Below are positions 1 through 57,927 of a DNA stretch of 57,927 nt, piece by piece. The DNA comes from a virus (lineage: Duplodnaviria > Caudoviricetes), in IMG/VR virus record IMGVR_UViG_3300036773_000056, positions 1 through 57,927 of that record, one strand, 5' to 3'. The stretch's first letter is position 1. Every line of letters starts with the position of its first letter. Below the pieces are notes generated by a model. That model saw only the letters and a program-made list of their open reading frames with translations, ran no database searches and was not told the DNA's origin. Both the position numbers and the translations under genes were made by a program.

Positions 1-1117
1 CGAGCCTGCGCCGCATGTTGCCCGCGCGGCGCAGGCGTCGGCGCGTCGACGCGCCGAGGGTGCCGCGGGCTGCGCGGCGCGAGGTGGACGCGGGGGCGTG
101 CGGGCGCCGGAGGGCGACGCCCGCACGCCGTACACGCCCTGCCGTGCCCGGCGCCCGCCCCGGGCCGCGGCCGGCGGAACCGGTGCGGCGCCCGGCGCGG
201 CCGGGCGCGGTCGCGCCGCGGCGAAGACCACGCCCGACGCTGGTCCGGCCGGACGTCGCGCCGCCCCGACCAGCACGGGCGGGTCCGCGCCCGGCCGTAC
301 GCGCAGGTGCGGGCCCGCGCGTACGACCGGCCTTGCTACCGGCGGGCGAGCCCCGGCGGGCCGGTTCTCCACCGGCCCCCCGCCCGCGCGCGGTGGTGCC
401 GCTGGCGGTGCGGCGCGCGGCGGCGCGCAGGCGACGGCCGACCGGCCCGCCGGGGGTTCGGTTGGCGCCGTTCTTGGCGGCGGCACCCGGGCGGCCACCA
501 CGCGACGGGCCACCGCCCGCGCGCTTAGCCGCCCCGGCGGCGCCGCGCCCCCCTCCGGTCGCGGCGCCGCCGAGCATCTTCCGGCCGGCGCCCGCGCGCC
601 GGCCGCTGGTCGTGCCGCTCCCCCGCCCCCGGCCGGCCGCCGTCGACGCGCGGCCGGCGCCCGCCGTCTTACCGGCGGCGCGCTTGCGTCCGCCCGCGCT
701 GAGGCCGAGACCTCCGGCGCGGCTACCGCCGAGCGTCCGCGTGCGGGACGTCGACGACCGCGCGCCGCCGATGGTGATCCGCTTGGCGAGCAGGCGCCGC
801 AGCCACCGGAAACGCCACGCGAGGAGCGCCACCACGGCGACCGCGAGCAGGCCGAGCGGCGCAAGGAGGATCCACGCGCCGCACGTCTTGACCAGCCAAC
901 ACCCGATGATCAGCGCGACGGCGGCGCCGCCCGCCACGAGCAGCCCCGCGCGGGGGCCGGCGGGCGCGGGCGCGTCGTCCTGGCCCTCGTCGTCGTGGTC
1001 GTCGTCGAGAGGCGCCGGATCCGTGTCGGGGGCGGGGCCCGCCGAGCCGGGAACCGGGGGGCCTTGGGGTGGGCCCGGCTCTACCGGCTCGGCGGGGGTC
1101 TGTACGTCTTCGCTCAC
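1..1117 (-). CDS. traA: TraA-like transfer protein, N-terminal part (transmembrane segments plus Arg/Gly-rich region); continues across the junction
   Basis: GTG at 1117 (VSEDVQTP...LLVAGGAAVALIIGCWLV...); no in-frame stop down to position 1; in frame with the 57865-57047 ORF. Confidence 0.7.
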   Translation of the reverse strand, partial: MSEDVQTPAEPVEPGPPQGPPVPGSAGPAPDTDPAPLDDDHDDEGQDDAPAPAGPRAGLLVAGGAAVALIIGCWLVKTCGAWILLAPLGLLAVAVVALLAWRFRWLRRLLAKRITIGGARSSTSRTRTLGGSRAGGLGLSAGGRKRAAGKTAGAGRASTAAGRGRGSGTTSGRRAGAGRKMLGGAATGGGRGAAGAAKRAGGGPSRGGRPGAAAKNGANRTPGGPVGRRLRAAARRTASGTTARGRGAGGEPARRGSPAGSKAGRTRGPAPARTAGRGPARAGRGGATSGRTSVGRGLRRGATAPGRAGRRTGSAGRGPGRAPGTAGRVRRAGVALRRPHAPASTSRRAARGTLGASTRRRLRRAGNMRRRL

Positions 1118-1124
1118 GGGTGCC

Positions 1125-1352
1125 TCACAGGGCGAACAGGAGGAGGGCGGCCGTCTTGATGTAGCGCCAGGCCAGCGGGCTCGCGCACGCGCCAGCGGCG
1201 CACCACCGCGCGTGCCCGTCCCAGCCGAGCCAGCCGGTCACGTACCAGCCGAGCCAGCCGAGTAGCAGCACGAACACGACGACGCCGGCGACGACGCCGA
1301 TGACCTCGCCGACGCCGTTCGCCTTGCTGGCGCGGCTCTTCGCGGCGGCCAT
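1125..1352 (-). CDS. Small membrane protein in the tra operon (75 aa)
   Basis: ATG overlaps the upstream stop; hydrophobic VIGVVAGVVVFVLLLGWLGW. Confidence 0.7.
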   Translation of the reverse strand: MAAAKSRASKANGVGEVIGVVAGVVVFVLLLGWLGWYVTGWLGWDGHARWCAAGACASPLAWRYIKTAALLLFAL

Positions 1353-1744
1353 CACAGCCATCCCCCGGCGTCGGCGCAGTCCAGGCACATGCCGTACCGG
1401 CGCGGGATCGTGTACGGCTGTTCCGTGTCGCACTCGCCGCAGACGCGGCGGGCGAGGTTCATCGCGGCCACCGCGCGCAGGTTCCCGGCGGTCGGCACCC
1501 GCTTCGGCACGGCCAGGTCGACCGGGTACAGGCATGCGGTGCGCGTCTTCCCGCGGCCGCCGTTGGCGAGGCTCGACCTCCACATGACCTGCGCGACGGG
1601 TGCCGCGCCGTCCGGACGTAGCCCCTGCTTAGCGAGCTGGCCGCGGGTGGCGAGCCCCTCGGGCGCCGCCTTCCACGGATACGTGGGAAGCCCGTGCCGC
1701 TCCCCCTCTGGGTCGTAGAACGCCATGGATGACCGGGCGCTCAC
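1352..1744 (-). CDS. RRQRL-motif-type zinc-binding protein typical of actinomycete conjugative elements
   Basis: YDPEG..GLPTYPW..APEGLATRGQL...GLRP; C-terminal CGEC...CLDC. Confidence 0.8.
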   Translation of the reverse strand: MSARSSMAFYDPEGERHGLPTYPWKAAPEGLATRGQLAKQGLRPDGAAPVAQVMWRSSLANGGRGKTRTACLYPVDLAVPKRVPTAGNLRAVAAMNLARRVCGECDTEQPYTIPRRYGMCLDCADAGGWL

Positions 1745-2016
1745 AGCATCCCCCGGGGGATGTACGGGCGGGCGGCGACCTGCTCGGGCAGCGCGCCCGG
1801 CTCGGGCAAGAGCTGTTCGAGGTTGAGCGCGTCCCGCACCCAGCACAGCGGGTCGGCGTGGCCGAGGTTGTCGGCGGCGACCGCGGCGCGCATCGCGCCG
1901 AGCACGGTCGACAGGCGCGCGATCGTTTCGAGGTGGGCACCGTGCTCGGTCTCGTACGGGGTGAGCAGGGGGCGCGGGTCCGGCTGCGGCGCGGGGGTTC
2001 CGGCTACCGTGGTCAT
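1741..2016 (-). CDS. Hypothetical protein, first gene of the tra operon
   Basis: AAGGAG RBS; stop overlaps the next start. Confidence 0.7.
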   Translation of the reverse strand: MTTVAGTPAPQPDPRPLLTPYETEHGAHLETIARLSTVLGAMRAAVAADNLGHADPLCWVRDALNLEQLLPEPGALPEQVAARPYIPRGML

Positions 2017-2115
2017 CGGGTCGTGCTCCTTTCGCGAGGCGGTCGACCCTCCGGGCGGTCTCGGCGTTCCAGCGCCGGGGCCGCCCCTTTTTTTATCCAG
2101 AGAAGCAGGGTGTCG

Positions 2116-2198
2116 GACGCCCTACGTCTAGCGGTAGCCTGATCCCGAAAAGAGCCCCTGTCAAGGCGGGGTGCCGCCGAGACAGGATGTAGGGCATC
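2116..2198. promoter_or_regulatory. Divergent tra/gntR control region with inverted GA(T/C)GCCCTAC(A/G)T boxes
   Basis: gacgccctacgt at 2116-2127; reverse-complement copy at 2187-2198; third copy at 3061-3072. Confidence 0.6.
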
Positions 2199-2241
2199 TA
2201 GGATGAGCGGACCTGATCGCCGAGTGAAACGACGAGCCCGC

Positions 2242-3009
2242 ATGATCGAACAGCCGAAAGCGCAGTACCGGCAGCTTGCCGACCGCCTGCGTGCGCGCAT
2301 CCACAACGGCGATTACCCGCGTACCTCTCGGCTCCCGTCCGAGCTGGACCTAGCCGCCGAGTACGGGGTGAGCAGGCAGACCGTGAACCGCGCCGTGACC
2401 ATGCTGCGAAACGAGGGCCTGGTGCGCGCCGAGCGCGGAGTCGGGGTCGTCGTGACCGCGATCCCGCCCGTACGCCGCAACGCGGTCGCCCGGTACCGCA
2501 CGGATGCGCGCGAGCGCGCCGGCGCGCGGGGAGCATTCGATACGGAGATCCGCGCGCTCGGGATGACGCCACGCGTGGAGTACCGCCGGGTCGAGCGGGT
2601 CACCCCGCCGCCAGCGGTTGCCGCGGCCCTGGGCCTGGAAACGGGCACGCCGAACACGCTCGTGCGGGACCGGCGCATGTGGGCTGACAGCGTCCCGATG
2701 CAGGTCGCAGCCTCATACATTCCGTGGGAGATCGCCGAGGGAACGCAGATCGCCGAGCAGGACAGCGGCCCGGGCGGCATCATCTCCCGTTTCGCCGAGC
2801 TCGGGTTGACGCAGACGCGTATCAGTGAGCGCGTCACCGTGCGCACGCCGACCGACGACGAAGCGCACTTTCTCGCAATGGACGCTGACCAGCTTGTTTA
2901 CGCCGTCACGCACATTGGGTGGACGGCGGATGACCGGCCGGTCGAGGTGACGGTCCACGTGATGCCCGTGCACCTGTGGGAGCTCGACTACGAATGGCCC
3001 ACGGACTGA
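2242..3009 (+). CDS. GntR family (HutC/UTRA) repressor, KorA/TraR-like transfer regulator
   Basis: YRQLADRLRARI...LPSELDLAAEYGVSRQTVNRA wHTH plus UTRA domain; divergent from the tra operon. Confidence 0.9.
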   Translation: MIEQPKAQYRQLADRLRARIHNGDYPRTSRLPSELDLAAEYGVSRQTVNRAVTMLRNEGLVRAERGVGVVVTAIPPVRRNAVARYRTDARERAGARGAFDTEIRALGMTPRVEYRRVERVTPPPAVAAALGLETGTPNTLVRDRRMWADSVPMQVAASYIPWEIAEGTQIAEQDSGPGGIISRFAELGLTQTRISERVTVRTPTDDEAHFLAMDADQLVYAVTHIGWTADDRPVEVTVHVMPVHLWELDYEWPTD

Positions 3010-3089
3010 GCGGCGACACGCCCGCGCGAGGTCACACGCTCACACACGCGATGGAGGGAGGATGCCCTACATGATCGCCGAACCCCAGA

Positions 3090-3189
3090 AACGACTAAGG
3101 CCCCCGTAGGGGCCCGTCGCGCCGCACCGGGTTGCCGCCCGGAACAACTGCACCTTCCAACCACGAAAGGACGCTCACTGATGAGCGTA
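3090..3189 (-). ncRNA. Putative countertranscript (antisense copy-control RNA)
   Basis: Minus-strand -10 TACGCT (3184-3189); minus-strand hairpin GGCCCC-UACG-GGGGCC followed by a U-rich tail; overlaps the leader-peptide RBS. Confidence 0.45.
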
Positions 3190-3249
3190 CGTCCTCCTAG
3201 CGGTACCGCGCTACTTGACCCCAGCGACACGCCGGGATTCCCCCGATGA
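3181..3249 (+). CDS. 22-aa leader peptide translationally coupled to rep
   Basis: GAAAGGA RBS; MSVRPPSGTALLDPSDTPGFPR; its TGA overlaps the rep ATG (ATGA 3246-3249). Confidence 0.5.
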   Translation: MSVRPPSGTALLDPSDTPGFPR

Positions 3250-4181
3250 CCGCCGGGCCGTACGGCCGGATCCGCCGCGGCCTGATGGGCGGCGACCGCT
3301 TCACCCAGATCAGTAACGATCTGTTCCGCGACCCGCGTCTGTCCGCGAAAGCGAAGGGCGTGTTCGGGTACATCTCCACCCACCGCGACGGCTACGGCGT
3401 CACGATCGAGGTCATCACCCGCCACATGCGGGACGGCAAGGACGCGGTCCGCGGCGCGCTGAAAGAGCTCGAAGCGTACGGCTACCTGATCCGCGAACGG
3501 GTCCGTGACGACGCCGGCCAGCTCCGCGAAGTCGAGTACTTCATCACCGATCAGCCGGCGCTCCCCCTCGACCTCACCGACCAGGCGACCCCATCCCCCG
3601 CGCCTCCGGGCAGGTCAGACCCAAGACCGGGAAACCCGACGTTGGACCCAACCAGCGGAAACACGGGTTCTCGCAGGTCAGAACCTAAGTCGGGAAATCC
3701 AACGTTGGATGATCCCGCGTTGGGAAACCCCACGACTAAGAACACCAATCCCAAGAACACCAACCAGAAGAAGATCATGGGGATGGAGGAGGAGGGCGGC
3801 ACCCCCGCACACGAGCACGACGACCCGGCCCGCGCGCTGCTCGCCGACCTACCCGACCCGTGGGCTCTCGGCGCCGTGTCCGTCGACCGGCTCACCGCAG
3901 CCGCTGCCGCGGCTCTCGGCACCGGCTGGACACCGGCCGCGCTCACCGAACACCTCGTACGGAACCCGGGCGGGGTGAAGAATCCTGAGCGGGTCCTCGC
4001 GGCCCGGCTCGCGAACCTCCCGGCACCGCCCGCAGCCCGCCGCGCGGCCGAGCGGAACGCCGACCGGTTCGTCAAGCCGACCGCCGCACCCGACGCCGCC
4101 GCCGCGCAACGCGGCGCCGCCGCCGTACGCGCGCGCCTCCCCCGGCCACGCCACACAGCCACCGACCGCGCCACAGCCTGA
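3246..4181 (+). CDS. wHTH replication initiator (plasmid-state Rep)
   Basis: FTQISNDLFRDPRLSAKAKG...GKDAVRGALKELEAYGYLIRER; iterons inside the gene. Confidence 0.8.
   Translation: MTAGPYGRIRRGLMGGDRFTQISNDLFRDPRLSAKAKGVFGYISTHRDGYGVTIEVITRHMRDGKDAVRGALKELEAYGYLIRERVRDDAGQLREVEYFITDQPALPLDLTDQATPSPAPPGRSDPRPGNPTLDPTSGNTGSRRSEPKSGNPTLDDPALGNPTTKNTNPKNTNQKKIMGMEEEGGTPAHEHDDPARALLADLPDPWALGAVSVDRLTAAAAAALGTGWTPAALTEHLVRNPGGVKNPERVLAARLANLPAPPAARRAAERNADRFVKPTAAPDAAAAQRGAAAVRARLPRPRHTATDRATA
3610..3763. repeat. Iteron-like origin inside rep
   Basis: 37-bp imperfect direct repeats at 3610-3646 and 3673-3709 (GCAGGTCAGA...GGGAAAYCC.ACGTTGGA); third GGGAAACCC at 3722; AAGAACACCAA twice. Confidence 0.65.
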
Positions 4182-4194
4182 AAGGACAGCGCCG

Positions 4195-4590
4195 ATGACC
4201 ACCAACCCGACCCCTGGCGTGTACCGAGACCCCGACGTCCCGACGCCGCCCGGACCCTGGCACGGGCCCCACTGCTCACACGACGACTGCTCAATGGACG
4301 TGTGCGACGTCTCCGGCATGATCGAGCACCCGTGCGCGCGGCAGGCCGAGTGCTCGCTGTGCCGCGACGTGCCGTGCGTGACGATCGTCGTCGCGGTGCG
4401 CATGCCGGACCGGCAGACGGTCGAGGTGGTCGACGTGCCGGACGAGGACTACCAGGTGGGCATGCGCGTCCTCGCCGAGCAGCGGGTCAAGTACGAGACC
4501 GACGATCAGGTGGCGGTGTTCGCGCTCACCGGGCCGTCGTCGGAGGCGATCCGCGAGGCGTACGCCGAGGCACGGGCACCCGCAGCATGA
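4195..4590 (+). CDS. Hypothetical Cys/His-rich protein
   Basis: GAAAGGA RBS; CDVS and CSLC motifs. Confidence 0.7.
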   Translation: MTTNPTPGVYRDPDVPTPPGPWHGPHCSHDDCSMDVCDVSGMIEHPCARQAECSLCRDVPCVTIVVAVRMPDRQTVEVVDVPDEDYQVGMRVLAEQRVKYETDDQVAVFALTGPSSEAIREAYAEARAPAA

Positions 4591-4626
4591 CGGAAGGGGC
4601 GGGCCCCGGCGGGCCCGCCCCTTCCG
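4591..4626. terminator. Bidirectional hairpin terminator
   Basis: cggaaggggcgggccc...gggcccgccccttccg between convergent genes. Confidence 0.75.
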
Positions 4627-4638
4627 CTGCGTGGCGTG

Positions 4639-5040
4639 CTACTGCGCTTGCCGGTACTCCGCGAGGTCGATGATCTGCGCGTCGGGACGCATCGCCGTCA
4701 GGCTGTGGTGCCGGCCGGACAGCGGCGCGTTCGCGAGCTGGTCGATCAGGTCGTTCCGCGCGTAGTCGTACGCGGAATCGGCGAGCGCCACGAGGTCGCC
4801 GGGTGGCACGTTCCGACCAGCCGAATGGGCGACGATCACACCAGAATTCGCTTTTGCGAATTCTGCCCGTATTGCCCATATTCCGGTGGTTGTCACCGCG
4901 CCCGCGAGAACGAGCAGCGCCCCGTACTGGAGTATCAACGGCATCTGATCATCGGGGATGAGCAGGACCGGCACGAACGTGGCCGTGGCCACAGCCCACA
5001 GGCCGATGGCGATCTGTCCCCATGGCACGTGTTGACGCAC
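4639..5040 (-). CDS. Membrane protein downstream of the repressor
   Basis: Two hydrophobic segments; GGAGGG RBS. Confidence 0.65.
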   Translation of the reverse strand: MRQHVPWGQIAIGLWAVATATFVPVLLIPDDQMPLILQYGALLVLAGAVTTTGIWAIRAEFAKANSGVIVAHSAGRNVPPGDLVALADSAYDYARNDLIDQLANAPLSGRHHSLTAMRPDAQIIDLAEYRQAQ

Positions 5041-5178
5041 TAGTAGACCCTCCCCGGGGGTGCGCGTTCAGGGTCCCCACCCAAAACGAAACGTGAGAGC
5101 CCTTATAGTTACACGCCGTCACGGGTTCCGGTCACGTGCTACTGGTCGGTAATTTAGCTTGCAACTAAACGGCGCAGG

Positions 5179-5721
5179 TCAACCGGCATGACGCGATTCG
5201 TCACCAGGCGAGAAATTGTCCGCGAGTGCCCGAACCTCAATCAGAAACTGTCTCCGGTTTCGCTCCCTGACCTCTGAGATTCCGGCCGTCAACTGCGCCT
5301 TTGCCGCCGCCGATAGGTCCGGCCCGAGGATTTCGGCCAGCTCCTCATCCTTGACATCACTAACGGTAGCGGCGGGTGACTGTTCGGTGCGCTCGGCTGC
5401 GGCGGTCTGCATGCCGCGCAGCACCTCGGCCGCGTCGCCGCGGTCGACCGCGGCGAGCTGATCGGCCGTCACGCCGACCACCTGCGCCATGTGGGCGAGC
5501 GTGTCGGCCGCCGCCCGTACGGGAAGCCGGGATCGGTCCGGACCTGGCTTGTATCCGTTCTCGACGTGCTGCCACCACCCGGAGCTCACGCCGATTTTCT
5601 CGGCGGCCGACCGGATGCTGATCTTCGGCCAATGAGCATGTCGTGCCGTCCGGAGGAGTTTGCCCTCCGGTGGGGCTGTGGGCTGCTGACGCCCAGGGGA
5701 AGTCACGGGTTTACCTCGCAT
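5179..5721 (-). CDS. XRE-family immunity repressor (CI-like)
   Basis: PPEGKLLRTAR...ISIRSAAEKIGVSSGWWQHVENGY; divergent from a Cro/Xis-like gene. Confidence 0.8.
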   Translation of the reverse strand: MRGKPVTSPGRQQPTAPPEGKLLRTARHAHWPKISIRSAAEKIGVSSGWWQHVENGYKPGPDRSRLPVRAAADTLAHMAQVVGVTADQLAAVDRGDAAEVLRGMQTAAAERTEQSPAATVSDVKDEELAEILGPDLSAAAKAQLTAGISEVRERNRRQFLIEVRALADNFSPGDESRHAG

Positions 5722-5785
5722 CTGCCCGTTATCGGATCGCGACTGTTCAAGAGTCGCCCGCAGTCTCGCATACGTCAATGCCCGA

Positions 5786-5850
5786 TGGCATCCGATGGCA
5801 GAGTTTGGCGCGAGGTATTGCAGAGTGCCATCCTATGCCATACGATGCCA
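5786..5850. promoter_or_regulatory. Genetic-switch operator array
   Basis: TGGCA/TGGCA/TGGCG at 5786, 5796, 5806 and TGCCA at 5826, 5836, 5846 (10-bp period, inverted sets). Confidence 0.65.
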
Positions 5851-5853
5851 TTC

Positions 5854-6084
5854 ATGATCGCAACCGGGTCACCCGAGCACGACGCCCCCACCCGCCTTGA
5901 GCAGGCCGGATACGTGGACATGGCGACCGCGCGGGAGATGACGGGCTACTCGATCCGCACCCTTCACCGCCTGGTGAAGAACGGCGACGTCGAGTCCTGC
6001 CGGGACCGCGGGAAGCGCTGGATCCTCCGCACCTCCCTGGAATCCCGTCTCCGCGACGTGCTCGACCAGACCCCCCAGACATGA
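5854..6084 (+). CDS. Cro/excisionase-like HTH_17 protein
   Basis: YVDMATAREMTGYSIRTLHRLVKNGDV...GKRWILRTSL. Confidence 0.8.
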   Translation: MIATGSPEHDAPTRLEQAGYVDMATAREMTGYSIRTLHRLVKNGDVESCRDRGKRWILRTSLESRLRDVLDQTPQT

Positions 6085-6160
6085 CAACGGCGGCGCCCGG
6101 ATTGCGCCCGGACGCCGCCAACGGCCCGCACCACACAGCAACACGGAGGTACACGGACCA

Positions 6161-6559
6161 ATGGACAACAGCGTACCGATGCCCGCAGTCCTGGCGACCC
6201 TCAACCTGATCGCCGGCGCCGACGTCCCCGGCATCATCTGGGCGTCCGGCGGATCCCGGTCCGGCGTCAGCATCGGCGCCCACGCCACCCCCGAGAACCC
6301 CCACGCCATCGCCGCGCGCCTCGCCTCCGCGGTCGGGATCAACACCGCGCCGGAGACCACCTACCCGGACGACCACACCGTGTGCGTCGCCGTCACCGGC
6401 GACCACTACCGGGTTCCGGTCGCCATCCGGGTGTACGCGGCGTACGTCCCCGCGCCCCGGCCCGTCGAGGTCGACCTCGACGCCGACGCCCTCGCGATCG
6501 ACGACGCGAACCGCCGCCACGCCGCCGCCACCGACGCCGCCGAGCTGGTGTCCGCATGA
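6161..6559 (+). CDS. Hypothetical early protein
   Basis: GGAGG upstream; stop overlaps the bet start. Confidence 0.7.
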   Translation: MDNSVPMPAVLATLNLIAGADVPGIIWASGGSRSGVSIGAHATPENPHAIAARLASAVGINTAPETTYPDDHTVCVAVTGDHYRVPVAIRVYAAYVPAPRPVEVDLDADALAIDDANRRHAAATDAAELVSA

Positions 6560-7584
6560 CCGACACGACCGTGATGGACGCCCCCGCCGCCACCGCGGCG
6601 GGGGCCGCCCCCCAGGGCGCAGCACCCGCCGGCGAGCTGGCCGAGCTGGACACGGCCGCGCTCGCGATCCGCCCCGACCAAACCATGTGGACGCCCTACC
6701 AGCGGGCCGCGCTGGCACAGATGGGCGTCGCGCAGGACTGCCCCAACCCTGTCCTCGCGACGTTCCTCCACACGTGCCAGACCCGCCGCCTGGACCCGTT
6801 CATCCGACAGGTGTACCTGATCGGGCGGCCGAACAAGCGGAAGGGCACCACCGAGTACACCGCGCAGACCGGCATCGACGGGTTTCGCGTCATCGCCCGC
6901 CGCGCCGCCGACAAGGCCGGCATCGAATACGGCTACGAGGACCCGGTCTGGTTCGACCGGAACGGCCGCGAGCACGCCGTGTGGCTGGCCGATGGGCCCC
7001 CCGCCGCCGCGCGCTGCGTCGTGCTGCGCAACGGCCACCGGTTCGCCGCGGTCGCCCGGTTCGACGCGTACGCCGCCCGCTGGCAGCCGTCCGGGGACCT
7101 GAAAAACCAGTGGGCGACCATGCCCGACCACATGATCCTCAAGTGCGCCGAGGCGTTGGCCCTGCGCATGGCGTTCCCCGAGGATCTGGGCGGCCTGTAC
7201 ACCGACGAGGAGATGCAGCAGGCGGACAACGGTTTCGAGCCGCCCGCCGGGGCGCCCGTCGTCACCGGCCGCGCCGAACCCGCCGCCGCTCCCCCGAACC
7301 CGGCGCCCACCGCCGCGGCCTCCCCCGAGCAGCCCGCCGACCCCGGCGACGCCGTGGCGGCCGGCGTCGCGCAGCAGTTCGCCGCCGAAGCGCAGAACGC
7401 CCCCGACCTCGACACCTGGCGAGACATCTACCGGCGCGCCGTCGCCGCCGGTGTGCTGCGCGAGCCCGTCACGGTCGGCGGCAAGGCCGGTCCGCTCGGC
7501 GTGTACCTGACCGCCCGCGGCCTGCAACTCCAGGCCGCCGCCCGCACCACCACCACCGAGCAGGCGGGAGACCACGCCGCATGA
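6556..7584 (+). CDS. bet: Phage single-strand annealing recombinase Bet/RecT
   Basis: LDPFIRQVYLI, QTGIDGFRVIARR, W..MPDHMILKCAEALALRMAFPEDLGGLYTDEEM. Confidence 0.9.
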   Translation: MTDTTVMDAPAATAAGAAPQGAAPAGELAELDTAALAIRPDQTMWTPYQRAALAQMGVAQDCPNPVLATFLHTCQTRRLDPFIRQVYLIGRPNKRKGTTEYTAQTGIDGFRVIARRAADKAGIEYGYEDPVWFDRNGREHAVWLADGPPAAARCVVLRNGHRFAAVARFDAYAARWQPSGDLKNQWATMPDHMILKCAEALALRMAFPEDLGGLYTDEEMQQADNGFEPPAGAPVVTGRAEPAAAPPNPAPTAAASPEQPADPGDAVAAGVAQQFAAEAQNAPDLDTWRDIYRRAVAAGVLREPVTVGGKAGPLGVYLTARGLQLQAAARTTTTEQAGDHAA

Positions 7585-8288
7585 CCACCACCCCGACCCC
7601 GACCCAGGTCCCCGTTGCATGGTCCGACGAGACCCGCCACCTGAGCACCCGCATGGCCATGGTGAAGGCCGCGAGCGAGTACCTGGCCAGCGCGGAGAAG
7701 GCGATCAAGGACCGGCTCAACAAGACCCTGCGGCCCGGGGAGAAGATCGCCGCCGAGATGCCGGACGGCACCCCGCTCGGCGAGGTCATCAAGCCGAAGA
7801 CCACGTACAAGGCGAGCGTGCGCGACACGGCGGCCCTGTTCGCCCACGTGAAGCAGCACCACGAGACCGAGATCGAGATCACGGCGCACCTCACGCCCGA
7901 CATGCTCGAATTCCTGCGCGAGATGCTGCCCGACGCCATCCGCGAGAACGTGCGGCCCGCGTACGTGACGCAGCTCCTCAACCGCGCGATGGCCGCCGGG
8001 CAGCCGCCGGTCGACGACGCCACCGGCGAACTGTTCCCGGGCATCGAGGTGCAGCGCGCCACCGAGTACGTGAAGGTCCCGCCGCTGACCAAGGGCGCCC
8101 ACGAGGCCATCCTCGCGGCGTGGCAGGCGGGCGCGCTCGCGGACATCGCCGCCGACCCCCTCGGCCTCGACCAGGCCCCCGCCGAGGACGTCGAGCAGGA
8201 CGTCGAGCAGGACGTCGAGCAGGACGTCGAGCAGGACGTCGAGCAGGACGTCGAGCAGGACGTCGAGGCGGTGCCCGGTGAGGAGTGA
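7581..8288 (+). CDS. Hypothetical protein with (EQDV)6 acidic tail
   Basis: ATGA overlap; DDATGELFPGIEV motif. Confidence 0.75.
   Translation: MTTTPTPTQVPVAWSDETRHLSTRMAMVKAASEYLASAEKAIKDRLNKTLRPGEKIAAEMPDGTPLGEVIKPKTTYKASVRDTAALFAHVKQHHETEIEITAHLTPDMLEFLREMLPDAIRENVRPAYVTQLLNRAMAAGQPPVDDATGELFPGIEVQRATEYVKVPPLTKGAHEAILAAWQAGALADIAADPLGLDQAPAEDVEQDVEQDVEQDVEQDVEQDVEQDVEAVPGEE
8185..8267 (+). repeat. 12-bp tandem repeat GAGCAGGACGTC x6 plus partial copies
   Basis: Perfect in-frame tandem repeat. Confidence 0.95.
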
Positions 8289-8568
8289 CCTCGACCTGAT
8301 CGCCCGCTCGATCCTCACCGGCGGGGGCGTGTGCGTGTACGTCGCGCAGCTCGACGGCGAGCACGCCCGCCCCGCGCTCGTGTCCGCCGCCGTGCAGGGC
8401 GCCAACGGCCTGCACGCCGTCGACCTCCGGTACGGCGGGTGGCGCTGCACCTGCGTCGGCTGGGTCCAGCAGCACGACGGCCTTGGGGACTGCCCCCACA
8501 TCCGCGCCGTGCAGCTCGCCACCGGCCACGCCCCCGCCCGCACGCCCGCGGGGGTGACCCGATGGTGA
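8278..8568 (+). CDS. SWIM-type zinc finger protein
   Basis: WRCTC...CPHIRAV. Confidence 0.65.
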   Translation: MRSDLDLIARSILTGGGVCVYVAQLDGEHARPALVSAAVQGANGLHAVDLRYGGWRCTCVGWVQQHDGLGDCPHIRAVQLATGHAPARTPAGVTRW

Positions 8569-8975
8569 CCGAGCTCATCCCCGCCGACGTCGCCGCGGCG
8601 ATCCGCCGTACCGCCTGGACCCAGGCCATGCGGCGCACGTACGCCGAGGTCCCCGGCTTCTACACGGCCTGCGCCTGCGAGTACGGGACGTCCGGGAACT
8701 GCGAGACCGGCCACTGCGGAGACTGCGTCCGCGGCGAGCCGCTGCGCCGCCCCGAGACCGTGATCGTGTCCCGCGCCCACACCGGCGCCGCGTTCCTCCC
8801 CGCCCCGTACGCCCACGAGACCGACGTATCAGCGACCGGCCCGAAGTACGAGCGGATCGCCCACGTGTGGCTCACCGACCGTGTGTGCACCTGGACGTGC
8901 CCGCACCGCTGCCACCAGATCGGCCACGTCGAACGCGACCAGCTCTCCATCTTCGACGCCCTCGAAAGGGTGTGA
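8562..8975 (+). CDS. Cys-rich DUF6248-like protein
   Basis: CACEYG..GNC..GHC..C...PETVI...VWL....CTWTC. Confidence 0.6.
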   Translation: MVTELIPADVAAAIRRTAWTQAMRRTYAEVPGFYTACACEYGTSGNCETGHCGDCVRGEPLRRPETVIVSRAHTGAAFLPAPYAHETDVSATGPKYERIAHVWLTDRVCTWTCPHRCHQIGHVERDQLSIFDALERV

Positions 8976-8980
8976 CCAGC

Positions 8981-9193
8981 ATGTTCGCATCTCTGCCCGG
9001 GTGGTTCGCGAACGTCCGCGACGGCCTCGCCGTCCTCGGCGCCGGCTCCCTGGCCGCATCCGCCGTGTTCGGCGTCCTCGCCGCCCGCGCCATGGGCGGC
9101 CTCGACCCGGCCGACCCGGCGGACGCCGTCCACGCCGACGACTGGCGCGCCTACGTCGACGCCCACGGCCTCGACGAGGACCCGCCCGGGTGA
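8981..9193 (+). CDS. Small membrane protein
   Basis: One hydrophobic helix; operon packing. Confidence 0.55.
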   Translation: MFASLPGWFANVRDGLAVLGAGSLAASAVFGVLAARAMGGLDPADPADAVHADDWRAYVDAHGLDEDPPG

Positions 9194-9420
9194 CCGGCGC
9201 CGAGGGGGTCGGGCCCGGCCGCGGGGGCACGGACCCGACCCCCGGGCCCCGGTGGCACCCGAAGTACGACCTGCCATGCCGCTACTACCTGGCCGAACTC
9301 GGTTCGTACTGCGGTTCGAAACCCACCCGCCGGTACCTCAACGGCCAGTTCTGCGTGGACCACCAACCCGCCCGCACCGCCGTACCCCGCCCCGGGAGCA
9401 GCAGCAGCCCGCGACCTTAA
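9190..9420 (+). CDS. Small Cys/His protein
   Basis: GTGA overlap; PCRY...YCG...TRRYLNGQFCVDH. Confidence 0.55.
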   Translation: MTGAEGVGPGRGGTDPTPGPRWHPKYDLPCRYYLAELGSYCGSKPTRRYLNGQFCVDHQPARTAVPRPGSSSSPRP

Positions 9421-9483
9421 CCGCCCGCCGCGCCCACCATCCCGGACATGCCGACCCGCACCGCGAGACCAGGAGAGCCACCG

Positions 9484-10077
9484 ATGCCGAGCAGGTTCGA
9501 GTTCGAGCGGCGAGTCATCGCATCCGACTTGCCCGCCCCGACTCGCCACATCCTGCTCACCATCGCCACGTGGGCCGACAACGACTCCGGCGCCATCCCG
9601 CCCCGCTTCACCCCCAGCATCGGCCGCTTGCAGGCCGCGACCGGCATGTCCCGCGCCGCCATCTGCAAACACCTCAACGCCGCCGAAGAGGCGGGATGGC
9701 TGGACCGGTACCGGCCCGCCGTCGCGAAAGCCCGCGCCGAGCACGCCCGCACCCTCTACGTCCTCGCCATGCCGGGGCTAGTCCGCCAGGAAGACCAGCC
9801 CTGGTCCACCACAGAGACCAGCTCTAGTCCACCTGGTGGACCCAACCACACAGGCCACTCAAATAACCCCCCTAACCCCCCGCAAGCGGGGGGAACCCGC
9901 CGCTGCACAGCACACAGACGCCCCCGCCGCGGCTGCCCCGACTGCGCCGTCACCCTCGCCCCCGTACCGGACTGGTGCGGCGAGTGCGACCACCCCGACA
10001 CGCGGCTGATCGAGACGCCCGCCGGGATGGCGAAGTGCCCGGCCTGCCACATCTCCACCGTCCGAGGTGCCTCATGA
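9484..10077 (+). CDS. Second HTH replication-initiator-like protein with C-terminal zinc ribbon (lytic replication candidate)
   Basis: RHILLTIATWAD...PSIGRLQAATGMSRAAICKHL...GWL; WCGEC...KCPACH. Confidence 0.7.
   Translation: MPSRFEFERRVIASDLPAPTRHILLTIATWADNDSGAIPPRFTPSIGRLQAATGMSRAAICKHLNAAEEAGWLDRYRPAVAKARAEHARTLYVLAMPGLVRQEDQPWSTTETSSSPPGGPNHTGHSNNPPNPPQAGGTRRCTAHRRPRRGCPDCAVTLAPVPDWCGECDHPDTRLIETPAGMAKCPACHISTVRGAS
9778..9846. repeat. Three 23-bp-period iterons inside the second initiator
   Basis: CTRGTCCRCC-n5-GACC at 9778, 9801, 9824. Confidence 0.6.
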
Positions 10078-10445
10078 CCACAACCACACGCCGCCCGTTC
10101 AAGCCGTGCGGCACAACCGCCGCGTACGACCGCCACCGCCGCCACGGCGAGACGCCCTGCGACGCCTGCCGCACCGCGTACGTCACCAACCGCCGGGAAC
10201 GCCGCCAAGCCGCCCGCACCGCACCACCCGCCGGCATCGAGGCCGAGCACGAAATCGACGAGATCGCAGTCGAGCGGGCCGCCCACGGCGACACCACCGT
10301 CCCCCTCAACCACGCCGAGCGCGTCGCCGCCGCCCGCCAAATCCTCGCGTGGGGCCACACCCGCACCGAGATCGCCCGCCGCCTCCGCGTCTCCGGCACC
10401 GCCGCCCGCACCCTCCAAGCCCTCGCCACGGGAGCGTCCACGTGA
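10074..10445 (+). CDS. Zinc-binding plus HTH phage protein
   Basis: CGT.AAY.RH.R.GE.PCDAC; EIARRLRVS. Confidence 0.7.
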   Translation: MTTTTRRPFKPCGTTAAYDRHRRHGETPCDACRTAYVTNRRERRQAARTAPPAGIEAEHEIDEIAVERAAHGDTTVPLNHAERVAAARQILAWGHTRTEIARRLRVSGTAARTLQALATGAST

Positions 10446-10768
10446 CCATCACCGACCGCCTGCGCCGCCTCGCGCGCGCCTTACTCGGCCCCGAACCCGC
10501 CCGCTGCCCCCGCTGCGCCCGCAGCCTTACTGACGCCATCACCGGATGCGACTGCCCCACTGAAGACCTCCGATGGGCCCGCGCCGTCATCACCACGGTC
10601 AAGAGCGTCCACCGCCGCCACGAATGCGACGGCGCAACCCCCGAGGAATGCGGATGCGCCGCCGACCGCGCCGAATCCGACACGGGCGAGGTCTGCGGCC
10701 ACTGCACCCGCCCCTACCCCTGCCCGACCCGCAGCATCGCCGACCAGTTCCCCGAGGTGACCCGATGA
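10442..10768 (+). CDS. Hypothetical Cys-rich protein
   Basis: GTGA overlap; CGHC..PYPCPT. Confidence 0.65.
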   Translation: MTITDRLRRLARALLGPEPARCPRCARSLTDAITGCDCPTEDLRWARAVITTVKSVHRRHECDGATPEECGCAADRAESDTGEVCGHCTRPYPCPTRSIADQFPEVTR

Positions 10769-11265
10769 CCGACAGCGGCGAGTTCCGATTCGTCGACTAC
10801 GACGGCCGCGACGGAGGCCCCTACACGACCGGCGCCCCCACCGAGAGCGCGTCGGGCGCGTGTCCGGACGCACCGGGCTACGCGCACGGGCGCGACGCCG
10901 CGGCGCGGCCCTCAGATGCCCCAGGAGCCCCGCACGCCCCGGGGGGTATCCGGTTGCCCTTGGACGTACCGGTTCGCCCGGCTACGCCTGCGCTGGCCGC
11001 GTGGGTGGCGGAGTTCGAGCGGTCGGCCCGGTCGGCATTCGCGGTGATGGTCCGTCACATCCGGGCGCGGCTGGAGCCGTGGGCGCGGTCGACGCAGCTC
11101 GTGGCGCACGCGCACTCGCTGCGGCTCGCGGTCGCGAAGGGGGATCGGCGGACGCTGCGCGCGCACCGGCGGCGCTGCGAGATCTGCCACCCGCGCATCC
11201 CGAAGTCGCCGGCCGCGAACGCGGCGTACACGCGGAGGCAGCGGAACCGGCGGCGGCGCTCATGA
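10765..11265 (+). CDS. Hypothetical protein
   Basis: ATGA overlaps at both ends. Confidence 0.55.
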   Translation: MTDSGEFRFVDYDGRDGGPYTTGAPTESASGACPDAPGYAHGRDAAARPSDAPGAPHAPGGIRLPLDVPVRPATPALAAWVAEFERSARSAFAVMVRHIRARLEPWARSTQLVAHAHSLRLAVAKGDRRTLRAHRRRCEICHPRIPKSPAANAAYTRRQRNRRRRS

Positions 11266-11984
11266 GCTACGGCCCCGAGGCGCTTCGCACCTGCGACGGT
11301 CCCGGCTGCGGCGCCTCGTACGACGCGATCGAGGTCATGACCGGCCGCGCACGCGCCACCGGGTGGCGGCAGTTCCCGTCCCTGTCGCTGCACATGTGCG
11401 GGGACTGCGCGCCGCGGTGGTGGGCGGCCGGCGACGGCCCCCACGTCCCGGCCGTCCACCACACCCACACGCCCGCCGGATCGGTCGTCGACTGCGCGTG
11501 CGGCGCCTCGACCGGGCTCCGGCGGACGCTCGGCGAGCTCGCCGCCGCCTACCTCGCGCACCTCGCCGAGATCGCCACCACCCCGGAGGAACCCATGCCG
11601 ATCACCGACGCCATGCGGAAGCTGAACAGCCTCGCCCCGATGCCCGAACGGACGCCCAGCCCGGAAACCGTCGACCAGCTCGGCCGCTACCTCACCCGCA
11701 CTGGCCACCTCGGGTTCGCGATGGTCTACCACGCCCCGCGCGACCAGCTCGACCAGGCGCAGGCCGAACGCGCGCAGCTCGCCATGGCCGCGGGGCACCT
11801 GCTCGACGCCCTGTACGAGCTCGCCCCCGAGGCCGCCGCGATCGTCGCGGCCGAGGTCGTCGAGGCGTGGCACGACGGGGGCGAGGTCGGGTCACGCCTG
11901 TGGTCGCTGGCCAACGTGTTCGGTCTGGACGCGAACCAGGTCGCCGAGCTCGCCGGCGAACACGCGCAGCAGGTGGACCGGTGA
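11262..11984 (+). CDS. Hypothetical protein (zinc-binding N-terminus)
   Basis: Operon packing; CDGPGC and CGDC motifs. Confidence 0.65.
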   Translation: MSYGPEALRTCDGPGCGASYDAIEVMTGRARATGWRQFPSLSLHMCGDCAPRWWAAGDGPHVPAVHHTHTPAGSVVDCACGASTGLRRTLGELAAAYLAHLAEIATTPEEPMPITDAMRKLNSLAPMPERTPSPETVDQLGRYLTRTGHLGFAMVYHAPRDQLDQAQAERAQLAMAAGHLLDALYELAPEAAAIVAAEVVEAWHDGGEVGSRLWSLANVFGLDANQVAELAGEHAQQVDR

Positions 11985-12550
11985 CCGGCCGCCGCTGGAC
12001 GGTCGCGCTCCCGCCCGGCCTCGCGCTCCCCACGTCCAACCACCGGCACGGGCACCCCGCCAAGCTCGGCGCGGCGATGCGCGTCGTCAAGGACGCGGCG
12101 ATCCTGACGACGCGCTCGGCTCGCATCCCGACCATGACCGGGCCCGTACGCCTCGTCGCCGAGTTCCGGCCGCCCGCCGGCACCCGCGCCCGCGTCGTCC
12201 GCGACACGCACAACCTCGCCCCGGCGGTCAAGGCCGCGATCGACGGGGCGGTCAAGGCCGGCGCGCTTCGCGACGACGACGACCAGCACGTGACCGCCGT
12301 CGAGTTCCACCCCGGGCCCGCGATCGACCGGGCGGGCGGGCAACTGCTGCTGCACCTCGACCCGCCCGAACACGCACAAGACGAGGTTGACCGGCTGCGC
12401 GGCATCGCCGCCGGCGCCGCCGCGCTCATCGCCGCGCTGCCCGGCGGCGCCGACGCCCTCGACCTCCACGACGCGGACGTGAAGATCTCGGCCGCGCTGC
12501 TCCGCGCCCTGCGCGACGCCCTCACCGACCCCGGAGACGACCCCCGTTGA
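11981..12550 (+). CDS. RusA-like Holliday junction resolvase
   Basis: RDTHNLAPAVKAAIDG..AG.L.DDD motif. Confidence 0.75.
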   Translation: MTGRRWTVALPPGLALPTSNHRHGHPAKLGAAMRVVKDAAILTTRSARIPTMTGPVRLVAEFRPPAGTRARVVRDTHNLAPAVKAAIDGAVKAGALRDDDDQHVTAVEFHPGPAIDRAGGQLLLHLDPPEHAQDEVDRLRGIAAGAAALIAALPGGADALDLHDADVKISAALLRALRDALTDPGDDPR

Positions 12551-12891
12551 CCGAGCACACCATCGACGACCTCGACGAGGGATCCCGCCGGATCATCCTG
12601 TGGACCCCCGCCGAGATGGCGCCAGACCTCGCGCCCGCCGCGCGCATGGTCTGGCGCCTCGCCAACCGGCACCACTGCACCGCCGCCCGCCGCGCCGACC
12701 CGCAGCCGTGCAGGGCGTTCAACGCGCACGCCCGCGACGTCGCCGCCGCCCTCGAATCGCTGCGCGCGCTCGGCCTCGCCGACACCCCGCCCGGCCTGTG
12801 CGCACCCCGCAACGCGTACGGCGAGGTCATCCGCAAGCCCCGCGGCGCCGCTGGCCGCGCCCGCCAGAAGCGACAGGAGACCACCACATGA
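12547..12891 (+). CDS. Hypothetical protein
   Basis: TTGA overlap; GGAG RBS. Confidence 0.6.
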   Translation: MTEHTIDDLDEGSRRIILWTPAEMAPDLAPAARMVWRLANRHHCTAARRADPQPCRAFNAHARDVAAALESLRALGLADTPPGLCAPRNAYGEVIRKPRGAAGRARQKRQETTT

Positions 12892-14153
12892 GCACCCGCC
12901 CCAACCTCGACGGCATCGCCGCCCGCGCCGCCAACATCGACACGTGGATGACCGAGGACGTGCGGCGTCTCGCCCGCGAGGACGTGCCCGCGCTCATCGC
13001 CGACAACCGGGCCGCGTGGGTCGCCGTCGAGCTCTGGTCGCGGCGCGCGGTCGCCGGCATGTCCCGCGTCACCCGGCAGTGGCGCCGCGCCGACGCCTTC
13101 CGCGAGCAGCGCGACGCCGAGCGCGCCCGCGCCGACCGCGCCGAGGCGACCCTCTGGGTCGAGCGCCGACTATTCGTCGTCCACGACTTCGAGCAGAACC
13201 CGCACGCGAACGTGCGCGTGTGCCGCTGCGGCCTCTGGCCCGACCACCACATGCACACCGGCGACCAGCCCACGTGCGGCTGCGACGCCGACCGCGCGGA
13301 CCGCGTGAAGGCCGCGAAGTACGACGCGCTCCACCGCGCGCTGCGCGACCTCACGGCCGCGGCCGACCGGCTGCGCGACGACTGGGCCGAGGCCGGCCCC
13401 GGCGTCCGTACCGAACTGTGGCGGCGGCTGCACGAGGCTGCCGACGACGCGCGCGAGGTCACCGACGACCTGCCCGCGGGCGGCACCGAGCCCACGCCGA
13501 GCAACGTCGAGGCCATCGCACGCGCGCTCCACGCCGCGTACGACCGGGCCACACCCCGCTTCGACCTGGCCACCCGCGAATACCGGCCCGTGCCGTGGGA
13601 CCGGCTGATCGACTCGGACCGCGCGGGTCTGGTCACGGCCATCGCCCACCTGATCGACACGGGGATGATCCACCCCGGCGAGCAGCCCCCGGCCGCCGAG
13701 CCCGCCGGCGACTCCCCCGAGATGCGCGCCCTGTACCGGGAGCGGGCGCACCTGGTCGCGCACCTCGCCGCCCTGCACCCGTCCGTCCTGGCCTACAACG
13801 ACCCGAACGAACCCACCCGGCCCGTGCTGTACGTCGACGCGCACGGCGGGCAACTCTCCTGGCACATCTCCCCTGACGACCTCGAACTTTTCGAGCACGT
13901 GCCGCAGGTCGCCCCCGACGACCCCCGCGCGAAGTGGGACGGACACAGCACCGACACGAAATACCTGCGCCTCGGCGGCCTCACGGACGATGCGGCCCGC
14001 GTCGCCGCGAAGAAGAGGAAGCGCGCCCGCCCGACCGAGTCGAGTGCGTACGGCGTGAGCGGGTCCGTCACCCTCAACGTCAGCCCATCCCGCGAACCGG
14101 ACCCGCGGATCATCTACGTCCGCGACCAGCGCAACGGTGGGATGCACACGTGA
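12888..14153 (+). CDS. Mosaic hypothetical phage protein
   Basis: C-terminal module LYRERAHLVA.L...GQLSWHI...WDGHSTDTKY.RL. Confidence 0.7.
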   Translation: MSTRPNLDGIAARAANIDTWMTEDVRRLAREDVPALIADNRAAWVAVELWSRRAVAGMSRVTRQWRRADAFREQRDAERARADRAEATLWVERRLFVVHDFEQNPHANVRVCRCGLWPDHHMHTGDQPTCGCDADRADRVKAAKYDALHRALRDLTAAADRLRDDWAEAGPGVRTELWRRLHEAADDAREVTDDLPAGGTEPTPSNVEAIARALHAAYDRATPRFDLATREYRPVPWDRLIDSDRAGLVTAIAHLIDTGMIHPGEQPPAAEPAGDSPEMRALYRERAHLVAHLAALHPSVLAYNDPNEPTRPVLYVDAHGGQLSWHISPDDLELFEHVPQVAPDDPRAKWDGHSTDTKYLRLGGLTDDAARVAAKKRKRARPTESSAYGVSGSVTLNVSPSREPDPRIIYVRDQRNGGMHT

Positions 14154-14851
14154 CCACGGCTTTCGCCGCGCTGGCGATCGGCGTCGACGTCGAACAGCTC
14201 ACCGTGCCCGGTGGGCTACTCGACCAGCTCGCCGACCTCATCACCACCCCGGCCGCGAAGGTGGTCGACGACGCGGGCCCGATCGCGCACGCCAAGATCG
14301 TCGGCTCGCCCGCGCCCTGGCACGCCGCGGCCGGCGAGGCGTACATGGCGATCCACGCCGAGGCGCGGGAGATCGAGCAGGACGCCCGCTACCGGATCAC
14401 CGGCCACACCGGCGCGCTACGCGGCGGGAGCGACGAGAACACCCGCGCCGCGCTGCGCGCCGTCGAGCACCTGGTGCACGCGCTCGACGAGGACCACGCC
14501 CACAAGGTCGGGCGCGACGTCGCCCGCCTCGTACGCCTCGCCCGCGAAGCCCTCGGCGAATCCGAGCGGTGGGCGCCGCTCCGCCGGCAGCCCGGCCAGC
14601 TCCCGCCCGTCTGCCCGTACTGCGAGACGTACGGGCTGCGCATCCTCCCCTCCACGGGGGAGGTGCGCTGCGTCAACCCCGAATGCAGGGACACGCGCGG
14701 CAAGCGCCCGTCCGGGCACGCCGAGCACGCCCACCACACCCGCCAAGGCCACGCCGCCGTCGTGTTCGCGGACGGCGCCGAGGCGTGGTGGGTCGACGAG
14801 AACGCCCCCGATGACCTGTACGACACCGACGACCAGGAGCAGACCGCATGA
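14150..14851 (+). CDS. Zinc-ribbon phage protein, possible transcription regulator
   Basis: GSPAPW; CPYCETYGLR...VRCVNPEC. Confidence 0.65.
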   Translation: MTTAFAALAIGVDVEQLTVPGGLLDQLADLITTPAAKVVDDAGPIAHAKIVGSPAPWHAAAGEAYMAIHAEAREIEQDARYRITGHTGALRGGSDENTRAALRAVEHLVHALDEDHAHKVGRDVARLVRLAREALGESERWAPLRRQPGQLPPVCPYCETYGLRILPSTGEVRCVNPECRDTRGKRPSGHAEHAHHTRQGHAAVVFADGAEAWWVDENAPDDLYDTDDQEQTA

Positions 14852-15012
14852 CCACCACCATCACCACGCCCCCGCCCGCCGACAAGCGCCACGGCCTCAC
14901 CCTCGACGAACTCGCCCGGTTCGTGCAGGACGCGTACCGCAAGGACATCCCCGGCGACGCCCCCGTACGGGTCAACCGGGTGCGGGCGAAGCGCGCCGAG
15001 GTGACCGGGTGA
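14848..15012 (+). CDS. Small hypothetical protein (54 aa)
   Basis: AGGAG RBS; GLTLDELARFVQ; overlaps both neighbours. Confidence 0.6.
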   Translation: MTTTITTPPPADKRHGLTLDELARFVQDAYRKDIPGDAPVRVNRVRAKRAEVTG

Positions 15013-15458
15013 CCCTCGCCGTCGTCCCGGTCCGGTTCGCCGACGCGTGCGCGTTCGTCGCCGCGTGGCACCGGCACCACGCCCCGCCGCCCGGCGCCAA
15101 GTTCTGCATCGGCGCCTCCGCCGAGGGCGTGCTCGTGGGCGTCGCGATCGTCGGCCGACCGGTCGCGCGGCACCTCGACGACGGCCGTACGTTGGAGGTC
15201 ACCCGCACCGCGACGGACGGCACGACGAACTCGAACAGCGTCCTGTACGGAGCGGCGTGGCGAGCTGCCCGCGCCCTCGGGTACACGCGGCTGATCACGT
15301 ACACGCAGGCCGGAGAAACCGGCGCGTCGCTGCGCGGCGCGGGGTGGCGCGTCATCGCGCAGCGCCCCGCACGGCCCGGCTGGAACCGCCCATCCCGCCC
15401 CCGGCAACCGACCGGTACCGAGGGCATTCCTCGAACCCTGTGGGAGGCCACAGCATGA
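15009..15458 (+). CDS. XF1762-family protein (GNAT/Mom-like fold suspected)
   Basis: A.AFV..WHRHH.PP.G.KF...GVAIVGRPVAR.LDDG.TLEV.R...LYGAAWRAARALGY.RLITYT...E.G.SLR.AGW. Confidence 0.8.
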   Translation: MTLAVVPVRFADACAFVAAWHRHHAPPPGAKFCIGASAEGVLVGVAIVGRPVARHLDDGRTLEVTRTATDGTTNSNSVLYGAAWRAARALGYTRLITYTQAGETGASLRGAGWRVIAQRPARPGWNRPSRPRQPTGTEGIPRTLWEATA

Positions 15459-15775
15459 CGACCACCCGCCCGCCGGCGCCGCTGGAAACCGAGACCGTCG
15501 CCGTCCTGTGCAGCGTGCAGGACGCGGCGGCGCTGCTCGACCCGCCGTGCACCCCCGACCAGGTGCGGGCCCTCGTCGCGCTCGCCAACCTCGCGCCCGT
15601 GCGCGCCCCCGCGGGTACGGGAGCCCCGCGGGGACGCGGCCGCCCGCCCGTCCTGTACCGCGCCGCCGAGCTCCAACGCGCGCACGCCCGCGCCGTACGC
15701 GCCGGGTTGCTCGCGCTGCTGCCCCCGCCCGTCGACGCCGTGGCGTCGCTCACGGCCGCGGGCGCGGCACGGTGA
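15455..15775 (+). CDS. Small HTH-like protein
   Basis: SVQDAAALLDPP...GRPPVLYRAAEL. Confidence 0.6.
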   Translation: MTTTRPPAPLETETVAVLCSVQDAAALLDPPCTPDQVRALVALANLAPVRAPAGTGAPRGRGRPPVLYRAAELQRAHARAVRAGLLALLPPPVDAVASLTAAGAAR

Positions 15776-16068
15776 CCGGCGAGATGGTGACCGGGTTGGG
15801 TCCGTGGCGCCGGCACTGCCCGCTGTGCGGCGCCCCGGTTACGTGGCTGTCCGCCGAGGTCGCCCGGTTCGACGCGTGCGACTGCGTACCGGGCATGACC
15901 GCGTTCGGCGAGCAGTTCAAAGCCTGGATCAGCGACCTGAACGCGGCAATCGACGCGCTGATCATGGCGGAGTCACGCCGCCCGCCGCCCCCGCCGCCGC
16001 CGCTGCGCGAGCTGCTGCCCCGCCTGCCCGCATCCCAACTCACCCCACCGCCTCCTGAGGGCGGATGA
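15772..16068 (+). CDS. Hypothetical protein
   Basis: GTGA overlap; CPLCG. Confidence 0.5.
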   Translation: MTGEMVTGLGPWRRHCPLCGAPVTWLSAEVARFDACDCVPGMTAFGEQFKAWISDLNAAIDALIMAESRRPPPPPPPLRELLPRLPASQLTPPPPEGG

Positions 16069-16072
16069 CCGC

Positions 16073-16342
16073 ATGGACATGGACGATGGACCCGCCGAGC
16101 CGATGTTCGAGATCACAGACCTTGACGTCTCGGCGATCATCGACACCGACGCCTACGCCGGGCACGTGGACGCGCTGCGCGTACAGATGCGGGACGCGCT
16201 CGAAGCGGCAGCGCGGGACCGAGGCTGCACCCTCGGGCAGGTCAGCGTGACCGTCGAGAAGGAACCGGACGGCGCCCACGTGATCCGGATGACCGCGCCC
16301 GCGTACAAGCAGGTCGGCGTACTGCCGTGGAAGACCCCGTGA
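16073..16342 (+). CDS. Hypothetical acidic protein
   Basis: Normal codon pattern; last gene of the early operon. Confidence 0.55.
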   Translation: MDMDDGPAEPMFEITDLDVSAIIDTDAYAGHVDALRVQMRDALEAAARDRGCTLGQVSVTVEKEPDGAHVIRMTAPAYKQVGVLPWKTP

Positions 16343-16453
16343 CCGACGAGCAGCACCGCGGCACCTGGTGAGGAGGCGACACGGCCCCCGACCAAGATCA
16401 TCGGTTGGGGGTCGCGTGGCGCCCCGCCTTACGGCGGACCCCCGCACGTTCGA

Positions 16454-16879
16454 TCAACCGGTGCGGGTCCACCCGGCCGCGACCCATCGCGTGAACCAGG
16501 TGTTCGCCACGGCGCGGGCGTCGTCAAGATCGGTGAACACTCGGCGGATCGTGCCGCCCACATGCGCACCCCGGGACGTGTGGTCGAGCTCGATGGCCTC
16601 CACCACGTAGTGGCCGAGGTCCCGGTCGAGGGCGATGCAGCGGGTGGCGAACGCGAATGCCAGCTTGACGGTCATCAGCCGCTCCGTGTTCGGCACGTCG
16701 CCGGACGCCTCGATCTCGCGGTCCCGTAGCGCCGCCCGCGCGACCCTCGCCATGCCAGCCGCCTGATCGTCGGTGAACCCGAGCACGCTCGCCATGGTCG
16801 CGTCGTCGAGGCTTCCGGACAGGGCGGTCATGGCGTCGATCGTGTCGGCCTGCGCAGCGGTGGGAGTGATCGTGGCCAT
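16454..16879 (-). CDS. Hypothetical protein of the divergent cassette
   Basis: GGAAGGA RBS; MATITPTAAQADTIDAM. Confidence 0.7.
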   Translation of the reverse strand: MATITPTAAQADTIDAMTALSGSLDDATMASVLGFTDDQAAGMARVARAALRDREIEASGDVPNTERLMTVKLAFAFATRCIALDRDLGHYVVEAIELDHTSRGAHVGGTIRRVFTDLDDARAVANTWFTRWVAAGWTRTG

Positions 16880-16931
16880 GAGGTTCCTTCCGGGGGTGGA
16901 GCGCCCCCCGCCGGAGCGGGGGGCCGGTGTC

Positions 16932-17132
16932 TCAGTTCGGGGCGATCCATCCGAGCTTCTGTGCGGTGGCGATGGTGCGGGTGAGTGCGGCGTGGGCGGC
17001 GTCTTCGCTGCCCCACGGCACGGTCTCGATGTGCAGCTCGTCGCCGGTGTAGGTGCGTTCCTCGATCGTGTAGCCGGTGACCGTGAGCACGAGTGCGTCG
17101 GTGCTGTCCGGGCGGTGCATCTCGATCTGCAT
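16932..17132 (-). CDS. Small WGR-like protein
   Basis: GAGAGGA RBS; SEDAAHAALTRTIATAQKLGW. Confidence 0.6.
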   Translation of the reverse strand: MQIEMHRPDSTDALVLTVTGYTIEERTYTGDELHIETVPWGSEDAAHAALTRTIATAQKLGWIAPN

Positions 17133-17163
17133 CGGGGGGTTCCTCTCTGCTGTTGTGTCTCCG

Positions 17164-17246
17164 ACACTAGACCCGAACAGATTGAAAGTCAACGGGTTCT
17201 TTCAATCAAAGAACCCGTTGACTTTCAAACGTGCGGGGCATACGGT
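17164..17246. promoter_or_regulatory. Back-to-back sigma70-type promoters built on a 21-bp perfect inverted repeat
   Basis: Arms 17182-17202 and 17208-17228; plus strand TTGACT-17-TACGGT; minus strand TTGACT-17-TAGTGT. Confidence 0.8.
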
Positions 17247-17276
17247 GATCCCACCACGCACACCCACGGAGGACCA

Positions 17277-17669
17277 ATGACCAGCACCGAAACCCGCCCC
17301 AACTGGCGGAACCTCGAAACCGGCGACTTCTACACACGCACCGGAACACAACTCGGCCTCTTCGCCGCCCCCGACGCCACCGGCACCGGCGACCTGTTCG
17401 ACCAGGACGACACGCCCGCCACCGCACCGGCCAAGCCGACGAAGAAGGCGGCGCGCGCCGCCGCCCGAGCCGCCCGCGCCGCCCTTGACGCCAAGATCGC
17501 CGCGCACCTCATGGACATTAAGGCGATCGGGGCCGCCTATGAAAACTGGCTGATCGACCAGTACGGCATCGATGGGAGCCGCACGTACAACGTCGTCTTC
17601 GCCGCCAAGGAAATCAGCGGCCTGCCCCTTCACGAACTCCGTAACCTCTACCAGGAGGCAACCCGATGA
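17277..17669 (+). CDS. Hypothetical protein
   Basis: GGAGG RBS directly after the promoter. Confidence 0.75.
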   Translation: MTSTETRPNWRNLETGDFYTRTGTQLGLFAAPDATGTGDLFDQDDTPATAPAKPTKKAARAAARAARAALDAKIAAHLMDIKAIGAAYENWLIDQYGIDGSRTYNVVFAAKEISGLPLHELRNLYQEATR

Positions 17670-18238
17670 ACACCGACCGCGGGGGATCCCGCACCAACTC
17701 CGGCCGCCGCTCTGTCGGCGGACGCGCCGAGGTCATGCTCGGCGACCTGCGCGACGTCCTCGACGGCGAGGCTAAGCGCCTCGGCGTCGACCGTGCCGCT
17801 CTCGTCCGCGCCCTGTGCGCGGATGGGCTGCGCCGCCGCCGGGTGATCGACAAGCGCACCGCGGACGCGTACGCGCTCAATCAGGCGTCCACCCGGTACG
17901 GCACCCGCAGCGTGGGCGACGCCTCCCGCAGCGCCGCCCGCGCCATGCAGCGCCTCGGTGCGGCGTTCGATGCGACCCCCGCCGACGCGCTGATCATCTC
18001 CGCGTATCACGAGGCGGCGGCCGAACCCGGCGACTTCGTGTCCCTGACGGCCATACGCGACGCCCTCGTCGGCTTCCCCCGCGAGGAAGTCGACGCCGCG
18101 CTCGACAACCTGTACCGGCACCAGATCATCAACCTCATCCCGCGCAGCAATCAGCGGGCGCTCACCGACGCAGCGCGGGCCGCGGCCGTGCACATCGGCG
18201 ACGAGGACAAGCACCTCATCAGCATCGAACCGGAGTGA
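17666..18238 (+). CDS. RHH-like plus winged-helix DNA-binding protein
   Basis: GRRSVGGR...LDGEAKRLGVDRAALVRAL; FVSLTAIRDAL...REEVDAAL. Confidence 0.65.
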   Translation: MNTDRGGSRTNSGRRSVGGRAEVMLGDLRDVLDGEAKRLGVDRAALVRALCADGLRRRRVIDKRTADAYALNQASTRYGTRSVGDASRSAARAMQRLGAAFDATPADALIISAYHEAAAEPGDFVSLTAIRDALVGFPREEVDAALDNLYRHQIINLIPRSNQRALTDAARAAAVHIGDEDKHLISIEPE

Positions 18239-18245
18239 ACACGCC

Positions 18246-18446
18246 ATGCTTCCGCAAATCCCGATCGACGACCCGCGCGTGCTGACCCTGGCCAGGGCGC
18301 GTCAACAGTTCGCCCACGACTGCGCCCACCTCCCGACGTGGGAAGAACTGACCGACGACGAGCGTGCCACCGCGTTGCCGGTCGCCCGCAACTATCTGGA
18401 ATCGGCGATCAACGCCGGACTCATCCCGGGAGATCCCGATGCGTGA
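18246..18446 (+). CDS. Small hypothetical protein
   Basis: PTWEELTDDER motif. Confidence 0.6.
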   Translation: MLPQIPIDDPRVLTLARARQQFAHDCAHLPTWEELTDDERATALPVARNYLESAINAGLIPGDPDA

Positions 18447-18675
18447 GTACCGCATCGAGTTCACGATCCAACACCGCGAAGACGACGAGGAGGACTTCAC
18501 CGAGATCGGCTTCGGCTCCTCGGGCGCGTGCAGTGACCTGGATTCCTGCACCTACTCGATCACGTCCGCTGTGACAAATGGCGAGTGGGAGACCGAACGG
18601 GATCACCCCGACCCCGACGAGGTCATGCAGGCGATCCAGCAGGCACGCTACGCGGAAGGAAACGCCGATGCGTGA
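18439..18675 (+). CDS. Small acidic hypothetical protein
   Basis: GGGAG RBS; EYRIEFTIQHREDDEEDFTEIGFGSS. Confidence 0.65.
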   Translation: MREYRIEFTIQHREDDEEDFTEIGFGSSGACSDLDSCTYSITSAVTNGEWETERDHPDPDEVMQAIQQARYAEGNADA

Positions 18676-18750
18676 AGAGGCCATGCTCGCCCCGTACGTG
18701 ACCCTCCTGTGCGACTGGCCGAGCGGGACGTACCTGCGGAAGGTCGTCGA

Positions 18751-19503
18751 GTGACGAGAACGCCGCGGCAGGCGTGGGAGGCCCTCAACGACCGCCAACG
18801 CGTCTACCTGCGGGTGCTGTACCGCGCCGACCAGGACGCCGAGAAAGAGCACCGCAGCGGCGGCGCCCGCGGCGACTTCGACCAGCGGCCCGCCGCCGAG
18901 TGGCGCCGCATCAGCTTCAACGCGTGGCCCTCGCCGATCCCCGACCAGCTCGCCGCCGCCGGCGTGTACGACCGGGGCGCCGGCGCCACCCTGGCCGCCC
19001 TCCGGGACCGCGGTCTGATCGAGACGGAGAACGTGCCCACCAGGGCGGGCGCCGACCTCGTTGACGTGTGGGTCACCCGCGCCGGACGCGCCGCGGCCCG
19101 GCACGGTACCGGCGACACCCCGGCCCGGCGGTCCCGCCCGCGGTGGGCAACGTCCGAATGGCTGTGGCGGGAGCTGGTCAAGGTCGGACGGTCCGAACCT
19201 GAGGGGCTGCGCGCCTCGGAGCTGTACGGCAGCGCGGACCTGTACCTTGGCGCCGGGTTCGCCGGACGGCCCGGGAACCGCCCCTACCTGCGGAAAGAAA
19301 CCGTATGGAGGCGGTACGAGGTGCGGACCTGGGACGGTGAACCCTCCGGCTGGACGTCGAAACCGGTCGACATGTACCACCTCACCGACGAGGGCCGCGC
19401 CCACTACATCGAGCGCGCCGCGGAGTACCGGGAGCTGTTTCCCGGCATCGACGCCCCCGACCTCGACGACACGCCGGAGACGAACGGAGTTGACGGCCCG
19501 TGA
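18751..19503 (+). CDS. Winged-helix-like hypothetical protein
   Basis: W..LNDRQR.YL...Y..DQ..E; GAGATLAALRDRGLI; VTRAGRAAAR. Confidence 0.7.
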   Translation: MTRTPRQAWEALNDRQRVYLRVLYRADQDAEKEHRSGGARGDFDQRPAAEWRRISFNAWPSPIPDQLAAAGVYDRGAGATLAALRDRGLIETENVPTRAGADLVDVWVTRAGRAAARHGTGDTPARRSRPRWATSEWLWRELVKVGRSEPEGLRASELYGSADLYLGAGFAGRPGNRPYLRKETVWRRYEVRTWDGEPSGWTSKPVDMYHLTDEGRAHYIERAAEYRELFPGIDAPDLDDTPETNGVDGP

Positions 19504-19566
19504 TTTTCTGACAAAATCAGTGGCAGCAGAGCTATGCCCGAACCCCCGCCGATGCGGGGGTTTTCG
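19490..19566 (+). promoter_or_regulatory. Candidate late promoter, palindrome and terminator hairpin
   Basis: TTGACG at 19490; TGATTTT-ctgac-AAAATCA at 19501-19519; hairpin cccccgc..gcggggg-tttt at about 19540-19565. Confidence 0.45.
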
Positions 19567-19643
19567 CATGTCACGGCCCTTGTCGAATCCCCGTACGGGG
19601 GTGGTTCCGATGTGACCCCCCGTGCCCGCGAGGCGGTGATCCC

Positions 19644-20162
19644 ATGGCCGCTAACGCCCCCATTTCCGATGCCGAGCGCGCGCGGATCATCGACCTCGCG
19701 CGCTCGGGCATGTCGCGGGCGGCGGTCGGCCGCGAGGTCGGCCGCGCAGCCTCGACCATCGGGAAGATCTGCGCGCGGGAGGGCATCGAGTTCGACCGGG
19801 CGCCCACCGCGGCGGCCACCTCGGCGAAGCGCGAGGACAACCGCGCGAAGCGCGCCGACCTGGAATCCCTGCTGCTCGACGACGCGCTCAGGATGCGGGC
19901 GCAGCTCTGGCAGCCGTCCAAGGTGTGGGCGTTCGGCGGCAAAGAGAACACGTACGAAGAGCACGCAGTCGACGAACCCCCGTTCGCCGACAAGCGGCTG
20001 ATCATGTCCGCGGTCGGTACCGCGATCGACAAGGCGCTCAAACTCGCGCAGGTCGACGCCGACGACGGCGCCGACGACGCCGCGAGCATGATCGGGCGTC
20101 TCGCCGAGGGCCTGAACGCCGCGTACGCACAGATGGTCGGCGACGATGCCGGCGACGCGTGA
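19644..20162 (+). CDS. terS: Terminase small subunit (N-terminal HTH)
   Basis: HTH GMSRAAVGREVGRAASTI; immediately upstream of terL. Confidence 0.75.
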   Translation: MAANAPISDAERARIIDLARSGMSRAAVGREVGRAASTIGKICAREGIEFDRAPTAAATSAKREDNRAKRADLESLLLDDALRMRAQLWQPSKVWAFGGKENTYEEHAVDEPPFADKRLIMSAVGTAIDKALKLAQVDADDGADDAASMIGRLAEGLNAAYAQMVGDDAGDA

Positions 20163-21444
20163 CGGCCTGCTCGACTCCCTGCCCCTGTCCCGCAAGCAAA
20201 TCCGGTCGGTCGTCGAGTCCGCGCAGGTCCGCACGTCGATCTGGACCGGCGCCATCCGCTCCGGGAAGACCATCGCGAGCCTGATCGCGTTCTTGATCGC
20301 CCTGGCCGCGCTCCCCCGCCGCGGCTCCGGCCTGGTCGTCATGGTCGGCCGCACGCTCCAGACGATCGAGCGGAACCTCATCGAGCCGATGCAGGACCCG
20401 CGCGTGTTCGGGCCGCTCGCCCGGCACGTGCACCACACGCCCGGCGCCGGAACCGCCGTGATCTTGGGCAGGGTCGTGCACCTGATCGGCGCGAACGACG
20501 TCCGCGCCGAAGGCCGCCTGCGCGGCCTGACCGCCTGCCTCGCATACGTCGACGAGGCCACGCTCCTGCCCGCAGGGTTCTGGTCCCAGCTCCTCGGCCG
20601 CCTCTCCGAGGCCCCGGGCCGGCTGATCGCCACCACCAACCCCGACAACCCCGCCCACTGGCTGCGCCGCGACTACATCCTGCGCGCCGGCGAGCTCAAC
20701 CTCGCGTCGTGGCACTTCACCCTCCACGACAACCCGTACCTCAGCGCCGAGTACAAGCGGGACATCGCCGCCGAGCACGTCGGCCTCTGGTACCGGCGGT
20801 TCATCGCCGGCGAATGGGTCGCCGCCGAAGGCGCGATCTTCGACATGTGGGACCCGCTGCGCCACGTGGTGAAGACCCTGCCTGCGATCTCGCGGTGGAT
20901 CGCGTGCGGCATCGACTACGGCACCACCAACCCGACCGCCGCCCTGCTCCTCGGCCTCGGCAGCGACGGACGCCTGTACCTCGCGGACGAATGGAGGTAC
21001 GACTCCCGCGCCGCACGCCGCAGCCTGACGGACGTCGAGTACTCCAAGCGCATCCGCGCGTGGCTCGCCGCTGACGGGCACCCCGGCGCCGCCGGCGCCG
21101 TCGACCCCGAGTACCTGATCGTCGACCCCTCGGCGTCCTCGTTCATCGTCCAGTTGTACGAGGACGGCGCCGTGCCGATGGCCGCGGACAACGCGGTGTT
21201 GGACGGCATCCGCACCATGGCCGGTCTTCTCGCGACCGGCCGCCTGCGGGTTCACGAACGCTGCGAGGGGCTGATCTCGGAGATTGGCGGCTACGCGTGG
21301 GACGACGACGCCGCCGCGAAGGGCGAGGACAAGCCGGTCAAGATCGCCGACCACTCGTGCGACGCCGCCCGCTACAGCCTGCACACCACGGCCGCCATGT
21401 GGCGACCCGACCTGACCAACACGATCGAAGAGGTAGCGGCATGA
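20146..21444 (+). CDS. terL: Terminase large subunit (PBSX-like)
   Basis: Walker A GAIRSGKT, YVDEA, TTNPDNP, GIDYGTTNP, DHSCDAARY. Confidence 0.95.
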   Translation: MPATRDGLLDSLPLSRKQIRSVVESAQVRTSIWTGAIRSGKTIASLIAFLIALAALPRRGSGLVVMVGRTLQTIERNLIEPMQDPRVFGPLARHVHHTPGAGTAVILGRVVHLIGANDVRAEGRLRGLTACLAYVDEATLLPAGFWSQLLGRLSEAPGRLIATTNPDNPAHWLRRDYILRAGELNLASWHFTLHDNPYLSAEYKRDIAAEHVGLWYRRFIAGEWVAAEGAIFDMWDPLRHVVKTLPAISRWIACGIDYGTTNPTAALLLGLGSDGRLYLADEWRYDSRAARRSLTDVEYSKRIRAWLAADGHPGAAGAVDPEYLIVDPSASSFIVQLYEDGAVPMAADNAVLDGIRTMAGLLATGRLRVHERCEGLISEIGGYAWDDDAAAKGEDKPVKIADHSCDAARYSLHTTAAMWRPDLTNTIEEVAA

Positions 21445-21887
21445 GCCCCGAGGACATCAGCAACCGGTTCGAGTTCCACCCGGCCGCCACGGCGGAGAAG
21501 CGCGCCGATCATGGCAGCGCCCGCGAGGCGTGCCGCGACCTCGCCGAGTACCTGAACGCGAAGCTGCCCGAGGGCCGCGAGAAGTCCGTGGTCATGACCA
21601 AGCTCGAAGAAGTCATGTTCTGGGCCAACGCCGCGATCGCCCGCCCCGCCACCTCCAAGCCGCAGAACTCCGGCACGGCCGCCCCCATCGAGGGCGAGAG
21701 CAGCCCGCGGTACGCACCCGCCGTCGAGATCCCAACCGATTCGTCCGCGTCGTCCGCGTCCGCGCGCGCACTGGAAGCGGCCAGCGCCGCCGCCGCGAAG
21801 ATCTTCGACCCCCCGGCCCGCGCTGAGACGTACCGGCGTATCGGCGAGACCTGGCACCAGATCGCCGCGGACATTCGCGGCCTGTGA
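21441..21887 (+). CDS. Acb2/Tad1-like hairpin-domain protein (nucleotide-signal sponge candidate)
   Basis: NRFEFH....R...RDLAEYLN..LPEGREKSVVMTKLEEVMFWANAAIAR. Confidence 0.65.
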   Translation: MSPEDISNRFEFHPAATAEKRADHGSAREACRDLAEYLNAKLPEGREKSVVMTKLEEVMFWANAAIARPATSKPQNSGTAAPIEGESSPRYAPAVEIPTDSSASSASARALEAASAAAAKIFDPPARAETYRRIGETWHQIAADIRGL

Positions 21888-21950
21888 GGTTCACGGCCCG
21901 CGCGTACGACCCCGACCAGCAGGAATCGCCGCTACCCGAGGGGGTGCCCG

Positions 21951-23606
21951 ATGCTCCCCGACCGTGACATGGACTGGCCGCCCCGCGACCAGCACGCCGC
22001 GCAGGCCGCGTACTGCGAATACGACGCTTGGTACTCCGGTGACCCGCTCAAACTCGCCGCCGTGTACGGGGAGGCGGGCCCGCTCCCTGGCCTCGACGTC
22101 AAGTACAGGGCGGCGCAGTTCCAGGGCGGGATCGTGGGCAGGGTCGCGCGCGCGTTCTGGGGGAACCCCCCGTCCATAAACGATCTTCGGTCGCCCAAGC
22201 TGCACGTACCGCTCGCGTCCGACATGGCCGTCACCTCCGCCGATCTCCTGTTCTCCGAACCGATCGGCGTGAACACCGAGGACGACACCACTACGGCGCG
22301 GCTCGCCGAGATCATGACGGACGGCGGCGTGCACGCCATCCTGTCCGAGGCCGCCGAGCTCGCGTCCGCGTGGGGCGGCGCGTACCTGCGCGCCGCATAC
22401 GACAAGGACGTCGCGCCGTACCCCCTCGCCGAGGCCATCACCCCCGACACCGCCATTCCCGTTTTTCAGTGGGGGCGGCTCATGTCCGTGATCTTCTGGG
22501 AGGTCGTCCACGAGGACGACAAGTCCGGTGAAGTGTGGCGCCACCTCGAAGAACACACGGTGGAGCGCGGGATCGGGATGGTGCGGCACGGCCTGTACAA
22601 GGGCAGCCGCGACCGGCTCGGTAAGCCGCAGCCCCTCGGCGAACACCCCACCACCGCCGGGTACGTGGGCACCGACACCCGGTCGGGCGTCGACGAGACG
22701 GGCGCCATGCCGACCGGCACCACCGGCCTCGCGGTCACGTACTGGCCGAACATGCGCCCCAACCGCGACCGGAAGCGGCGCCCCCTCGGCCGCTCCGACT
22801 ACGACGGGCAGATTCCGGTGCTCGACGGCCTCGACGAAACGTGGACGTCTTGGATGCGCGATCTGCGGCTCGGCAAGGGCCGCATCATCGTCCCGCACGC
22901 GTATCTGCGCAGCCTCGGCCCCGGCAAGGGCGGCTACTTCGACGCCGACCAGGAGGTGTACGCCGCGCTCAGCATGATGCCCAGCACGGACGGTGCGCCA
23001 CAGATCACGCTCAACCAGTTCGCGATCCGCGTGACCGAGCACGCCGAGACGGCTCGGGCACTGCGGTCCGAGGTGATCCGCGGCGCCGGCTACTCGGCCG
23101 CGAGCTTCGGGGACGACTCGGACGGGCCCGCGATGACCGCGACCGAGGCCGCCGCCCGAAGGTCCAGGAGCATGACGACCCGCGGTAAGAAGATCGGCTA
23201 CGCGACGTCGCCCATCGCCGACTTCCTGGGCGCCCTGCTGGAGATCGACGCCAACGTGTTCCAGTCGGGCGCGAAGCCGCAGCGGCCCACCCTGGAATGG
23301 CCCGACGCTGTAGCGCCGGACCCCGAAGCGACCGGCCGCACCCTGCAACTCATCGCCGCGGCCGAGGCCGCCAGTATCCAGACGCGCGTGGAGATCCTGC
23401 ACCCCGACTGGGACGACTCCGAGGTGCAGGAAGAGGTCGGCCGTATCCGGTCCGAGCAGGCCGGGCCCGTCACCCTCAACGGCCTCGACCCGGCCACGTA
23501 CCGGCCGGGCGTCGACGACCCGCCGCCCAACGCCCCCGCCGAGGGCGGCGGCCAGGCGCCCGCGGCCGTCGACGAGACGGCGACGGGGGCCGCGGCCGGG
23601 GGGTGA
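21951..23606 (+). CDS. Portal protein (SPP1/A118-like)
   Basis: KLHVPLA.D...SADLLFSEP; LGRSDY; MTATE; position after terL. Confidence 0.9.
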   Translation: MLPDRDMDWPPRDQHAAQAAYCEYDAWYSGDPLKLAAVYGEAGPLPGLDVKYRAAQFQGGIVGRVARAFWGNPPSINDLRSPKLHVPLASDMAVTSADLLFSEPIGVNTEDDTTTARLAEIMTDGGVHAILSEAAELASAWGGAYLRAAYDKDVAPYPLAEAITPDTAIPVFQWGRLMSVIFWEVVHEDDKSGEVWRHLEEHTVERGIGMVRHGLYKGSRDRLGKPQPLGEHPTTAGYVGTDTRSGVDETGAMPTGTTGLAVTYWPNMRPNRDRKRRPLGRSDYDGQIPVLDGLDETWTSWMRDLRLGKGRIIVPHAYLRSLGPGKGGYFDADQEVYAALSMMPSTDGAPQITLNQFAIRVTEHAETARALRSEVIRGAGYSAASFGDDSDGPAMTATEAAARRSRSMTTRGKKIGYATSPIADFLGALLEIDANVFQSGAKPQRPTLEWPDAVAPDPEATGRTLQLIAAAEAASIQTRVEILHPDWDDSEVQEEVGRIRSEQAGPVTLNGLDPATYRPGVDDPPPNAPAEGGGQAPAAVDETATGAAAGG

Positions 23607-25384
23607 TGCCGGTGGCTGACGCCGAGGTCATCGAGTCCATCGCCCGCGAGACCGCGGACCTGTACGCCGACGTCGAGCACCGGCTCGTGTCCCTGGTCGC
23701 CGAGCGCGCCCGTGCGGGCCTCGCGCAGTCGCGCACGCACGCGAGCCTCCTCGACGACCTCGCGCCGCTGCGCCGCCAGGCCGAACAGGCGTGGGACACG
23801 GCCGAGCGGGCGCTACTCGACCGGGCCCGCGACGCCGTGCACCGCGCCGCCGGCGCCGGTTCCGCCGCCGCCGAACGCGAGCTGCGGGGGTTGGCCGCGA
23901 ACGTGGTCATGCCCACCGCTCGCGGTATCGCCGCGCTCGCCGAGGAACTCGTGACCGGGCTGCGGGCGACCCGCATCCCCGTGCTGCGCGACGTGCAAGA
24001 CGTGTGGCGCGACGTCGCCGCGCGGGCCGCCGCAGGCTCGATCCTGGGGGCGCAGACGCGCCGCGACGCCACACAGACCGCCATCTCCCGGTGGGTACAG
24101 CGCGGCGTCACGGGATTCGTGGACCGCTCCGGGCGGCGGTGGAGGCTCTCCGCGTACGCGGAGATGAGCGTCCGTACGGTCACCGCCCACGCGATGGTGC
24201 AGGGCCACATGGACGCCCTGACCGCCAACGGCAAGACCCTCGTCTACGTGTCCGACAGCCCGCGTGAGTGCCCGCTGTGCCGTCCCTGGGAGGGCCAGGT
24301 GCTGCGCCTCAACGGCACGCTGGACACCGGCGGCCGGTACGCGCACGCGCTCACCGGCGCCCCCCTCGCCGTGCACGTCGCCGGCACCGTCGCCGACGCG
24401 ATGGCGGCCGGGCTGCTGCACCCGAACTGCACGCACAGCCTCAGCGCGTATCTGCCCGGGGTGACGCAGCTCGCCCCCGCGAAGTCGGACCCCGAAGGCG
24501 CCGACGCGAAAGCCCGGCAACGGGACATTGAGCGGCACCTCAGGGCGTGGAAGACGCGGAAGGCGGCGGCGCTGACCGACCGGGAACGCCGCACCGCGAC
24601 CCGGCACGTCGACGCGTGGAACGCCGAGCTGCGGCGCCACCTCGACGCCCACGACCTTAAACGGCTGCGCCACCGGGAGCGGCCCGGCGGCGGCAACACG
24701 CCGCCCCGCCCCGACCGGCCACGCGACAGCGAACCACCGACCCGCACCCGCAGCGGCCCGCGGCCCGGCGACGTCACCCCCGAACCAGTTGACCGGCTCG
24801 ACGGCATCGACCTGCACGCCCTGTCGGATGACGAGCTGGCCGAGCTGTTCGGCCGGCACGGCGACGACCCCGACGTCATGCAGCGGCTCGCGGCCGAGAT
24901 GGACCGCCGCGACACCGAGCAGCAGCAGCCGTCCGGGTTCGGTGGCGGCCCGTACGAACCCACCGCCGACGACGAGGCGATCGACCGCCTGATCGAACGC
25001 GGATACGACTGGGACGAGGCGTACGCGCAGGTCCACGGAACATCCGTGGAGGACATGCGCAATCAGGAGCGCGCCGCAGCGGTCGACGTAGACCGCATGG
25101 AGGGCGAGACGCGCCGCCAGGCCACCCGCCGGCAGTATGACGACTGGGTGTACACGCAGTACCTCGCGGCCGAGCAGGACACGCGCGGGCACCTGATCAC
25201 GCAGGCCGCCCAGACGGCGGGTATCGATCCGATCTCGTTGTTCTCCGGGCCTGCGTCGCGCGCGCGAAAATGGGCGTCTGAGGAGTTGAGGCGCTGGTGG
25301 CAGGACCATCAGCGGCTGACGTTCGACGAGTGGCAGCACGGCCGCGACCAAGGCCGCGGCGCAGGGCGGGAGTTCGGACTATGA
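23606..25384 (+). CDS. Minor capsid (MuF/A118 gp4-like) protein with C-terminal extension
   Basis: FVDRSGRRW.L..YAEM; ECPLCRPWEG; GLLHPNCTHS. Confidence 0.85.
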   Translation: MPVADAEVIESIARETADLYADVEHRLVSLVAERARAGLAQSRTHASLLDDLAPLRRQAEQAWDTAERALLDRARDAVHRAAGAGSAAAERELRGLAANVVMPTARGIAALAEELVTGLRATRIPVLRDVQDVWRDVAARAAAGSILGAQTRRDATQTAISRWVQRGVTGFVDRSGRRWRLSAYAEMSVRTVTAHAMVQGHMDALTANGKTLVYVSDSPRECPLCRPWEGQVLRLNGTLDTGGRYAHALTGAPLAVHVAGTVADAMAAGLLHPNCTHSLSAYLPGVTQLAPAKSDPEGADAKARQRDIERHLRAWKTRKAAALTDRERRTATRHVDAWNAELRRHLDAHDLKRLRHRERPGGGNTPPRPDRPRDSEPPTRTRSGPRPGDVTPEPVDRLDGIDLHALSDDELAELFGRHGDDPDVMQRLAAEMDRRDTEQQQPSGFGGGPYEPTADDEAIDRLIERGYDWDEAYAQVHGTSVEDMRNQERAAAVDVDRMEGETRRQATRRQYDDWVYTQYLAAEQDTRGHLITQAAQTAGIDPISLFSGPASRARKWASEELRRWWQDHQRLTFDEWQHGRDQGRGAGREFGL

Positions 25385-25593
25385 GCGCACCGGGCCGGTT
25401 CGCGACGGCCGCGGAGAAACGCGACGCCACAGTGGCGGGCGCGTTCGCCGCGCGCCGCGGACAGCGCCTCGCCACCTGCCCCTACCGCTTGTCTTCGAAG
25501 GCGCCCCGCGCGGCAGTGCTCGCGCAGGCGTGGGCGCGCGGATGGCTGTACGCCCGCCCGCCCGCGCGCGGGACCGTCGACTACACCAGTTGA
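25381..25593 (+). CDS. Rmf/CrpP-fold small protein
   Basis: G.FA...G.....CPY...AWARGW. Confidence 0.6.
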   Translation: MSAPGRFATAAEKRDATVAGAFAARRGQRLATCPYRLSSKAPRAAVLAQAWARGWLYARPPARGTVDYTS

Positions 25594-25679
25594 CCCGCGG
25601 CCCACCGGCCGCACACCAGCTCACACACGCGGGCGCCACCCCAACCGGGGCGGCGCCCAACGCATGTCACCACCACGAG

Positions 25680-25712
25680 AAGGGCCCCTGCCTGGTGCAG
25701 GGGCCCTTTTTT
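25680..25712 (+). terminator. Intrinsic terminator
   Basis: aagggcccctgc...gcaggggccc-tttttt. Confidence 0.8.
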
Positions 25713-25744
25713 CGTGCCCACCGAGACCCCCAGGAGGGGCCCCA

Positions 25745-26635
25745 ATGCAGGACCAGTACGAGCACATCGAGTCGACGACGCCAGGCGCGATCATCGGCCA
25801 CACCCGCCGCGGACCGATCTACCTCATCGCCGGCGGGTCCGGCGAGGGCGACGGCGGCGGCGACAACGGCGGCCAGGGCGGCGACGGCGGCAACGCTGGC
25901 GGCGCCGAGGGCGGCCAGAGCGGCGCGGACGATCAGTCGACCGGCCAGGGCGGAAGCGCTCAGGGCAACGGAGACGCCCCGGCAGGCCCGGGGGGTACCG
26001 GAGGGTCGCAGGGAGCCGCGAACGCCGGGCAGGCGCCGAATGTGGGCGCCGGTTCCGGCAGTGATCAAGGCGCCGGCAAGGACGGTGACGTGGCCAGCCT
26101 CCCCGCATGGGCGCAGAAGCTCATCAAGGACACGCGCGCCGAGGCGGGCAACGCCAGGACCACCGCGAAGGCGCAGGCCGCGCAGGTAGCGACCGACGAC
26201 ATCACGCAGAAGCTCGGCAAGGCGCTCGGCATCATCAAGGACGACGAGAAGGCGCCGACGCCTGACGAGCTCGCGAAGCAGCTCGCCGATTCCCAGGCGG
26301 ACGGCCGGTCCGCGCGCGTCGAGAACGCCGTGTTCCGGGCCGCCATCACGGCCGGGCTCGACGGTGACGCGGTGCTCGACAGCAAGACGTTCGGCAAGCA
26401 GTTCGACGGCCTCGACCCGAAGGCCGACGACTTCGCCGAGAAGGTCGCCGCGCTGATCACCAAGGCCGGCGAGAACCCCAAGTTCAAGGCGACCGCCCAG
26501 GCGGCGGCGCCCGAAGCACCCGCCCGTACGGGCGGCGAGTTCGCCGGCGGGTCCGGCGACGCCGCACCGAAGGGCGAGCCGTCGATCGATGACCTTGTCG
26601 CGGAGCGCACGAAGAAGCGCGACGGTCACCCCTGA
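25745..26635 (+). CDS. Capsid scaffolding protein
   Basis: PIYLIAGGS, Gly-rich linker, LPAWAQKLI..TRAEA..R; precedes the coat gene. Confidence 0.8.
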   Translation: MQDQYEHIESTTPGAIIGHTRRGPIYLIAGGSGEGDGGGDNGGQGGDGGNAGGAEGGQSGADDQSTGQGGSAQGNGDAPAGPGGTGGSQGAANAGQAPNVGAGSGSDQGAGKDGDVASLPAWAQKLIKDTRAEAGNARTTAKAQAAQVATDDITQKLGKALGIIKDDEKAPTPDELAKQLADSQADGRSARVENAVFRAAITAGLDGDAVLDSKTFGKQFDGLDPKADDFAEKVAALITKAGENPKFKATAQAAAPEAPARTGGEFAGGSGDAAPKGEPSIDDLVAERTKKRDGHP

Positions 26636-26658
26636 CCAGCCCAAAGGAGTAGCCCACC

Positions 26659-27609
26659 GTGGCGAACACCTTCCTCACGCCTTCCGTCATCGCACGCCAG
26701 GCCCTCGCGAACCTCTACAGCACAACCGTCATGGCCGCGCTCATGCACCGCGACTACGAACCGGAGTTCGTCGCCCACGTCGGCGACACCGTCACCATCC
26801 GCAAGCCCGCCGTTTTCGTCGGCAAGGAGTTCAACCCGTCGGCCGGCATCGAAGTGCAGGACGCGACGGAGACCGGCGTCCCGGTGCAGCTCAACCACTT
26901 CGCCGACGTCTCGTTTGCGATCACGGCCAAGCAGCGCACGTTGAATCTCCAGGACTTCAACGAGCAGTTGCTCAACCCGGCGATGGAGGCGATCTCCCAG
27001 AAGATCGACAACGACTGCATGACGGTCAGGGACGACGTCACGGCCGAGGTCGGTTCCGCGGCGGTGAACGCGGCCGGTGAGGACTACACCGGCTACAACG
27101 GCAACTACCCGTACAGCGACTCCCGCGTGCTGATCCAGGCCGGGAAGACGCTGACCATGGCGAAGGTCTCCACCACGGAGCGGCGCGTCGTGGTCGGCCC
27201 GACCACCGCGGCGTTCTGGAAGGCCGAGAAGACGTGGAGGCAGGCCAACAAGCGCGGCAGCACCGAAGGTCTGCTGGAGGCGTCCCTCGGCGACCGGGTG
27301 GCCGGGTTCGACCCGTACGAGACCCAGAACATCGGCGAGCCGGCCGGTTCACCGGCCACCGGCGCGCCGACCACTGAGGTCAACCTCGCGTTCCACCGGA
27401 CCGCGTTTGCGCTGGCTATGCGCCCGCTGGAGCTCCCGTCCGGCGCCGTGAACGCCGTGATCATGAACTACAAGGGGTTCGCGCTCCGTGTGGTCATGGA
27501 CTACGACATCACGCACAAGCAGGACATCGTCTCCATCGACACCTTGTACGGGATCAAGACCCTCGACGCGAACCGCGCGGTCCTGATCAAGGGCGCGGAC
27601 GCCGCATGA
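26659..27609 (+). CDS. Major capsid protein (P22 coat-like family)
   Basis: MANTFLTPSVIA..AL; GDTVTIRKP; NLAFHRTAFALAMRPL; SIDTLYGIKTL. Confidence 0.9.
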   Translation: MANTFLTPSVIARQALANLYSTTVMAALMHRDYEPEFVAHVGDTVTIRKPAVFVGKEFNPSAGIEVQDATETGVPVQLNHFADVSFAITAKQRTLNLQDFNEQLLNPAMEAISQKIDNDCMTVRDDVTAEVGSAAVNAAGEDYTGYNGNYPYSDSRVLIQAGKTLTMAKVSTTERRVVVGPTTAAFWKAEKTWRQANKRGSTEGLLEASLGDRVAGFDPYETQNIGEPAGSPATGAPTTEVNLAFHRTAFALAMRPLELPSGAVNAVIMNYKGFALRVVMDYDITHKQDIVSIDTLYGIKTLDANRAVLIKGADAA

Positions 27610-27917
27610 CCTGCGTCTACCGGAACGAGAACACCGGCGACGAGGTGGAGCGGGCCGAGCGATCGGCCCGCCTCGACCACCTGCCCAACTGGCACCTGAT
27701 CGGCCAGTCCGGCAGCGACGAGGACGCCCCCAACCCTGAGCCCTCCCCCGAGGGCGAGCAGGGCGACCACGGCCAGGAGGACGCGCCCGCCGAGCTCAGC
27801 GACGCGGCCCCCGTCGTGGACGTCGAGCCGGACACGGCCACAGGCGACGCCGAGCCGGTCGAGGAGACCAAGCCCGCGCCGCGCCGCAGCAACCGCAGCA
27901 AGAGCACGAAGGAGTAG
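27606..27917 (+). CDS. Small head-region protein
   Basis: YRNENTGDEVE...RLDHLPNW. Confidence 0.7.
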   Translation: MTCVYRNENTGDEVERAERSARLDHLPNWHLIGQSGSDEDAPNPEPSPEGEQGDHGQEDAPAELSDAAPVVDVEPDTATGDAEPVEETKPAPRRSNRSKSTKE

Positions 27918-27919
27918 CC

Positions 27920-28123
27920 GTGCCCAGGTACGAACACGTGAAGCGCGGGACGGTCGCCGAGGTCTCGGTGACCGTGCCCGGATCCGTCGAGGATAGGCGG
28001 CTTGCCGCCGCCGCGGCGGACCAGAAGTCGGGCTGGCGGGTCGCGAAGCCGATGCCCGGCGATCGGGTCGCGAAGGACAAGGACCCCGAGCTGGAGCCCG
28101 ACGCCGCACCGGTGGGCGGCTGA
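27920..28123 (+). CDS. Small head-region protein
   Basis: AAGGAG RBS. Confidence 0.6.
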   Translation: MPRYEHVKRGTVAEVSVTVPGSVEDRRLAAAAADQKSGWRVAKPMPGDRVAKDKDPELEPDAAPVGG

Positions 28124-28126
28124 CCG

Positions 28127-28531
28127 GTGGCGACGCCGGTCTACGCGACGGCCGCCGACCTGACCGCCTACCTCGCGCCCGAGGCCGTGCCGGACGGGGC
28201 CGCGGAGCGTCTACGGGATGCGTCCCGTGACATCTCCGTGGCCCTCCGCCTCGCGACCTATGACGTCGACGCCGCGGGGGCGCCGACCGAGCCGTACGTC
28301 ATCGAGGCGTGCCGGGACGCCGCCTGCGAGCAGGCGCTCTACCTCGCGGACGTCGACGACCGTACGGGCGCCGGCGGACGGCTCGCCTCGGCGAGCCTCG
28401 ACGGCGCCTCGTACACGTACAGCTCGGCGGCGCAGGCCGCCGCCGCATCCGGGCAGATCGAGATCGGTCCCCGCGCGCTCCAAGCCCTGACCCTCGCGGG
28501 CGTGACGCCCGCCGACCCTTGGAACCTGTAA
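28127..28531 (+). CDS. Head-tail adaptor
   Basis: YATAADL..YL...L..AS..I...DAACEQA. Confidence 0.8.
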   Translation: MATPVYATAADLTAYLAPEAVPDGAAERLRDASRDISVALRLATYDVDAAGAPTEPYVIEACRDAACEQALYLADVDDRTGAGGRLASASLDGASYTYSSAAQAAAASGQIEIGPRALQALTLAGVTPADPWNL

Positions 28532-28854
28532 TGGCGCAGCTACCGCGGCGGATGATGCCGCACCACATCACCGTCAAGCCCTACCTGGGGGAGGACGCCC
28601 GCGGCCCCGTCTACGGGCCGCCCGTGTCCGTCCGCTGCTCCCTGCGCTCGAAGCGGCGCATGGTGCGCGACCAGACCGGCGCCGAGGTCGTGTCGGAGGG
28701 CCTCGCCTCGGCGGCTCCGGACGCCGCCACGGTGGCGGTCGCCCGATCCCTGGTCACCCTCCCGGACGGCCGCGAAACGTCCGTCCTGGTGTGCAAGCCG
28801 AACGACGACGGCGGCGCCGGCGCGTGGCAGCACACCAAGATTTTCCTTGCCTGA
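28531..28854 (+). CDS. Head closure protein
   Basis: HITVKPYLGE...GPVYG...RMVRDQTGAEVVS. Confidence 0.75.
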   Translation: MAQLPRRMMPHHITVKPYLGEDARGPVYGPPVSVRCSLRSKRRMVRDQTGAEVVSEGLASAAPDAATVAVARSLVTLPDGRETSVLVCKPNDDGGAGAWQHTKIFLA

Positions 28855-28881
28855 CCGGCCGCTTCTCGGGGGGTGGTCGCC

Positions 28882-29259
28882 ATGCCCCGCACCACCGTAC
28901 GGAAGTACTGCCGTCTCGACTCGTCCGTGGACCTGGCCAGCGTGCGGGAGGTGGCCGGCGCGATCGCCGGTCTCATCGACGCGACCGAGCTCCTGCTCGG
29001 AGAGTCCCGCAAGCGTGTCCCCATCGAAGAGGGCACGCTCGAACGCTCCGGGCAGGCCAGCGTGGACGAGGGCTCACTCGTGGGGGCCGTGTCGTACGGC
29101 ACCCCGTACGGCGTCTACCAGCACGAACGCCTTGACCTGCGGCACGACCAGGGCCGCACCGCGAAGTACCTGGAAGGGCCCGCCGTCGAGCAGGCGCCGG
29201 TCATGGCGGCGCTCATGCGGGCGGCGCTGCGCCGCGCGCTGGAAGGCGGCCCGGGGTGA
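28882..29259 (+). CDS. HK97 gp10-like neck protein
   Basis: VPIEEGTLERS...YGTPYGVYQHE....GRTAKYLE. Confidence 0.8.
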   Translation: MPRTTVRKYCRLDSSVDLASVREVAGAIAGLIDATELLLGESRKRVPIEEGTLERSGQASVDEGSLVGAVSYGTPYGVYQHERLDLRHDQGRTAKYLEGPAVEQAPVMAALMRAALRRALEGGPG

Positions 29260-29711
29260 CCGCGCCCGCGCCGGGGTGGCTGGACGGCATCGCCCGCTAC
29301 CTCGCCGCGCAGGTCGCCGGACTGGCCTATCGGACGGACGGCACCCCGTACGGCGTCGACGAGACCGGGATCTCCCTGTGGGCGATCCCGGCCTCCCCCG
29401 ACACGTGCATGGTCCTCACCCCGTACGGCGGGCCCGCCCCCGACACGAAGCTCGGCTACAACACGCCGCGGCTACAGGCCCGGTTCCGTGGCCCGCCGGG
29501 CGACCCGGACACCCCCGCGCAGCTCGACGTCGACGTGTTCGACGTCTTGCAGGGGCTCGGCCCGGTCACCCTGCCCGGCGGCGTACGGCTCATCTCGTGC
29601 GAGGCGCTACAGGCCGACCCCGGCTATCTGGGCCAGGACGGCAACCGGCGCCACGAACTCACCCGGAATTACCAGCTAGAACACCGCGCCATCACGGCGC
29701 ACCGTCAATAG
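29256..29711 (+). CDS. Tail terminator / minor capsid-3-like protein
   Basis: LQARFRG...LGQDGNRRHE..RNY. Confidence 0.75.
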   Translation: MTAPAPGWLDGIARYLAAQVAGLAYRTDGTPYGVDETGISLWAIPASPDTCMVLTPYGGPAPDTKLGYNTPRLQARFRGPPGDPDTPAQLDVDVFDVLQGLGPVTLPGGVRLISCEALQADPGYLGQDGNRRHELTRNYQLEHRAITAHRQ

Positions 29712-29723
29712 GAGGTACCCGCC

Positions 29724-30185
29724 GTGGCGGTGGAGAAGTACAACGCGAGGGACTGCACGTTCCAGATCAGCGATGGCGCCCCGACGACCCCCGCGTGGGT
29801 GGAGATCGGCGGCCTGACGAAGTTCGCTCCCAAGCGGGGCGAGAACGAGGAGACGGCCGATACCACGACTTTCGCGTCTGGCGGCCAGTACGAGCAGGAG
29901 GTCATGCAGAGGGGCTCCTCGTTGGACATCGAGGGTTTCCGTCTGCTCGACCCGACGACCGGCACCGGTGACCCGGGGCAGGCACTCGTTGAGGCCCTGG
30001 CCGCGCAGGTCGGGAACGCGAGCCTCGGGCAGATCCGGTTCAAGGCACCCGGTGACACGAACTGGGAGATGTGGACCTGCACCGCCTCGATCGGGGACGA
30101 GGGCGGCGAGAACAACGACAAGTCCGCGTGGGCGGCGACGTTCACCCGCTCCGGCGCGGCGGACTCCGCGGCGGTGACGCCGTGA
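29724..30185 (+). CDS. Tail tube (major tail) protein
   Basis: NARD..FQI; DTTTF; DPGQALVE; AW.ATFTRSG. Confidence 0.8.
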   Translation: MAVEKYNARDCTFQISDGAPTTPAWVEIGGLTKFAPKRGENEETADTTTFASGGQYEQEVMQRGSSLDIEGFRLLDPTTGTGDPGQALVEALAAQVGNASLGQIRFKAPGDTNWEMWTCTASIGDEGGENNDKSAWAATFTRSGAADSAAVTP

Positions 30186-30667
30186 CCGCGGACAGCCCCC
30201 GCGACCTCGACGACGACGAGGTGTACGACGACGACCCGTACGAGGACGACGCCGACGATCAGGAGGACGAGGGCGACGCGTACGACTTCGACGCGTGGCG
30301 CGCCTCGGAGGCGGCACGGCGGGCGGCCGAGGACCGGCCCCGCACCGTCCGCCTGTTCGGGCGCAGCGTGCCCGTACCCACGTCTGTGCCCCTCGGCGTC
30401 GCGATGCACGGCGGGAAGTCCGCGGACGATGACAAGGCCGTACGCGCCTCCGTGGCGGCCCTGTACGGCGCCGACGCCCTCACCCACTGGGCGGAGAACG
30501 GCGCCACCCTCGACGACCTACAGGTGCTGTTGGCGTGGGGGATGGCCGTCGCCGCCGGGCGCGAGGTGTCATTCGAGCGCGCGGTCGAGCTGCTCGCCGA
30601 GGCCAAGGAGAAGGAAGCGGCGGGAAAAGCTCGAGCGCGGCCGAAGACCCGCCGGCGTGGCAGGTAG
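30182..30667 (+). CDS. Tail assembly chaperone (gpG-like)
   Basis: DFDAW; position; slippery site near the 3' end. Confidence 0.8.
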   Translation: MTADSPRDLDDDEVYDDDPYEDDADDQEDEGDAYDFDAWRASEAARRAAEDRPRTVRLFGRSVPVPTSVPLGVAMHGGKSADDDKAVRASVAALYGADALTHWAENGATLDDLQVLLAWGMAVAAGREVSFERAVELLAEAKEKEAAGKARARPKTRRRGR

Positions 30668-30873
30668 CCCGCAGGCACTGGGGGCTGGTCGTCGCGGACT
30701 TCCGCCGCGAGTACGGCATCACGGCCCGGGAGCTGTTCATGCTGGACGTGAACGAGTTCATGGCGCTACTCGGCGGTCTGTCCGCCGAGTCGCGATTCGC
30801 GCAGGCGTACGAGCACGCCGAGGTCGTCGTTGACGACCCCGGGCAGGTGGCCCGCGCCCTGCACTCCTCCTGA
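30622..30873 (+). other. Programmed -1 frameshift G GGA AAA giving the gpGT extension to 30873
   Basis: X XXY YYZ in the correct frame; -1 ORF W.LVVADFRREYGI...LLGGLSAESRF. Confidence 0.85.
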
Positions 30874-30954
30874 ACCACCCGGTGGGCGCCGCCGCGACTG
30901 GCGGCGGCACCCACTAACAACTGCATAGCGGGCCGCGCGGCCCACCCGAGGGGG

Positions 30955-33924
30955 GTGGCCGCCGTGTCGCTGAAGATCGCCGATCTCGTTGCGTACATCA
31001 CCGCTGATGACAAGGGATTCAAGACCGGCATGTCCGACGCTGAGGCGCGGATGCGGGGGTTCCAGCGCGACACGGACGGGCGTCTCCGCGACATGCGCGG
31101 CCGGTTCGTCAAGGAAGGCAAGGCCGCAGGTCAGGGCTTCACCGCGGGACTCGGGCCGGTCATGCCTGCGCTCGCCCACTTCCGGGTGCTGGTCACCGGC
31201 GGATCCGCCGCGATGTCCGTCATGGCGAAGACGGCGAAGGTCACGGCCATCACGCTCGGCATTCTCGGCGTCGCCGGCGCCGCCGCAGCGGGCGGCCTCG
31301 GCGTCGCGATGGCCGGCGTGTCCCTGGCAATCGCGGGCGTCGGCATCATCGCCGCGGCCACGTCGAAGCAGGTCAAGAACGCGTTTTCGTCGCTCGGCAA
31401 GGACCTGAAATCGCAGCTCCAGGCCGCGGCGGCACCGTTCCAGCCCGTGCTGCTGCACATCGCACAGCAGGTCCGCGGCCTGTTCGCCACCCTCAAGCCC
31501 GCCATCGCGCAGAGCTTCCAGACCCTCGCCCCGGTGGTCGGCGGGTTCGCCACGCAGCTCATCGGCGCGCTGCGCCCCTTCCTGCAATCGCTCATGGGGA
31601 TCGGGCAGGCCATGGGCCCGTTGGTGACCGAGCTCGGGTCGGCGCTCGGGCCCCTGCTCATGGGCATCGCCCACATGCTGGAACCCATCGTGGGCGCGTT
31701 CTTGCAGGTCCACGGCGCCGTCTTCGCGCTGATCGCGGGCGTTGGGCAGTTGGTGGCCGCGCTCGGGCCGCTCCTCGCCGGCCTCGTACGGCTCGGCGCC
31801 CCGATCATCGGGCCCCTGCTCGGCCTCCTGACGCAGGTCGTCAAGACCCTGACGGCGGGCCTCGGCCCGGCGTTTACGCAGCTCGGCCCGATCATCGCCG
31901 ACATCCTCGGGTTCTTCACCCGCGCAGTCGCCGGGCTACAGCCCGCCATCGCCGCGTTCGGGCACCTCGCGGTCGTGCTCGGCACGGCGTTCGGGAACGC
32001 GCTCGCGGTGGTGCTGCCCGTCCTGGTCCAGGTGATCAACGCTCTCGCCGGGCCGCTCGCGCAGGTGCTCGGCATCGCCGGGACCGCGTTCGCGCAGCTC
32101 ATGACCGCGATCGCTCCCCTGCTGCCCCCGATCGCGCAGCTCGTGGCGCAGGTCGTCGGCGCGCTGGTCCCCGCGATCCGGCCGCTCATCCCGATCGTGG
32201 CGCAGCTCGCCGGCACCCTCGGCGGGATCCTGGTCGCGGCGCTGCGGATCATCGTCACCGCGATAACGCCGCTGCTGCCCGTCTTCTCGCAGCTCGTGGC
32301 AACGATCGGCACGGCGCTGCTGACCGCGATACGGCAGGTAGCGCCGTCGCTGCTGTCTATCGTGACCGCGTTCGCCGGCCTCATCCCGGTGATCACTCCC
32401 CTGATTCCGCCGCTCGGGCAGATCGTGTCCGCGCTGCTGCCCGTCCTGGTCGCCCTGATCCGGTCGATGGCGCCCACGATCGTGCAGCTCGTTGGCCTCT
32501 TCGGGCAGTTGCTCACGTCGCTGGTGCCGCTCATGCCGGCGATCGCACAGTTGATCACGGCGATTGCGCCGCTGCTCGTCATGGTGGTGCAGGCACAGAC
32601 CCGGTTCGCCGCACTGATCATGAAGGCGATCGTGCCCCTGATCACGGCGTTCATCAGGTTCCAGACCACGATCATGGGTGGGGTCGCGATCGCGATCCGG
32701 TGGGTCGCGGCGCACGTCGCGCCCGCGTTCCAGTCGGCGAAGCGCGGCGTGCAGAACGCGGTCAACGGCGTCATCTCGGTGGTCGGCTGGTTCGGGTCGC
32801 TGCCGGGGAAGATGTCCGCGTGGATCGGCCGTACGAAGGACGCGGCCGTGTCCCGGTTCAACGCCATGGTGTCGTGGGTGCGGGGACTCCCCGGGAAGAT
32901 CCTTTCCGGTCTCGGGCGGCTCGGGACGCTCCTGGTCAACGCTGGCCGTGACCTGATTCAGGGCCTCATCAACGGCGTGAAGGCCATGGCGTCGAGCATC
33001 GCGTCGACGGCGCGGAACGTGGTCGCCGGCGCGGTGTCGTCGGCGAAGAAGGCGCTGGGGATCCACTCCCCCAGCAAGGTGTTCAAGTCCATCGGCAAGT
33101 ACGTGGGCATCGGGTTCATCGACGGCATGACCGGCACACAGGCCGCGATCAAGTCGAAGTCCACGCAGCTCGCGAAGCTGGTCCGCGACTCGTTCAAGGG
33201 CGAGGCGGAAAAGTACCTGCTCAAACAGGTTGCGGCCACGAACAGCAAGCTGCAATCCCTGGCGAAGCAGCGCGACAGCATCGCGGCGAAGATCAAGACC
33301 GCAACCGACTTCGCCACGAGCACGACGCAGAACGCGCAGCAGTTCGCCGGCCTGACGAACCTCGGCACGATCAACGACGCGGGGGACATCAAGACGGGCC
33401 TCACACAGCGGCTGGGGCAGCTCAAAGGGTTCGCGGCCACCATCAAAAAGCTAGTCGGGATGGGCGTCTCCAAGAGCCTGCTGCAGCAGATCATCGCGGC
33501 CGGCCCCGACCAGGGCGGCGCCCTCGCCGACGCGCTCGTACACGCCGACAAGGCAACGTTCGCGACGATCAACCAGACACAGAAGCAGATCGACGCGACG
33601 GCCAAGGCCCTCGGCAACGCGTCCGCGGACGCCCTGTACGACTCGGGGAAGCACGCCGCGGACGGGTTCCTGACCGGCCTGAAAGCGTCCGAGAACGCGA
33701 TCGACGCGCAGATGCGGAAGGCCGCGCAGACGCTGGCGAACGCGATCAAGGCCGCGATCAAGCGGAACACCACCGTGAGCCTTCCCGCGAAGGGCAACGC
33801 GGCCGGGTCCGCGATCAAGGGCACCCTGTCGAACGGCGTGCACGTCGCGAACGTGAACGTCGTCAGCGCCGGTTCCACGTTCAGCACACGCCAGGTGGCG
33901 GCCGATCTGGCGTGGCACCTGTGA
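30955..33924 (+). CDS. Tape measure protein (989 aa)
   Basis: RLRDMRGRFV; amphipathic helical repeats; LGIHSPSKVF. Confidence 0.92.
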   Translation: MAAVSLKIADLVAYITADDKGFKTGMSDAEARMRGFQRDTDGRLRDMRGRFVKEGKAAGQGFTAGLGPVMPALAHFRVLVTGGSAAMSVMAKTAKVTAITLGILGVAGAAAAGGLGVAMAGVSLAIAGVGIIAAATSKQVKNAFSSLGKDLKSQLQAAAAPFQPVLLHIAQQVRGLFATLKPAIAQSFQTLAPVVGGFATQLIGALRPFLQSLMGIGQAMGPLVTELGSALGPLLMGIAHMLEPIVGAFLQVHGAVFALIAGVGQLVAALGPLLAGLVRLGAPIIGPLLGLLTQVVKTLTAGLGPAFTQLGPIIADILGFFTRAVAGLQPAIAAFGHLAVVLGTAFGNALAVVLPVLVQVINALAGPLAQVLGIAGTAFAQLMTAIAPLLPPIAQLVAQVVGALVPAIRPLIPIVAQLAGTLGGILVAALRIIVTAITPLLPVFSQLVATIGTALLTAIRQVAPSLLSIVTAFAGLIPVITPLIPPLGQIVSALLPVLVALIRSMAPTIVQLVGLFGQLLTSLVPLMPAIAQLITAIAPLLVMVVQAQTRFAALIMKAIVPLITAFIRFQTTIMGGVAIAIRWVAAHVAPAFQSAKRGVQNAVNGVISVVGWFGSLPGKMSAWIGRTKDAAVSRFNAMVSWVRGLPGKILSGLGRLGTLLVNAGRDLIQGLINGVKAMASSIASTARNVVAGAVSSAKKALGIHSPSKVFKSIGKYVGIGFIDGMTGTQAAIKSKSTQLAKLVRDSFKGEAEKYLLKQVAATNSKLQSLAKQRDSIAAKIKTATDFATSTTQNAQQFAGLTNLGTINDAGDIKTGLTQRLGQLKGFAATIKKLVGMGVSKSLLQQIIAAGPDQGGALADALVHADKATFATINQTQKQIDATAKALGNASADALYDSGKHAADGFLTGLKASENAIDAQMRKAAQTLANAIKAAIKRNTTVSLPAKGNAAGSAIKGTLSNGVHVANVNVVSAGSTFSTRQVAADLAWHL

Positions 33925-33951
33925 CCGGCCAGCGCGGGCGGGGGTGGTGAC

Positions 33952-34878
33952 GTGGGAATCCCCGCCGTACCGCCCCCGCCCGCGCCGCCCACCATCCCCG
34001 CGCCGCTCACCGGCGACCCGGTGCTCGACGGGGAAGCGTCGGTGCGGGGGCTGGTCATGTCCCCGTACGCGGCGCGCGGCCCCGTGCGGCTCCTCAGGTT
34101 CAACCCGTACGGCGTGCGCGCCGTACGGGAGACCGACGAGGACAAGCCGGGGATGCACGGCTCCTACACCGGCCCCGACTACCTGCCGTCCCTGCAAATC
34201 CCCATGTCGCTGCGGGTATCCGTGGGGAGCATGGCGGGCGCCGTCGCGCTGCTCACGCAGGTGGTCGACGCGTTCGCGCCGCTCGCCGGCGCGGATGACG
34301 AGACAACGCCGCTGCTGTGGCGCATGGACGGCCGCCTGTGGCTGCGGTGGGTCAAGCCGCGGCTCCTCGACCCGGACACGTCGCGCATCGGCGCGGGCGC
34401 GTGGACGGCCGACGGGGGCGTGACCGCGCCGGATCCCCTGTACTACCTGGCCGAGCCCGTCAACGCCCCCACGCTGTCCCTGGCGGCCCCGGACGGGGTA
34501 CCGGTGCCGCTCGACGTCCCGGTCGTGCTGCCGCCCCGTACGGGCATCGACACAGCCACCATCACCAACGAAGGCACCCAACCCGCCCCGCTCCTGCTGA
34601 CGCTGCGCGGGCCGGGCCGCGGGCTCGGCGCCCAGATCGACGGCACGGCCATCTGGTGGGACCTCGAACTCGCAGACGGCGACGTGCTGCTCGTGGACAC
34701 GGACGCCGGTACGGCGCTGCTCAACGGCAGCGCCTACCGCGCCCCCGCCCCCGGCTCGGCCGTCACGAGCCTGTTCCGACTGCCGCGCGGGGCGCACACG
34801 CTGCGGATGCTCGGCACCCCCACCACCACCGCGAGGCCGCCGACGCTCGACGTGCAGTGGCGGCACACCTACCTGTAA
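33952..34878 (+). CDS. Distal tail (Dit-like) protein
   Basis: After the tape measure gene; APDPLYY, NEGT.PA motifs. Confidence 0.75.
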   Translation: MGIPAVPPPPAPPTIPAPLTGDPVLDGEASVRGLVMSPYAARGPVRLLRFNPYGVRAVRETDEDKPGMHGSYTGPDYLPSLQIPMSLRVSVGSMAGAVALLTQVVDAFAPLAGADDETTPLLWRMDGRLWLRWVKPRLLDPDTSRIGAGAWTADGGVTAPDPLYYLAEPVNAPTLSLAAPDGVPVPLDVPVVLPPRTGIDTATITNEGTQPAPLLLTLRGPGRGLGAQIDGTAIWWDLELADGDVLLVDTDAGTALLNGSAYRAPAPGSAVTSLFRLPRGAHTLRMLGTPTTTARPPTLDVQWRHTYL

Positions 34879-34890
34879 GGGGGCCTCACC

Positions 34891-35808
34891 ATGGCAAACA
34901 CGGTCACAGCGGCCCCGCCGGTCTTCGCGGACGGGTTCACGTACGCGGGCGCGGTGCTGCGCCGGCACCTCCTCGGCGCGGTGTTCCCGTCCGCCGGGCG
35001 GGTGCGCGGCACCGACCCGGGGGCGCTCCCCACCCCGGACATGCGGGTACGGCTCCCCGCGGGCCTGTACCTGGTCGACGACGGGCAAGGCGGCTACTAC
35101 CCGGTCGAGTGCGAGACGCAAACGGACCTGGACATTGCGGCGTCCTCGGCGACGTTCAGCCGTAAGGACCTGCTAATCGCCGAGGTCGTCGACAACGGCA
35201 CCGCGGACACGACCCTGTACCGGTTCCGGATCCTGACCGGCACCCCCGCAGGCTCGCCGTCCGCGCCGGCGCTTCCGCCCACCGACCAGCCGACCGGCCG
35301 CGCGCTCGCCGTCTTGGAGATCACGGTCCGCCCCAACGCCGAGAGCAACGGCAAGATCCGCGCGGAGGACTGCAAGGTGGTGGCGCCGTGGGCGGCCACC
35401 ACACCGCGGCCCGTACGGTCCCGGCAGATCGCCGACGCCGGCAACACGGACTTCGGTGTCGCGTCCACCTGGTCGGACTTCTCCGCCGCGAAGTGGCCGG
35501 CCATCACGTTCGTCGCGCCCCGCTCCGGCCAGGTGTGGATCACGGTCTCGGCGAACGTGGACCAGCTCAACACCACGTCCGCGTCAGCGTGGGCGGGGTG
35601 GAGGATCTCCGGCACCGGCGTCTCCTACGACGCGACCGACCGGCAAGGCGTCTCGGCGAAGGCGGGCCGTACGTACGCGTCGAAGCGCGTCCTGGTCGAC
35701 GTCCCGCCCGGCGTGACCGTGACCGTCACCCCGCAGTGGTGGGTTTCGAGCTCGGGCGCCACGACCACCATCACGGATGGTGAGCTGGACGTCGAGCCCG
35801 TCGCATGA
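34891..35808 (+). CDS. Minor tail protein
   Basis: RKDLLIAEV.D...GTPAGSPSAPALP. Confidence 0.75.
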   Translation: MANTVTAAPPVFADGFTYAGAVLRRHLLGAVFPSAGRVRGTDPGALPTPDMRVRLPAGLYLVDDGQGGYYPVECETQTDLDIAASSATFSRKDLLIAEVVDNGTADTTLYRFRILTGTPAGSPSAPALPPTDQPTGRALAVLEITVRPNAESNGKIRAEDCKVVAPWAATTPRPVRSRQIADAGNTDFGVASTWSDFSAAKWPAITFVAPRSGQVWITVSANVDQLNTTSASAWAGWRISGTGVSYDATDRQGVSAKAGRTYASKRVLVDVPPGVTVTVTPQWWVSSSGATTTITDGELDVEPVA

Positions 35809-36929
35809 CGACGTACCGGTACCCCACGTACGACCTCCTGTCCGGCGCCGAGGTCGCCGAGCACCTGCCGCTGACGGTGGAGGACTTCACGCGGTCACTG
35901 TCCGAGGCGGGCGGCATCTCCGCGTCCCTGCCCATGCGCGACCCTAAGGTGCGGCAGCTCAACCCGCGCGGCGCCACCACCCCGCGCCGCACCCTCCTGC
36001 GCGCGCTCCGGGATGACGTGCCGGTGTGGGAAGGGATCATCTGGACGCGCCGGTACACCGCGAGCGACGGCAAGCTCGTGCTCGGCGCGACCGAGATCCG
36101 CGACTACTTCTCCCACCGCATCCTGCGGGCCCTCGACCCGGCCACGCCCCGCACGCTGACGTTCGAGCAGGTCGACCAGCTCGCCGTGTTCCGCGCGCTC
36201 ATCGCCGACATGCAGGCCGTGCAGTTCGGCGGCCTCATGCCCGGGAACCTCGCCATCGAGCTCGGCGCCGAGACGTCCGGGGTGCTGATCGACCGCAAGG
36301 ACACGATCGACGACAAGCAGGCGTACCACGGCTACGAAATGCGCCCGTACGCCGATCTCCTCGACGAACTCGCCAACGCCGACGACGGTTTCGAATGGCG
36401 CATCGACCCGTACGAGGGCCCGAACCGTGAACCCCGGCGGCGGCTTGTGCTCGGGTATCCGCGGCTCGGCCGCGACCCCGGCCCGGACTGCACCACGCTG
36501 GAGTACCCGGGCGCCGTCACCGACTACAGCTACGACGAGGACGGCACGAACAGCGCTGACGTGCTCGTGGCGCTCGGCGCGGGCGAAGAGCAGGCCATGC
36601 GCTGGTCGGCCGCGACCGACGTCGACGCGCTCGTAGGCGGGTGGCCGCTCCTCGAAACCACCACGGACCACAAGTCCATCAGCGTGCAGGCCGACTTGGA
36701 TCGGCTCGCCGCGGGGGACCTGGCCACCGTGAGCGGCGACGTCGTGATCACGTCCCTGACCGTACGCGGCCGCCCGGATGTTGAGCCGGGGGACTGGGTC
36801 CGCACCCGCATCTTCGACCGGGCCCTGTCCGATGAGGTCGTGGACCGGTACGTGCGTGCCCTGTCCGTGAAGACGGCGCCGGGCCCGCCGGAGCGGACCA
36901 CGATCGCCGTCGAGGACGCGAGGGGGTGA
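35805..36929 (+). CDS. Baseplate hub / Gp37-like minor tail protein
   Basis: PVWEGIIW; DGFEWRI; LGYPRLGR. Confidence 0.75.
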   Translation: MTTYRYPTYDLLSGAEVAEHLPLTVEDFTRSLSEAGGISASLPMRDPKVRQLNPRGATTPRRTLLRALRDDVPVWEGIIWTRRYTASDGKLVLGATEIRDYFSHRILRALDPATPRTLTFEQVDQLAVFRALIADMQAVQFGGLMPGNLAIELGAETSGVLIDRKDTIDDKQAYHGYEMRPYADLLDELANADDGFEWRIDPYEGPNREPRRRLVLGYPRLGRDPGPDCTTLEYPGAVTDYSYDEDGTNSADVLVALGAGEEQAMRWSAATDVDALVGGWPLLETTTDHKSISVQADLDRLAAGDLATVSGDVVITSLTVRGRPDVEPGDWVRTRIFDRALSDEVVDRYVRALSVKTAPGPPERTTIAVEDARG

Positions 36930-36930
36930 C

Positions 36931-37611
36931 GTGGGTAACCAGAACGTGCCCCGCGACGAGAACACGCTCAAACGCCGTCTGGCCGCGCTGGAGAAGGCCG
37001 TGCAGCGGCTACAGACCACCCCCCGCGCAGGCAAGACGTCGATCAGCGGCGGCCGGTTCGAGATCCTCGACGGCGGCACCCTCGCCGTCGTCGACGCCGC
37101 CGGGCACACGCTCCTCACCGCGGGCATCGTCACCGCGGGCGGCGCCGTGGGGATCGCCCTGCGCGACACCGCCGGCAACCTGCTGCTGTCCACGGACTGG
37201 GGGAGCGGCGATGGTACCGGCCTCGGCTGGCCCGCCATCCCCTACACCCCCACCGACTTCGACACGTTCAAGCAGGTCAACGGCACCGATTGGGCGTCGG
37301 TGATGGGTGCTCAGGCACCCCGGCAGCACAACCAGATCCGGACGTCCGCGTACGCGTACTGCGACGCCGGCACCACCGGCGACCTGAGGATCGAGGCGAC
37401 CGCGGACGGCGGCGCCACCTGGTCAGTGGTCGGCGGCCCGTGGCCCGTGACCGCCACCGGCACGACGCTGATCGAGACGTGCCCCCTGCCCGCGGGCGCG
37501 TGGGGCTCCCTGTCCGGCATGGCCCTGGAAGCGCGCCGTACGGGCGGCACCGGGAACGTCTACATTCAGCCGTACTCCGTGGTCGGCGTGCCCTCAGCGG
37601 GCACCCTGTGA
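36931..37611 (+). CDS. Minor tail protein
   Basis: N-terminal coiled coil LKRRLAALEK. Confidence 0.7.
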   Translation: MGNQNVPRDENTLKRRLAALEKAVQRLQTTPRAGKTSISGGRFEILDGGTLAVVDAAGHTLLTAGIVTAGGAVGIALRDTAGNLLLSTDWGSGDGTGLGWPAIPYTPTDFDTFKQVNGTDWASVMGAQAPRQHNQIRTSAYAYCDAGTTGDLRIEATADGGATWSVVGGPWPVTATGTTLIETCPLPAGAWGSLSGMALEARRTGGTGNVYIQPYSVVGVPSAGTL

Positions 37612-37907
37612 TCGCCGCCGCCATCGAGGGCGCGGCCGGTGTGCTCGGCGTTCCCGCTTCCGTGCTCACGGTCGGCGGGCTCCTCGGCCTGGCCGTGCTG
37701 CTTGTCCTGACCGGCCGCCTCGTGCCGCGCCGGACCCTCGTCGACAAGATCGCCGAGGCGGAGCGGTGGCGCGAGGCGTACGAGCACGCGGAGGAGGCGC
37801 GCGCCGAGCAGGCCGAGCAGATCGGGGAACTCGTCGAGCTGGCGCGCACCACGCACGCGGCGATTGCTTCGCTGCCTCGGAGGCGATCCGATGACGTGGC
37901 GACGTAG
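37608..37907 (+). CDS. Lysis-cassette membrane protein
   Basis: Transmembrane segment, LTGRLVPRRT, coiled coil. Confidence 0.7.
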   Translation: MIAAAIEGAAGVLGVPASVLTVGGLLGLAVLLVLTGRLVPRRTLVDKIAEAERWREAYEHAEEARAEQAEQIGELVELARTTHAAIASLPRRRSDDVAT

Positions 37908-38088
37908 ACGCCGGCGCCCGGAGGGCCTGGTCGAGGCGGAGCAGGCCGTACAACACTCCGCGGAGCGGCTGAGGGAGACGCGCGCGGCGACCCCACCGAT
38001 ACGCGCGATCGCCGCCGAGCTGCGCGCCATGCGCGCCCGGAACCACTTTGCCGAACGCGTCAGGGCCGCGTTGGAGGGGGAGACGTGA
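37891..38088 (+). CDS. Small conserved lysis-region protein
   Basis: LR.MR.RNHFAERV. Confidence 0.7.
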   Translation: MTWRRRRRRPEGLVEAEQAVQHSAERLRETRAATPPIRAIAAELRAMRARNHFAERVRAALEGET

Positions 38089-38408
38089 ATGTCCTGATCA
38101 GCGCCCTGATATGGGCGTCGACGGTCGGCGCTTGGGTGTTCGTGCTCGGGTACGGCGTCCTCGCGCCGTGGTGGCGGTCCGACGTCGGTCGGCACCTGTG
38201 GACGTGGGGCCTCATGGTCGCGCTCTTGCTCACGATGATCGTGGTCACGCAGCTACTCGGCCGGGACTACGCCGGGCGGGAAGGTGTGCGCGTGGCCGCG
38301 TACAGCCTGCTTACGGTCATGATCTGGCGGCACGTCGCGCTCCTCGCCCGGCTACAGCTACGCCGCCGCACCCGCGGCCGGCACGACCAGACGGAAGGCG
38401 GCGGATGA
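38085..38408 (+). CDS. Putative holin (3 transmembrane segments)
   Basis: APWWRS.VGRHL; three hydrophobic segments; precedes the lysin. Confidence 0.7.
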   Translation: MNVLISALIWASTVGAWVFVLGYGVLAPWWRSDVGRHLWTWGLMVALLLTMIVVTQLLGRDYAGREGVRVAAYSLLTVMIWRHVALLARLQLRRRTRGRHDQTEGGG

Positions 38409-39448
38409 TGCTGCACGGTATCGACGTGTCGAACTGGCAAGGCTCCCTGAACTGGGGGAGCCTCAAGAGCAAGTACGGCCTGGCGTTCGGGATCACGAAG
38501 GTGTCCGAGGGCACGACCTACACCGACCCGTTCGGGCGCGGCAACCTCGCCGGCATGAAGGCGAACGGCCTGGTACGGGGTGTGTACCACTTCGCCCGCC
38601 CCGGGAACTCCGTGAATCAGGAGGCCGACCACTTCGTGTCCTGCGCGCGCGCGGCCGGATGGCAGCGCGGCGACCTCGTGGCGCTGGACATCGAGACCAA
38701 CGACGGCCGCACACCCGCGCAGGTGGCGTCCTGGTGCCTCGCCTGGTGCCGCCGCGTAGAGGCGGCCCTCGGCGTCCGCCCGATCGTGTACACGTTCCTG
38801 TCGTACGCGCGAGGCGGCTACTGCGCCGGGCTCGGCGCCTACCCGCTGTGGATCGCGGACCCGTCGGCCACGGCCGGTAAGCCGCGCGTACCCACGGGCC
38901 CGTGGTCGAAGTGGGCGTTCCACCAGTACAGCGACAGCCCGTACGACCTCGACCTTTTCAACGGCGACACGACCGCGCTGCGCGCGCTCGCGGTCGGCGC
39001 CGCAGCCCCCGACATCCAGGAGGACGACGACATGGGCACGCTCATGAACATCGACCGGTCTCCGGCCGCGAAGGTGATCCACTGCCCCGCGGGGGAGTGG
39101 ACGAACCTGCGGTTCGACCGGCAGTGGCAGCCCGCCGTGAAGGGCGACAAGCGCGGCGGTGACTGGGCCGTCATCCTCGGCAACGCCACGCACGCGTTCA
39201 ACCTCGCCGGCGACGCGATCGCACACCTGTCCGGGCAGGTGTCCGGGCAGCTCCGCACCGCGCAGTACGTCGCGGACCCGTACAAGCTGCACGAGGCCAA
39301 CCCCACCGTGTCGTTCTCCGGCTCCGCGCCGCAGCTCGCGGTACACGCCAGCGTCGCGAAGGGCTGCCACCGGTACGTGCAGATCCGCCCCGACGTCCCG
39401 GTCGACGTCCTGTACTGCGCGTTCATGGGGTTCTACCAGCAGCGATAA
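38405..39448 (+). CDS. Endolysin, GH25 muramidase
   Basis: GIDVSNWQG, KVSEG, GVYHFARP, ALDIET, FHQYS. Confidence 0.92.
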   Translation: MMLHGIDVSNWQGSLNWGSLKSKYGLAFGITKVSEGTTYTDPFGRGNLAGMKANGLVRGVYHFARPGNSVNQEADHFVSCARAAGWQRGDLVALDIETNDGRTPAQVASWCLAWCRRVEAALGVRPIVYTFLSYARGGYCAGLGAYPLWIADPSATAGKPRVPTGPWSKWAFHQYSDSPYDLDLFNGDTTALRALAVGAAAPDIQEDDDMGTLMNIDRSPAAKVIHCPAGEWTNLRFDRQWQPAVKGDKRGGDWAVILGNATHAFNLAGDAIAHLSGQVSGQLRTAQYVADPYKLHEANPTVSFSGSAPQLAVHASVAKGCHRYVQIRPDVPVDVLYCAFMGFYQQR

Positions 39449-39523
39449 CCCGCCGCAGGGACCCAATCCTCGAGGATTTCCCCCGCAAGGCGCGGGGGTT
39501 TTCGCATGTCAGGAGACCGTTAC

Positions 39524-40669
39524 GTGATTCCCCCGCACATGATCAAGGCGATCGAGCAGCACGCCGAGGCGCACGGCGACCACGAGCGTGCCGCGCAGGC
39601 CCGCGCCACGCTGGCCGTGACGCACGCGCACCGCGAGCAGCGCCGCCACACCCCGCCCCGCGGCGACGCCGGATGCGGCGTGCTCGCCGAGCTGCGCGCG
39701 TTCGAGGCGTGGGTCCTCGCCGAGCTGGCGAAGCTGGTCGACCTCATCACCGGCCAGGACGGCGACGGCGGCGGTTCGCCGGCGCCCACCGACCCCGGCA
39801 CCCCGAGCCAGCCGGGCACCCCGAACCGGTCCATCCTGGACGGTGAGGGCGACGAGGACAGCGCAGACGACACCCTCGTCCGCGCCGAGGGCGCCCCCGC
39901 CGTGACCGACGCCTCGGTGAACAACGCGTACGACGGGCTCGGCGACGTGTTCGGCTACTACGAGCAGGTGCACGGCCGCGACTCCCTCGACGGGAAGGGT
40001 CTACCGCTGGTCGGCGTCGTCCACTACGGCCAGGCGTACGACAACGCGTTTTGGGACGGCCAGGCGATGCGGTTCGGCGACGGCGACGGGCAGGTGTTCG
40101 GCGACTTCACGGGGTGCCTCGACGTCATCGGGCACGAGCTGACGCACGGCGTCACGCAGTACACGGCCAACCTCGACTACCAGGGGCAGAGCGGCGCACT
40201 CAACGAACACATCTCGGACGTGTTCGGGATCCTGGTCAAGCAGTACCGGGCAGGTCAGGCCGCGGCCGACGCGGATTGGCTGATCGGTGAGGGCCTGCTC
40301 GCCGAGGGTGTGAAGGGCCGGGCGCTGCGCGACATGCTGCACCCCGGTACGGCGTACGACGACCCGCAGCTCGGCGTCGACCCGCAGCCCGCCGACATGG
40401 CGCACTACGTGGACACGGCCGAGGACGACGGCGGCGTGCACATCAACTCCGGCATCCCGAACCGCGCGTTCGCGCTCGCCGCGACCGCGCTCGGCGGGCA
40501 CGCGTGGGAAACGGTCGGGCCCGTCTGGTACAGCGTGCTGACCGGCGGCCACCTTCCCACCTCCTGCGACTTCGCGGCCTTCGCCGCCGCGACCCGTACC
40601 GCTGCCGCGGCCGTGTCGCCCGAGGTCGCCGCGGCCGTCGACCAGGCGTGGACCACGGTCGGCCTCTGA
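39524..40669 (+). CDS. M4 (protealysin/thermolysin-like) zinc metalloprotease
   Basis: IPPHM propeptide, YDNAFWDG, HELTH, GALNEHISD, GGVHINSGIPN. Confidence 0.92.
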   Translation: MIPPHMIKAIEQHAEAHGDHERAAQARATLAVTHAHREQRRHTPPRGDAGCGVLAELRAFEAWVLAELAKLVDLITGQDGDGGGSPAPTDPGTPSQPGTPNRSILDGEGDEDSADDTLVRAEGAPAVTDASVNNAYDGLGDVFGYYEQVHGRDSLDGKGLPLVGVVHYGQAYDNAFWDGQAMRFGDGDGQVFGDFTGCLDVIGHELTHGVTQYTANLDYQGQSGALNEHISDVFGILVKQYRAGQAAADADWLIGEGLLAEGVKGRALRDMLHPGTAYDDPQLGVDPQPADMAHYVDTAEDDGGVHINSGIPNRAFALAATALGGHAWETVGPVWYSVLTGGHLPTSCDFAAFAAATRTAAAAVSPEVAAAVDQAWTTVGL

Positions 40670-40757
40670 ACACCGCGCGCGCCCGCGCGGACGCACCCCA
40701 CCCCGCACTTCGGCCCCGGCAGCGTGCCGGGGTTTCCCCATTTCAGGAGACACGCAC

Positions 40758-41003
40758 ATGCTCACTTCCATCGTTCGTACCGTCGTCCCGATGATCGTCG
40801 GCGTCGTGATCGTCCTCGCGGCCCGCGCCGGCCTGCACATCACCGGCGACACCTCGGTCACGGAGGTCGTCACCCTCGGCGTCTCGTCCGTCTACTACCT
40901 GGCCGTGCGGCTGCTGGAGAAGGTGCGCCCGTACTTCGGGTGGCTGCTCGGCAAGGCTTCCCAGCCGGTGTACGTCGCGGCCCGCCGCAACACCGCCCGC
41001 TGA
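40758..41003 (+). CDS. Holin-like 2-TM protein
   Basis: SIVRTVVP..VG...YY..VRLLE...FGWLLG. Confidence 0.7.
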   Translation: MLTSIVRTVVPMIVGVVIVLAARAGLHITGDTSVTEVVTLGVSSVYYLAVRLLEKVRPYFGWLLGKASQPVYVAARRNTAR

Positions 41004-43180
41004 TGGCCCGCCGCTACGACCGGGGGGCGTGGCGGGCAGAGGACAGCGCGGGCAACGTGATCGCCGGCGCTGAGGCCACCTGTTGGGCCGCCCTGACGGG
41101 CGGCTCGCAGGCGGCCAACCTCGCCCGCATCACCGCCGATGGCGGGATCGGCGAGCCGATCCCCGGCGGCGTGCTCGTGGCCGACGCCTGGGGGTACATC
41201 GACGGTTTCTGGGACCTGGCCGACACCCCGGACCTGTACATCATCGGCGCCACGTCGGGCGTGATCCCAGGCGTTCAGCGCGTCCACCTGGAACCGACCG
41301 ACCTTGACGACCAGCTCGCCCCGCTGCCCGGCCAGATCGCCGGCGCCGCGGCCCGCCTCGACGCGATCGACGCCGCGACGGGCGCACCCGGCGGGTACGC
41401 GACCCTCGACGCCGAGGGGCTGCTCGTGGCCGCGCAGCGCCCACCCGCCGAGGGTGGGGGAGACGGCGGTGGCGGCCCGGTCATCCTCGCCCGCGTGGAT
41501 GAGCTCCCGAACCCGTACTACGTCGGCCACCGCGGCAGCGGCGCGTTCCTCGCCCCGGAGGGCACCCCCGAGTCGTACCGCGTCGGGTACCTGCTCGGCT
41601 TGGACGCGCTCGAAATCGACGTGTTCGTGGCCGCGGACGGCTCCCTGATCTGCATGCACGACACGACCGTGGACCGCACCACCACCGCCACCGGCAGCTC
41701 CAGCGAATACAGCGCCGCAGCGTTCGCGCGGCTGGTCGTCGACGCCGCGACGTGGTTCGGCGGCGGGCAGCCGGACACGCGCCCGGTCACCCTGCGGGAG
41801 ATGCTCGACCAGTACGGCGGGCGCGTCGTGCTGCTCCTCCACGTCCACGACCCCGCGTCGACCGCGGGCGCGATCACGGAGGTGCAGCGCCGGCAGCTCG
41901 ACGCGTCGTGCATCTTCCAGACTTTCGACCGTTCCGACGCGTTGAGCGTCGTGGCGGCCGGCCTCCACGCGCAGCTCCTGATCGGCACGGAGGCGCAGGC
42001 CACCGCGGCGCCGCCCGCTCAGGTCATCACGGACGGCATCGAGCGCGTGTCGATCGCGGGCTCGGGCGCCGTCTCCAACGCCACGATTTCCGGGTACATC
42101 ACGGCGGGGGTCACGACCGGCGTGTACGACGTGTCCCGCCAGTACCAGCACGCCAACGCCCTCACGCTCGGCGTACGGATGGTGGACGGCGACGACTCGA
42201 TCTACGCGCGGGCCGCGACCGGCCGGTACCGGCGCACCACGGACCCCTGGCGGTTCGGCGCCGGCTACTACCACGGCCACCAAACCAACCTCACGAGCGC
42301 CGCCGCCGTCAGCCCCGCCGAGCGCGGTTTCATCGGCCGCGGCCCGATCCCATGGACCACGCCGACCATGCTGAACTCGTGGACGGCATTCGGGTCCGGG
42401 TGGCAGGCGCAGGGCTACCGGCGCGGCCAGGACGGGCGCGTGTACCTGCGTGGCGTCATCGCCAACGGCGCCGCCGGGAACGCCGCGTTCACCATCCCCG
42501 CGTGGGTGGGGCGACCGCCGAACAACTACAACTCCGCGTCCATCGCGTCGGGTAGCAACCCGCCGTCTCTGTGCCGTCTCCAGATCTCGACCAGCGGCGA
42601 CGTGACCCCGCAGAACGCGGTGGGCACCTTCGCGTCGATCGATACAGCATTCGAGCCGGTCGACGACCCGATCAAGGGGGTGTCCGTACTGCCCGGCTCG
42701 ACGCCGTGGCTTCTGCTCTGCGGGTGGGCGTGCCCGCTGGCGGCCCCGACCGGGTACACGTTCACGTTCTCCGCCCGTTGGGACACGCTGGGGGCGTCCG
42801 CGACCAGGTGGGCCGGGGCGTACTTCTCCGCGCTGCGCGACCACCCGTACGACGACACGGCCACCGACACCCTCAACTCCGGGTACTCGGTGATCTTGCG
42901 GCAGAACGGGTCGCTGGAGCTGTACCGCAAGGACCCCGGCGTGACCACCCAGCTCGGCGCGTCCGTCGCGACGCCCGCGATCACCGCGGGGACGGACACG
43001 CAGATTCGGGTCACCATCTCCGGCAGCTCGATCACCGTGACCCGGGTCGACGCTGTGACGCCGAACTCGATCACCGCCACCGACAGCACGTACCGCGGCC
43101 CGTACGTCTACGTCGGCCGCCACGCCACGTCCGCGGCGCTCGGCCCCGGCATCACGTTCCACGACGCGTCGATCACGTGA
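41003..43180 (+). CDS. Tail-type protein with a glycerophosphodiester phosphodiesterase (GDPD) domain
   Basis: GHRG...APEGT, LEIDV, MHDTTVDRTT; N-terminal GAPGGYATLD tail motif; beta-rich C-terminus. Confidence 0.85.
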   Translation: MARRYDRGAWRAEDSAGNVIAGAEATCWAALTGGSQAANLARITADGGIGEPIPGGVLVADAWGYIDGFWDLADTPDLYIIGATSGVIPGVQRVHLEPTDLDDQLAPLPGQIAGAAARLDAIDAATGAPGGYATLDAEGLLVAAQRPPAEGGGDGGGGPVILARVDELPNPYYVGHRGSGAFLAPEGTPESYRVGYLLGLDALEIDVFVAADGSLICMHDTTVDRTTTATGSSSEYSAAAFARLVVDAATWFGGGQPDTRPVTLREMLDQYGGRVVLLLHVHDPASTAGAITEVQRRQLDASCIFQTFDRSDALSVVAAGLHAQLLIGTEAQATAAPPAQVITDGIERVSIAGSGAVSNATISGYITAGVTTGVYDVSRQYQHANALTLGVRMVDGDDSIYARAATGRYRRTTDPWRFGAGYYHGHQTNLTSAAAVSPAERGFIGRGPIPWTTPTMLNSWTAFGSGWQAQGYRRGQDGRVYLRGVIANGAAGNAAFTIPAWVGRPPNNYNSASIASGSNPPSLCRLQISTSGDVTPQNAVGTFASIDTAFEPVDDPIKGVSVLPGSTPWLLLCGWACPLAAPTGYTFTFSARWDTLGASATRWAGAYFSALRDHPYDDTATDTLNSGYSVILRQNGSLELYRKDPGVTTQLGASVATPAITAGTDTQIRVTISGSSITVTRVDAVTPNSITATDSTYRGPYVYVGRHATSAALGPGITFHDASIT

Positions 43181-43442
43181 CGACCGCGGGCGGGCGCTCC
43201 GGGGCGGCCACGATGAGCTCCGGGTCGTACGGGTACCAGGCGTCCATCCGGCCGCCCCGCACCTGATCGGCGCGGTAGTCCAGGAGACACGCCCAGGTAC
43301 GGCCGCCGTCATTGGAGTGCCACGACCGGAGAACCGCCCACGTCCACCCCTCAATGAGGTACGCGGCGACCAGCCGCCACGTGTCCTTGTGCAGAGAGTC
43401 CGCCCCCCACTTGGGGGTGCGCACGGGCCGTAGATGCTCCAT
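43173..43442 (-). CDS. Small Trp-rich hypothetical protein, probably leaderless
   Basis: -10 TATCGT just upstream of the ATG. Confidence 0.55.
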   Translation of the reverse strand: MEHLRPVRTPKWGADSLHKDTWRLVAAYLIEGWTWAVLRSWHSNDGGRTWACLLDYRADQVRGGRMDAWYPYDPELIVAAPERPPAVVT

Positions 43443-43458
43443 TCCCCGAACGATAGAA

Positions 43459-43498
43459 CGCCCCCGCCGCCCCCTCCATGTGAGGGGCGGCGGGGGCG
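43459..43498. terminator. Hairpin terminator
   Basis: cgcccccgccgcccc...ggggcggcgggggcg. Confidence 0.7.
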
Positions 43499-43513
43499 CT
43501 TCTTCGCGTCTGG

Positions 43514-43861
43514 TCAGCGAATCTTGTACGTCGTGCGCCGCTTGCGGGGCATGATCTCGCGGGCGATCCACCACGGCACCCACACGAGCAGCCACAGCCC
43601 GCCCGTGCAGAGCGTCAGCACCAGGTGCACGGAGTTGGCGATGCCGCCGAGGCCGCGCCGCTTCTCCACCGCGACCACCCGCCGCGGCATCGACGCCGCC
43701 GGCGGGTGCTGGGGGAGGGGCGCGAGCCCGCGCGGGGGCGGCCCGTACGGCACCTGCGGGCGCGGCCCGTACGCGCCTCCCGGCGGCGGGTACGGGCCGG
43801 TCTGGGGTGGCGCCCCGTACGGCAGGGTCGGCGGGTACGGCGGGCGCGGCTGCTCATGCAT
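43514..43861 (-). CDS. Pro-rich membrane protein
   Basis: GGAGGG RBS; HLVLTLCTGGLWLLVW. Confidence 0.7.
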   Translation of the reverse strand: MHEQPRPPYPPTLPYGAPPQTGPYPPPGGAYGPRPQVPYGPPPRGLAPLPQHPPAASMPRRVVAVEKRRGLGGIANSVHLVLTLCTGGLWLLVWVPWWIAREIMPRKRRTTYKIR

Positions 43862-43997
43862 GGTGGGGGTCCCTCCCGTGGGTGCTGATCGGGAGTTTCG
43901 CACCGCCCGCACCCGCGCGAGGGCCCGCGTACGCGCGTGGCCGCCCCTGGCCAGGTCGTGAACCGGGGGCGGCCATCGCGCGTCACGCGCCGGAAAG

Positions 43998-44016
43998 TGC
44001 CGACAATTTGTCGGCA
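43998..44016. promoter_or_regulatory. parS-like palindrome
   Basis: TGCCGACAA-T-TTGTCGGCA just downstream of the par operon. Confidence 0.5.
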
Positions 44017-44026
44017 AAACCGGCTC

Positions 44027-44827
44027 CTACCTGGGGTTTTCCACCTCGTCGGCGAGCTCGCGGAGCCGCGCGGCCACCTCGTGCCGCTGCTCGGGCGACT
44101 CGGCCGTACGCACTTCCCGGGTGATCGCGCGCAGGCCCTTGACCCACGTCCGCACCTCGGGCGGCGCGGCGGGCGTCCGCTGCGGCTCGCTGCGGAGGTA
44201 CTCCTTGATCCGCTTCACGACGTCGGTCTTCCGCCACCGGTCGGGCAGCACGCCGACAACGCCGCGTACAACTCCGGCCGTGACCTTCGGCGCCTCGCCT
44301 GCGATCGTCTCGTACACGAGGGCGGCGGCGTCGTTGCCGTGCTCGGCCGCGACGGGAAGCAGCTCGCGTACGTGCGACTCGCTGACCCCGGGAGCGGTTT
44401 CGAGGAGACGCGCGCCGACACGCCACGCGCGGATGAACTGCTCGGCGCGGTCCCTCCCGAATCCGAATCTGGTCTGCGTGAACTCCTCAAACGCTTTGTG
44501 TTCGCCGCGGTACACCTTCGACTTCTGCTCGTATTCGAGCGCGCGGCCCATCATCACGAACCCGCGTATCCCCGACTCGATCGCCGCCACGCACAGTGCA
44601 TGGGCCGCAAGCTCCTGTTCGGACGGCTCGGCGGGCAGGTCCGTGAGCTCATGCTCCGGCGGTTCGGGAAGGTCGGCGAGAGTGAGCGGCGTCGGCTTCC
44701 GCCACTCCGCGTCGGCGTACGGGGATACCGCCGGGGTGTGCTCCTCACCGTCGAGGAGGACGTTGCCGCCGCCGATGGTGGCCTTTGCCGTGGGGCGCGG
44801 TGGGCGCCGCTTCGGTGGTGTGCTCAT
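44027..44827 (-). CDS. Non-canonical ParB-like / centromere-binding partner
   Basis: Coupled to parA; GRAL...YR..HKAFEEF...RFG..R..A..FI.AW helical motif. Confidence 0.65.
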   Translation of the reverse strand: MSTPPKRRPPRPTAKATIGGGNVLLDGEEHTPAVSPYADAEWRKPTPLTLADLPEPPEHELTDLPAEPSEQELAAHALCVAAIESGIRGFVMMGRALEYEQKSKVYRGEHKAFEEFTQTRFGFGRDRAEQFIRAWRVGARLLETAPGVSESHVRELLPVAAEHGNDAAALVYETIAGEAPKVTAGVVRGVVGVLPDRWRKTDVVKRIKEYLRSEPQRTPAAPPEVRTWVKGLRAITREVRTAESPEQRHEVAARLRELADEVENPR

Positions 44828-45504
44828 GCTGCTACCTCGTATTCCGCTACCAGCTCGCCCCCGACGTCTTGGAACTCGGCGAGGTCGTCGATGGGGTTCG
44901 TCGTGTTCTTCGCCTGCCGGTACCACTGCCAGTTCGTGGCCTGCGCCTCGAACACTACGTAACCGGCCTCGTCGAGCTTGTCGCGCGCCCGCTCGCCTTC
45001 CTTGGACGGCATCGGCGGGACCTTGACCAGCAGGACCCGCACGTTGACCGTCCGGTCGGTACCCGCAAGCGCAGCTTTCGCCTCGTCGAATGTTGTGGGG
45101 ATCCGCTCGGTTTCCGCGTCGTTCGGCGCGGACGTGATGATCAGCTCGTGTGATTTCCGTACGGCGGCCTTCAGAATCTTGTCGGACTCGCCGCCGGTGT
45201 CCACGATGATCACGTCGTATTTTCCGCTGGCGGTCTGGTCGTCGATGCAGTCGCCGACCTGCGCCGAGGGAAACGGCACCATCTCGAACGGGACGTTCGT
45301 CACGTCGGGATTGCGGACGAGGGCGCGGTGCCACGAGTACGCGGTCTGCGACAACGGGTCGGCGTCGATGATCAGGACGCGTAGCCCGCGCCGCGCGAAG
45401 TAGCAGGCGAGGAATACCGAGCTGGTGCTCTTACCTGCGCCGCCTTTGAGATTGCCGATCGTCACCACGAGCGGCTGGGGAAGGTCGAGGGTCGGTCGTG
45501 CCAT
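44824..45504 (-). CDS. parA: ParA partition ATPase
   Basis: Deviant Walker A LKGGAGKST; LIIDADP; IIVDTG. Confidence 0.92.
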   Translation of the reverse strand: MARPTLDLPQPLVVTIGNLKGGAGKSTSSVFLACYFARRGLRVLIIDADPLSQTAYSWHRALVRNPDVTNVPFEMVPFPSAQVGDCIDDQTASGKYDVIIVDTGGESDKILKAAVRKSHELIITSAPNDAETERIPTTFDEAKAALAGTDRTVNVRVLLVKVPPMPSKEGERARDKLDEAGYVVFEAQATNWQWYRQAKNTTNPIDDLAEFQDVGGELVAEYEVAA

Positions 45505-45557
45505 GCGCCGATTCAAGCAGACGACGGCGGTCCCCGCCGGGAGACGGGGCCCGCGCG

Positions 45558-46586
45558 TCAGGTGCCGTCGCCGAGGAAGTAGGCGCCGGTCACGTACGCG
45601 GCGCTCCCGGTGAGCTGGTCGAGGTCGTGCGCGTACCGCTCCGTCGTCCTGGGGTCTTTGTGGCGGGCGAGCTGCTGCGCCTTGCGGAGGGACGCCCCGC
45701 CGAGCAGTGCGCCGGTGACGCCGGTGTGCCGCATGACGTGCGGGGTCACCTTCTCCCACTGCTCGATCCCGGCCATGCGCGCGATGACGCGGAGGGTCCG
45801 CAGGGCCTCGTGCCGGTCCCAACGCTTCCCTGTGCTGGTGACGAACAGGGGGCCCGTCTTCCGGTCGGCGATGTACAGGGCGACCACGTGCCACGTCTCG
45901 GGCGGGATGACGACGTTCTCGACCTCGCCGCCCTTGCCCGTGATCGGTACGACGCGGTGGCCCTGCGCCTCGGTGATGTCCTCGATGTCTATCGCGATGA
46001 TCTCCGAGATGCGGAGAAGCAGGGTGAACCCGATCGCGACCAGCGCGGACGCGCGGAGCTCCGGGCCGTGCGGGTAGTTGCCGGCCTGCTCGATCATGTC
46101 GCGGGCCTGCTGGCGGGACAGGCCGAGCGTGGTCGTCGACGTCGAGACTTTGGGGCGGCGTACGTGCGCGACGGGGGAGCCGTCGCGCACACCCTCGCCG
46201 GCCACGTAGGCGAAGAAGGATGCGAGCGCGGAGAGTTTCCGCGCGCGGGTGGCGGGCGCCCATCCGTGCCGGTCCCGCATGTACGCGGACCACAGGTCGA
46301 TGTGGACGCGCCGCGCCTCTACCGGGTCGACCACGCGGGATTCGAGCAGCGCGGCGAAGTCGTCGGGCACCGGCTTGTCGGGGTCGGCGCACCACGCCGC
46401 GAACTGGTCGAGGTCGAGCCCGTACGCGTCGCGCGTGTTGGTGGACGTGTCGGCGTCGAACGACGCGAGCCATGCCGCGCGGAGGATCGCGAGCCGGTCG
46501 GCCGCGGTGGCGCCGACCGTCGCGAGCTCGGCCGTACGGGCGGGCACGATCACCCCCTCGACCGGCGCCGCGTTGTGCATGGTCAT
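45558..46586 (-). CDS. XerC/D-like tyrosine recombinase (resolvase or integrase)
   Basis: LRISE, GKGG, HVMRH, ARH..PRTTERY catalytic set. Confidence 0.92.
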   Translation of the reverse strand: MTMHNAAPVEGVIVPARTAELATVGATAADRLAILRAAWLASFDADTSTNTRDAYGLDLDQFAAWCADPDKPVPDDFAALLESRVVDPVEARRVHIDLWSAYMRDRHGWAPATRARKLSALASFFAYVAGEGVRDGSPVAHVRRPKVSTSTTTLGLSRQQARDMIEQAGNYPHGPELRASALVAIGFTLLLRISEIIAIDIEDITEAQGHRVVPITGKGGEVENVVIPPETWHVVALYIADRKTGPLFVTSTGKRWDRHEALRTLRVIARMAGIEQWEKVTPHVMRHTGVTGALLGGASLRKAQQLARHKDPRTTERYAHDLDQLTGSAAYVTGAYFLGDGT

Positions 46587-47029
46587 TCGGCCGCCATGTC
46601 CACGGTCGCGTGCGTGACCTCGCCGAGCACCTCGGCCAGCGTCGCGGCCAGGGCGCGGGCCTGCGCGAGCGCGTCGGCCGCCGCGGCTGCGGCCGCCTCG
46701 GGCTGGCCGGCGTACTCGCCGTCCCGGATGATGATCCGGCCGGCCGCGGCTTCCTTCGTGAGCCAGTCCGCGGACTGCTGGGCGAGCTGCGGGAACATGC
46801 CGAGCGCCCGCCGCAGAGCCCCGTACAGGTCGAGCAGGGTCGAGGGGTACACGATGCCCGAACCGCTGTACGGGCCGGTCGCGTAGTTCAGTGCCCGTAC
46901 GGCCTCAGCGATGGTCTGCGCCGCGTCGCGGGTCAGGTCGGGGGAGTGCTGCGCGGGGTCTTGCGCGCGGGCCTCCATCGCGCCGGCGAGCATGAGCTCG
47001 CGCTCTTCGTCCTCGGGGATCCCGGTCAT
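46583..47029 (-). CDS. Hypothetical helical protein
   Basis: GGAAGG RBS; AEAVRALNYAT. Confidence 0.7.
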   Translation of the reverse strand: MTGIPEDEERELMLAGAMEARAQDPAQHSPDLTRDAAQTIAEAVRALNYATGPYSGSGIVYPSTLLDLYGALRRALGMFPQLAQQSADWLTKEAAAGRIIIRDGEYAGQPEAAAAAAADALAQARALAATLAEVLGEVTHATVDMAAE

Positions 47030-47358
47030 GTCCTGGCCTTCCGTCGTCGCTGGTTGATCGGTATCACGTTGCTCGGCGTCCGCGTGCGGGCGGGCGCGGC
47101 GGGCGTGGGGGTAGGCAATGCGAGCTGGTCGACGCGCGGCGTACACGTCGCGGCGTGGGGCATCCGGCGCCGCTCGACGTGCTGCGGGCTGTCGCCGGCG
47201 CCGAGCGCACGGGCCCGGAGGGTTCCGGTCCCGTCGCGGTACGCGGCCACGTTCCCGGCTGCGCTCGGCCCGGGGTCGAGGGCCTGGCGCTGGCCGTGCA
47301 TCGTGGTCGCCCACTCGATCGGGGAGCCGCACCGGTCGCATGTCGGGGTGGGTCGCAT
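47026..47358 (-). CDS. Small zinc-binding protein
   Basis: CDRCGSPIEW...H.ATC; AGGAGG RBS. Confidence 0.7.
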   Translation of the reverse strand: MRPTPTCDRCGSPIEWATTMHGQRQALDPGPSAAGNVAAYRDGTGTLRARALGAGDSPQHVERRRMPHAATCTPRVDQLALPTPTPAAPARTRTPSNVIPINQRRRKART

Positions 47359-47431
47359 CGCCGTGCCTCCTGGGGTGTGACGGCGGGCCACCTCCCATAA
47401 TGCGGTGGCCCACCGACATCACGCGCGCGGA

Positions 47432-48007
47432 TTACGTCGCCGCCGTCTCCTGGTCGACCGGCTCGGCGAGCCCGCCGATCACCGTGGCGCCGCACGGAGC
47501 CTCGTTATTCTGTGCATCGACGGCCATGTCGATCACGTACGTTGTCCGGGCTGCGGGCCGCATCGCGTTCCACTCGTCGGCCGGGATCGTTACCACCTCC
47601 TCGTACAGGTCGCCGGTCGACGGCTCAACGGTGATGCGCACCTCGACCGGGCCGACCGCGTCACGCTCGTAATCGGGGTCCGTGAAGGTCCCCCGCTCCT
47701 CCTCTGCGGCGGCGTCGAGCTGCGCGCGGAAGTCGTCGTTGGTGTTGGCGCACAAGACGATGATGCGCTCGGCCGCGCGGACGTGCCGGTCAGCGTCGTC
47801 GAGCTCGACCGCGAGGTCCGCGAGATCTTCGCCGCTCGGCTCCCCGTCGATTCCGTTGCCGTACCGGGTGGCCATGTCGCCAGCGAGGCGGCGGGCCTCG
47901 CGCAGCGCGCCGCGGATCTCGGCCGCGTACTCGGTCATGCGCGCAAGGTCGGCCGCGATGCCGGCCTGGTAGGCGCGGTCGTTCTCGATCTCCTGGTCGA
48001 TGGTCAT
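47432..48007 (-). CDS. Acidic hypothetical protein
   Basis: GGAG RBS; D/E rich. Confidence 0.7.
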   Translation of the reverse strand: MTIDQEIENDRAYQAGIAADLARMTEYAAEIRGALREARRLAGDMATRYGNGIDGEPSGEDLADLAVELDDADRHVRAAERIIVLCANTNDDFRAQLDAAAEEERGTFTDPDYERDAVGPVEVRITVEPSTGDLYEEVVTIPADEWNAMRPAARTTYVIDMAVDAQNNEAPCGATVIGGLAEPVDQETAAT

Positions 48008-48019
48008 CGTGTCTCCGGG

Positions 48020-48511
48020 TCAGTTGGTGGTGAGGGTGGCGAGCTGGTCGGCGATCTCGCCGAGCCGGGTCGGGTCGGCGATGGGGCCGCTGGCCGCGAG
48101 CTGGCGTAGCTCGGCGACGGCTGCGGCGATGGTCTCGTGGGCCGCGGTCTCGTCGAGGTTCCGGCCGCAGTCGGCGCACGTCTCGTCGAGGTTCCGGCCG
48201 TGGTCGCACCGCGTGGTGATGCGGTAGAGCCGCATGGCCGCGTCGGCGAGGTCGTCGGCGGTGAACGTGATGGGCGGGGTTGCGAGGGTTTCGCCGTGGG
48301 CGAGGCCGCCGGGGGAGAGGTAGACGGTGCCGCGGTGCTCGGCGACGTCGGCCGCCGGGTCGTCCACGTAGACGTCGTATGTTGGGTCGTCGCCGTCCCA
48401 GCGGGTGGCGGTCACCTCGACCTGCTCGCCGTCCGGTCCCTTGGGGAAGACGCCGAATTCCTCGGCGGTGCCGTTCCGGATCTCCTCGTCGAGGTCGTCG
48501 GCGTTGATCAT
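48020..48511 (-). CDS. Acidic hypothetical protein with a GRNLDET duplication
   Basis: GGAG RBS; 21-bp direct repeat at 48147 and 48180. Confidence 0.65.
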   Translation of the reverse strand: MINADDLDEEIRNGTAEEFGVFPKGPDGEQVEVTATRWDGDDPTYDVYVDDPAADVAEHRGTVYLSPGGLAHGETLATPPITFTADDLADAAMRLYRITTRCDHGRNLDETCADCGRNLDETAAHETIAAAVAELRQLAASGPIADPTRLGEIADQLATLTTN

Positions 48512-48540
48512 GTGGTCTCCCGGGGGGTGCGGTCGTTTGG

Positions 48541-48684
48541 TCAGCGGGTCGTCTTCGCGTGCTCGGTCTCGATGTACCACCGGACGAGCAGCCGCAGGTG
48601 GCGGAACCCGCCGTAGATACCGGCGAGAGCGAGCGCGGCGAGCACCGACGATAGGACGTCGGGGTGCACGTACATGGTGTACAT
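48541..48684 (-). CDS. 47-aa single-TM peptide (not in the ORF track)
   Basis: GGAGG RBS; MYTMYVHPDVLSSVLAALALAGIYGGFRHLRLLVRWYIETEHAKTTR. Confidence 0.55.
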   Translation of the reverse strand: MYTMYVHPDVLSSVLAALALAGIYGGFRHLRLLVRWYIETEHAKTTR

Positions 48685-48750
48685 CAGTGGTCCTCCGTGG
48701 ACTGTGGGGCCACGGCCCGCCCCCGGAGGGGCGGACCGAAGTCCGACAGG

Positions 48751-49173
48751 TCACGCGTTCGGGGCGATCCGCAGCCCGTTGGTGGTGCGGTAGAGCCTTT
48801 CGCCGCAGTGCCGGCACCGGATGCGGGCGGAGACGGGTCGGCCGATGACCACGCCGGCGCCGTCGCGTTCCGGGCCCTCGGTCTCGTGCGTGCAGGCGGC
48901 GTCGAGCGCGGCGCGGATGATCGCCTCGGCGGCGGTCTCCGTGCTCGGCCGCTGCGCGGCCCACGCGTTGAATGCGGCGTCGGCCTCGGGGTGGCGGGCG
49001 GTCAGAGCCTCGATGATGACCATGCGGGACATGTTGGCGGCGCGGCCGTCCTCGGTGCGGGTGTTGCTGTAGTCCTCGGCCTCGGCCATGCGCAGCGCGT
49101 CGCACAGGGCGGGCGTGGTCTGTCGCTCGGCGAATGCCGTCATCTTGTCGATTGCCTGCGCGATTGTGGCCAT
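48751..49173 (-). CDS. Hypothetical protein with a C-terminal zinc ribbon
   Basis: GGAGGG RBS; CRHCGE. Confidence 0.7.
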   Translation of the reverse strand: MATIAQAIDKMTAFAERQTTPALCDALRMAEAEDYSNTRTEDGRAANMSRMVIIEALTARHPEADAAFNAWAAQRPSTETAAEAIIRAALDAACTHETEGPERDGAGVVIGRPVSARIRCRHCGERLYRTTNGLRIAPNA

Positions 49174-49225
49174 GTTGCCCTCCGGGGCGTTTGCCGGTGG
49201 CCGCCTTGCCGACCTCCGAACGTAG

Positions 49226-49253
49226 GAACACCATAACAGTCATTATGGTGGGA
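49226..49253. other. dif-like Xer-family recombination site
   Basis: GAACACCATAA-cagtca-TTATGGTGGGA (11-6-11 with a CATAA/TTATG core). Confidence 0.5.
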
Positions 49254-49330
49254 GTGAAGAGACTGCGTGAACTTTCATGGATGAACATTCGCGTATGGAC
49301 ACGAACATTAACGTCCGCTACTGTGTGGGC

Positions 49331-49843
49331 ATGGAACGAGAGATCAGCATCGACAAGGCGCGGCCGGAGCTCGGCCGCCTCGTCGACGACGCCGCAATCG
49401 ACGGCACCATTACGTACCTGACCCGCCGCGGCCGGCGCTTCGCAGCCCTCGTGCCCCTCGCCCTCGTTGATGCGCCGGCCACGCCCATGCCGGAACTCGG
49501 CGATCACGTCGACCTGTGGGACACGCCCCGCGGGCTGATCATCGCCCGCGGCTTCGACGCCTTGTACCTGTTGCCGACCGGCTACCTCGGCCGGTTCGCC
49601 GCCGACGCTGCGGCGTGGACCGACGCGGGCACGCTCGCCCCGCCGGTCGACGGCGTGGTGCCCGTCGAGTTCGAGGCAGTCACGGACGCCACGACGCCGG
49701 CGAGCTGGTCCCCGGAGGATGGCGTCGTGGTGCTCGTCGATAACGAGGTCGACGCCGAGGGGTACACGATGACGGCCGCGGCCCGCCGGTACCTCGGATA
49801 CGAGGATGCCGCCCGCGTTCATCCTGATGCTGCCGCCGAGTGA
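49331..49843 (+). CDS. Phd/YefM-like N-terminal domain fused to an unknown acidic domain
   Basis: ISIDKARPELGRLVD.A......YLTRRGRRFAALVP; TGGACA-17-TACTGT promoter. Confidence 0.75.
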   Translation: MEREISIDKARPELGRLVDDAAIDGTITYLTRRGRRFAALVPLALVDAPATPMPELGDHVDLWDTPRGLIIARGFDALYLLPTGYLGRFAADAAAWTDAGTLAPPVDGVVPVEFEAVTDATTPASWSPEDGVVVLVDNEVDAEGYTMTAAARRYLGYEDAARVHPDAAAE

Positions 49844-49887
49844 CACACCCCCGCGCCACGATGGACACCCACACCACGGAGGACACC

Positions 49888-50454
49888 ATGACCAGTAACG
49901 CGACCACCACGTACGTGTTAACGATCGTGCGCGGCGAGCAGCCCGACGGCACCGGCGGCGAGTTCGGCAACCCGAACGAAACGCCCTACCTCGCGGACGT
50001 GCCGGACGAGGTGCACGCCTGGTTTGCGGCGAACGGCGTCCAGGAGGACGACCCGGACGTCTGGGTGCTCGTGACCCGTGCCGAGGACGTCGAGCACGCG
50101 CCGATCTGCGCGACGAACGTGATCGCTTCCCGCGAGATCACCGTCGACGACACGACCGAGATCTACAGCAACACCGGCGGGCGCGGCCTCGGCTCTTACC
50201 CGCTGCTCGACCGGGTGCAGGAGCTCATCCCGGACCGGGAGGAGGCGCACGCCTGGATCTGGTCAACGATCGATCAGCTCGCCGGGATCGGCGAACAGCC
50301 GATCATCAGCGAGCGGCCCGTACGCCCCGAGCTGCTGACGTACAACCCCCGTGACCTGGACGTCGACTACTGGTACACGATCAGCCAGGCCACCGCGGAC
50401 GAGATCGTCGAGGCCATCACCGCGGGCTTCGCTACCAGTGACGACCTGGACTAG
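49888..50454 (+). CDS. Acidic hypothetical protein convergent with the CRISPR mini-array
   Basis: GGAGG RBS; D/E rich. Confidence 0.75.
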   Translation: MTSNATTTYVLTIVRGEQPDGTGGEFGNPNETPYLADVPDEVHAWFAANGVQEDDPDVWVLVTRAEDVEHAPICATNVIASREITVDDTTEIYSNTGGRGLGSYPLLDRVQELIPDREEAHAWIWSTIDQLAGIGEQPIISERPVRPELLTYNPRDLDVDYWYTISQATADEIVEAITAGFATSDDLD

Positions 50455-50467
50455 CCCCGGGACATGC

Positions 50468-50499
50468 GAAGGGCCTCCCCCTGAGGGGGGAGGCCCTTC
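50468..50499. terminator. Bidirectional hairpin closing both the acidic gene and the array transcript
   Basis: gaagggcctcccc...ggggaggcccttc. Confidence 0.75.
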
Positions 50500-50775
50500 C
50501 GCTATCCCCACGGGTGTGGGGCGGTGGTTCCCTCGTGCTAGCCAATCACGGGCCATCCCCGCAGGTGCGGGGAGCAGTGATGCAACCTTGCCCGATCTGG
50601 ACCAACCCCGCAGGCGCGGGGAGCAGCGATCCGATCGACCTGACAGGCGGATCATCCCCGCGTGCGCGGGGAGCAGTTCATCGAGCGAACTCGCGAACGG
50701 ACCATCCCCGCAGACGCGGGGAGCACACCTAGACGAACCTGACATAAGGGTCATCCCCGCAGGCGCGGGGAGCAG
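50498..50775 (-). CRISPR. Orphan type I-E-like mini-array: 5 repeats plus 1 degenerate repeat, spacers of 20-22 nt
   Basis: 29-nt repeats at 50549, 50598, 50648, 50698, 50747 (minus-strand consensus CTGCTCCCCGCGCCTGCGGGGATGGTCCG); degenerate copy at 50498; no cas genes in the circle. Confidence 0.92.
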
Positions 50776-50785
50776 AACGGGAACC

Positions 50786-50814
50786 ACGCTACACGCCGCA
50801 CCCGCCCGCCGGAA
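50786..50814 (-). promoter_or_regulatory. Candidate array promoter
   Basis: TTCCGG-17-TAGCGT; the -10 box ends 10 nt before the first repeat. Confidence 0.45.
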
Positions 50815-50831
50815 GACACTCCCGGGATGCA

Positions 50832-50867
50832 CGAACGCCCCGACCGTACGGGCAGTCGGGGCGTTCG
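50832..50867. terminator. 13-bp-stem hairpin upstream of the array
   Basis: cgaacgccccgac / gtcggggcgttcg. Confidence 0.6.
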
Positions 50868-51003
50868 CACCCTCGGGGGCGTCACATCGGATGATCACCC
50901 GGTGAGGGGCTCCCACGGGGCGGGCGGTGACCGTGTACGAGCGAGGCTGATGTCGCTGGTGTACTGGAGTCTCCGCCCGCCGGGAGCGTTCGGGGGGCGC
51001 CGG

Positions 51004-51372
51004 TCAGGCCGGCGCGGGTTCGTCTCCGCCGGTGTCGTCCTGCGTGAGGCCGGACAGGGCGCCGATCGTGGTCCGGTACCGGGTCGCGTGTTCTAGCGCC
51101 GGTTCGAGCGCCGCGTCGAGGTCGTTCAGGGCACCGGCGGCGCGGCCCACCTGATCCTTGGGGCTGTCCGCGGTGTCGCTGAACAGCACCTGCCGCATCG
51201 GTAGCCCGTCGACGGCGTTCGCCAGCCCGCCGGCGAGGTCGTCGAGCTTCCCGACGAGCGTCACGAGGAGGTCGGCGGCCTCGCGGGCGTCGTCGAGCGT
51301 GAGCGGCTTGCCGGGGTTCGTCCGGTCGTATCCGGCGAGGGCGTCGGCGGCTTGTCTCAGGTGATCCATCAT
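51004..51372 (-). CDS. Helical hypothetical protein
   Basis: MMDHLRQAADALAG...; normal codon pattern. Confidence 0.65.
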   Translation of the reverse strand: MMDHLRQAADALAGYDRTNPGKPLTLDDAREAADLLVTLVGKLDDLAGGLANAVDGLPMRQVLFSDTADSPKDQVGRAAGALNDLDAALEPALEHATRYRTTIGALSGLTQDDTGGDEPAPA

Positions 51373-51622
51373 CGTGGGCGTCCTGGTCCTGGTCGCGTAC
51401 GGGGTGGGCGGGGTGCGGTGGGTGTGCACGGGTCCAGGCGACCCACCGCACCCCGGGTTGCGCCGCGCGTTCCGGTGTCGCCTGCCCGGGGGTCGACCGG
51501 GGGTGGCACGCGCGGCGCGGGAGGGGGCAGGCGTCCGGCGACCAGCCAGGCCGTTCGTTGGGCGCCCGCCCGCGGGTTGGGGGGCGCGGCCGGTGTGCGA
51601 AGGTCCGGGCACGCCCCCCTGC

Positions 51623-51919
51623 TCAGGTGCTCGGACCGTCCCCCGGCCCGAGCATCCGGGCAGCTCTGGCGGCGGCCATGCCGGGGATGGTGGCCGGGCC
51701 GAGGACCACGGGGGGTCCGTCGTCGTCGATGTCCGCGACGTAGGCGAGGCGGACGACGACGTTGCGGTAGTCGCGGGGGACGCTCTTGTCCGTCGCGAAG
51801 ACGCCGACGCGATCCCCGGGGAGCGCGCCGTGGCCGATCCCGTCCGGCAGGTGCTCGGTGAACGCGTCCATGAGCGCGGCGGCGCTGCTCTGCGTGGGCA
51901 CGTCGTGGCTGGTCGTCAT
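51623..51919 (-). CDS. Hypothetical protein
   Basis: 98-aa ORF with plausible composition. Confidence 0.55.
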   Translation of the reverse strand: MTTSHDVPTQSSAAALMDAFTEHLPDGIGHGALPGDRVGVFATDKSVPRDYRNVVVRLAYVADIDDDGPPVVLGPATIPGMAAARAARMLGPGDGPST

Positions 51920-52013
51920 GGGTGCTAATCCTGCCGACCTGCGCCGCGTTGACCAGGGACGCCGTGTCCTAGCCGCGCGGTTTTCTCAGGTGCCGGTAGG
52001 ACGCGACGTCCTA

Positions 52014-53225
52014 TCACTGCATGTCAAGGCTGCGCATGAGTGATCGCAGGTCAGGGGTGAGGCGCCGCTCCCGCTCGGCCAGGTCCTCGACAACGGCGCG
52101 CGCGATCGGCTGGTGCCGGAACCACACGGCGCCGGACGCGTTCCGCGCCTCGCGCATGGTCGCGGTCGCCGCCTTGTGGTGGCGGGCGTCCAGGTGCGAA
52201 CGCCCGACGTCGAGGAGGTGCGCCCCCACGCTGATGCCTTTCAGGTCGCTGCGGTCGAGGTGCCGGGCGACGTCGAGCGCTCGGCCCGGTTCGCGCATCA
52301 CCGACCAGGCGTGCGCCGCCTGCATCCGGGCGCTTGTCGGGCCAAACGCTGTCTCGTACACGTCGACGCGGCGGCCGAGGCGCTCGCCGGCGGCGAGCGC
52401 CGTAGCGATCAGGTCGGACACGTCCCGCTCGGCTGCGGCCCGCGGCGCGAGCGCGGTCACGAGCAGGTTCCCGTACGTCGCGATGTGGTGGGCCGGTGCG
52501 GAAAACGACGGCTCGATGCGGGTCGCGACGTCGGTCGCGACCCGCTCGGCCTCGTCGAAACGCCCTTGGTGGAGCATCACCCATGACGCCGTTCCTGTGA
52601 CGGTCGCCCACTGGTGCTCGTCGTCCCCGGTCTCGGCGGCCCGCATCGCACGCTCGGCGGCGACGAGGCCGAGGTCGTCGCGGCCAACCTGCGTGAGTAG
52701 GCAGGCCGCGAGCTGGTACGCCTGCGCCAGCGAGCCGGCCGCGGCGGGTCCTGCCGTGCGGGCGCAGAGCCGCGCCTCGCCGATCAGCGCGGGGAGCGCC
52801 CCGGCCAAACCCTCGAAATCGCCCGACCAGTACCGGCGCCATCCGGCGGCGATGGTGCCGCGCAGCTCGGCGACGCCGGTCGGGTCTCCGGTGTCGGCGG
52901 GGTCGATGCCGGGCAGGTGGTCGATCCTGGTGAGGGCGTCCCGGATGGCCACGATGGCGGGCCCGTCGTCGCCGTGTGCGAGCCGCGGCCGGCGGCCGGT
53001 CAGGTCGGACAGGTCGACGTCCAGGGCATCCGCGAGCGCCGAAAGGGTCGAGAGCCGCGCGGACTGGCGGCGGCCCTGCTCCAATTTCGCGATGACGTCG
53101 CGGGACTTGTCGGCGCGCTCGGCTAGCTGGTCTTGGGTCAGGTGAGCGTCGCGGCGCAGCGACCGCAGCCGGTCGCCGATCGGGGCGTCTGCGGGAAGGG
53201 GGCGCGTGTTACGGTCGGGGGGCAT
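52014..53225 (-). CDS. XRE-family regulator with a helical/TPR-like C-terminus
   Basis: IGDRLRSLRR..HLTQDQLAERA..S...IAKLEQG; FGPTS motif. Confidence 0.88.
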   Translation of the reverse strand: MPPDRNTRPLPADAPIGDRLRSLRRDAHLTQDQLAERADKSRDVIAKLEQGRRQSARLSTLSALADALDVDLSDLTGRRPRLAHGDDGPAIVAIRDALTRIDHLPGIDPADTGDPTGVAELRGTIAAGWRRYWSGDFEGLAGALPALIGEARLCARTAGPAAAGSLAQAYQLAACLLTQVGRDDLGLVAAERAMRAAETGDDEHQWATVTGTASWVMLHQGRFDEAERVATDVATRIEPSFSAPAHHIATYGNLLVTALAPRAAAERDVSDLIATALAAGERLGRRVDVYETAFGPTSARMQAAHAWSVMREPGRALDVARHLDRSDLKGISVGAHLLDVGRSHLDARHHKAATATMREARNASGAVWFRHQPIARAVVEDLAERERRLTPDLRSLMRSLDMQ

Positions 53226-53349
53226 CGGCCCGGTCCTCTCGTGGGTGGCGTGGTAACCCCCACGGTAGGCGCCGGGCCTCTTACATGTCAGCGCCCCGCC
53301 GGGGGAACGGTCCCGGCGGGGCGCTGTTGCGCGCGGTGCGGCGCGCGGT

Positions 53350-53547
53350 CTACCGGCGGAGCAACAGAATCCGGGCGACCGCGCAGACGCCCGCGGCGAG
53401 CGCGATCACGGTTGCGATGATCCGCCAGCGCGGCGACGCGATCGCCAGGCCGAGCGCTACACCAAGCACCCCCAACGGGGCCAAGGTGAGGCAAAGGGCA
53501 CCGAGCCGGACGCCCCCGCGATCGGGTGCGCGTGGTGGGATATGCAT
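53350..53547 (-). CDS. Small 2-TM protein (Spd-like)
   Basis: Hydrophobic; follows the DUF2637 gene. Confidence 0.6.
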   Translation of the reverse strand: MHIPPRAPDRGGVRLGALCLTLAPLGVLGVALGLAIASPRWRIIATVIALAAGVCAVARILLLRR

Positions 53548-53647
53548 ACCGGCCTTCCGTGAGGGGGTTCGGTAAGGCGGGCCCGGGGTGCTGTCCAGGC
53601 GACCGGGCCCGCCCTCTTCGTGTTACTGCGTCCGTTCGTTGTATCGC

Positions 53648-54937
53648 TCACACGGTGGCGAGCGCAGCATCGTCCCTGGCCGTCGCACGCGGGTGCGCGG
53701 CCCGGAGGACGCTCGCACAGCGGTCCAATTCGCCGTTGCCTCCGGTGATTCCGGCATCACGCAGCGAATCGCGTGATACGTACCGGCCGGAACTGGTCAG
53801 GTTCTTTCCTGCTCTGATCAGGTCGGGAATCTTCGCGTCGTCCGTGATCTTGGACAACTCCCCCGCCGTACGGTCGTCCGTCCACCGCTCCCCGCTTGGA
53901 TCGTCCGCGCCGTCGTCCACGGGGTCGCCGTCGGCGGGCGGCTGTACGGCGCCGAGGTGGCGGCCGGCGGACGCCGACGCCGTACCGTCCGTGCCGTCGT
54001 CTGGACGTCCACGCTCTGCCCACTCGGCGACCAGGCGGGCGGCGTAGTCGCGCAGCGCCTCGGGCTCGACCCAGGGCATGACATCGGCGAGCACCGCCGC
54101 AATCGCGGACGCGTCCATGCCCTGGTCAAGCAGCGCGCGCACGGCGGCGAACTGCTCGCCTTCGTCGGACTGCGGACGTTCGTCCACGTTCGTCCGGACG
54201 ACCGGTGCCGGGGCGCCGTCCGGGAGCTCCGGCGCACCCACGGGCGCGTCATCGGCGGCCACCGCGGCGCGGGCCGCGGCCAGGTTGACGCGGGCGCGGA
54301 CAAGCCGCCCGGACGTTCCCGCGGACATGTCCGCGAGGGTGACGGCGAGACGCGCGCGGGCCCGCGCGGCGCGGCGCCGGCCACCCCACAGCGGCCACGA
54401 GGCGACGCGCGCGGACAGCCGCGCGGCGGCGTCCGCGGACAAGTCGACCGGCTCGACGTCCGCGCTCTCCGCGCTGTCCGTACGGTCGTCGACGGGCTCG
54501 GCGGCGCGGCGCGCGATGACCCGCTTGGCGAGCTGCAACCCGAGGACGAGGCCGAGCCACGCGGCGACCGGCGGCACGGCCGCGGTGCCGTGCACGGTGG
54601 CGCCGCCGGCGACGTGCCCCACGTTCCCGGCGATGCTCACGACGAGGCCGCCGATGGTGACGCCCCACGCGAGCAGGCGCCCGGACCAATCCCACCGCTC
54701 GATCACCGCGACCAAGAGAGTCAGCTCTCCGACCAGGATGAACGTATCCACCTGCAACGGCCAGGCGATCGCCCACGCGCCGGAGAGCCCGTGCTCAGCG
54801 GCCCATTCGTACAGGCCGCGGTACGACTCGGCGAACGCCACGCCGTCGAGCGCGGCGACCGCCAAGGCGACGGCGGCCAGGGCGACGGTACGCAGCGCGC
54901 GGAGGGTGCGCGGTACCGCGGTGAGGGTGCTATTCAT
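53648..54937 (-). CDS. DUF2637 / SpdB-like plasmid spread membrane protein
   Basis: AFAESY..L...A..HG.....A..WPLQVD; SIAGNVGH; AAVPPVA. Confidence 0.8.
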   Translation of the reverse strand: MNSTLTAVPRTLRALRTVALAAVALAVAALDGVAFAESYRGLYEWAAEHGLSGAWAIAWPLQVDTFILVGELTLLVAVIERWDWSGRLLAWGVTIGGLVVSIAGNVGHVAGGATVHGTAAVPPVAAWLGLVLGLQLAKRVIARRAAEPVDDRTDSAESADVEPVDLSADAAARLSARVASWPLWGGRRRAARARARLAVTLADMSAGTSGRLVRARVNLAAARAAVAADDAPVGAPELPDGAPAPVVRTNVDERPQSDEGEQFAAVRALLDQGMDASAIAAVLADVMPWVEPEALRDYAARLVAEWAERGRPDDGTDGTASASAGRHLGAVQPPADGDPVDDGADDPSGERWTDDRTAGELSKITDDAKIPDLIRAGKNLTSSGRYVSRDSLRDAGITGGNGELDRCASVLRAAHPRATARDDAALATV

Positions 54938-54972
54938 GCTGCCCTTTCCAGGGTGATGTGACGGTGCGTGTT

Positions 54973-55076
54973 GTGACTGTGAGCTGTGACTGTGACCGTG
55001 ATCCGTGCTGGTAGATACCCCCACGTCACACCCGTACGGGGCGCGCGCGGAGATCACAGTCACAGCTCACAGTCAC
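54973..55076. repeat. clt-like locus: 23-bp perfect inverted repeat made of GTGA units
   Basis: gtgactgtgagctgtgactgtga at 54973-54995 and its reverse complement at 55054-55076, immediately after the traB stop. Confidence 0.7.
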
Positions 55077-55082
55077 GGATAG

Positions 55083-57050
55083 TTACTGGTTTCCGGTGGC
55101 GTACCGGCCGTACGCGGCCTTGACCACCTGGCCCTCGTCGACCATCGCGGAAAGCCACCGCTGCACGGTCTCGCGGGTGACCTCGATCCCGGACTCGACC
55201 AGGCGGCCGTGGAGGATGGCCGGTCCGGTCCCCCGCTCGCCGTACTCGGCGAGGATGTCGAGCAGCCGGGCACGGCCCTCGTGACGCTCGCCTCCCCCGC
55301 CGCCGGCGTCCGCCTCGGCCTCGGGGTCGACCTTCGCCAGCTCGGCAAGCTCGGGGTCGGCCTCGACCAGCGCGTCGAACGCGGCCCGGTCCGGCGACGG
55401 CGCCGCCGCGGCCGGCCGCAGGCCGAGGCGGTCGGCGGTGGCCTGCCCACCCTCGGACGGGGCGAGCACCGCGGTAGCGGCGGCGGCGTTCGGGTCGGCG
55501 TCCGGGTGCAGGTGCCCGGAGCGCTGCTGCGCCCACCGGTCGGCATAGTCCGGTCCCGCCGCGCGCAGCGACAGGTCGTCGAACGCCGGCCGCCGAGCGG
55601 TGAGCATGCGGGCGATACCGGGGATCTGCTCGTACTCGATCCGGTCGCCCTTCGCCCGGGCGAGCCGGGACCGTGCCGACATCTTGACCAGCATCGACCC
55701 CGGGTGTTCCATCGCCGCGAGCCATTTCGATGCCGCCGTGTCGTCCGGGAACACCTGGCGGGCGTCCCCCTCGGACGCGACGCCGAGCCCGACCGTGGTG
55801 CCGATCTGCGATTTCAGGTCACCGTCGCCGAGCATGGTCACGGTGCCGCGCTGCCCGGCGATGCCGATCTTGACGCCCTCTGACCGGCCTTTACGCACCA
55901 GCGTCTTCACGGCCTCGCGGTTGATACGGGACTCGGCGATGTCCGTGAATTCGTCGATGACGATGACCAGCTCGGGCACCTGCGCGGAGATCGCGACCTG
56001 CTCCGTTCCGAGGCGGGCCGCGGAACGGGCCTTGTAGATGCGGACGGCCGCGGCCAGGAGGCGCGTCCATTCGGCCTCGGTGGTCGCCGGCCAGTCGATG
56101 ACCGGCCGGTCCGTCTCCCCACGGAACCACGGTTCGAGCCAAGGGGCGATCATCCGGCCGCCCTTCGGGTCGATCACCCACACGATGCGCTCTGGCGACT
56201 GGAGGAACCGGGCCAACAGGACGTTGATCAGGTTGGTTTTCCCGCCGCCGGTGATGCCGATCACCTTCATGTGCTTGTCGGTCGTCATCTCGACCGGCGC
56301 CGCATCCTCGAACAGGCCCGTACGGAACGGCGTCCCTGCGGGTACCGGGTCGAGGTCCATCGGGAACGGGATCGTCTCGGCGAGGATGTCGCGCGTGTTG
56401 AACTGGATCACCACGTCACGGGCGTACTTGCCGCGCTCGACCGTCACCGCGCCGTCGCGGATGCGCCCGTGCGCGATCTCGATCGCCTCCGAGCCGTTAC
56501 GGAGCTGCGCGAGGGTCATCCCGCGGCCCATCTGCATGTGCAGCGCGAACCCTGCCCGGGTCTCGCGGTACTCGACGAAACGCATCCGGCGGAAACCCGC
56601 GCGTTCCATCATCCGTACCCACTGCGCGCCGTCGCGGCCGGCCTGCATCGTGATCGCCTCCGCTGAGCGGGATACCCGCCCGGCGGCGATCTGCGCGGCG
56701 GCGCGTGGCCACAGCGGGCCGAGTATGGCGCCCCCGCCGCCCGCAAGCGCAACGGCCGGCGGCCAGTGCCACGGCGACCAGAGCGCGACCCAGAACAGCC
56801 ACGCCCCGGCGTAGAGCACCGATCCTGCGATCCACATGCGCGGCCATCCGGCGATACCGGCCATGGTGGCGCCGATGACGGCGCCGCACACGCCGAAGAT
56901 CGTCAGCCACGCCACCACCGCCCGCGGAACCCCCGCCGTGTCCACCAGGGCGCCGAGCGCCCCCGTGATGGCTACCGCGACGGCCGGCCCGAGGATCGGG
57001 CTGTGGTGGCGGACCGGCCGCGGCTGAGGGCGGGTGTTTGTCCTGGTCAC
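55083..57050 (-). CDS. traB: FtsK/SpoIIIE-type conjugative DNA translocase TraB
   Basis: N-terminal transmembrane segments, Walker A GITGGGKT, Walker B VIVIDEF, GQR motif, C-terminal wHTH. Confidence 0.9.
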   Translation of the reverse strand: MTRTNTRPQPRPVRHHSPILGPAVAVAITGALGALVDTAGVPRAVVAWLTIFGVCGAVIGATMAGIAGWPRMWIAGSVLYAGAWLFWVALWSPWHWPPAVALAGGGGAILGPLWPRAAAQIAAGRVSRSAEAITMQAGRDGAQWVRMMERAGFRRMRFVEYRETRAGFALHMQMGRGMTLAQLRNGSEAIEIAHGRIRDGAVTVERGKYARDVVIQFNTRDILAETIPFPMDLDPVPAGTPFRTGLFEDAAPVEMTTDKHMKVIGITGGGKTNLINVLLARFLQSPERIVWVIDPKGGRMIAPWLEPWFRGETDRPVIDWPATTEAEWTRLLAAAVRIYKARSAARLGTEQVAISAQVPELVIVIDEFTDIAESRINREAVKTLVRKGRSEGVKIGIAGQRGTVTMLGDGDLKSQIGTTVGLGVASEGDARQVFPDDTAASKWLAAMEHPGSMLVKMSARSRLARAKGDRIEYEQIPGIARMLTARRPAFDDLSLRAAGPDYADRWAQQRSGHLHPDADPNAAAATAVLAPSEGGQATADRLGLRPAAAAPSPDRAAFDALVEADPELAELAKVDPEAEADAGGGGGERHEGRARLLDILAEYGERGTGPAILHGRLVESGIEVTRETVQRWLSAMVDEGQVVKAAYGRYATGNQ

Positions 57051-57849
57051 TGGTTCTTCACGTCCCAGAACTCTTCACCCGGCCGCGGGTGCTCGCGGCG
57101 GGCGATCTCCGTCTCGTGCTGGCCGCGGTAGATGCGCTCGGCCTCCATCGCGTGGTCGGACGCGCCGGCCATCTGCCCGCCCATGTCCCGCAGGTGGTCG
57201 AGGAAACGAGGGTCGAATGGCTTCTCGTCGCCGAGACGGTCGGCGAGGCCGGTCAGCCCCTCGGCGTGGGACTCGTAGACCGCGGGCAGGTCACGTACGA
57301 AGTTCTGGAACTCCTCCGGGTTCTCCGGGGTGTAGCCGGCGACTTGGCGGAGCGCTTCCACGGCGTTCTGGATGATCGGGTGACTCACGGGTCGTTCCCC
57401 TCCTCGGATCGGTGCGGGTGGTGTGATCGGCGGCCCCGAGCTGGTCGCGGCCGGCCGGTTGGTGAAGGTGATTGGGGCGGTCGGGTCGACGACGCGGTGC
57501 CGCCCGCGGGCGGCGAGGCGGCGCAGCAGCGGCGCGCCGGCGACCGCGTGGCCGAGGCGCAGCAGCGTCGCGGCGGGGAGGCGCCACACCGGGCCGACCG
57601 TGTGGCGCAGCCATCCGGTGAGGTTGCGGGCGCGGACCGCGCGCAGGCGGCGGTGCGCGCCGTGGCCGCGCGCCGTCACCCGGAGCCCCCCGTACGTACG
57701 GGACCGTCCGACGCGGCGCCGGACGCGCGCGGCGGCGCGGCCGGTCCGGCGGGCGAGCATCCGCGTGCGCCACGCCGCGGCGCTGGCGAACCGGCCGCTG
57801 CCGCGGCGTACGGCGCGGACCGTACGGCGAACGCGGCGACCGTGGACGC
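57047..57849 (-). CDS. traA: TraA-like protein, C-terminal part (whole ORF about 639 aa across the junction)
   Basis: C-terminus HETEIARREHPRPGEEFWDV resembles actinomycete TraA; coupled to traB. Confidence 0.75.
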
Positions 57850-57927
57850 CGAGCCTGCGCCGCATGTTGACCGCGCGGCGCAGGCGTCGGGGGGGCGGCC
57901 CGCCCGGGGGGGCGCGGGCGGCGCGGC
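57850..57927. repeat. Terminal overlap with positions 1-78 (circular junction)
   Basis: Ungapped alignment, 67/78 identical; mismatches in the end copy are mostly to G or C, like read-end errors. Confidence 0.9.

Follow-up and report, generated by a model that had tools for sequence, protein, structure and literature searches.

Canonical type I-E CRISPR arrays are built of identical repeats of 28-29 nt, which carry the I-E stem-loop and the 8-nt 5′ handle region, and they lie adjacent to cas genes. Their spacers measure about 32-33 nt, a length set by Cas1-Cas2. Liu et al. (bioRxiv 10.1101/2024.10.29.618823) described the Cracr arrays, viral crRNA-like arrays whose spacers are short and whose complexes contain fewer Cas7-type subunits. 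The I-E Cracr array that they tested has 24- and 21-nt guides and silences casA, the I-F guides reported there measure 17-21 nt, and of the I-E arrays counted there, 16 hold two guides and 4 hold three. To qualify as a candidate, an array needed nine or more PAM-proximal matches to a host CreR or CreA. Table S2 of that preprint contains 219 candidates, IMG/VR records among them, and the record analysed here may already be included. Meanwhile, RNA anti-CRISPRs (Racrs) were described as solitary repeat units (Camara-Wilpert et al. 2023, PMC10651486), in a search that filtered out arrays and mini-arrays. Among these, RacrIF1 is reported to lack the 5′ handle and to form an aberrant Cas6-Cas7 complex. 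Hence, the idea of short-guide crRNA-like RNAs in viruses is not new.

Three further systems are relevant. Hosts encode CreR-type I-E mini-arrays (Shmakov et al. 2023, PMC10120712), which also occur in Streptosporangiaceae, upstream of cas3. In E. coli, a spacer shortened by 12 nt was still processed by Cas6e and gave a Cascade with fewer Cas7 subunits that retained binding, while the assays described gave no protection from phage or transformation and only weak plasmid loss (Kuznedelov et al. 2016, PMC5159557). Finally, the virus-borne mini-CRISPR arrays described in interviral conflict carry normal-length spacers matching related viruses (Medvedeva et al. 2019, PMC6858448).

The locus described here lies in the IMG/VR record IMGVR_UViG_3300036773_000056, whose 57,927 nt were analysed at full length and are referred to as the window. 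Six type I-E repeats occupy positions 50498-50775, five of them good copies of 29 nt and one degenerate. The five good repeats have start-to-start spacings of 49, 50, 50 and 49, and the spacers measure 22, 20, 21, 21 and 20 nt in plus-strand order. The array proposed in an earlier sequence-only reading of this DNA is real: that reading had described five I-E-type repeats and a degenerate copy at a period of about 50 nt, and the spacer lengths that it listed agree with ours. A repeat-core pattern (21 positions, at most two mismatches) matched the window seven times against 0.10 expected, a count reached by 0 of 100 shuffles, and five of the seven matches belong to the array, every one on the minus strand. 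The RNA sense strand of the array is the minus strand. It follows that the degenerate repeat is the trailer end and that the leader lies at 50776-50831.

On the minus strand, the leader-proximal repeat 1, a 29-nt hairpin of I-E type (50747-50775), is followed by spacer s1 (20 nt, 50727-50746), repeat 2 (50698-50726), spacer s2 (21 nt, 50677-50697), repeat 3 (50648-50676), spacer s3 (21 nt, 50627-50647), repeat 4 (50598-50626), in which the first base of the 5′ handle is changed, spacer s4 (20 nt, 50578-50597), repeat 5 (50549-50577), spacer s5 (22 nt, 50527-50548), and the degenerate, terminal repeat 6 (50498-50526). The five good repeats match the I-E repeat of a Streptosporangiaceae metagenome-assembled genome (hereafter G001) at 22 to 24 of 29 positions (22 for repeat 1, 23 for repeat 4, and 24 for repeats 2, 3, and 5) and at 21 to 24 of the 25 positions outside the loop (24 for repeat 2), and repeat 6 matches at 17 of 29. 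A handle-like 8-mer similar to that of G001 stands before each of the five guides, and the units are uniform in orientation and regular in period. In the stem of repeat 6, CCCCAC / GTGGGG replaces CCCCGC / GCGGGG, a paired change on both arms that leaves the stem intact. The loop or the handle varies between all six repeats and the stem is kept in all of them. This conservation despite divergence points to selection for the hairpin, as opposed to units newly inserted by Cas1-Cas2, with the proviso that the repeats available for a covariation count had been picked by their stem.

Compared to a canonical I-E array, the locus has the expected repeat length, stem-loop, and handle region. It differs in its spacers of 20-22 nt, in its six repeats, no two of which are identical, and in having no Cse1, Cas7, or Cas6e match in the window. 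Tandem Repeats Finder reported nothing at the array, because the spacers are unrelated to one another. Rfam gave no match there at gathering and E-value thresholds, and neither did a megablast of positions 49000-52500 against phages and plasmids. In the fold of the whole array, pairing between repeats dominates, and the fold is of little informative value.

The array sits between two hairpins as a cassette of its own. Directly past it on the minus strand, and also past a plus-strand ORF ending at 50454, folding predicts a strong G+C hairpin at 50459-50508 (23-nt arms, 83% complementary). It is terminator-like, has no T run, and was not called by a consensus terminator scan. At the other end, a perfect 13-bp hairpin (50832-50867) parts the array from a minus-strand ORF ending at 51004. 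The 56 nt between this hairpin and repeat 1 (50776-50831, minus strand) form the putative leader and would contain the promoter; a consensus scan for sigma-70 promoters found none in it. Relatives of the ORF at 49840-50454 were sought in viral and metagenome contigs as a route to a homologous array, and none were found.

Among the genes of the record are phage terminase, coat, RecT, and integrase genes, and we propose that the carrier is a temperate actinophage-like element of a soil actinomycete. It had been described as a complete circle and a phage-plasmid. The record is classed as linear and 86% complete, and its ends share an imperfect 41-nt direct repeat with no exact overlap; neither the complete circle nor the phage-plasmid framing was confirmed. 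Searches of the window in six frames for Cas6e, Cas7e, and Cse1 returned 0 matches each, and the earlier statement that no cas gene is present holds for these three families. The public runs listed as holding the stretch comprise one DNA run, perhaps the one from which it was assembled, and no RNA run.

A stretch 100% identical to window positions 48069-56068 is held by G001. Metagenomic binning and the similarity of the repeats make this organism the likely host of the element. The sequence-only reading had called for a host I-E locus, and G001 has one, encoding Cas3, Cse1, Cas7, Cas5, Cas6e, and Cas1, with arrays of period 61 on its flanks and a repeat resembling that of the window. No CreR-like mini-array was detected in this locus, and 0 of 1,216 host spacers matched the window, which gives no sign of CRISPR pressure on the element.

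To place the short spacers in context, we collected 130 I-E loci of Streptosporangiaceae, from 85 of 301 genomes sampled. Repeat periods in these loci were 61 (1,127 cases), 62 (64), and 60 (20), so that 1,211 of about 1,235 adjacent repeat pairs had a period of 60-62. A period of 49 occurred in only 2 of about 1,230 cases, both of them small regulatory mini-arrays beside cas3 with PAM-flanked partial targets nearby. These counts support the conclusion that host adaptation in this family does not yield 20-nt spacers, and lend partial support to the sequence-only reading. Rare single spacers of 20-21 nt do occur in ordinary host arrays (loci L410, L411, and L109). Among 13 spacers of host mini-arrays, eight measure 20-21 nt and five measure 31-32 nt. 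With positions 6 and 12 free to mismatch, 11 of these 13 spacers have a seed match nearby, and ten of the 11 matches were flanked by AAC or AAT. Mini-array guides of 20-21 nt with PAM-flanked matches indicate that regulatory crRNA-like RNAs of such length are in use in Streptosporangiaceae.

Similar arrays of about 50-nt period, which the sequence-only reading had suggested looking for, recur in viral and metagenome contigs. A short-period repeat-pair pattern matched 64 viral contigs. Spacer lengths in the matched loci, a count that takes in the five spacers of the window and some REP-like loci, peak at 20 (46 spacers) and 21 nt (29), with 2-6 spacers at each length of 17-19 and 22-25 nt. In an unbiased scan of viral loci, periods of 47-51 were seen in 13 of 80 loci and periods of 60-62 in 57. 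Four further short-spacer arrays were present among eight metagenome contigs. Taken together with the host loci, this shows that a spacer length of 20-22 nt is a property of regulatory mini-arrays and mobile-element arrays, not of adaptive arrays. Other mobile-element arrays contain variants of one guide within one array. Across other contigs, related short spacers agree best at positions 7-11 and 13-14, less so at 6 and 12, and poorly at 15-20, a weak pattern dominated by one family.

Within the window array, the seed regions of s1 and s3 have eight consecutive nt in common, in register (positions 3-10); a run as long arose in 28 of 20,000 shuffles and in 176 of 20,000 random sets of window k-mers. 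The search for spacer targets in the host genome and mobile elements, proposed earlier as a check, found no target for any spacer. The window itself holds neither a site with four or fewer mismatches nor a seed match. When AAN plus seed was searched in the G001 genome, s1, s2, s3, and s5 had 0 matches and s4 had one, inside a small ORF and at about chance level. The 130 I-E loci contained 0 perfect-seed matches with AAN, and with one seed mismatch there were four matches, against 1-9 in ten shuffles. A search of 2.9 million IMG/VR contigs, with N allowed at positions 6, 12, and 18 of the spacer, gave 7, 0, 1, 2, and 0 matches for s1 to s5; inspection covered the eight of s1 and s3. All seven s1 matches lie in contigs of 32-42% G+C, and the single s3 match has no AAY flank. 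When handle plus seed of s1 and s3 were searched in 401 genomes of the host order, only G001's own contig was found at 0 mismatches. No relatives of the window spacers were present among 4,092 collected spacer strings, the best agreement being 12/20. The other viral short guides gave one match to the 130 host loci, against 0-8 in shuffles, so this comparison does not confirm guide function for the class. As these searches gave no target for any spacer, the array may act in either a guide or a decoy mode.

Some apparent matches were set aside. A conserved coding site of cas3, just past the HD motif, agrees with the first 13 nt of s3: locus L222 matches throughout, and about 20 of the first 41 loci show a single mismatch in the seed. 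This target was rejected: no PAM flanks the site, and among 1,986 random 21-mers from the window, 315 give an anchored match of at least 13 nt in the same data. The resemblances of s5 to two host mini-array guides (L228 and L260) and of s1 to one viral guide (L042) are out of register and were treated as unproven.

To judge from its sequence, the anatomy of the window array matches the Cracr class and borders on the Racrs. Like Cracr arrays, it is borne by a mobile element outside a CRISPR-cas locus, without cas genes (of the three families tested here), and its repeat-like units mimic a repeat of the host to which binning links it. It also shares with them guides shorter than immune spacers (20-22 nt against 32 nt), several units per transcription unit, and shorter effector complexes with fewer backbone subunits, the last two being proposed for the window array. 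Actinomycetota are among the hosts predicted for the arrays in that preprint. Unlike Cracr guides, the window guides have no match (at least nine PAM-proximal positions) to CreR, CreA, or a cas or creT promoter in G001 or the 130 sampled loci, in a scan that covers a partial sample of loci and does locate targets of 11 out of 13 guides from host mini-arrays. The array also has five guides, compared to the two or three of the Cracr I-E arrays counted. Phage repeat mimicry, a subtype shared with the host system, and competition for Cas proteins (proposed here) are common to the window array and the Racrs. In contrast to a single repeat with no partner within about 100 bp, the window holds six repeats at a period of 49-50, and its units possess a handle and a hairpin, whereas the Racr product described lacks the 5′ handle and does not recruit Cas5 or Cas8.

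Host CreR mini-arrays share the repeat type and, in eight of 13 Streptosporangiaceae examples, the guide length of 20-21 nt. Those mini-arrays have one guide, inside the cas locus and with a PAM-flanked partial target 100-350 bp away, whereas the window array has five, no cas neighbours of the three families, and no detectable target. The engineered short-spacer Cascade likewise used a 20-nt guide, 12 nt under normal, but it is a laboratory construct with fully matching targets, and the window guides are natural and fixed at short length. The virus-borne mini-arrays of interviral conflict are also without cas genes, carried by viruses, and users of host Cas proteins (as proposed here), but the spacers of the window are short and had no viral match among the inspected IMG/VR matches.

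On balance it is probable, if far from certain, that the array represents crRNA-like RNA genes, unaccompanied by cas genes, which sit on a temperate actinophage-like element and act through host type I-E proteins. The minus strand from about 50830 to 50460 would be transcribed as one unit between the two hairpins, and host Cas6e would cut at the base of every repeat hairpin. The product would be five RNAs of 49-51 nt, each with a normal 8-nt 5′ handle, a guide of 20-22 nt, and a 21-nt 3′ hairpin. Each RNA may nucleate a shortened Cascade with four Cas7 subunits instead of six; the shrunken Cascade imagined in the sequence-only reading has its precedent in the E. coli complexes described with 12-nt shortening (PMC5159557). 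Such complexes could draw Cas proteins off immune crRNAs. They could also act as repressors, by binding to PAM-flanked DNA of partial match that Cas3 then does not cut effectively. Behaviour of this kind has been described for viral Cracr arrays, which mimic host CreR regulators.

A rather unlikely alternative is a pure sponge, in which the RNAs are loaded like crRNAs, need no DNA target, and tie up Cas6e, Cas5, Cse1, and Cas7 in short, harmless complexes, as a multi-copy, full-handle form of RNA anti-CRISPR. This would agree with the absence of spacer targets in the window, G001, and the 130 I-E loci, and with the implausibility of the inspected IMG/VR matches. The G001 locus has no detectable CreR-type autoregulator, so that sequestration would not be compensated, following an argument in the discussion of the Cracr preprint (bioRxiv 10.1101/2024.10.29.618823). 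Short guides would also do little self-damage, given that they conferred no protection from phage or transformation and caused only a weak plasmid loss (PMC5159557). A pure sponge has no need, however, of the seed-region run that s1 and s3 share beyond chance, or of the 5′ guide parts kept in other arrays of the class, and the Racrs described are solitary repeats without the 5′ handle (PMC10651486). It is quite improbable that the guides act through shortened Cascade on loci other than CRISPR-cas, in rival mobile elements or host genes, for superinfection exclusion or host reprogramming. Virus-borne mini-arrays aimed at related viruses are known (PMC6858448), and none of the 130 I-E loci holds a target; yet the inspected IMG/VR matches include no near-exact one with a plausible flank, G001 offers nothing above chance, and 20-nt guides are expected to interfere only weakly (PMC5159557).

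We see equally little reason to expect an inert remnant, in which the element acquired part of a host CRISPR array or CreR mini-array that is now decaying. The degenerate terminal repeat, the dissimilarity of the repeats, the rare single short spacers of ordinary host arrays, and the lack of spacer targets would fit decay, whereas the uniform spacer length (5/5 at 20-22 nt), the intact stems in all six repeats, one of them through a paired change, the two bounding hairpins, and the recurrence of like architecture in many unrelated viral contigs speak against it. A cluster of REP-like palindromes or terminators, unconnected to CRISPR, is scarcely credible. The generic repeat-pair pattern does match palindromic pairs in many proteobacterial genomes and some viral contigs, but here the flanks as well as the stem match the G001 repeat outside the loop, and orientation and period are regular, which nearly refutes this reading.

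Beyond the preferred reading of crRNA-like RNA genes, we tentatively raise a pair of options, which we regard as rather unlikely: either multiplex transcriptional silencing of non-CRISPR targets by five guides in shortened host Cascade, or a full-handle Cascade sponge tuned to 20-22 nt. In the former, the targets would be host genes or rival elements not yet sequenced, under a programme run by the phage. In the latter, each RNA would tie up a single copy each of Cse1, Cas5, and Cas6e as cheaply as possible, which would suit hosts without CreR feedback, such as G001. Either of these, if true, would extend the Cracr and Racr concepts.

The window array offers a clean natural case of crRNA-like units fixed 12 nt, or two Cas7 units, below the normal guide length, in a little-studied host group of soil actinomycetes. 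Its five units exceed those of every such I-E array in the literature compared. A search seeded with known CreR sequences would pass it over, since its guides match no sampled CreR or promoter. It provides a direct test case for guide versus sponge action, and the Streptosporangiaceae, in which CreR-like host mini-arrays with an AAC/AAT PAM are plentiful, provide a matched host system for experiments.

Five 29-nt repeats of type I-E were re-found on the minus strand at window positions 50498-50775, with start-to-start spacings of 49, 50, 50 and 49 nt, together with a degenerate sixth copy (50498-50526, minus strand). The spacer lengths given by the sequence-only reading (22, 20, 21, 21 and 20 nt) were exactly reproduced from the window sequence; we refer to these spacers as s1 (leader-proximal, 50727-50746) to s5 (50527-50548). 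Tandem Repeats Finder reported nothing at the array, which is unsurprising because the repeats are interspaced, and Rfam was also silent, as could be expected when a library is searched with an element of 29 nt. In minus-strand orientation, the repeats all show the I-E layout: five bases, then a G+C stem of 6-7 bp closed by a loop of four bases, and finally a tail of eight bases, which would serve as the 5′ handle for the following RNA. Well-kept repeats come first in this orientation and the degenerate repeat comes last, directly joined to a strong hairpin (50459-50508). Another hairpin, whose arms pair perfectly over 13 bp (50832-50867), lies between the array and the minus-strand ORF upstream of it; the 56 nt from this hairpin to the array form a putative minus-strand leader. 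With these flanking hairpins and leader, the cassette looks like a separate, presumably transcribed unit. A promoter consensus scan at the array found none.

The record carrying the array comprises 57,927 bases with 72% G+C and an estimated completeness of 86% (CheckV). It is classed as linear, and all that its two ends have in common is an imperfect direct repeat of 41 nt, so that its earlier description as a complete circle was not supported; no exact terminal overlap was found between the window ends. The end repeat (1-41 and 57851-57891, one mismatch) could represent att-like repeats or an assembly effect. Phage-type genes include RecT, a small-terminase-like HTH protein, a P22-type coat protein and a large terminase whose closest relatives are from Streptomyces phages (~62% identity), and a tyrosine integrase is also encoded. 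Downstream of the phage tail genes are an M4 peptidase (thermolysin-type) and a large GDPD-domain protein (39506-43180). To the right of the array, an HTH-TPR regulator (phrog_5823), a DUF2637 protein and an FtsK/SpoIIIE-type ATPase (52014-57865) adjoin phage genes and resemble the transfer module of an actinomycete integrative conjugative element.

The array itself is located between a plus-strand ORF pair and minus-strand ORFs of no assigned function. The first plus-strand ORF (49277-49843) has a weak Phd/YefM antitoxin-like N-terminus, and overlaps by four bases the second (49840-50454, 204 aa, plus strand), which belongs to no family; the pair (49277-50454) may be toxin-antitoxin-like or an anti-defence pair. 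No relatives of the 204-aa ORF were found in viral or metagenome contigs to supply a homologous array. The claim that the element carries no cas gene stood for Cas6e, Cas7e and Cse1, the three families whose profiles gave no match across six frames of the whole window.

The genome contig scan revealed that an 8-kb contig stretch of G001, a Streptosporangiaceae MAG and the candidate host by binning, is 100% identical to window positions 48069-56068, array included. A host I-E locus, on which the proposed mechanism depends, is present in this binned genome, with genes for Cas3, Cse1, Cas7, Cas5, Cas6e and Cas1; no Cse2 or Cas2 turned up among the locus ORFs examined. Arrays of period 61 flank the locus. 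Comparison of the G001 repeat with the five good window repeats gives 22-24 identical positions out of 29, and 21-24 out of 25 when the loop is set aside. Metagenomic binning and repeat similarity together suggest the link between element and host.

Cse1 was present in 85 of the 301 sampled genomes of the family of G001, and 130 host loci were examined over the region that begins upstream of cas3 and ends where cse1 starts. Adjacent repeats showed periods of 61 (1127 occurrences), 62 (64), 60 (20), 63 (7), 59 (5), 49 (2) and 53 (2), each remaining value occurring one to three times. Since host periods are almost all 60-62, 20-nt spacers are not a product of host adaptation in this family. Both 49-nt periods, along with single repeats with a degenerate partner, correspond to mini-arrays just upstream of cas3 or the leader (L214, L219, L228, L260, L224, L233, L261, L242, L255, L257, L218, L206 and L209). 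Their 13 guides measure 20-21 nt in eight cases and 31-32 nt in five. For 11 of the 13, a second site in the same locus agreed over positions 1-5 and 7-11 apart from one mismatch at most, positions 6 and 12 were often mismatched, and ten of these 11 sites were flanked by AAC or AAT; for a locus of 6.3 kb, the calculated chance expectation of a flanked site of this kind is ~0.01 per guide. The distance from mini-array to partial seed-matching target was 100-350 bp. These mini-arrays, which are frequent upstream of cas3 in I-E loci of the family, look like the CreR-type autoregulators described by Shmakov et al. (PMC10120712). The flanks indicate AAC/AAT as the putative PAM of I-E systems in this family, and the mini-arrays show short crRNA-like guides to be in regular use there.

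Similar arrays with a period of ~50 nt, which the sequence-only reading had proposed to seek in related phage-plasmids, do occur in viral and metagenome contigs. A repeat-pair pattern restricted to periods 46-54 was matched by 64 viral contigs, in which the spacer lengths form a sharp peak at 20 nt (46 spacers) and 21 nt (29), every other length from 17 to 25 nt being represented by 2-6 spacers; the five spacers of the window itself are part of these counts, as are eight loci judged REP-like palindromes. Those eight (L015, L022, L024, L027, L041, L043, L063 and L069) are inverted-symmetric palindrome pairs and not I-E repeats; the generic stem pattern also draws in many proteobacterial REP-like loci among L073-L152, and counts from scans with this pattern include such pairs. 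Many viral arrays mix spacers of 20-21 and 32-33 nt. An orientation-specific viral scan over periods 37-67 placed 57 of the 80 loci listed at 60-62 and 13 at 47-51, three of the latter being REP-like. Among eight contigs from the metagenome scan, four had further short-guide mini-arrays and two (L410, L411) held otherwise normal arrays in which a single 20-nt spacer sat between spacers of 32 nt. Occasional single spacers of 20-21 nt were thus seen in ordinary long I-E arrays, on these two contigs and in a Propionicimonas MAG (L109); such odd spacers, ~12 nt under normal, could stem from deletion or aberrant integration.

Several guide families are common to contigs with diverged repeats, and variants of one guide often occur within the same array. 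One related family of 20-21 nt guides was observed in at least a dozen viral or metagenome contigs with diverged repeats (L014, L025, L030, L035, L046, L047, L060, L065, L070, L072, L406, L408, L409 and L412); its middle is conserved and its 3′ end variable, and a 14-nt guide is often found alongside. Across related short-guide pairs, identity was highest at positions 7-11 and 13-14, dipped at 6 and 12, and was lowest at 15-20. Such a profile would be expected of Cascade guides, but the signal is weak and one family dominates it.

The PAM-flanked targets anticipated for the spacers in the host genome or mobile elements did not emerge above chance in G001 or the 130 loci, nor among the IMG/VR matches inspected. 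Within the window, no site matched a full-length spacer at up to four mismatches and no seed match was found. AAN plus seed gave no match in the G001 genome for s1, s2, s3 and s5, and one for s4, in a small ORF, with 12/20 identical and at about the chance rate. The 130 I-E loci held no perfect-seed AAN site and four with one seed mismatch, versus 1-9 in ten shuffles. In IMG/VR, with N at every sixth position, matches numbered seven for s1, one for s3, two for s4 and none for s2 and s5; those of s1 and s3 were inspected. The seven s1 matches lay on contigs of 32-42% G+C, and the s3 match had no AAY flank. A search of 401 genomes from the order with the handle and the s1/s3 seed recovered only G001's own contig at zero mismatches, and 23 matches at one mismatch versus ~18 for the reversed control; among nine of these order-wide loci that were inspected, the two matches within arrays proved to be normal spacers of 32 nt. 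Spacer s3 also matches a conserved coding site in cas3 over 13 nt, which was rejected as chance level, being equalled by 315 of 1,986 random window 21-mers. No relatives of the window guides were found among 4,092 collected spacer strings (best 12/20), and none of 1,216 host spacers matched the window.

Viral crRNA-like RNAs named "Cracr" were described by Liu et al. (bioRxiv 10.1101/2024.10.29.618823), who report 219 candidates; 30 arrays account for 64 of these. A Salmonella prophage I-E Cracr array with 24- and 21-nt guides undergoes Cas-dependent processing and silences casA. Complexes formed with the 17-21 nt guides of I-F Cracrs lack two backbone subunits, and the proposed dual action combines competition for Cas proteins with promoter repression (bioRxiv 10.1101/2024.10.29.618823). 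In E. coli, a guide shortened by 12 nt is still processed and binds fewer Cas7, giving no protection against phage or transformation and only weak plasmid loss (Kuznedelov et al., PMC5159557); Songailiene et al. (PMC6859484) was also among the literature compared. The window array resembles Cracrs in where it is located, in its mimicry of a host repeat, in the length of its guides and in being multiplexed. However, it matches no host CreR or promoter within the sample searched, such a match being the one sequence criterion that defines the class, and the I-E Cracr arrays reported have two guides (16) or three (4), whereas the window array has five units (bioRxiv 10.1101/2024.10.29.618823).

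We consider it somewhat probable that this is a Cracr-type array. Host Cas6e would process it into five RNAs of 49-51 nt, which would load Cascade with four Cas7, and the resulting short-guide complexes would compete with immune crRNAs and may repress targets outside those sampled. Solitary-repeat Racrs sequester Cas6 and Cas7 (Camara-Wilpert et al., PMC10651486), and that the array is a pure sponge appears rather unlikely. Guides aimed at non-CRISPR targets are a still more doubtful reading, and we judge an inert remnant just as improbable. All six repeats differ from one another in the loop or handle, the stem is kept in all six, in the terminal repeat through changes on both arms, and the repeats of adaptive arrays in the family of G001 are identical. 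Divergence of the repeats around a conserved hairpin speaks for selection on the structure of the RNA over a long time, and against a recent uptake of spacers. Spacers s1 and s3 have a common in-register 8-nt run at positions 3-10. Of 20,000 shuffles, 28 reached such a run, as did 176 of 20,000 k-mer sets drawn at random from the window. A non-CRISPR repeat cluster is very hard to credit. A 21-position core pattern (up to two mismatches) matched seven times in the window versus 0.10 expected, five of these being the array, all on the minus strand.

The guide or decoy mechanism of the sequence-only reading is essentially the published one and not new, short-guide Cracr arrays and RNA anti-CRISPRs having already been described. 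What makes the window array stand out is that it comprises five units, together with guides that would escape a search seeded with CreR sequences.
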